Of a DNA stretch of 64,000 bases, positions 1 to 64,000 are shown one piece after another (the first letter of the stretch is position 1; the number at the start of each line of letters is the position of its first letter). The notes below the pieces were generated by a model. The model was not told the origin of the DNA and searched no databases. It saw nothing but the letters and a program-made list of their open reading frames with translations. This stretch comes from Macrostomum lignano (taxonomy: Eukaryota): assembly GCA_002269645.1 (NCBI GenBank), contig NIVC01003952.1:3907-67906 (forward strand), in the 5' to 3' direction. The translations under genes and the position numbers were made by a program.

Positions 1-1424
1 AAGCGCGTATTCACAATAGGCTGAATAGCTAATATATAGATAAAAAAGTTGTCATGGCGTAACACGAGACCTTCAAGAGAGGGGGGGATGCGAGTCACCG
101 AGGCGTGGCCAGGAAGCGCTTCTCCAACCGGAAAAAAGCCCTGGAAAAAAAGCAGAGCTCCCAATACTCAGCCTGGTCGAGTGGGTCGCGCTAGCAAGCG
201 TCAAGACACGCTGCACGCTTTCAAAATCAATTTTTGCTGATCATTTTGTAGTGGGACTTCCGTTTATATCGGGATTGAAGCAGCGATTTTTAGCATAAAT
301 AGCTTTTTTGTAAGGGCCATGTTTATGCAGGCAGTGTATTTTGTTTTTGATTAATTAATTATAGCAGGATACTCGAGGATTTTTTTAAACATTGGAACAG
401 ACAGGCTGCTATGAGAGCAATGTTTTGACTTGTACCAAAAAAGTTACACAGATATGTATAGAAATGCTAACTAAACAAATGATGCACTTCTATGCGGGCT
501 AATTAGCATGCACAATAACAAAATAACTATTGAATAAACAGAATAAAAATAAATATAAAACTTGGGAATATTATAAAACTACACAAAGACTGACGGATCA
601 ACATAAAAAAATGAAATTGAAAGTACACAGACACACAAGAACTAAATTGTAACGCACTAAAACAAACACGCTGTACAGAAAAATCAGGTTTAAGCCAGAT
701 AAACCATCTGGTCAAGGAGCAACCTTCTTTGTCCTTTTATGTTTCTTTAAATCGCAGATCATGAAATAAAATAAGGCAGTTGTTTCAGACTTTCAGTATA
801 GAAAAATTATTAGAAAATCTTAGCACATGAAGACCTGCAGGTGGCTAATATAAACGCAATGCAAAAAATAAACTTGAAACTACAAAGTTTCAAAGTAAAA
901 AGAAATTATACATAAACCCGAGTCCAGTCCAGTGCAAGCAAGTAAGAGACAGGAACAGATTAGCAAGTACACCGTGTCCTTATTCACACAAAATGGATAA
1001 GAACAAGTTTGTGCAATCTGAAATAATTTTAATATTGTTTACTCAAACCGAGATTTTGCCTATATGAATAAATACTAAAACATAACAGTACAGTATAAAA
1101 AATCAATACTATTAGCAGTAGTATTATAAGTAAAATTAACGACAAAAACGATCGATACCAACAATAAAAACTAACGAAATAACTAAATTTAACGAACGAC
1201 GGGCTAAAAAACATAAAAAGTGGTTGAAATTTCTGTTTAGCTAGAAAGCTAGAAACCTGCAGGCAATGCTGGTGCTACTTATACAAATTAAAAGCTTGAA
1301 TACAATATTATTCCCGATCGGGCTAGCCAAGTCTCTGGATATAGGCAGATTTAACAAATTATTAAAAAATACCTAAAGTACGCTTGTCTGCTTTCTAAGA
1401 AATAATGTTCGGATTTCCAGGAAA

Positions 1425-2168
1425 CTATTTAGTATAAACACCGCGTCTGGCCTTCACTGATGACAGAGCAGGCGGGACTCCGAGCAGCGAGGTGTCCTGT
1501 CCGCGGCTCAGCAGCTCCTCGTTCTGCAGGAACAAGTTGAACACCTCTGGGCTCAGCTTGGTTGCCGGGTCGTCAGGACTCGGAGGGATCACAGTCGGCG
1601 GCTGCTGTGCCACCAGATCGTCCAAGTAGGTCACCGCGTACAGAATGTAGCCGCCGTGAGCGCAGGGCACCACGATGACGTCATCCTTGCTGAGCAGGGC
1701 CAGCACCTCTTCGATTGATGAGGCTCTGGGGAGGCTGGCCACGTCCTCCTTGCTGGCAAGAAGCTGCAGGTCCTTCAAGCCGGGCTGGCACCACCTGGCA
1801 GCCGCAGGCTTCTGGCCGTTGGGGGAGGCTGCACCACCAGCTGAGCTGCGAGATGAAGCTGATAAGGCGGACACGCATGATGAGGATGAGGCGCCGGAGG
1901 AGTCTGAGGATGAGGATCCGGTCAGGGAGCAGGGCGATGATCGCTGCGTATCATCTGGTGAGGTCGCGGACTCGTGCCTCAGTTTTTGGTCATCGTTGAG
2001 CACAGTGAGAGCGCTGGAGATGGCGGGGAACAGACCGAGCAGATCCCGATCAGCTGATTCCCAAGTGCTCAGCTCAAAGATTCGCTCGTCAGCGTGTCTG
2101 CCAAGCCGCTTGATGAGATGCGACTCGGCTTTGCTGAACTGCTCGAATGGAGTCACTGCGGCTGGCAT
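1425..2168 (-). CDS. Uncharacterised 247-aa single-coding-exon ORF, copy A (MPAAVTPFEQF...RGVYTK*)
   Basis: GC-rich ORF in AT-rich flanks; near-identical copy at 53658..54383; CCAAT, GC and TATA-like motifs upstream. ATG 2168 is the more likely start than the TTG used in the track. Confidence 0.65.
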   Translation of the reverse strand: MPAAVTPFEQFSKAESHLIKRLGRHADERIFELSTWESADRDLLGLFPAISSALTVLNDDQKLRHESATSPDDTQRSSPCSLTGSSSSDSSGASSSSCVSALSASSRSSAGGAASPNGQKPAAARWCQPGLKDLQLLASKEDVASLPRASSIEEVLALLSKDDVIVVPCAHGGYILYAVTYLDDLVAQQPPTVIPPSPDDPATKLSPEVFNLFLQNEELLSRGQDTSLLGVPPALSSVKARRGVYTK

Positions 2169-2296
2169 CGTGCAGGCAGAGATGCTGAAGTTAGCAGGGC
2201 TTTGGTGAAACTGCAGATCAAACACCGTTGATGCTCTGTGCTTACTGGCAGCCTTTGGTCTTGGTGTAATTTGGAAGCCTTCGCTTGGATCGCAAC

Positions 2297-2401
2297 TTTA
2301 ATAGCCCTGCCCGCGCCCTCTGCCTGGGGGAGAGAGAGCGATTTCGGAACAGCGCGCCTGCCTGCCCTCCAACCCCACCCCCATGGATCCGCCCAGCCAA
2401 T
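2297..2401 (-). promoter_or_regulatory. Putative Pol II promoter of ORF copy A (CCAAT 2397-2401, GC box 2389-2394, TATTAAA 2303-2297)
   Basis: Motif order and spacing are the same as in copy B; TATA-like box ~130 nt before the ATG. Confidence 0.45.
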
Positions 2402-3332
2402 GGGCGCGCGACCTGGCTGGCGGCCCACCCCACAACCCCATTTTACTCCAACAAACCGACAACACCTCGCAAGCGGCCGTCCAAGTTCCAACAGGCGGCG
2501 CCTTGCCTTTCCCCTCAAGGCCTTCTCACCCACCACATCTTGCATAAGAGGACTTGCGCAAGCTGATTTAGCGTAACTAAACCCCCGCCGCGGCCGCAAG
2601 TCGGCCTCCTCCCCTTTCTCTAATGCGCCCCTTGTTGTCTTCTCTCTTATATAGTTTTAGTTTAGTCCCGTCCTTATACATACGCCACGAACACAATACT
2701 ACTATGAAAACTAAACCAAAGGCAGCTGCGCCCACCCCAACCACCCGGCGGCTTGTCACATCATTTTCACTTCGCTCCCTGGGTGGGAGGGTGTCGAGGG
2801 GAGTCGGAGACGAAATAAGGGGGGGGATAAAATGCTGGTCTATGGAGGGAAGGAAGGAATGCCTTAAAATCCCCAGAGGCCATGACAATCGCCTTGGCGG
2901 CTTGTGCAACTCGTGTGCCTTTATGACCCATTAAGCTAAACATTCAGCGCTTCGGCCATGAATATCCTCAGATATTCATTCCCAACCCTTCCCAATTCCC
3001 AATTCCCAATCCCATTCCATTCCCCTGGTTCCACCCCGCCCCTAGCTCTCTCGGTTAGATCAGATCCTCTTACTCCTCTAAGTAATAATAATACTAAATG
3101 CTCGTGTATTCTATAAGGATTTAGTAGATTAACTATTAGTAGTTCGTATGAGATATCTAAGTGAAATATTGTGGGCTTACTACATGTAAATACGTCAGGA
3201 ATGTCAAAGGAGCCACTTGGGAATGTCAGAGCAAACTACTTCGAATGTCAGGGTCAAATTGCTTATCTCACCTTATGGATTTCCAAATCCAAATGAATGA
3301 AGCAAGCATCGTCCGAGGTTCTCAAGTTTATC

Positions 3333-3614
3333 GAGGTTGTAGTTACGCTCGTAGAACGTTGGACTCACGACTTAAACGTCGGGGTTCGATTCCAGATCAC
3401 ACTGGAACAACTTGTGTCCTTGAGCAAGAGCTGTAAAATGGGTGCCAGCATTAGCTGCGGTAATTGAGGGTGTGTTTTGCGATACTCCCCAGACCTTGGA
3501 CTGAACAGCCGTACGCAGCCTTCAGATGCGCCGCGCAATAGCTGCGGCTGAGCTGTCAGTTGCACACCTGGCCCAATTGGGGCAGGTGTAATCAATTATT
3601 ATTATTATTATTAT
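3333..3614 (+). mobile_element. tRNA-derived SINE with a CORE/Meta-like central block and (ATT)n tail
   Basis: GGTTCGATTCC B box after a tRNA-like head; TGTGTCCTTGAGCAAG...GCTGTAAAATGGG resembles the conserved SINE core; 26-bp near-palindrome 3564..3589; (ATT)6 tail. Confidence 0.65.
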
Positions 3615-4326
3615 CAAGAAAAACTATCAATTCTGGAGAAAGTGCATGGCAATTCTCATAACAGATTTGTTTTTTTGCCCAGCGCTTCATGGGGTTTTGC
3701 CATAGACAAATTTGGTCGAGAAAAACCCTTCTATAGAAAAAGCGTCCTTCTAAGTAAGTTGTCCATGGACCCATTGACACCATTTGCAGTGAATAATTAA
3801 CTTTCCTTGATTAACTTATGAGGTTTTGTTTAAAGGCTCAAATAAAGTGTCGTGTCTAGAGATGTGTGCACAGCGCATCATATGTTAGTTATATCATGAT
3901 CGAATAAATATTGATATTATATTAAAGTCGTCATTAAGCAAGTCAAATATCAAGCATCATGGATGCAATTCCCTGCGGGTGGGCCCGACTGATTCGAATG
4001 GACCCAACCAGCAAAAGGCCACGAAAGTTTGAGGCTTAAGCGCGTGAGAAACAAAGAGAATTTGTAAAGTAATTAGCGCGACTGTCACCTTTGCACCACC
4101 TCAAGAAAACCAATAGGTGCGAAAGCTTGAAGCCCAACGAGTGTCAAAGGCTGACTGACTCATTCGGCTTTTGCTATACACGCGACTATTCGTTTTTGAA
4201 AGCTAAAAAATTCTTAAATAATGTTAAGTCGCCTCAAGGCCTATACTCGTATTATACACGTAATTATTATTAATATATTATTAGGCGCTTCAACCTTGAG
4301 GCGGCGAGTCGCAATAGCCAGGAGCT

Positions 4327-4715
4327 GCCGATCTACGATCTAGGGGTTGCCGATCTAGGAGTTGCCGATCTAGGGGTTGCCGATCTAGGGGTTGCCAATC
4401 TAGGGGTTGGCGATCTAGGGGTTGCCGATCTAGGGGTTGCCAATCTAGGGGTTGCCGATCTAGGGGTTGCCAATCTAGGGGTTGCCGATCTAGGGGTTGC
4501 CGATCTAGGGGTTGCCGATCTAGGGGTTGCCAATCTAGGGGTTGCCAATCTAGGGGTTGCCAATCTAGGGGTTGCCGATCTAGGGGTTGCCAATCTAGGG
4601 GTTGCCAATCTAGGGGTTGCCGATCTAGGGGTTGCCGATCTAGGGGTTGCCGATCTAGGGGTTGCCAATCTAGGGGTTGCCAATCTAGGGGTTGCCGATC
4701 GAGAGTTTGCCAATC
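4327..4715. repeat. 15-bp minisatellite GCCGATCTAGGGGTT (~26 copies)
   Basis: Direct reading; source of the ATPRS/ATPRL ORF. Confidence 0.97.
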
Positions 4716-5502
4716 TAATAAGCGGCAATCTAGGTGGGGAAGAAAAAATTTAAGAGGTGATAAATAATTTATTTAGACAGGTGCCACACCAAATCACAGC
4801 TCTGCCAATGCCAAAAGACTTACTGATGGGGCCTGTTAGTTGACCTGGATTTCACTCTATTTAGTAAAATGAAATCCAAGCGATCAGATATTTGTCAGTC
4901 AGTCCCCAGCCCGGATTCGTGCCACAACCACAGGGTAAGGGGAATTCGGGGAAAAAATCCCCTCCAAAGCAAACAAATGCCAATGCAAAGGTGGGAATAG
5001 CTATAGGCCATGGAATAAAGTTTCCTCCTAAAGTCGAAAACCCGTTTTTAAGCGTCTGATGAAGATCAGTGACTCGAACTTCCATAGCCAACGCACGGCC
5101 CATCTTGACAACGAATCCCAAACCTGTCTTTCCATGAGTTTGAGTCACGGTTTTTGTCAAAATAAAATAAATGAGCACAATTCTCAAATCGAACAGTCAG
5201 AAATGATGGATTGATTAACTGACTGATTTGGTTTTCAGTTGAATTGTAGGTATTCGTTAAACGGTCGGTATACCCCATTAGAAATAGATATGTGAAAACT
5301 TGCACGGATAGTGTGCTACAGACTTTGTTTGAACTGGCTAAAAATAAAACAAAGTTGAAATCCTTCAAAGTTGTCGCATCGATTACATCAGTTAAGTGCA
5401 GAGCTTTGATTTCTCTTTAGTCAATAATCATATATACTCGTATTCTCTTTTTAGTTCTGCAATTTCCTTCGAAACACAAGAATCATAAAGTATGATAATC
5501 AG

Positions 5503-7098
5503 AGTGTGAGAATCATAAAATGAGATTCTCATTCGATGCGTGAGACTCATACAGTGAGATTCTCATTCAAAGCAAGAGAATCATAAAATGAGATTCTCAT
5601 TCGATGCGTGAGACTCATACCGTGAGAGTCTCATTCGATGCGTGAGACTCATACCGTGAGAGTCTTATTCAATTCGTGAGACTCATACAGTGAGATTCTT
5701 ATTCAATTCGTGAGAATCATGCAGTGAGATTCTCATTCAAAGCGTGAGAATCATGCAGTGAGATTTTCAATTCAAAGCGTGAGACTCATACCGTGAGATT
5801 CTCAATTCAAAGCGTGAGAATCATGCAGTGAGATTCTCATTCAAGGCGTGAGAATCATAGAGTGAGATTCTCATTCAAAGTGTGAGAATCATGCAGTGAG
5901 GTTCTCTTTCAAAGTGTGAGAATCATGCAGTGAGATTCTCTTTCAAAGTGTGAGAATCATGCAGTGAGATTCCCATTCAAAGTGTGAGAATCATGCAGTG
6001 AGATTCTCATTCAAAGAATCATAGAGTGAGATTCTCATTCAAAGAATCATAGAGTGAGATTCTCATTCAAAGAATCATAGAGTGAGATTCTCATTCAAAG
6101 AATCATAGAGTTAGATTCTCATTCAAAGAATCATAGAGTGAGATTCTCATTCAAAGAATCATAGAGTGAGATTCTCATTCAAAGAATCGTAGAGTGAGCT
6201 TCTCATTCAAAGAATCATAGAGTGAGATTCTCATTCAAAGAATCGTAGAGTGAGATTCTCATTCAAAGAATCATAGAGTGAGATTCTCATTCAAAGAATC
6301 ATAGAGTGAGATTCTCATTCAAAGAATCATAGAGTGAGCTTCTCATTCAAAGAATCGTAGAGTGAGCTTCTCATTCAAAGAATCATAGAGTGAGATTCTC
6401 ATTCAAAGAATCATAGAGTGAGATTCTCATTCAAAGAATCATAGAGTGAGATTCTCATTCAAAGAATCATAGAGTGAGATTCTCATTCAAAGAATCATAG
6501 AGTGCGATTCTCATTCAAAGAATCATAGAGTGCGATTCTCATTCAAAGAATCAGAGTGAGATTCTCATTCAAAGAATCATAGAGTGAGATTCTCATTCAA
6601 AGAATCATAGAGTGAGATTCTCATTCAAAGAATCATAGAGTGAGATTCTCATTCAAAGAATCATAGAGTGAGATTCTCATTCAAAGAATCATAGAGTGAG
6701 ATTCTCATTCAAAGAATCATAGAGTGAGATTCTCATTCAAAGAATCATAGAGTGAGATTCTCATTCAAAGAATCATATACAGTGAGATTCTCATTCAAAG
6801 AATCATAGAGTGAGATTCTCATTCAAAGAATCATAGAGTGAGATTCTCATTCAAAGAATCATAGAGTGAGATTCTCATTCAAAGAATCATAGAGTGAGAT
6901 TCTCATTCAAAGAATCATAGAGTGAGATTCTCATTCAAAGAATCATATACAGTGAGATTCTCATTCAAAGAATCATATACAGTGAGATTCTCATTCAAAG
7001 AATCATAGAGTGAGATTCTCATTCAAAGAATCATAGAGTGAGATTCTCATTCAAAGAATCATAGAGTGAGATTCTCATTCAAAGCGTGAGAATCATAC
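5503..7098. repeat. Satellite with a 34-bp unit at its 5' side and a 28-bp unit AGAATCATAGAGTGAGATTCTCATTCAA in the core
   Basis: Periods measured at 5711/5745 (34) and 6001/6029 (28). Confidence 0.97.
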
Positions 7099-7656
7099 AT
7101 GGCGAGATCATTTTTCAGGCAGGACTTTATAGCCTATAGGTTGAGTCTTGTCTGTCTGATTCTGCTAATTACTGACTGACTGACAAGCATTTAACAACAC
7201 ATCCACCTGCGTAACGATCTCATTGCTGAATGTTCATGGAAAACTTGCCTATTTTCGTATAGAGCCGCAATGCAAAGAATATCTATAATAATTGATTTTA
7301 GTCAGCGAGACCGCCGCCCACCTTTAATCTCTCATCATCTGAGTGTCGGACTGGTTTTCCTGTTCCAGGCTTCAGTGTTTCTCACAGTCCCTCATACCAA
7401 AAGTCTTTTATGCAGAACTTCTGCAGAGCTGGAATCCATTAGCATTCAAGAGTTTAAAATTAATTTCTTAATTACTTTTGGCCTCGTGCCAGGCGTGCAT
7501 TTCAAGTGCAATGAAAGTAGAAATTTCTGGCGCTCGGCTTGTGCACGGTTTCAATAAAAGTACAAAACAAATAATTCGGAGTACTTTTGATGCCAACTGT
7601 GTATTTGAATAGTAGCAGAATGTGATACTTGAGTAGCTTTCATTTTCTCATTTTTC

Positions 7657-8103
7657 GGATTTCTCATTTTGTGGAGCCGATTTCTCATTTAGTGGAGCCG
7701 ATTTCTCATTTAGTGGAGCCGATTTCTCATTCAGTGGAGCCTATTTCTCATTTAGTGGAGCCGATTTCTCATTTAGTGGAGCCGATTTCTCATTTAGTGG
7801 AGCCGATTTCTCATTTAGTGGAGCCGATTTCTCATTTAGTGGAGCCGATTTCTCATTTAGTGGAGCCGATTTCTCATTTAGTGGAGCCGATTTCTCATTT
7901 AGTGGCGCCTATTTCTCATTTAGTGGAGCCGATTTCTCATTTAGTGGCGCCTATTTCTCATTTTGTGGCGCCGATTTCTCATTTTGTGGCGCCGATTTCT
8001 CATTTTGTGGCGCCGATTTCTCAGTTTGTGGCGCCGATTTCTCAGTTTGTGGCACCGATTTCTCATCCTGCGGCGTCGATTTCTCAGTTTGTGGCGCCGA
8101 TTG
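7657..8103. repeat. 21-bp minisatellite ATTTCTCATTTAGTGGAGCCG (~21 copies)
   Basis: Direct reading; VEPISHL ORF. Confidence 0.97.
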
Positions 8104-8771
8104 CTTGACTAGCTTCGAATTTCAGCATTCTCCTTTGACATCAAGGTGCTAATAAGGTTAAGGTCAATAAGCTTAGCAATGAGCTCAGTACCGTCCCCAT
8201 TGACGTAGGCGCAGCATCATTAAAAATTTGTTTTAAAATAAAATTTCGCGTCACAGGCCCACACGCGCTTCTGACAGCTGACTCGCGCATTGCATCACTC
8301 GCGCATTGCCCACCGAGCCCAAGCTTAAAGCAGATTAATAATAAACTCGCGTCCATAAACACGGGCAGGCCACTTGGTCGCTCCTTGTTGGTTCTTTTTA
8401 TATTCGAGAAACTTTTTTTGCTTTGTTTCGTCTGACGTGTGACATGCAGCCCATGCGCCCCTGGCCTCCCATGAACCCCATTGCGTCACAGCTCTACGCA
8501 ACTGTCTGGGCCTGTCTGTCTGCCTGTCCGCAAACGAAGACAATTTATTGCGATAGCAGGCTGGAGAAGAAAAACTGATACACGAACTGTTTGCAGCTCG
8601 GGGTGGGCAGGTTTTTTACTTTCGATTGACTATTGAAACATATATAGGTGTAGGTTTGGGTGAAACTTTAAGCTGCCTATACCCTATTTGTTCATGACGG
8701 GCTCAGAAAACCCCGCAGTGACGGTGATTGATTTATTGCCCCAATTCATTGCTTATCTACCTGACGTGCCT

Positions 8772-9795
<1,024 letters not shown>

Positions 9796-10714
9796 ATATT
9801 TCTATCATCTCTTGATTCTAGCACTACCGAGAGTAGTATTATTAGCATCTTTGAACTATTTCCTGTCGTATCTAACAAAAGTTTGTTAGCCATTTAACTT
9901 ACCCAGCAAAAGCTACAGATGATTTCCCAGCGGGATTGAGAAGCTCCGAAATTTCTCGCACACAGTTAGAATAGAATCTGTTAGACATTTATCATTTCCC
10001 AGTGATTAAGATTTTGAATGAAGGAAGTTCCGTTGAGGCTGCGGCAGTGGATACTCGTATAAACTTTCGAAGTGCAGCCTCATCCAAGTACAGTCATGGT
10101 CGATACTTGTGGGCAAAAATCAGAAGCAGCCCGTATATAGTACAAGCTGTACATGAATTCTCGGATATCAGACCAGGCAGGAAGAAGGAAGGAAAGCAAA
10201 ATTTTACATGTTGGGGGAAAAATATCCCAATCTGTTGCTACACGCTCCGATTACTTTGGTACAGACAAACATCCGCTCACGGATCGATTCGGTTGAGAGA
10301 GAAGCAAACTGCATGAAAAAAAGATGGAAAATTTTGCATCTCGATTTCCGATATATGAGGCACATGGGCTGCCACTCTACATGCACATGATATGCATTAA
10401 GCCCTTCTCGAGAGGCTTATCAATCTAAGCGTGACTGTCGGTTGAGTCTATTCATTTTTTATAGAAAATCTCTTGGGGCTTAAGTTTAAATCGCTAGATT
10501 TCTTCGACTGTAAATCTGTATGCAAAGATTAGAACCTATAAGTAGTATGAAGCGCGGCGCGTTATCTTAGGAATGTCTTCTATGAAATTACTTTTAATTT
10601 TTAGAGTTTGGGCTTTCCTTTAGATAAAAATGGAAATTCTTCTGTTAGTTTAGAGAAATTTGTTACATTTATATTATTTAGCGGCACATTTCAATTCAAC
10701 AAAAGATACTTCTC

Positions 10715-10885
10715 TCATATTTCCTCTTTCCGCTCTCCCCTCCTCTCTCCTTTCGTCTCTCCCCTCTCGTCTCTTTCCTCCCTTCTCCCCTCTCTCTCTC
10801 TCCTCCCCTCCCTCCTCTCTCTCGTCTCCCTCTCTCCACTCTCCTCTCTCCCCTCACCTCTCTCCTCTCTTCTCACGCCTCTCCC
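10715..10885. repeat. CT-rich low-complexity tract
   Basis: Direct reading. Confidence 0.85.
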
Positions 10886-11458
10886 ATTCGACCTTTCTAG
10901 GATGTCCATCCCCACCGAGTGAGCAGTTGCTCGCAGCCCAGCCAGTCGCACGGAGGACTCAGCAACAGCAGCGCATAAGTGAGAGGAGCAATCAAACCCT
11001 TCCTGGAGGCGCTCCGAGGCAATTGCTGAGCTAATTCTGGCTCTCTCTCTGAGCAGCCCCAGAGCTTCATTGCGCCAGCACGAGTAGCCCATATAGTCAA
11101 TAACTGACAGGGCTTGGATAGCTCATGGGACTGAGGGTTGGAGAGGGGAGGCCACAGTCGGATATTATTACAAACTGCCTAGCATAAACAGACAGCCCTC
11201 TAGGACTTCTGAGTCCCAGTTCTTTCCAATCCCCCAGCAACTTCCCCTAAACCCATCGAGAAGGGAGTTAATCAATTTCCACCCTCTTGTTGTTGCGAGA
11301 GGCGTGAGGACGGAGCGACTCAACTTGAGGGGAAAAATGTGCTCAAGCGCGCGCTGCATCGGGCGAAAGAGATGCAAGTGGCTAGAGTAGGGAACGCTGC
11401 ATCATCATAGCTTGAAAATTGTAAGTTGTCCAGCTCGACCCTCTGCTCAGTGAGTAGA

Positions 11459-11805
11459 TGCTTCCGGTCATGCAGAGGGGATAATTAATATCTGCTTCCG
11501 GTCATGCAGAGGGGATAATTAATATCTGCTTCCGGTCATGCAGAGGGGATAATTAATATCTGCTTCCGGTCATGCAGAGGGGATAATTAATATCTGCTTC
11601 CGGTCATGCAGAGGGGATAATTAATATCTGCTTCCGGTCATGCAGAGGGGATAATTAATATCTGCTTCCGGTCATGCAGTGGGGTAATTAATATCTGCTT
11701 CCGGTCATGCAGTGGGGTAGTTAATATCTGCTTCCGGTCATGCAGAGGGGATAATTAATATCTGCTTCCGGTCATGCAGTGGGGTGGTCAGTATCTGCTT
11801 CCGTT
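11459..11805. repeat. 34-bp minisatellite ATCTGCTTCCGGTCATGCAGAGGGGATAATTAAT (~10 copies)
   Basis: Period 34 (11461/11495). Confidence 0.96.
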
Positions 11806-12361
11806 CATGCAGTGGGATGAAATAGCTGCTGTAAGAGATGTTCACTATTCGAATTTCAGTTATATATGTGAGCCTCTGCCTCGAGTTCATTAGAGTATAG
11901 AATTTCCTGTAGAAACGTGACTCAAAAATCGCAAAAGTCCGATGTGACCCCATTGCCCCGTGAAGCTCTGCTCAGCTTGCAACTTTTCCGTCTTTCTGAC
12001 AATTCAACTCATGGCGAGGTGGCCATCAAAGCGGATGAAATGACAACGCGGCGCGCATGACACTTCAGCGGATTAGCAGGATGTAGCCCAAGGATTATAT
12101 ATTTCCGATAATTACCCTATCGCGAATTAGCTAATTGATGGGCGAAAGTAAGACTGGCTTCAAGACTGTGACGCACGGAGGAAAGGTCAACCAGTGAAAT
12201 GGCAAATATAATTAATTATTCATTAATTAGTAGATTTGTCTTGCTTTGGACATTTGCTAGAAGTTATTAATTATTACAGCTATTGGTTATATAGAGGTGT
12301 GTCTGAATATTGAGATCTAGGATGGCTGTTTGATGATTAGAGTTGCTGTGTGAATATTCCG

Positions 12362-13598
12362 GTGTGAATGCATTGCAAGAAATGAGTGAATAAGGAACGG
12401 GAACTGTGTGACTGCATTGCGAGAAATAAGTGAATAAGGAAGGGGAACTGTGTGACTGCATTGCGAGAAATGAGTGAATAAGGAACGGGAACTGTGTGAC
12501 TGCATTGCAAGAAATGAGTGAATAAGGAAGGGGAACTGTGTGACTGCATTGCGAGAAATGAGTGAATAAGGAAGGGGAACTGTGTGACTGCATTGCAAGA
12601 AATGAGTGAATAAGGAACGGGAACTGTGTGAATGCATTGCGAGAAATGAGTGAATAAGGAACGGGAACTGTGTGACTGCATTGCGAGAAATGAGTGAATA
12701 AGGAACGGGAACTGTGTGACTGCATTGCGAGAAATGAGTGAATAAGGAAGGGGAACTGTGTGAATGCATTGCGAGAAATGAGTGAATAAGGAACGGGAAC
12801 TGTGTGACTGCATTGCGAGAAATGAGTGAATAAGGAACGGGAACTGTGTGACTGCATTGCAAGAAATGAGTGAATAAGGAAGGGGAACTGTGTGACTGCA
12901 TTGCGAGAAATGAGTGAATAAGGAAGGGGAACTGTGTGACTGCATTGCAAGAAATGAGTGAATAAGGAAGGGGAACTGTGTGACTGCATTGCGAGAAATG
13001 AGTGAATAAGGAAAGGGAACTGTGTGACTGCATTGCAAGAAATGAGTGAATAAGGAACGGGAACTGTGTGAATGCATTGCGAGAAATGAGTGAATAAGGA
13101 ACGGGAACTGTGTGACTGCATTGCGAGAAATGAGTGAATAAGGAACGGGAACTGTGTGAATGCATTGCGAGAAATGAGTGAATAAGGAAGGGGAACTGTG
13201 TGAATGCATTGCGAGAAATGAGTGAATAAGGAACGGGAACTGTGTGACTGCATTGCGAGAAATGAGTGAATAAGGAACGGGAACTGTGTGACTGCATTGC
13301 AAGAAATGAGTGAATAAGGAAGGGGAACTGTGTGACTGCATTGCGAGAAATGAGTGAATAAGGAAGGGGAACTGTGTGACTGCATTGCAAGAAATGAGTG
13401 AATAAGGAACGGGAACTGTGTGAATGCATTGCGAGAAATGAGTGAATAAGGAAGGGGAACTGTGTGAATGCCTTGCGAGAAATGAGTGAATAAGGAAGGG
13501 GAACTGTGTGACTGCATTGCGAGAAATGAGTGAATAAGGAAGGGGAACTGTGTGACTGCATTGCGAGAAATGAGTGAATAAGGAAGGGGAACTGTGTA
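12362..13598. repeat. 44-bp minisatellite GAACTGTGTGACTGCATTGCGAGAAATGAGTGAATAAGGAACGG (~28 copies)
   Basis: Period 44; open in all three minus frames, giving the 414-425 aa artefact ORFs. Confidence 0.97.
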
Positions 13599-13987
13599 GT
13601 CGATATGAAAGCATTTGTAAAAACCAGCTGTTCTAAAAGAACTTGTCTAACAAGAAAAAAGAAACCAATTACGCATTCAACTTTGAATTGGCGCCATTAG
13701 TTTTCATGGCAACGAGGGTAGGGAGAGCCTTGAAGTGGGGCTTGAGGCAGAGGCAGCAGTGGCCAAGCAGCATTGTTCTATTTTAGCTGGCAGCAAAATA
13801 AAGCTTCGATTTTCTATTTTCAAGAGCTTGGAAGACTGGCAGATGTGAGATGCTGCAATGAAAACAGTGCACTGAGCAGAACTGAGAACTTCTAGCAGCA
13901 ATGCAGCTGAAAAAGCCCCGCTAATGCTTTATTCATCGTGAAATACTATATAGAAGTATACATGGAGTAGAAGATGGTTTCCCCAAG

Positions 13988-14365
13988 CCAGATTCTATGT
14001 CTAGAACTCCATAGACTAAATTAAGCATTGACAGTTTCCCCAGCCAGATTTTATGCCTAGAACTCCATAGTTTAGGCTTGAGCACTAACAGCTCCGTCAA
14101 CCAGATTTTATGCCTAGAACTCCATAGTTTAGGCTTGAGCACTAACAGCTCCCTCAACCAGATTCTATGTCTAGAACTCCATGGTTTAGGCTTGAGCACA
14201 ACAGCTCCCTCAACCAGATTCTATGTCTAGAACTCCATGGTTTAGGCTTGAGCACTAACAGCTCCCTCAACCAGATTCTATGTCTAGAACTCCATGGTTT
14301 AGGCTTGAGCACTAACAGCTCCCTCAACCAGATTCTATGTCTAGAACTCCATGGTTTAGGCTTGA
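13988..14365. repeat. 57-bp tandem repeat (~6-7 copies)
   Basis: CAGATTCTATGTCTAGAACTCCATGGTTTAGGCTTGAGCACTAACAGCTCCCTCAAC. Confidence 0.93.
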
Positions 14366-14750
14366 TTCTGTCAAGAAATTCACGGTAAAGCATTCTAAGT
14401 TTTTCTCTTGCTTTTTTCTGAGGTTGAAGCCGGTGCAGGAGGCAGAGAGGTAAAAAGAAAAAAGACAATAGACTCAATTTTCAGGCAAGAGAGGATTTCT
14501 GTCGCGTGCCTTTGCTTGGGGATTCTGGAGCTTAATTGGTGCCTCATTTGCTATTCCGAAGACGCGCGGGCCCAGTTTCTCAATCCCAATCTAATTATAA
14601 AAAGTTGGCGCGCTGTTTTCTCTGCAGTTAATGGAAAAGTGCAAACGCAAGGGACAAAGGAAGGGGACAAGGGAGATTGGGAGAGGGAGAAGTAGACAGC
14701 TGAATTCCAACGGATGGCGTGCGCTGCTCCTCCATGGCAAAGACTGCAAA

Positions 14751-14807
14751 TGAACAATGTAGGTAAGGGAAGTCGGCAAAATGGATCCGTAACTTCGGGA
14801 AAAGGAT
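14751..14807 (+). rRNA. 57-nt fragment of 28S (LSU) rRNA outside an rDNA unit
   Basis: TGAACAATGTAGGTAAGGGAAGTCGGCAAAATGGATCCGTAACTTCGGGAAAAGGAT matches a highly conserved eukaryotic LSU segment (recalled); flanks are not rRNA. Confidence 0.85.
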
Positions 14808-15039
14808 ACTTAAAGAGAAGTCAAGAAAATGCAGTTGTAATATGCTCAACAATTGATTAGTTTTATTTACTCAAACGGCGGACCCGACGGTCGTGCCCTG
14901 CGTTTAGATGCTCGCTTGGGTGATTGCAAGGGATTTTATCAACTGGGGGGGGGAGGAGGCTGAAGCTGTAAAATATGCCGCTTGGATTGCATCGCGCTGC
15001 TGCGGAGGTTGAAGTAAAAAATATAGATGGTAAACGCCA

Positions 15040-15275
15040 GTCTGTCCACCTGTCTGTCTACCTGTCTGTCTACCTGTCTGTCTACCTATCCGTATACCTG
15101 TCCGTCTACCTGTCCGTCTAACCGTCCGTCTACCTGTCCGTCTACCTGTCCGTCTACCTGTCTGTCTACCTGTCCGTCTACCTGTCTGTCTACCTGTCCG
15201 TCTACCTGTCTGTCTACCTGTCCGTCTACCTGTCTGTCTACCTGTCCGTCTACCTGTCTGTCTACCTGTCCGTCT
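15040..15275. repeat. 12-bp repeat TCTACCTGTC(C/T)G
   Basis: Direct reading. Confidence 0.93.
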
Positions 15276-15378
15276 AGCTATTTATAGTCAAGGGGCAGAG
15301 TTTCAGTAAAGCGCGATCAATGTGTTCCGTCAGTTATTAATGTTTGTCCGCCAGAGCATCGGTAATTTCTACTGTTTC

Positions 15379-15755
15379 TCAATTGCTGGCCTTCTTCTTC
15401 TTTTTCTTGTCTTCGTCCTTGCCGTGACTGTCTTCGTCGTGATGGCGGCCGTGATGCTTCGCCGACTTCTTGCCTCGGGCGGCCCGGCGATAGTAGCGGC
15501 TGTAGTAGTCGCCAAGCAGGTCGTCAATGCCCTGATAGTTGCAGTCGGAGTCGCAGGAGGCTACAAGGCTGCCTCGGAATCCAACTGGACGGCGGTTGCA
15601 GCACTGGCCGGCCGGACAGTCCGAGTCCTGGGTGCAGCTGCGGGACAGGAAGCTGGGCTGGGCCGGCAGCTCGTAGCTCGAACTGGATGACGAGGCGGCG
15701 GAGACGGGCGGCGACGAATCGCCGTGACCGCGTCGGCGACAGAAGCCGCCCATGC
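15379..15755 (-). CDS. Last exon of an uncharacterised Cys-rich protein (last Cys of the knottin-like domain, RRR site, second six-Cys domain, His/Lys/Asp-rich tail)
   Basis: catcag| acceptor, phase 1; GC-rich ORF GMGGFCRRRG...CTQDSDCPAGQCCNRRPVGFRGSLVASCDSDC...KKKKKKASN*. Confidence 0.75.
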
Positions 15756-15777
15756 CTGATGCGCATGAAAAAGAGGT

Positions 15778-16790
15778 AGATGTGTGAATCGGGTTGGAGG
15801 TGTGTGAATCCGGTAGGATATGTGTGAATCGGGTAGGTGTGTGAATTGGGTAGGAGATGTTGTGAATTGGAAAGCTGTAGGAATCGGGAAGGTGTCTGTG
15901 TGTGTGTGTGTGTGTGTGAATCGGGTAGGAGATGTTGTGAATTTGGAAGGAGATGTGTGAGTCGGGAAGGAGATGTGAATCGGGAAGAAAAAGTGTGAAT
16001 CAGGAAGCAGATGTGTGAATCGGATAGGTGTGTGAATCGGGAAGGAGATGTGAATCGGGAAGGAAGATGTGAATCGTATAGTTGCGTGAATCAGGTAGGT
16101 GCGTGAATCGGGAAGGAGATGTTTGGATTTGGAAGATGTGAATCGGGAAGATGTGAATTGGGAAGGAGATGTGTGAATCGGGAAGGAGATGTGAATCGGG
16201 TAGGAGATGTGAATCGGGAAGGAGATGTGAATCGGGAAGGAGATGTGTGAATCGGGAATGAGATGTGTGAATCGGGAAGGAGATGTGTGAATTCAGTAAG
16301 TGTGTGAATTTGGTAGGTGTGTGAATCGGGAAGGAGATGTTTGAATTTGGAGGATGTGTGTTTCGGCTAGGTGTGTGAATTGGGTAATGTGTGAATCAGG
16401 ATGGAGATGTGAATCGGGAAGATGTGTGAATTGGGTGGGTGTGTGAATCGGGAAGGAGATGTGAATCGGGAAGGAGATGTGAATCGGGAAGGAGATGTGT
16501 GAGTCGGGAAGGAGATGTGAGTCGGGAAGGAGATGTGTGAGTCGGGAAGGAGATGTGTGAATTCAGTAAGTGTGTGAATTTGGTAGGTGTGTGAATCGGG
16601 AAGGAGATGTTTGAATTTGGAGGATGTGTGTTTCGGGTAGGTGTGTGAATCGGATATGTGTGTTTCGGCTAGGTGTGTGAATTGGGTAATGTGTGAATCA
16701 GGATGGAGATGTGAATCGGGAAGATGTGTGAATTGGGTGGGTGTGTGAATCGGGAAGGAGATGTGTGAGTCGGGAAGGAGATGTTTGAAT
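15778..16790. repeat. Degenerate 18-20-bp repeat GTGAATCGGGAAGGAGATGT, in the intron of the Cys-rich gene
   Basis: Direct reading; internal duplication with ~270-bp offset (16291/16561). Confidence 0.9.
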
Positions 16791-17379
16791 TTGCATGGGT
16801 ACGAGCTCGTAGGTGTATGAATCGATTAGATTCGATCAAGTTCGAAATGCACTGCTAGGCTGGCTGATCAGCAGTGATGGTTGAATTTGCTCATTTGCTC
16901 ATAGCTCAGACATTTAACTAGCAAATCCGACCCCAGCTAGAACTCGACAAGTTCCCCCGTCAATCAGAAGTCTGCGAACTGCGAAAAAATATATAGGAGA
17001 GGATGGAGAGGGTGCAGTGAGGGGAAGGGAAGGAGGAATCCCAATTGGGAATAGGCAATTGGGGAATATAACAGCACTCGCGGTGTCGTCTCTCTCCGTT
17101 CGCCAGAGTGGGTGGGGGCACCGCAGCGCCTGCGACCGAATTCAATTACCTCGAATTACCCGGAATGAGAGTCCGATGGCCAGAGTGGGAAGTGTCCCCT
17201 AGGGCGGGCTGCTTAAGCTGGGCTACTTGTTCTCGTGCGGTCAGCTGGCTCTGCACTATTTATGTATGCACGTATAGCCCCAGTATAAGAGTATAGAGCC
17301 GCTCCACCAGAGAGCAGAAACTCGAATTTCTGCAGCCAAGGGAGACTCAATTGGCGGGCGAATAAGTAGGGGTTGGAGG

Positions 17380-17938
17380 GTTGGGGTATTCCCTACTGAT
17401 GAGTGTTTGAAGGGCTGGGGTATTCCCTACTTAGAGTTTGGAGGGCTGGGGTATTCCCTAGTGAGTGCTCGGAGTGCTAGGGTATTCCCTACTGAGTGTA
17501 TGGAGGGCTGAGGTATTCCCTACTGAGTGTATGGAGGGCTGAGGTATTCCCTACTGAGTGTATGGAGGGCTGAGGTATTCCCTACTGAGTGTATGGAGGG
17601 CTGGGGTATTCCCTACTGAGTGTATGGAGGGCTGAGGTATTCCCTACTGAGTGTATGGAGGGCTGAGGTATTCCCTAATGAGTGTATGGAGGGCTGGGGT
17701 ATTCCTAGTGAGGGTGTTGGGAGGGCTGAGGTATTCCCTATTGAGTGTATGGAGGGCTGGGGTATTCCCTACTGAGTGTATGGAGGGCTGGGGTATTCCT
17801 AGTGAGGGTGCTTGGAGGGCTGGGGTATTCCTAGTGAGGGTGCTTGGAGGGCTGGGGTATTCCTAGTGAGGGTGCTTGGAGGGCTGGGGTATAATTATAT
17901 TCCTAGTGAGGGTGCTTGGAGGGCTGAGGTATTCCCTA
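17380..17938. repeat. 31-bp minisatellite GAGTGTATGGAGGGCTGAGGTATTCCCTACT
   Basis: Period 31; ends ~20 nt from the donor at 17960. Confidence 0.93.
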
Positions 17939-17960
17939 CGGATAGAATAATCGAACCGAC

Positions 17961-18045
17961 CTTGCAGGTTGCTGTTGCCAACGGCGCACTGCAGTCCCTC
18001 GCAGCAGCCGCTGTCGCTCACGCAGTACGAGCCCTCGGCTTCGCA
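17961..18045 (-). CDS. Internal exon of the same Cys-rich gene (CEAEGSYCVSDSGCCEGLQCAVGNSNLQ)
   Basis: Pyrimidine tract + ttgcag| acceptor; G|GTCGGT donor, phase 1, matches the exon at 15755. Confidence 0.7.
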
Positions 18046-18496
18046 CTGCAAGATTATAAAACGCAAATTTTTTGAGAAATCAGCCCCGTATTTACCAGAG
18101 TTCATGGTATGAAAACAGTCAAAATCTGTCATGAATAATGCAGGTTCACCTGGACGTAGAAGTCAGAGTTGCCATTGAGTCGAACGAAAGCTTGGGCAGA
18201 GCCAGCGACCAGCAGGACGATGGCCAGAACAGCCGACATAGCTAGCTAAACTTTTAGCTTGAGATTCTATGCGCGGGTTTGAGAGATTTGGCGAAGAAGC
18301 AGTCCCGGTTGCTGGGACAATTCCGTCTGTTTTGTAGCTACTCAAGCTCAAGACAGCCAATGGGGCCATTGAGGCGCGGATGAAGGTAGCTGGGGGAGGC
18401 CCTGTCATTGGACCAAGCAGGCGGACACGGATCCTCTTTTATCAAGGAGTACGGTATGGGAAGTCATTGCCTGTCTTTGAGTATCTCTTTAGTGTC

Positions 18497-18509
18497 TGGC
18501 TGTCTGTCC

Positions 18510-18557
<48 letters not shown>

Positions 18558-18599
18558 GCCTGTCTGTCTGTCTGCCTGTCTGTCTGTCTGTGTCTGTCC

Positions 18600-18673
<74 letters not shown>
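18497..18673. repeat. (TCTG)n microsatellite
   Basis: Direct reading. Confidence 0.97.
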
Positions 18674-18674
<1 letters not shown>

Positions 18675-18788
18675 GAAGTTTGTCTTAGTGTCTATCTGTT
18701 TACAATAAATCTGACTGCCTTATCTGTCTCAGATTATGTCTGCCTGTGTCTGTCCACTTCGCGATAGACAGGAAACCAAGCATTTCAC

Positions 18789-18839
18789 CCTAAGAGGAAG
18801 GCTATGCTGAGTGGCAGCAGTGGGGAGGCGGCGGCCCAG
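18789..18839 (-). CDS. Candidate upstream exon of the Cys-rich gene (LGRRLPTAATQHSLPLR)
   Basis: Long pyrimidine tract + ttgcag|, 51 nt, |GTGAAA donor; phase 0-0 fits the next exon; no homology support. Confidence 0.35.
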
Positions 18840-19904
18840 CTGCAAATCAAAGAGAAAGTGAAAATAAAAAGTCAATTAACAATCAATCAATCCTCTTATA
18901 GCTGATAGGCCAACAAGTCGAGCAAGACTCAGTGCCTGTTCGAGAGAATAAAAGCAATATTAATGTATTAGTGAAGCATAGCAACCAATATCATGATCTA
19001 ATAAAAAATTATCATTTATAAATATTACATCAATAAACATAACATAAGCAGAACGATTGCACGGGCACCAATAGAACAGATAAATTCACAATCAAATGGG
19101 CCACTATCTATCCGTTTACTGCATGCTTAAGGCGATTGACTAAAATGACACAATAAAACGCGTATTAAGCAAAGCATGCAATAAATAATTAATTAGATGT
19201 AAAATATTTGTCCCAGAATTGTAAAATAAGCAATTACAAAGCTTGCTACACAGAAGATAGAATTTTACAATGTACATGCAATTCATTGATAAAATTTGTT
19301 GCCCAAAGTACATTTAAAAATAAACTTTTTAAGCCGGACAGTAAAAGTAGTATATCAGTAGCATATATTCTACACAAGAAGATTATAATAGAAATAATTT
19401 AAGCATGCAATTCGAATACTGATCGAGCGACTTCAGCGAATGAAGCGCGGTGTTGTTTGTTTAAAAGCACGAATTGAAACAAAGTAAAAAATTCCGAAAT
19501 TTTGTTATAAACACGTAAGAGAAATAAAAAACCTGTACTGGGTAGTCTGTCGTTTGTTCTTTGTGTCAGCATCAACAATAGCATTCATCTCTACGCTAAA
19601 TAAAATACAATTAGAGAAAGCACAACGTCAAATCAAGGTTTCTTATTTATAATAATAACGAATGAATAAAATTGCCCACTGAAATAAAAATTTTACTACT
19701 TTTTCCAACACAATACTACTCGCCAGTGACGTCAAAAGTAGAATAAACGAATTTCTGCGTTACTTTTGATGAAGCGCAAATTAAATTAAACTTCTTAGTA
19801 AGTTAAATCAATATTTATACTACTCGCTAATAACGTCAGTAGTAGAATAAATAGACTAATTTGCTATTTCAATCGGATCGGAAAAATCGGAAAAATAATA
19901 AAAT

Positions 19905-43585
<23,681 letters not shown>

Positions 43586-45098
43586 GGTCTGATTTAAACA
43601 CTTTCCACTAGGTGTGTTGACGAAATCAGAAAATGAGATCTTTAGTACAGTGCCACCAACAGCACTAGTTAAAGCGAGTACTGCTTGTAACTCGAACTTC
43701 CGAGTATAGAACAGACAGTTTCCTGAACAGTCACTGAAGTTGATATTATTTAAAGCATTAAATCATTAAAAATATTTACAGGTCTCCAATTAGATAAAAT
43801 AAAGCAAATGCTGTAAAATTATTATTCATTAGTACATGTTTAAATTATATACTTACATATATTAGTGTAAGTTTTATCTGCTTAACTAAAAACAACAAAA
43901 ACTATATGTCATAAAACAATGATACTCATTGCAGATGAGTCCATAAACTATTGGGGATTCCTCTCAAATATGACCTCAAGTTTGGGACTTGGTCAAGCCT
44001 AGACTAAGCTAGATTCTTCTTTTTTCCACCTTGCCATCTTTTAGTTAATTGATAGATAAAATGACTTTTTAAAAAAAGTCAAAGAATTTATTAGGACGAT
44101 ATTAGATTTTGAATGCTACAGTAATAATTCATGGATTTTTTGCATTTGTTGTAAGTGTTATATGAGTTTTTAACTCTTGGGGTTAGCTATATACAAGCTA
44201 TCTCTAGTATAGTGCATAGGCATATAGTAGTAACCAAATAATTTTTAATGTTTTTTGCATTTATCTATGACTTATATCATCTTGCAAATTTTTAGTCATA
44301 GTTTCAATATTATTTATTAGAGATGGAACAAATATCAGATTTTACCAAATCTGAATACCAAATATTTATATATAAACTTTCTGAATAATGAATACCAAAT
44401 ACTGAATATCAAATACTGAAAACCAAATACCAAAGACTGAATATTTATAGGCATAAACTTCGAATGAATTGACATTTTTATCCCATTTAAAAAGCAAAAC
44501 AACTGTTGGATTTTTTCAACTTATGACGCAAGTTGCACCAAATTCAAATATTACAGTCAGCCTCTATACCAGTTTTTCCCACTATTTCTAGGACAACCCT
44601 TGTACTTTAAAATTGGACTGTATGTTAGACTGATAAACATAAAGAATATATTGCTTTTTAATGCTATGTCAATTTTTTATATCTATAGCCATTTTTTGTA
44701 TCTAACAATATATTTTCATACTTATGATAAGGCATCAAAAAATCTTTGCTGATCATAAATAGTAACTTTATTCAATGTGACTATATTGTATAGTACTTTC
44801 CCTGTTATAATAAATACCAATGCAAAGGTCATTATTATTATAGATTAAATATATTTATAATTCTAAAGAATAATGACACTTACTTAGTCTTGAATTTAAT
44901 TTCAATATGACTAAAAGCTATTAGTTTTACTAATACTATTACATTGCATTTGAAAATTTCTATTAATATTCTTAACTTGATAATATTATAGCTATAAATA
45001 GGCCTACCTATTGAATAGGCCTAATATCTATGTTTAATATGATGTTTTAGTTATTTAATTATATTTATAGATTATAAATTTATATATATATATATATA

Positions 45099-46950
45099 CA
45101 AAGGTTATCCAAAAGTTTCAACAATTGAATGGTTTTGTGCCATAGACAACTTCTGGGAGTATAGCACTTAGACCACAATAAAGATGAACATATTTTGGAA
45201 TTTGGATGTCTGAGTAAGTTTTTAGCATTCTAGTTGTCAAATGCTATTTTCTAAAGAACATTTTGTGAGATATTAAATCAAACATTGGCTAACAATGATT
45301 GATCAGAATTTCTGTTGAACTTGGAGCAGCACTCTTATAATAAAACAGAATGCCTTTGTGGTGTCCTTGCAGTTCAAGTTCATTATCAGTTGCTGCAAGC
45401 TCATGGGCCAAATGGGATAAGCCAGTAAGCTATATACAACTAGTACAATAAATTCAAGAATAGCTGCTTTGATGTCAAGGATGATCCACAATTTGGAAGG
45501 CCAAAGGAAACTTGCATAGATTTAAACATTTAATTTATCCAAAGGCTGCTAAACATTGATCACCATTGGAAATGCAAAGGAATAACAGAGCTATTCTATG
45601 GAATTCCCTTGTCGAGTGTGCATTAGATCCTTATCCAAGATCTTAGACTACAGAAGGTCATAGCCAGGTGGGTGTAGTGATGGATCGAAATTCAATTTCG
45701 ATTTCGATATTCCAAATTTCGAAACTAATTTTGCATTGAAATAATTTCGATTTTGATTTCGAATTTCGACACCATTCTTTGAAAATCATTTCGAAATTTT
45801 GGTTATATTTTAACAATTTAGACATTGATGATCATGCTACACAGGAAAGAAAATCTATAGGAAGTGAAAGGAAGTGCGGTTCAAAGACTCAGTGGGGAGG
45901 TGAGAATCGCCTTTTCTACAAGAAAGATTGTGCGGGCACACACTGTTCCAGGCCTTGTGCTGCACCCACCTCAACCTCCACAAGCCCACTGGCTGAACTC
46001 ATTGGTATGGATTTTAATTGGCTAAAGACTTAAAGCCTTAATGAAATGGATATAGGCTACTCGTATGTCGTATCTAGATCTTCAGCTTAAACAGCGGTGA
46101 AGTATAATACAATTTCTACTATATTCTTATGTACAAGTATATAATACATAATACACCAGCATTTTCTATTTCGTATTTTTAAAGTAAGTTAAATCTTAAA
46201 TATTCTGGTTTAAAAATATCAAAGATACTTTTTATAAAACATGTAAGCTCATACATGCAGAGGCAAGGTGTTAACCTTTTTGCATGATTAGCGAAAAAGT
46301 AAAAATTTGTTAAGCTCAAAAATTTCGATTTCGATTTTGATTTCAATTTTGATTCTAAGGAACTGAAAATTTCGATTTTGATTTTGATTTGAAAAATAAT
46401 TTTGATCCATCACTAGGTGGGTGCCATACTATCTCACAAATGACAACAAGGCACACCAGGTGACAATTGCTTAGTAGCTTCTACATTGGTTCAGGAAAGA
46501 GTTCAGCTTTCTTAGACCATGTTGACTTAGATCTGCTTGTATAAGCCCAACCTCAAGAGACAGAACTCTGAGTGGCAGTCAAAAAAGTTCTGCCTAGCCA
46601 TCAAGACCATCAGTTCTACGATGCACCAAGGGAACCAACAAGATAATGATCATTGCATGCTACTATAGTTTTGGTATTATTTTCATCCACTGCATTCCTG
46701 AGGGCCAAAACATCAACCAGCAATATTATTGGAGCTTTATAATTCATTATCTTTGGCCTGCCCTATGCAAAAAGTAGCCATAGACCCTGGAACTTGGTCT
46801 ACTCCTGCATAGCAATGCCAGTTTATATATAACCCACATTGTGTAGGACCTACTGCGGGACTACTAGTGGGATATGCTGCCTCATCCTCCTTACTCTTCA
46901 GACCTCAGTCTTTATGATTTTGACCTTTTCCAAAGCTTAAAAACTAGTTC
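45099..46950 (+). mobile_element. Old, heavily decayed mariner copy split by a hAT MITE
   Basis: TIR-like TA|CAAAGGTTATCCAAAAGTTTC; GRPKE...QDLRLQKVIARWV | PYYLT rejoins across the MITE; WDMLPHPPYSSDLSLYDFDLF; many stops; 3' end uncertain. Confidence 0.75.
45675..46415. mobile_element. Non-autonomous hAT-type element (741 bp)
   Basis: 8-bp target duplication GGTGGGTG (45667-74 / 46416-23); 18-bp TIR TAGTGATGGATC(G/A)AAATT; subterminal TTTCGAT repeats at both ends. Confidence 0.9.
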
Positions 46951-48119
46951 CAAGGTGTTGTTTCCATTGCCTAGATAGTTTCAACCTAGGCCTACTTTGG
47001 CAAAATAATTTATTTTAGGCTCCCCCTACATCTATTTTAAACTAAAAATTCACTTTCACCAAAGAATTCCTTCATTGAAATGGGCTGCACCCGCCTAGAT
47101 AACCTGTTTACTGTGTTTAGTGAGGTTAGCTGCATTGCAAAAGACCTAGGGCCTATATAAATCTGGCCCTGCTGACAGCATCCAGAAGTTGCCTAGCTGC
47201 TACCTAGGAGCACACAATTCAAACCAACAGAAGTTATTTTTAATATTTTGAAAGGTTTTTGAGCTGTAGACAACCTTGGCTACTAGCCTGCTACTAAGCC
47301 CTACACCATTATAACTAAAGGATCTAAACTAGGGTCTATGAAATTTTGCTAAAAATCCAAGCCAGGTTTCAACTTTTAGGTTTATGTAAATGTTAAAAAA
47401 TAGAATTCTAACAAAGAAACTATTACTCTTATTGCTCTATTTTTACTAAAGCATGTAGCATCTAGTGATCTAGGCATAGGCATAGCATAGATCTATACTG
47501 ATACTGATAGATCATAGACCTAGTATATGGTCCAGATTTTTATCTTTGACTAGGGGGGCCTATAGTAAAATTTAGACATAACTGATTGAGCCAAAAATAT
47601 TTTACAAAAAAACAAAACAAGTTAAAGATAAACAAACTATTTTTAAAACTGAATCTGGAGGCCTCAAGCCTGCTCTATAACCTCTGGCTCTATCTCTATT
47701 CTATGGTAAAAAACCATTGGCATTATCTACCTCAAATAGACTTGAAGAATTTATTTATTATATGCCACATCACTTTCTGTACTAACAAAAATATATCATA
47801 ATTGGTCCTGCTCTTTGAGAAACTTACTTACTTTTACTTTACATGTCGGTGTGGTTGCAGTGCATGAGTTAGCTAATATTGTAGTCTTTAAAGACGTACA
47901 CAATTGTCGTACAAGTTCTTGGAAATCGAGTTTTAAAATGACGTTTCAAATCGTTAACTTTTGCGTCTTTCATGCGTGAAGACTTTCTGCTTCCAATGAG
48001 TGAATTTCTTAGTAGTACAGGCGAAATGCAAGATACATTTCCAATTATACTGACTTTTTATGGTAAAATTATGTTTCGTAATTTAGAGCGCTCAAGGGAT
48101 GCCAATCTGACCAATATCT

Positions 48120-48512
48120 AGGGATGAAACCTGGATCCCATTTTTGACCCTGAAACAAGGGATGAGAGCCGTGTTTGGGCGAGAAGAGGACCCAATCTCC
48201 TGGTCAAGGCTCACCGCGACAAGCACTCCAAGAGATCATCATGACGATTTTCTTTGATCGCTCTGGCCCACTCACAATTGAGTTCTTGCAAGAAGGGCCG
48301 ACGACAAATGCTGACCGCTATTGCGCCACTGTACAGAAACTCAATTGCAAGTCGGACATCCAGAATAAGCGTCGGTCAGGTGAGAAGCCGTACCTTTTGC
48401 ACCACGACAACGCACGTCCCCACGCGGCCAAGACGACAGAGGAGACGATCGAGGCTCAGGCAAATTTTTGAGCTGCTCTCACCCAACCCTACTCTCCGGA
48501 TATCTCAGCAAT
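48120..48512 (+). mobile_element. Mariner transposase fragment (catalytic region)
   Basis: GDETWI, MTIFFDRSG, LLHHDNARPHAA, PYSPDIS across frameshifts; no clear TIRs. Confidence 0.8.
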
Positions 48513-49399
48513 CCCCCCAAGCCTTGACATCTCAAGACATAAACACTTTTAAATGACACTTCTAGTATGTTTGACTTGACGCTTCTTGCATTCTTGCGTA
48601 CTCCTGAAAGCTCCTGCAGAAACTTTTGTACTCCCTGCAGGAACCCAATTTTGCACTTTTCTATACATTTTAAACAATCTATACATACGAGCGTACGAGT
48701 ATCTTTCAGTGCACATTTGGCTTGGCACATTCATGCTAATGCTTCATGCTAAATACTTCTTGCGCCCAAACAATTGACCGTGAACTATTGGTCCTATTAT
48801 TCTATTTACTATAACAGAACTGCTAATTCTGCCTTATGCGAGGATATTGAAAGGTGCTAAATTTTTGTTGAAAAAATACACAAGCTCCAATCTACCGTAT
48901 ATACAGCTGGAAGAAGTTGCATTGGTGACAATGACGCAATCAATTTTGATGCATTTATAGTTAGCGAAGATCTGTTGTTGGTGCTATTGTTCCACACACC
49001 ACAGGCAAGACCGAGAATTCGCACCTCAGTGTGTTTATACGTTAAGGAACCGAGCATCGGGGCTATATAATGTTGCACAGGTATTCTATTCATAAGTTAC
49101 GCAAGCCTATGCAATATCATCATTAGAGTTTGCAGCAGATGTGCGATTTCAGTCTAAATAAAATAACTGTTTAAAACAGACGGTCAATTTTATATGGCTA
49201 CTAATACGAGCGTAGTAAATCAAATTTACCTTGAATTGTTTCAGTGTTTCTCCCGAGAGTTTGACGCCTGGCTATACCTTCATCACCCGAAACACCTCAT
49301 AATTGGGCTCTGAGCTGTGTATATTTCGAGGCATTTAGACTTTTAATATTTATTAAGGCACTGCACTGATCAAGTTTGTGAGACGCCAGTTTGAAGACC

Positions 49400-50960
49400 A
49401 AAGGGGTTTATGAGCCGTCAAATTGGTTTATGGAAGACCAAAAGTGGTTTATGAGCCGCCAAATTGGTTTATGAAAGACCAAAAGTGGTTTATGAGCCGC
49501 CAAATTGGTTTATGAAAGACCAAAAGTGGTTTATGAGCCGCCAAATTGGTTTATGGAAGATCAAAGTGGTTTATGAGCAGCCAAATTGGTTTATGAAAGA
49601 CCAAAAGTGGTTTATGAGCCGTCAAATTGGTTTATGGAAGATCAAAGTGGTTTATGAGCCGCCAAATTGGTTTATGGAAGATCAAAGTGGTTTATGAGCC
49701 GCCAAATTGGTTTATGGAAGATCAAAGTGGTTTTTGAGCCGCCAATTTGGTTTATGGAAGATCAAAGTGGTTTATGAGCCGTCAAATTGGTTTATGGAAG
49801 ATCAAAGTAGTTTATGAGCCGCCAAATTGGTTTATGGAAGATCAAAGTGGTTTATGAGCCGTCAGATTGGTTTATGGAAGATCAAAGTGGTTTATGAGCC
49901 GTCAAATTGGTTTATGGAAGATCAAAGTGGTTTATGAGCCGCCAAATTGGTTTATGGAAAATCAAAGTGGTTTATAAGCCGCCAAATTGGTTTATGGAAA
50001 ATCAAAGTGGTTTATGAGCCGCCAAATTGGTTTATGGAAGATCAAAGTGGTTTATGAGCCGCCAAATTGGTTTATGGAAGATCAAAGTGGTTTATGAGAC
50101 GCTAAATTGGTTTATGGAAGATCAAAGTGGTTTATGAGCCGCCAAATTGGTTTATGGAAGATCAAAGTGGTTTATGAGCCGCCAAATTGGTTTATGGAAG
50201 ATCAAAGTGGTTTTTGAGCCGCCAATTTGGTTTATGGAAGATCAAAGTGGTTTATGAGCCGTCAAATTGGTTTATGGAAGATCAAAGTAGTTTATGAGCC
50301 GCCAAATTGGTTTATGGAAGATCAAAGTGGTTTATGAGCCGTCAAATTGGTTTATGGAAGATCAAAGTGGTTTATGAGCAGCCAAATTGGTTTATGAAAG
50401 ACCAAAAGTGGTTTATGAGCCGTCAAATTGGTTTATGGAAGATCAAAGTGGTTTATGAGCCGCCAAATTGGTTTATGGAAGATCAAAGTGGTTTATGAGC
50501 CGCCAAATTGGTTTATGGAAGATCAAAGTGGTTTTTGAGCCGCCAATTTGGTTTATGGAAGATCAAAGTGGTTTATGAGCCGTCAAATTGGTTTATGGAA
50601 GATCAAAGTGGTTTTTGAGCCGCCAATTTGGTTTATGGAAGATCAAAGTGGTTTATGAGCCGTCAAATTGGTTTATGGAAGATCAAAGTAGTTTATGAGC
50701 CGCCAAATTGGTTTATGGAAGATCAAAGTGGTTTATGAGCCGTCAAATTGGTTTATGGAAGATCAAAGTGGTTTATGAGCCGTCAAATTGGTTTATGGAA
50801 GATCAAAGTGGTTTATGAGCCGTCAAATTGGTTTATGGAAGATCAAAGTAGTTTATGAGCCGCTAAATTGGTTTATGGAAGATCAAAGTGGTTTCTGAGA
50901 CGCTAAATTGGTTTATGAGACGCTAAATTGATTTATGAGATGCAAACTTGGTTTATGGAA
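49400..50960. repeat. 40-bp minisatellite (20+20 dimer) TTTATGAGCCGCCAAATTGG-TTTATGGAAGATCAAAGTGG (~39 copies)
   Basis: Period 40; variant units recur at 480 bp. Confidence 0.97.
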
Positions 50961-51412
50961 GAGTAGGAAGACCAAAAAACTTTTAGAGGGTTGGATTCGC
51001 TTCTAAGAAATTATTCCTGATTCTAGGGTTTATTATGTACTGGGCAAGCGAAGCGATTGTGCCTTAGTAGACGAAATACAGGTTTAATTACAGGTGAAAT
51101 CTATTAGAGAACCTTCAAGACTTAACTAATTATTCAATTTTGGGGGTTGCGATTTTATATTTTATTTAAAAGCTTTCCTATATAGATTGTGGCAGCCCCT
51201 TACCCAGCTGGTATAGACACCTGATCAATGTGCAGTCAAGGATTTCAGATGCGATTCTATAATTGCCTGCATACATATATACCGAATTGCAAATGCAGCT
51301 AAATGTATGGCTAATATAAATCTAAGATGTTAAAACAAACCCATGCAGTTTTAAATCACAATTAAGATCTGTCATTCAAAAGTCACACACTTTACTAGAC
51401 TTTAAATCTATA

Positions 51413-52966
51413 GAGTCAGATCCCGACTCTATATTGTGTCAGATCCCGACTCTATATTGTGTCAGATCCCGACTCTATATTGTGTCAGATCCCGACTCTA
51501 TATTGTGTCAGATCCCGACTCTATATTGTGTCAGATCCCGACTCTATATTGTGTCAGATCCCGACTCTATATTGTGTCAGATCCCGACTCTATATTGTGT
51601 CAGATCCCGACTCTATATTGTGTCAGATCCCGACTCTATATTGTGTCAGATCCCGACTCTATATTGTGTCAGATCCCGAATCTATACTATGTCAGATCCC
51701 GACTCTATATTGTGTCAGATCCCGATTCTATATTGTGTCAGATCCCGACTCTATATTGTGTCAGATCCCGAATCTATACTATGTCAGATCCCGACTCTAT
51801 ACTATGTCAGATCCCGACTCTATAATGTGTCAGACTCCGACTCTATACTGTCAGACCCCGACTCTATATTATGTCAGATCCCGACTCTATACTATGTCAG
51901 ATCCCCCACTCTATATTGTGTCAGATCCCGACTCTAAATTGTGTCAGATCCTGACTCTATATATTATGTCAGATCCCGACTCTATATTATGTCAGATCCC
52001 GACTCTATATTGTGTCAGATCCTGACTCTATATATTATGTCAGACCCCGACTCTATATTATGTCAGATCCCGACTCTATACTGTGTCAGATCCCGACTCT
52101 ATATTGTGTCAGATCCCGACTCTATATTCTGTCAGATCCCGACTCTAAATTGTGTCAGATCCCGACTCTAAATTGTGTCAGATCCCGACTCTATATTGTG
52201 TCAGATCCTGACTCTATATTGTGTCAGATCCCGACTCTATACTGTGTCAGATCCCGACTCTATATTGTGTCAGATCCCGACTCTATATTGTGTCAGATCC
52301 CGACTCTATATTGTGTCAGATCCCGACTCTATATTGTGTCAGATCCCGACTCTATATTGTGTCAGATCCCGATTCTATATTGTGTCAGATCCCGACTCTA
52401 TATTGTGTCAGATCCCGACTCTATATTGTGTCAGATCCCGAATCTATACTATGTCAGATCCCGACTCTATATTGTGTCAGATCCCGACTCTATATTGTGT
52501 CAGATCCCGACTCTATATTGTGTCAGATCCCGAATCTATACTATGTCAGACCCCGACTCTATATTGTGTCAGATCCCGATTCTATATTGTGTCAGATCCC
52601 GACTCTATATTGTGTCAGATCCCGAATCTATACTATGTCAGATCCCGACTCTATACTATGTCAGATCCCGACTCTATAATGTGTCAGACTCCGACTCTAT
52701 ACTGTCAGACCCCGACTCTATATTATGTCAGATCCCGACTCTATACTATGTCAGATCCCCCACTCTATATTGTGTCAGATCCCGACTCTAAATTGTGTCA
52801 GATCCTGACTCTATATATTATGTCAGATCCCGACTCTATATTATGTCAGATCCCGACTCTATATTGTGTCAGATCCTGACTCTATATATTATGTCAGACC
52901 CCGACTCTATATTATGTCAGATCCCGACTCTATATTATGTCAGATCCCGACTCTATACTATGTCAG
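51413..52966. repeat. 23-bp minisatellite GTCAGATCCCGACTCTATATTGT (~67 copies)
   Basis: Direct reading; 854-bp higher-order duplication. Confidence 0.97.
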
Positions 52967-53130
52967 AGGCTGCATACTGTGGCTCTATGCTCAATACTAT
53001 TGTAGATGTGTAAGTCTATGAGTCTATCCGTGTCAAAAGTAGAAACAATACAGTGTAGCGATCAAATACTATTATTATATATTTTCTGCGCGTCCCCCCA
53101 GTTCATAAGGTCAGAAAGAGTTAGGGCTAA

Positions 53131-53260
53131 AGGCTCATTCACAATGCCATCAAACGAGCCACCAAATCACACGACCAATTTACAAAGGAATCAAATTTGA
53201 TGTACAAATTGTGTGATCAAACCTAATTTGGTATTATTTGATGGCAGTGTGAACGAGCCT
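53131..53260. mobile_element. PIF/Harbinger (Tourist-like) MITE, 130 bp
   Basis: 24-bp TIR AGGCTC(A/G)TTCACA(A/C)TGCCATCAAA; TAA on both sides (53128-30, 53261-63). Confidence 0.8.
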
Positions 53261-53424
53261 TAAATTAGTGGAACCCTTCGCAATGTCGGTCCGAGTGACT
53301 GAGACCAGTAGGCCAGTGAGTTAACGCCAACGCCAATTCTGAATGACCAAGTTCAAGTTCAGAGTGCAGAAAGTCCGAGGAGAAGGGGAGGGTGATGGGC
53401 GGCCGCCAGCCAGGTCGCGCGCCC

Positions 53425-53529
53425 ATTGGCTGGGCGGATCCATGGGGTGGGGGTTGGAGGGCAGGCAGGCGCGCTGTTCCAAAATCGCTCTCTCTCCCTC
53501 AGGCAGAGGGCGCGGGCAGGGCTATTAAA
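53425..53529 (+). promoter_or_regulatory. Putative Pol II promoter of ORF copy B (ATTGG 53425, GGGCGG 53432, TATTAAA 53523)
   Basis: Same motifs as copy A; candidate 61-nt 5'UTR intron 53581..53641 (GTAAGC...GCTAACTTCAG). Confidence 0.45.
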
Positions 53530-53657
53530 GTTGCGATCCGAGCGAAGGCTTCCAAATTACACCAAGGCCAAAGGCTGCCAGTAAGCACAGAGCATCAACG
53601 GTGTTTGACCTGCAGTGACACCAAAGCCCTGCTAACTTCAGCATCTCTGCCTGCACG

Positions 53658-54383
53658 ATGCCAGCCGCAGTGACTCCATTCGAGCAGTTCAGCAAAGCCG
53701 AGTCGCATCTCATCAAGCGGCTTGGCAGACACGCTGACGAGCGAATCTTTGAGCTGAGCACTTGGGAATCAGCTGATCGGGATCTGCTCGGTCTGTTCCC
53801 CGCCATCTCCAGCGCTCTCACTGTGCTCAACGATGACCAAAAACAGAGGCACGAGTCCGCGACCTCACCAGATGATACGCAGCGATCATCGCCCTGCTCC
53901 CTGACTGGATCCTCATCCTCAGACTCCTCCGGTGCCTCATCCTCATCATACGTGTCCGCCTTCTCAGCTTCATCTCGCAGCTCAGCTGGTGGTGCAGCCT
54001 CCCCCAGCGGCCAGAAGCCTGCGGCTGTCAGGTGGTGCCAGCCCGGCTTGAAGGACCTGCAGCTTCTTGCCAGCAAGGAGGACGTGGCCAGCCTCCCCAG
54101 AGCCTCATCAATCGAAGAGGTGCTGGCCCTGCTCAGCAAGGATGACGTCATCGTGGTGCCCTGCGCTCACGGCGGCTACATTCTGTACGCGGTGACCTAC
54201 TTGGACGATCTGGTGGCACAGCAGCCGCCGACTGTGATCCCTCCGAGTCCTGACGACCCGGCAACCAAGCTGAGCCCCGAGGTGTTCAACTTGTTCCTGC
54301 AGAACGAGGAGCTGCTGAGCCGCGGACAGGACGCCTCGCTGCTCGGAGCCCCGCCTGCTCTGCCATGCCTGCAGCATTTCTAG
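53658..54383 (+). CDS. Uncharacterised 241-aa single-coding-exon ORF, copy B
   Basis: 10 substitutions and no indels versus copy A over ~235 codons (hand count); different last ~7-13 codons. Confidence 0.65.
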   Translation: MPAAVTPFEQFSKAESHLIKRLGRHADERIFELSTWESADRDLLGLFPAISSALTVLNDDQKQRHESATSPDDTQRSSPCSLTGSSSSDSSGASSSSYVSAFSASSRSSAGGAASPSGQKPAAVRWCQPGLKDLQLLASKEDVASLPRASSIEEVLALLSKDDVIVVPCAHGGYILYAVTYLDDLVAQQPPTVIPPSPDDPATKLSPEVFNLFLQNEELLSRGQDASLLGAPPALPCLQHF

Positions 54384-55214
54384 AACTGTTACAAAAGTAA
54401 CTTTTTATCTTCACAGGTCCTGGCATTTCTCAGAAAATCAATTTGTTTTAAAAAGTCGCGCATTTTGCACCAGCTATTCATTGTGGAAACTATCCAGTCT
54501 GCTCCATTAACTTTGCATGCTATGGTTTGCTAAAATATTTTAACTGGTTGTATTGACTGTTTTATTTTTTATTTGATATAGTAATGGCAGTCTGTACTGT
54601 ACTATTTAATGTAGTATAGTATCCATGCGGAAATACCCTATTCTTCTTTTGCAATCAGTTTTTTTGAGTCTGTTAATTTGTTGTAAGTTAATTTGTTTAT
54701 TTATTTATTTAGCTATTTGTCTGTATTTATAAGTTTCTATTTTGTTATAGCTAAGTTAGTTGTTTTGATATCTAGCTGGTAGCCAGCTAGCTACTATCGA
54801 ATGCTTATTGAATAACATGCATTGTAGCATTATTATTTATTGTTGTTTATAGTTATAGTGTAGTGTATTGCTGCATTTCCTGTGAGTTTTTATAATAACT
54901 GCTATTTGTCGCTAGCCCCACTTCTATTGTATAGAATTTGTAAACATTTTCTTTTATTTTTTGCTATCAAAAAAACCTTCGACCAGCAATGCTGTAACCA
55001 ACAGTTTCGATCGGGTGCAGAGCCTGCTGACTCGACAATGATTCGATGTTTATTAAAATAAAAACATTGTTGCTATAATGCCATAATACATGCTCTGTAG
55101 GTGTTATTATTACTGTTTAAGTTAGTAACGTTTCTTATCTACTAATATATATGGTACATTTGAGTATGTTGTTTGAATAATACAGATCTACAGACGTAAA
55201 GTTCTGCATAGGGA

Positions 55215-55430
55215 GGTCAGATAGGAGAGGTGAATAGGGAAAGAAGAGAGAAAAGAGATTAAGGGTTGAGAAAGAAAAGAAAGAGAAGAGGAGAGATAGA
55301 GAAGAGAGAATAGAGAGAGAGAATCAGAGGAAGAGAAGAGAGAAGGGAAGAGAGAAGGGGAAGGAGAGGAGAATAAGGAGTTAGAGTACATCGAGGGGAG
55401 AGAAGAGGAAAATGGGGTAAGAAGAGAGAA
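55215..55430. repeat. GA-rich low-complexity tract
   Basis: Direct reading. Confidence 0.85.
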
Positions 55431-56039
55431 TATGGTACAAGGCAGAGAGATGTGGGTAGAGACTTGATTAGGTTTGGCGGAAAGAACTCATCTATGTCAT
55501 GCGAGAAGTGCAAAACTTCAAAGTTGAAAACCCAGCATTTGAATGAAGACTTATTTTGTAGCCAGCCCTGAAGTACGCAACGGTTCCAACTTTCAATCCA
55601 ATGTTATGGCTACCCTAGCAACTGGCTAGAAACAGAGACTACACGTATTAAACTTTGATTATCCGTTATCTTAATAACCCATCAGGCCCACACACGCATG
55701 TAAATTGCAGTTCCGAAGACCTTTCTTGCGGTTTGTTTGGCAACCAATCCCGCTTAAACCGGGCGAGTTCGAAGAATCTCTATCGAATATTATATTTATC
55801 TATGCGGCATGTTTTTCTCTCCACGGGTATTTGAACGAGACTTGACAACAAGATGACAACGGTTTTATCGGCTTGTCAAGCGACATTTTTATAAAGCTGG
55901 CTTTGCTATGCGTACCAATTAGCCATCGTATTGCCCTGAAGCTTAATTAAGGAGAGAATTGAAGTGTGAAAGGCGACGCAATATGTAATTTTATACTAGC
56001 ATACCTATGGAAGAGTGCTCAGACCAAAACAGAAAGGAC

Positions 56040-56630
56040 GGCACCAAAATGAAAATCGTAGCGCCAGAAAAAAATCGACGGCGCCAATAAAGAATTGACG
56101 GCGCCAGAAAAGAATCAGTGGCGCCAAAATGGAATCGACGGTGCCAAATGGAATCGATGGCGCAAAATTGAATCAGTGGCGCTAAAACGGAATCGACGGC
56201 GCCAAAATGGAAACGACGGCGCCAAAATTGAATCAGTGGCGCTAAAATGAAATCGACGGCGCCAAAATTGAATCAGTGGCGCCAAAATGGAATCGACGGT
56301 GCCAAATGGAATCGATGGCGCCAAAATTGAATCAGTGGCGCTAAAACGGAATCGACGGCGCCAAAATGGAAACGACGGCGCCAAAATTGAATCAGTGGCG
56401 CTAAAATGAAATCGACGGCGCCAAAATTGAATCAGTGGCGCTAAAATGAAATCAATGGCGCCAAAATGGAATCGACGGCGCAAAAATGAAATCGGTGGCG
56501 CCAAAATGGAATCGACGGCACCAATGTTGAATCGGTGGCGCCAAAATGAAATCGACGGCGCCAAAATAAAATCGGTGGCGCCAAAATAGAATCAACGGCA
56601 CCAATGTAGAATCGGTGGTGCCAAAATGGA
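56040..56630. repeat. ~20-bp repeat GGCGCCAAAATGGAATCGAC with a 158-bp higher-order unit
   Basis: Direct reading (56121/56279). Confidence 0.92.
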
Positions 56631-57988
56631 ATTTACGCCGACAAAAAGAAACGATGAAGAATCGAGAAGGCCAGCATTCCTCTAAATCAGAGCAGGAAAA
56701 CCTCATTAAAATGATTGCAAACCGATGCTAAAGACAGTCCTACACACGTATTCATTAAAACAGTGGAAATTCAGTGCAGACCCTCAGACTAATTAGTGTC
56801 ACTGTATACTTGAAAACTGCTGGCGGTCCTCAAGACTTACAAATTGGCGGACACACAAAACAGCTCACTTGAAGGCCACACAACCGTGAACGCTGGACGT
56901 TTCTACATAATACACCCGAAAACAAATACTACAATTCCTAGTTGTTAGGTGAGCAAAGGCTGGAGTACGTGACACTTGATAAGTATGTGATTGATTGGCA
57001 GTGTCACTGACCGTATCCTGGTGGGGTTGAATAAGCGCCCAAAGTTACATGTACGAGAGCTAGATGGATATAAATTAGTGTAGAGAGCGTCCTTCGGCGA
57101 CAGGGTCCCACAGCCAGCGCTGATTGCGCCCATTTCGCTGACTCCAGAGCACAGGAGCACATTCATGTAAAAGCGCGCCACGTGCGTCTTGAGCTTCTAT
57201 GCCCCAAATTACTGTGGCTAATCTACAGATGTTGATTGACTAATCACTAGAAAAATCTCCAGCCAGAAATATACCGGATTTAAAAACACCCTGTTGAGTT
57301 TTGACACTACTGTCAGTCTGCTACTAAGTAGGCCAGTAAGTTTCAGTTGGTTCAAAATCAAACAAATTAAATAAAATCAACACAGAATTTAAATGATAAG
57401 TACTCGCTGATTATATTCCAGTGCCAATTGCAAATTTCAATAGGCATACAGTTAAACAAATCATGTAAGATTTTTTGGGGTTTATATTTTTATATGCAAG
57501 GACAAATTGTGACAAACAGTCATTGAAGAGTGCCTGTATATATTGGCATACTTACTTAATTTTGCACGCATATTTTACTTACCATGTTAGCCTTGTACTA
57601 CTAAACTGGTTTATTTATTGAATAGATTTGCATTTTAATATAACCGCGCCTACTAGCTACTGTAAGTAGCTGCTACGCTAAATAAACAAAATTCAGAGAC
57701 GCACAAAGTTAATCAATCGCAAAGAAAGGCTCAGAGAGAAGCAGTTAAAAACACAGTAGAAGAGGAGCGCAAATTCTCAGGGACAACTAATTAATACTCG
57801 GCCAGACAGGCGGAATTACAATATATTGTAACACACTGAGAGGCATTCGGAGGTGCAGATGGAGATGGAGAGTGATACAGACACACAGCAGCAGTGTAAA
57901 GTCACTACCGACACTAGCAACTACAGCTATACTAGTAATAATAGTAATAATAATAATAATAATAATCTGATTTGCAACCATCCAACCA

Positions 57989-58353
57989 TCACATCTGGTG
58001 CCGGAATCTGCAGTCGGTTCGTCGGCACTCGCCGGTGGAAAACCAGGCTCGACAGACGCCTCGCGGAGCCTGCTGCTGCTGGCCGGGTGGCCCTGGAGGC
58101 CGGTGATGCCGCTGCCTGGGCGACCCGTTGGCGGCGGCCTGTGCAGCACTGGAGGCGGATGCGGATACCGTTGATGTTGCTGCGGAGGCTGCTGAGGCGG
58201 CGGCCGGTAGGACGGATAGGAGGCTACGCCGGGCGGCGGATGGCTGAACGCGGAGGCCGGCGGTAGCGATGAGGACTGCGGCAGCATCTGCGGATGAGGC
58301 AGATTCTGCTGCTGCTGCTGCTGCTGCTGACAGGCGGGCAGGCTGGCCAGGAC
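57989..58353 (-). CDS. PPP1R10: PNUTS last exon: Pro/Gln-rich region and CCCH zinc finger VCRAWFSTGECRRTDCRFRHQM* (one frameshift)
   Basis: tcgcag| acceptor; C-x8-C-x4-C-x3-H just before the stop, as expected at the PNUTS C-terminus; 365 nt, one base short of a multiple of 3. Confidence 0.8.
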
Positions 58354-58394
58354 CTGCGAAATAGAAGGGGGAATAGTTCTATAATAATTGATTC

Positions 58395-59162
58395 AAATTG
58401 ATGGGCGATTCTTGATGAATTTGATGGGCGATTCTTAGAGAATTTGATGGGCGATTCTTGATGAATTTGATGGGCGATTCTTGATGAATTTGATGGGCGA
58501 TTCTTGATGAATTTGAGGGGCGATTCTTGATGAATTTGATGGGCGATTCTTGATGAATTTGATGGGCGATTCTTGATGAATTTGATGGGCGATTCTTGAT
58601 GAATTTGATGGGCGATTCTTAGAGAATTTGATGGGCGATTCTTGATGAATTTGATGGGCGATTCTTGATGAATTTGATGGGGATTCTTGATGAATTTGAT
58701 GGGCGATTCTTGATGAATTTGATGGGCGATTCTTGATGAATTTGATGGGCGATTCTTGGGGAATTCGATGGGCGATTCTTGGGAATTTAAACAGGCGATT
58801 CTTGATGAATTTGATGGGCGATTCTTGATGAATTTGATGGGCGATTCTTGATGAATTTGATGGGCGATTCTTAGAGAATTTGATGGGCGATTCTTGGGGA
58901 ATTTGATGGGCGATTCTTGATGAATTTGATGGGTGATTCTTGGGGAATTTGATGGGCGATTCTTGGGGAATTTAACAGGCGATACTTGATGAATTTGATG
59001 GGCGATTCTTGATGAATTTGATGGGCGATTCTTGATGAATTTGATGGGCGATTCTTGATGAATTTGATGGGCGATTCTTGATGAATTTGATGGGCGATTC
59101 TTGGGGAATTTGATGGGCGATTCTTGATGAATTTGATGGGCGATTCTTGGGGAATTTGATGG
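58395..59162. repeat. 23-bp minisatellite GATGAATTTGATGGGCGATTCTT in the last PNUTS intron
   Basis: Direct reading. Confidence 0.96.
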
Positions 59163-59302
59163 GGTTTGTAGAGCGCAGGAAAAAAGCAGCAAAATTTGGT
59201 GCACAGCAATTCTTTATGAGATGTGACAAAGGCAAATTTCGCTTCAAAAAGTTGGCATAGCGGTCACTGAATCGGCCGAGTTAAAATTAAGCATCCAATT
59301 AC

Positions 59303-59583
59303 CTGCGGGAACATGCCGCTGGCGGCCAATTCCTCTTTCAACGGTTCAAGCAGGCTTCGAATTCTATCCACAGTAAGATCCTCGGTTCTCTGCAGGTGCA
59401 AATCTGGATACCTCGAACGCAGCAGTCGCCAAAGAGCCTCTTTGGGCGTCTGGTTGGCGGCAGCGGTGGCAGAGGTGGAGCGGCGGCGGAGGCGGCGGTG
59501 TCAACTGCGGGCGACGGCTGGTTCGGGACACCGGCGGACGCCGTGGTGAGGTTGCGGGTGACCTGTTTGAGAATGTCGGCCAC
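59303..59583 (-). CDS. PPP1R10: PNUTS middle exon (one frameshift)
   Basis: tcgcag|GTG GCC GAC...TTC CCG CAG|GTAATT; 281 nt, one base short of a phase 0-0 exon. Confidence 0.7.
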
Positions 59584-59644
59584 CTGCGAGGTGGGGGGAT
59601 GGAGTTTCAGTTTTCCGGTTGGTTATGAAATTACTACTAACGCT

Positions 59645-60282
59645 CGCTTCCGCTTCCAGCTTCCGCTTCCAGCTTCCGCTTCCAGCTTCCGCTTCCAGCT
59701 TCCGCTTCCAGCTTCCGCTTCCAGCTTCCGCTTCCAGCTTCCGCTTCCAGCTTCCGCTTCCAGCTTCCGCTTCCAGCTTCCGCTTCCAGCTTCCGCTTCC
59801 AGCTTCCGCTTCCAGCTTCCGCTTCCAGCTTCCGCTTCCAGCTTCCGCTTCCAGCTTCCGCTTCCAGCTTCCGCTTCCAGCTTCCGCTTCCAGCTTCCGC
59901 TTCCAGCTTCCGCTTCCAGCTTCCGCTTCCAGCTTCCGCTTCAGCTTCCGCTTCCAGCTTCCGCTTCCAGCTTCCGCTTCCAGCTTCCGCTTCCAGCTTC
60001 CGCTTCCAGCTTCCGCTTCCAGCTTCCGCTTCCAGCTTCCGCTTCCAGCTTCCGCTTCCAGCTTCCGCTTCCAGCTTCCGCTTCCAGCTTCCGCTTCCAG
60101 CTTCCGCTTCCAGCTTCCGCTTCCAGTTTCCGCTTCCAGCTTCCGCTTCCAGCTTCCGCTTCCAGCTTCCGCTTCCAGCTTCCGCTTCCAGCTTCCGCTT
60201 CCAGCTTCCGCTTCCAGCTTCCGCTTCCAGCTTCCGCTTCCAGCTTCCGCTTCCAGCTTCCGCTTCCAGCTTCCGCTTCCAG
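59645..60282. repeat. 13-bp minisatellite CGCTTCCAGCTTC in a PNUTS intron (~49 copies)
   Basis: Direct reading; source of the FRFQLPLPASASS and WKRKLEAEAGSGS ORFs. Confidence 0.97.
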
Positions 60283-60349
60283 CTACTATTAGTTCCCTTC
60301 CTAGCCTGACAATATAGACCTCGCTAATTCGGCTCTCGCAATGACTCAC

Positions 60350-62418
60350 CTCGTCTTTCAAAGCCAAACCGCCGTCCGAAGATCTGCTAATCGTCATCAG
60401 AAGGTCGGAGACGCTGCTGGCCACTGATGCTGCCGTGGAGGCGGCTGTCGTAGTCAATGTCGACGTTGCTGTAACAGCCGACGACGCTGCTGAGGACAGC
60501 GCTGCTGACGTTGGTGCAGCTGTCGAAGTTGAAGACGTTGAAGATACCGCCGCAGCCACTGCCACAGCGACCGAATCCGGCGATGGAAGAATTGATGCAG
60601 AAACAGTAGCAGATGGAGTACCGGCACTAGAAGCCACCGGTTGCTCCTGCTTCGGCTTCTGCTGTTGCTCTGGCTTTGCCTGCTGCTGAGGCGTCGCTGC
60701 AGAAGTCGTAGGCGGCGGCGACGCAGGCTTGGATACCTCTTCGAGCGGGATAATTTTTGGCTCCTCAGCGTCCGCATGCTCAACGTCAGGCTCAGCCGGA
60801 CTGGGTGGCACCGCTTCGCGGCTAAAATAAATCACCTGCAGAATGGCCTCCTGGCGCTTGGCCTGGCGGGCCCGCTCGTGGATTTCCGGCCGCTATTGGA
60901 CTCGCAGCGAACGGCGGCAGGTCGCTGATTGGCCGCGGCCGGTACCACTGCGGCGGCCGGCCCAGCTGCAGACGGTGCGGAGCCGCCGGGTTGCTTGAAG
61001 ACAAATCGGACGACGAATCGTCCATGGCCCCGTCCATTAGGCCCTCTTTGCGGGCTTTATTAAGCAATTCGCGCTCCCTGACGTGCTCCTGCTTGGACAT
61101 CTCTTCAACGCTCTGCCGATTGACATTGACTCGTTCGGTTTCGTCCAGCTCGAAGTAGGACACCTGCTCCAGCTCGCCGGCTGGCGCCCAGCTGACCCCG
61201 GCCGGACTTCTTGTTGCCGGAGGAGGCGGCAGCAGCTGACTCAGGCTTCTTCGGGCTTGTCGCCGATGATGAGTCAGGCTGAGCTGTCGTCGATTGCAGG
61301 CCGGCACGCAGGCGACTCGGGCGTTGTTGGCGTTGTTGCGTTGCTGTTGCCGCCGCTGTCCTTCTTCCGTTTTCGCACCAGCTTGGCGGAGCCACCGGCT
61401 GCGTGCTGTTGCTGCTGCTCAGTGCCGCCACCAGCGCCAGAATGGCCGCCATTGGAGAACAGCGAGTCCATGAAGCCGGAGTCCAGATGCAGCTCACCGG
61501 CTGGCCGTTTCTTTTGCTGTTGCTGCTGTTGCTGCTGCTGCTGGTTGTTGCTGCTGCCGGGTATGCTTTTAGGAGAATCTGACGGCGTTGGCTTGACGCT
61601 GATAGACGCGTGAATAGACTCAGGTCCGTGTCCGGTCGCTTCCGTTTCGCCGCGGACGGACCTTCGACGGCTTCGCTTTTAAATTTTGACGAGGAAGCAG
61701 CGGCGCCAGCTCCGGATGACGACGACGACGACGGCGAGGACGATGTCAGCTCGTCCGAGGCGAGCAGGTTGGTGTCGCGAAAATGCGACGGAGCGGTGCG
61801 GGCAGTCGATGGTATCTTACGCGGCTGCTGTTGCTTCTTCTCAGACTGCTTCTCAGTTGAACGTCGCTGCTGCTGCTGCTGCTGCTCTTCGCCACCGCTG
61901 TCCAGCCGTTTTCTCTTGTGCTCGGAAGGACCGGTGCCTTTCTCGCTAGCCGGCAACGACGCCTGCTGCGGCTGAGGCGGCAGTTCCGCTTTGATCTGGT
62001 CCATCCACTTGTCAACTAGGCTGGCGGCCAGGTCAGACAGCTCGGCCTGGTTCTTTGGCCTTGGCAATCTGCTTCACCATCTTGGCTGAATCGTTGCTCC
62101 TTAGCATGTCCAGAGTGACGGGCAGGCGGTGGAACACCTCGAGCAGCAGCTTCTCCAGGCCCGGTTCTCATCTCGCCGGGCCTCCGCTAGCCACTGATTT
62201 AACAGCTGCCAGCCACCGTTCTTGCACAGCGCGGCCATCTTGTCCGTGGTCGTGTACTTGATCACGTTCAGCATGATGGCCTTGGCCACGAGTTTATTAG
62301 CCGACAGCATTCTGTCGTAGAGTTTCGGCACCGAGTCTGCCGCCCGGATGCCGCCATTTGAGTCGATCAGGCCGTCTCTGGCCAGCGACTTAAAATACTC
62401 AAGTCTTTGTTCGGTTGC
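60350..62418 (-). CDS. PPP1R10: PP1 nuclear-targeting subunit PNUTS, large exon (TFIIS-N-like domain, PP1-binding region); several frameshifts in this sequence
   Basis: GGWQLLNQWL...LPVTLDML..NDSAKMVKQI...LAASLVDKWM; LDSGFMDSL..KLVRKRKK; VSW..YFELDETERVNVN; EPD...PKIIPLEE. tttcag| acceptor and |GTGAGT donor. The motifs fall in different frames. Confidence 0.88.
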
Positions 62419-62689
62419 CTGAAATATGCAGCGAATGAGGATTTAGCTCGTAGTTCAGACTTTGAAATTTAGCTTATTCTTTGTGGCGTCATATTTACGA
62501 TACATGCGACTTTTACAACTCAGTGACGGAAAACTGTTTAGTATATTAATATAACTAAAATGTCAATTCTAATTAATATAGCTAGCATTATAGACAGGAA
62601 ACCTAGCAACCTTCCTGGCCAATAGCGAAGCAATTCAAATAACACACAAATATGGAGGGGCGGCTGTGATGGAGGGCCAGTTGTAAATA

Positions 62690-63410
62690 GAAAGAAGCTG
62701 TAAATGAAGAGGAAACTGTGAATGGGGGGAAGCTGTGAATGGAGCGGCAGGTGTGAATGGGGAGGAAGCTGTAAATGGAGAGGAAACTGTGAATAGAGAG
62801 GAAACTGTGAATAGAGGGAAGGTGTGAATAAAGAGAAGCTGTGAATGGGGGAATATGTGAATGGAACGGCAGATGTGAATGGGGAGGAAGCTGTAAATGG
62901 AGAGGAAGCTGTAAATGGAGAGGAAGCTGTAAATAGAGGGAAGGTGTGAATTCAGGAAGCTGTGAATGGAGTGGAACCTGTGAATGGAAGGGAAGTTGTG
63001 AATGCAGGGAAGCTGTTAATGGGGGGAGCTGTGAATGGAGGGCCAGTTGTGAAGAGTAGAAAGTTGTGAACAGAGAGAATCTGTGAATACAGAGGAGCCG
63101 TGAATGGAGGGCCAGTTGTGAAGAGAAGGAAGCTGTGAAAGAGGGAAGCTGTGAATACAGGGAAGCTGTGAACAGAGGGAAGCTGTGAATCAAAAGCTGT
63201 GAATGAAAGGATGCTGTGAATGGAGGGAAGCTGGGAACAGGAAGCTGTGATGAAGGGATGCTGTGATTGGAAGGATGTTGTAAATAGGGGAAGTTGTAAA
63301 TGGGGGATACTGTGAATGGAGGGGAAGCTGCAAAGCAGAGAAGCTGTTAATGAAGGGCCAGTTGTGAAGAGAAGTAAGCTGTGAATGTAGGGGGAAGCTG
63401 TGAATGGTGC
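62690..63410. repeat. Degenerate GA-rich repeat with a GAAGCTGTGAATGG core
   Basis: Direct reading. Confidence 0.88.
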
Positions 63411-63459
63411 TATAGTCAATAACATTACATATGTACCTAATAACAAGATTTGGTTGAAT

Positions 63460-63562
63460 GGTCGTTCACACCGCCATCAATGAAATCATAAAAGTTATGA
63501 GTGATCATACATGAACTTTGCATACAAAAGCGTTTTCAATTTATTGGCGGCGTGAACAAGCC
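63460..63562. mobile_element. Degenerate related Harbinger-like MITE
   Basis: Ends GGTCGTTCACACCGCCATCAA / TTATTGGCGGCGTGAACAAGCC resemble the 53131 TIR; TSD not clean. Confidence 0.55.
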
Positions 63563-64000
63563 TTTATAATATATTTACTACTATATAAGTTCTTAGTTAA
63601 TAGAATTTAAAACTGATTACTTTCGACTTTTTTCGATGACAATACTTTTGCCTAATTTTCTTACTCTAAAGCCGACAGAAAGCCAATTAAAATAGCGCTA
63701 ACAGATCACTAATCTACTAACCATATACATTAAATATATAAAGATTATTAAGTTCGCTTATTTATAAAGTAAATCGCTGATTGAATTTGATAAATATATT
63801 CAACACTGATGTCCCATACTAACTACTGTTAGGCATAGCGGTGTTCACAATAGCTCGAAATTCCATAAGCTCGAATTTGATGCGTAACTTTGATTAGTGA
63901 TATTGATATTATGACGCAATAATATATATTTTCTGGTTTCAGAGCTGTGAATTGCACCTCAAGATATTGTCATATTTTGTCCATGTGTGAAATCATTCAG

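What the first reader, a model, noticed from the sequence alone, without database searches (positions are those of the whole stretch)
1462..2432. Orphan promoter+ORF cassette duplicated in inverted orientation 52 kb apart (partner ~53395..54366)
Seen: a ~970-bp GC-rich block occurs twice, minus strand here and plus strand at ~53.4-54.37 kb. Identity starts just upstream of a CCAAT/GC-box/TATTAAA set. It spans a candidate 61-nt 5'UTR intron (GTAAGC...GCTAACTTCAG) and stops ~10 codons before the stop, so the C-termini differ (LSSVKARRGVYTK vs LPCLQHF). The flanks are unrelated, and I see no TIR, TSD, LTR or poly(A). Of 10 coding substitutions (7 nonsynonymous, 3 synonymous; hand count), 7 fall in the Ser-rich linker (codons ~63-127). 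Codons 1-62 and ~128-205 are identical. Inference: either a lineage-specific multicopy gene family homogenised by gene conversion, or the cargo of an unrecognised mobile unit. I cannot match the protein to any known family. This is the best novelty candidate in the window.
Basis: partly seen in the sequence, partly recalled or inferred. Interest (0 to 1): 0.72.

Follow-up and report, generated by a model that had tools for sequence, protein, structure and literature searches.

The report
Duplicated flatworm orphan gene pair
The repeat is real, but it is two neighbouring copies of a small Macrostomum lignano (flatworm) gene of unknown function that matches no protein outside that species, already annotated as hypothetical proteins; it arose by an ordinary local DNA duplication, not as a mobile element.

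Summary
Window 1460-2425 (-) and 53401-54366 (+) are a 966-nt inverted repeat, 946/966 identical with no gaps and unrelated flanks. The window is Macrostomum lignano contig NIVC01003952.1 (assembly Mlig_3_7). Both ORFs are already annotated there as hypothetical proteins: copy A is Mlig009103g3 and copy B belongs to Mlig031071.

The annotation holds 8 copies, all at the same two syntenic sites. Three contigs carry the same outward-facing A/B pair, 44-51 kb apart, around a DENND5-like gene. Two more contigs begin just before a B copy. All 8 copies share the same breakpoints. I found no TIR, TSD, LTR or poly(A), and no copy in a third genomic context among the 8 annotated ones. The multiplicity is therefore two paralogues multiplied by the known hidden polyploidy and assembly redundancy of this species.

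Eleven differences are fixed between A and B, so homogenisation is weak. One B copy carries a short A-derived conversion tract. The protein has no homologue among 1.84 billion representative proteins, no Pfam or PDB match and no confident fold.

Two modules (codons 1-62 and 128-205) show no amino-acid change in any of the 8 copies, while the Ser-rich linker evolves at about the flank rate. That points to a real, constrained protein. This is an ordinary species-restricted paralogue pair of low to moderate interest.

The parts
1460..2425 (-). Copy A of the 966-nt duplicated block: core promoter, 5'UTR with candidate intron, and codons 1-236
   Evidence: The block has no substitutions (only homopolymer indels) between the A copies of contigs NIVC01000044.1 and NIVC01002648.1.
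53401..54366 (+). Copy B of the 966-nt duplicated block
   Evidence: Four further B copies on other contigs are 98.9-100% identical.
1425..2168 (-). ORF A, 247 aa plus stop. The last 11-12 codons (SSVKARRGVYTK) come from the A-specific flank. It lies inside annotated gene BOX15_Mlig009103g3.
53658..54383 (+). ORF B, 241 aa plus stop. The last 5-6 codons (PCLQHF) come from the B-specific flank. It is identical to a deposited Mlig031071 protein (P0002).
53422..53529 (+). Promoter-like motifs of copy B: inverted CCAAT (CCCATTGGCTGG, 53422-53433), GC-box GGGGTGGGG (53444-53452), TATTAAA (53523-53529). Motif matches only; function was not tested.
   Evidence: sequence
2297..2404 (-). The same promoter-like motifs in copy A: CCAAT 2404-2393, GC-box 2381-2373, TATTAAA 2303-2297
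   Evidence: sequence
53581..53641 (+). Candidate 61-nt 5'UTR intron of copy B (GTAAG donor, CTAAC branch-like motif, CTTCAG acceptor). The acceptor also fits the M. lignano SL trans-splice motif [T/C]TNCAG.
   Evidence: motifs from PMC8629364. The donor is not verified by any data available here.
2185..2245 (-). The same candidate 61-nt intron in copy A. Its acceptor (intron ends at 2185, exon starts at 2184) is the one used by the deposited gene model.
3272..3309 (-). A-specific upstream exon of the deposited model Mlig009103 (ATG...AAG|GTGAGA). It is spliced over a 1,087-nt intron (3271-2185) that contains the whole duplicated promoter. It adds 18 probably spurious N-terminal residues (MLASFIWIWKSISISACT).
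20934..43717 (-). Context: a DENND5-like gene (uDENN, DENN, dDENN, RUN, PLAT exons; annotated product 1,552 aa) lying between the two copies. The extent is approximate.

Best explanation
The block is a small gene found only in Macrostomum lignano. It consists of a core promoter, a short 5'UTR with an intron or trans-splice acceptor, and an intronless ORF of about 240 aa.

The gene was copied once, at the DNA level, as a unit of about 966 bp into a site about 50 kb away in inverted orientation. The result is two outward-facing paralogues (Mlig009103 = A, Mlig031071 = B) on either side of a DENND5-like gene.

The copied unit ended a few codons before the original stop, so at least one copy reads into its flank to a new stop and uses a new 3'UTR. 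Copy A has also acquired an upstream, A-specific 5' exon.

The duplication predates the split of the homeologous or allelic chromosome copies of this hidden polyploid. That is why the assembly holds 3 A and 5 B copies, all with identical breakpoints.

The paralogues now evolve mostly independently, with occasional short ectopic gene conversion.

The product is inferred to be a soluble, acidic, non-secreted protein. It has two constrained modules (residues 1-62, predicted helical at very low confidence; residues 128-205, predicted helix plus beta-hairpin, equally low confidence) joined by a fast-evolving, 34%-serine, probably disordered linker. Its biochemical role is unknown.

Shown: the repeat, its boundaries, copy number in the annotation, synteny, fixed differences, the conversion tract, absence of homologues and the pattern of constraint. 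Inferred: the order of events, promoter use, splicing of the 61-nt intron and protein properties.
For: Identity and boundaries.

Organism and annotation: the only database cluster is M. lignano, with 6 distinct sequences named Mlig009103g1-3 and Mlig031071g2, g3 and g5, plus one listed without a name. The window is contig NIVC01003952.1.

Recurrent architecture: the A/B pair is outward-facing on NIVC01003952.1 (spacer 50,975 nt), NIVC01000044.1 (about 47.9 kb) and NIVC01002648.1 (about 43.9 kb). B alone lies at the starts of NIVC01002453.1 and NIVC01001104.1. A always lies near an MFS sugar-transporter gene. B lies upstream of a Med26-like gene on three other contigs, and a DENN/RUN/PLAT gene lies on its promoter side on the two contigs where the fetched locus reaches that far.

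Common origin: all 8 copies switch from shared to locus-specific sequence at the same bases, and the flanks hit only their syntenic counterparts.

Age: 11 A/B differences are fixed across contigs. Outside the two invariant modules, A and B differ by 3.5-4.3%. B-locus flanks differ by about 2.2% between haplogroups.

Conversion: B_2648 carries the A state at positions 217, 218 and 445, flanked by B states.

Constraint: across all 8 copies, codons 1-62 and 128-205 (420 nt) have one variable site, which is synonymous (H171H). The 195-nt linker has 9 variable sites. Between B haplogroups the modules have 0-1 changes, where 9.2 are expected at the flank rate (P about 1e-4 to 1e-3).

Transcription: Mlig_3_7 gene models are built from RNA-seq-guided assemblies, and name prefixes are 95%-identity transcript clusters (PMC5730564). 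The deposited A model uses the shared acceptor.

Protein properties: no hydrophobic N-terminus, maximum 19-residue Kyte-Doolittle hydropathy (KD19) 1.54, pI 5.1, linker 34% Ser.
Against: Overall dN/dS between A and B is 0.80 and cannot be distinguished from 1. The two invariant modules also lack synonymous differences between A and B, so part of their identity could be due to conversion rather than selection.

Three of the 8 annotated copies are frameshifted (P0001, P0004, P0006). All the indels lie in homopolymer runs. Contigs 3952 and 1104 differ by 14 indels and 0 substitutions over 1.5 kb, so assembly error is likely. Pseudogenes are not excluded.

I could not inspect RNA-seq, SL, RAMPAGE or poly(A) tracks. 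I could not search the whole genome at the DNA level, so unannotated extra copies cannot be excluded. Without an outgroup, neither the parental copy nor the duplication mechanism can be identified.
Confidence: 0.8

Rival explanations
1. Concerted evolution. The duplication is old, and its 98% identity is maintained mainly by recurrent gene conversion between the inverted copies.
For: Two stretches of 249 and 226 nt have no A/B difference even at synonymous sites, while the rest of the block differs by 3.5-4.3%. B_2648 carries a tract of at least 229 nt of A states. A_2648 and B_2648 share the same 1-nt deletion.
Against: Eleven differences are fixed between all A and all B copies. A/B pairs on the same contig (15-18 differences) are no closer than pairs on different contigs (15-20). 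Homology ends abruptly with no decayed similarity in 3 kb of flank, so the block is the original duplication unit, not a converted island within an older, larger duplication. The invariant stretches coincide with the two predicted structured modules. They are also invariant among B haplogroups whose flanks differ by 2.2%, as purifying selection predicts. The shared deletion lies in a C4 run in an assembly with frequent homopolymer indels.
Confidence: 0.2
2. The block is cargo, or a fragment, of an unrecognised transposable element (Pack-MULE, Helitron-like capture or another non-autonomous unit).
For: A promoter-plus-ORF unit was copied with sharp ends into an unrelated site. The genome is rich in TEs and repeats (PMC5730564).
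Against: No TIR, TSD, LTR or poly(A) tail occurs at or near the ends. No transposase, RT or other Pfam domain is present on either strand. All 8 annotated copies occupy just two syntenic sites with identical junctions. The flanks are single-copy within about 200 kb of sampled sequence.
Confidence: 0.05
3. The ORF is fortuitous. The unit is a non-coding transcript or a decaying pseudogene pair in GC-rich DNA.
For: dN/dS is 0.80, not significant. There are no homologues, no domain, and structure-model confidence (pLDDT) is about 40. Long antisense ORFs of 177-208 aa also occur in the same GC-rich sequence. Three annotated copies are frameshifted.
Against: The ORF is open in 5 of 8 copies, and the frameshifts are homopolymer indels typical of this assembly. 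No amino-acid change occurs in 140 codons across 8 copies, while the linker, the promoter region and the flanks vary. GC3 (0.69) > GC1 (0.60) > GC2 (0.51) in the annotated frame, an order I take from general knowledge to be typical of coding sequence in GC-rich genes; I did not compare it with other M. lignano genes.
Confidence: 0.15
4. One copy is an assembly artefact (a chimeric or mis-joined contig).
For: Mlig_3_7 is a redundant long-read assembly of a polyploid with many indel errors (PMC5730564).
Against: The same A...B arrangement, with copy-specific flanks and diagnostic substitutions, recurs on three separately assembled contigs.
Confidence: 0.02

Closest known systems
Taxonomically restricted (orphan) genes of Macrostomum and other flatworms, e.g. 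the flatworm-specific genes surveyed in PMC5816591
   Same: A short protein with no recognisable domain and no homologue outside the lineage, annotated only as 'hypothetical protein', with transcript-based gene models.
   Different: No expression pattern or phenotype is known. The gene IDs are absent from the searchable literature and from the held supplements of that paper. I did not compare it with Mlig-sperm1 or any other named gene.
Local inverted segmental duplications (paralogue pairs in palindrome-like arrangement) that undergo arm-to-arm gene conversion, as on mammalian sex chromosomes (from general knowledge)
   Same: Inverted orientation, high identity, a whole gene with its promoter in each arm, and at least one conversion tract.
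   Different: The arms are only about 1 kb long with a spacer of about 50 kb. Divergence is 2% with 11 fixed differences, so homogenisation is weak. There is no evidence of inversion of the spacer: the DENND5-like gene lies on B's promoter side on both contigs where the fetched locus reaches it.
Homeologous or allelic duplicate blocks of the M. lignano Mlig_3_7 assembly (180 Mb of non-repetitive blocks at least 95% identical; PMC5730564)
   Same: This explains why each paralogue appears 3-5 times in the assembly with syntenic flanks.
   Different: The A/B pair itself lies within one contig and has non-homologous flanks, so it is a true paralogous duplication and not assembly redundancy.
Gene-fragment capture by Pack-MULEs or Helitrons (from general knowledge)
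   Same: A sharply bounded copy of a promoter plus most of a CDS sits at an unrelated site, truncated just before the stop.
   Different: The defining element termini (TIR plus TSD, or 5'-TC...CTRR-3' with a hairpin) are absent, and there are no dispersed copies.

Membership tests
Transposable element or its cargo | Terminal inverted repeats or LTRs bracketing the unit | tested here: not met
   Inverted and direct repeat search of about 3-4 kb around each copy finds only chance-size matches of 14-25 nt, and none brackets the block.
Transposable element or its cargo | Target-site duplication at the junctions | tested here: not met
   The junction sequences of A and B share no direct repeat.
Transposable element or its cargo | Copies dispersed in unrelated genomic contexts | tested here: not met
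   All 8 annotated copies lie in two syntenic contexts. A whole-genome DNA search was not possible, so unannotated copies remain untested.
Transposable element or its cargo | Encoded or nearby transposase, RT or integrase | tested here: not met
   No Pfam hit above cut-off on the sense or antisense ORFs.
Retrocopy / processed pseudogene | Lacks the promoter and introns of the parent; has a poly(A) tract and a TSD | tested here: not met
   The block includes about 155 nt upstream of the TATA-like box and the 61-nt candidate intron. It ends inside the CDS with no A-run.
DNA-level paralogous (segmental) duplication | A collinear, gap-free high-identity block with sharp ends, both copies stably placed in conserved synteny | tested here: met
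   946/966 identities with no gaps. The junctions are identical in 3 A and 5 B copies on 5 contigs.
Concerted evolution by gene conversion | Paralogues within a chromosome copy are more alike than orthologues or homeologues between copies; mosaic tracts are present | tested here: inconclusive
   There is one short tract (B_2648, positions 217-445) and a shared homopolymer deletion. However, 11 differences are fixed, and same-contig pairs show no excess similarity.
Taxonomically restricted (orphan) protein-coding gene | No detectable homologue outside the lineage | tested here: met
   Only the M. lignano cluster is found among 5.8 billion clusters and in an exhaustive phmmer search of 1.84 billion representatives. 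No Pfam or PDB match. How well those libraries cover other Macrostomum species is unknown.
Taxonomically restricted (orphan) protein-coding gene | Transcribed and translated | not testable with these tools
   The evidence is indirect only. The deposited models derive from RNA-seq-guided assembly (PMC5730564).
Any curated protein family (Pfam-A) | Score above the family gathering threshold | tested here: not met
   The best hits are DUF2064 at 15 bits (cut-off 25.8) and ICAM D2 at 15.4 bits (cut-off 27.5).

The most novel reading that the evidence does not exclude
The gene is a young, possibly de novo-born, Macrostomum-specific protein with two selectively constrained modules. Its promoter-plus-CDS cassette was copied by a non-transposon route such as template switching or ectopic double-strand-break repair. 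The resulting inverted pair then exchanges sequence by conversion across a spacer of about 50 kb containing DENND5. That would make it a compact natural case for studying how a new gene acquires a second promoter or 5' exon and a new C-terminus.
Probability: 0.12. Interest if true: 0.4.

Novelty: new member of a known kind. Interest (0 to 1): 0.2.

Why it matters
It matters little beyond Macrostomum genomics.

- It is a cleanly delimited young gene duplicate in which the copied unit includes the core promoter but misses the last codons. Each copy therefore has its own C-terminus and 3'UTR, and one copy has gained an upstream 5' exon.
- For users of the Mlig_3_7 annotation, the eight 'genes' under two names are two loci.
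- Three deposited proteins are probably frameshifted by homopolymer assembly errors.
- The 18-residue N-terminal extension of Mlig009103 is probably a 5'UTR artefact.

Tried and rejected
- Pfam on both ORFs, on the antisense ORFs and on the upstream ORF gave nothing above cut-off ([coordinate error], 8, 51).
- The word-indexed search of 5.8 billion clusters and the exhaustive phmmer search of 1.84 billion representatives returned only the protein's own M. lignano cluster.
- The PDB sequence search gave a best E-value of 1.1, which is meaningless.
- AlphaFold2 single-sequence models of the full protein and of residues 120-235 had mean pLDDT 40.9 and 39.2. I ran no fold search, because matches from such models would be meaningless.
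- A sensitive BLASTN of 3-kb flanks for decayed homology found nothing.
- A TIR/TSD search around both copies found nothing.
- tblastn of the protein against the window plus 8 loci found no additional or degenerate copies.
- Rfam and ARAGORN on the tRNA-like-looking stretch upstream of the A-specific exon (about 3330-3440) gave no tRNA or SINE call.
- Searches for the gene IDs in the literature and in the held supplements of PMC5816591 gave no hits.
- My first attempt to measure inter-contig flank divergence was swamped by tandem repeats. I repeated it with unique flanks and single HSPs.
Full report

Yes. The repeat finder reports one long inverted pair, arms 1460-2425 and 53401-54366, 966 nt, 98% complementary, 50,975 nt apart. 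Every other large repeat in the window is a tandem array. BLASTN of the two regions in gene orientation gives 946/966 identities and no gaps.

- The ORFs are A = 2168..1425 (-), 247 aa, and B = 53658..54383 (+), 241 aa.
- In the shared codons 1-235 there are 7 nonsynonymous and 3 synonymous differences. The 257 nt upstream of the ATG hold 9 differences.
- Two of the 20 mismatches are really offsetting G-run length differences.
- Homology stops abruptly. Three kb of flank on each side give no significant alignment even with word size 7. No TIR, TSD or poly(A) brackets either copy.

**2. Where does the window come from?**

The protein hits one cluster only: six distinct Macrostomum lignano sequences, five of them named BOX15_Mlig009103g1-3 or Mlig031071g2/g3/g5 and one listed without a name. 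Copy B's protein is in the collection exactly. Copy A's ORF lies inside P0003 (Mlig009103g3, 265 aa).

The encoding contigs show that the window is NIVC01003952.1 of assembly GCA_002269645.1 (Mlig_3_7), roughly bases 3907-67906. Both copies are therefore already deposited as hypothetical proteins.

**3. Copy number and context**

All annotated copies were retrieved.

| Contig | Copies | Arrangement |
|---|---|---|
| NIVC01003952.1 (the window) | A + B | outward-facing, spacer 50,975 nt |
| NIVC01000044.1 | A + B | outward-facing, spacer about 47.9 kb |
| NIVC01002648.1 | A + B | outward-facing, spacer about 43.9 kb |
| NIVC01002453.1 | B only | contig starts just upstream of B |
| NIVC01001104.1 | B only | contig starts just upstream of B |

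- On the two other contigs that carry A, an MFS sugar-transporter gene lies about 8.5-9.5 kb beyond it; on the window contig the locus ends before that point.
- B lies upstream of a Med26-like gene on three other contigs. A gene with uDENN, DENN, dDENN, RUN and PLAT domains (DENND5-like) lies on its promoter side on the two contigs where the fetched locus reaches that far.
- Within the window, I confirmed DENN, dDENN, RUN and PLAT exons on the minus strand between about 20.9 and 41.9 kb. The two copies therefore flank that gene.
- In an alignment of all 8 copies with 360-nt flanks, every A and every B copy switches from shared to locus-specific sequence at the same bases.
- The flanks match only their syntenic counterparts, and tblastn finds no further copy in about 200 kb of sampled sequence.

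Published context explains the rest of the multiplicity. Mlig_3_7 contains 180 Mb of non-repetitive blocks that are at least 95% identical, because the sequenced line carries extra large chromosomes, and transcripts sharing a name prefix are 95%-identity clusters (PMC5730564). M. lignano is a hidden polyploid after a recent whole-genome duplication (PMC10468722).

The 'family' of eight is therefore two paralogous loci multiplied by homeologous, allelic or redundant contigs. This rejects both the mobile-unit reading and the misassembly reading.

**4. History of the two paralogues**

- The three A copies have no substitutions among them, and their flanks differ by at most 0.1%.
- The B copies form four haplotypes (0-11 substitutions). 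Their flanks fall into two haplogroups about 2.2% apart.
- Eleven positions are fixed differences between all A and all B copies.
- A and B on the same contig differ by 15-18 substitutions. A and B on different contigs differ by 15-20.

The duplication therefore predates the divergence of these chromosome copies, and the paralogues are not being strongly homogenised.

There is one clear exception. B on contig 2648 carries the A state at block positions 217, 218 and 445, with B states on both sides. This is a conversion tract of 229 to about 320 nt.

A_2648 and B_2648 also share a 1-nt deletion. It lies in a C4 run. All indels among the copies are in homopolymers, and contigs 3952 and 1104 differ by 14 indels and no substitution over 1.5 kb. 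I therefore treat these indels, and the frameshifted proteins P0001, P0004 and P0006, as probable assembly errors.

The lack of any decayed similarity beyond the block ends argues that 966 bp is the original duplicated unit, not a converted island inside an older and larger duplication.

**5. Gene structure**

The deposited model of copy A is two coding exons, 3309..3272 and 2184..1425.

- Its donor, however, is a GTGAG 1,087 nt upstream, in A-specific sequence. That intron spans the whole duplicated promoter.
- The 18 extra N-terminal residues come from an in-frame ATG in that exon and are probably not part of the protein.
- The donor GTAAG and the acceptor CAG fit the published M. lignano cis-splice motifs. 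CTTCAG also fits the SL trans-splice acceptor motif [T/C]TNCAG (PMC8629364).

So the acceptor has indirect transcript support, through the deposited model. The 61-nt intron and the TATA-proximal start site remain predictions. I could not inspect expression tracks.

**6. Is it a real protein, and what kind?**

Homology and structure:
- No homologue was found in an exhaustive phmmer search of 1.84 billion representatives.
- There is no Pfam hit above cut-off and no PDB match.
- Single-sequence AlphaFold models are unreliable, with pLDDT about 40.

Selection:
- Overall dN/dS between A and B is 0.80, not significant.
- Variation is strongly patterned, however. Across all 8 copies, codons 1-62 and 128-205 (420 nt) have a single variable site, and it is synonymous.
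- By contrast, the 65-codon linker has 9 variable sites (6 nonsynonymous) and codons 206-236 have 5.
- Between B haplogroups the modules show 0-1 changes, where 9.2 are expected at the flank rate (P about 1e-4 to 1e-3). The linker changes at about the flank rate.
- Between the window copies, the two difference-free stretches are significant (P about 4e-4).
- GC3 > GC1 > GC2 in the annotated frame.

Physical properties:
- The protein has no signal-peptide-like N-terminus and no transmembrane-grade segment.
- Its pI is 5.1 and the linker is 34% serine.

I infer a soluble intracellular protein with two constrained modules and a disordered, possibly phosphorylatable linker. I put the probability that it is a functional protein at about 0.65-0.7. 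Its function is unknown.

**7. Verdict**

It is wrong on the mobile-unit alternative and on the degree of homogenisation.

What is there is an ordinary, already-annotated pair of young paralogues of an orphan gene. It was produced by a local inverted DNA duplication and multiplied in the assembly by polyploidy. Novelty: new member of a known kind. Interest is low to moderate.

Noticed in passing
window 4336-63407 (25 arrays, e.g. 5499-7099, 12362-13597, 26826-28873, 49393-50962, 51415-52967): About 20.9 kb (33%) of the window consists of 25 unrelated minisatellite or microsatellite arrays with periods of 4-57 nt (TRF score at least 400). Many lie inside introns of the DENND5-like gene. Differences in spacer length between homeologous contigs (43.9, 47.9 and 51.0 kb) probably reflect array expansion and contraction.
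   Followed up: partly
window 32426-32507 (+): An intact tRNA-Ser(CGA) gene (Rfam 66.8 bits) lies within the span of the minus-strand DENND5-like gene, so it is probably intronic and antisense to it.
   Followed up: no
window ~20934-43717 (-): A DENND5/Rab6IP1-like gene (uDENN, DENN, dDENN, RUN and PLAT exons; annotated product 1,552 aa) occupies much of the spacer between the two copies (about 23 of 51 kb).
   Followed up: partly
window ~58000-62400 (-); L002 18444-18725: Downstream of copy B, three other contigs carry an 863-908-aa gene with a weak Med26 hit. On this contig only a 93-aa gene is called at about the same place. The model here may be broken by indel errors or by the tandem arrays at 58.4-60.3 kb.
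   Followed up: no
L001, L003, L007, L008 versus the window copies: All indels among the 8 copies lie in homopolymer runs. Contigs NIVC01003952.1 and NIVC01001104.1 differ by 14 indels and 0 substitutions in 1.5 kb. The frameshifted deposited proteins PAA57707.1, PAA56236.1 and PAA56233.1 are therefore likely assembly artefacts.
   Followed up: partly
A locus (L004, L005, L007) versus B locus (L002, L006, L008): The same three contigs are nearly identical around copy A (0-2 substitutions per 1-1.4 kb stretch, about 3.4 kb compared). Around copy B, about 50 kb away, they are about 2.2% diverged with many indels. This suggests a recent loss of heterozygosity, or recombination or conversion between chromosome copies, that covers the A side only.
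   Followed up: no
window 53130-53261 (+): A 132-nt hairpin (25-nt arms, 92% complementary, 82-nt loop) lies about 140 nt upstream of the copy B block. It is possibly a MITE-like element.
   Followed up: no
window ~3330-3440 (-): Just upstream of the A-specific 5' exon is a stretch that looks like a tRNA T-arm (GGAATCGAACCCC). ARAGORN and Rfam do not call it. It could be a SINE remnant supplying the alternative start.
   Followed up: partly
window 1675-2208 (+) and 53525-54151 (-): Antisense ORFs of 177 and 208 aa overlap the gene in both copies. They have no Pfam hit and are most likely a by-product of the 60% GC content.
   Followed up: partly
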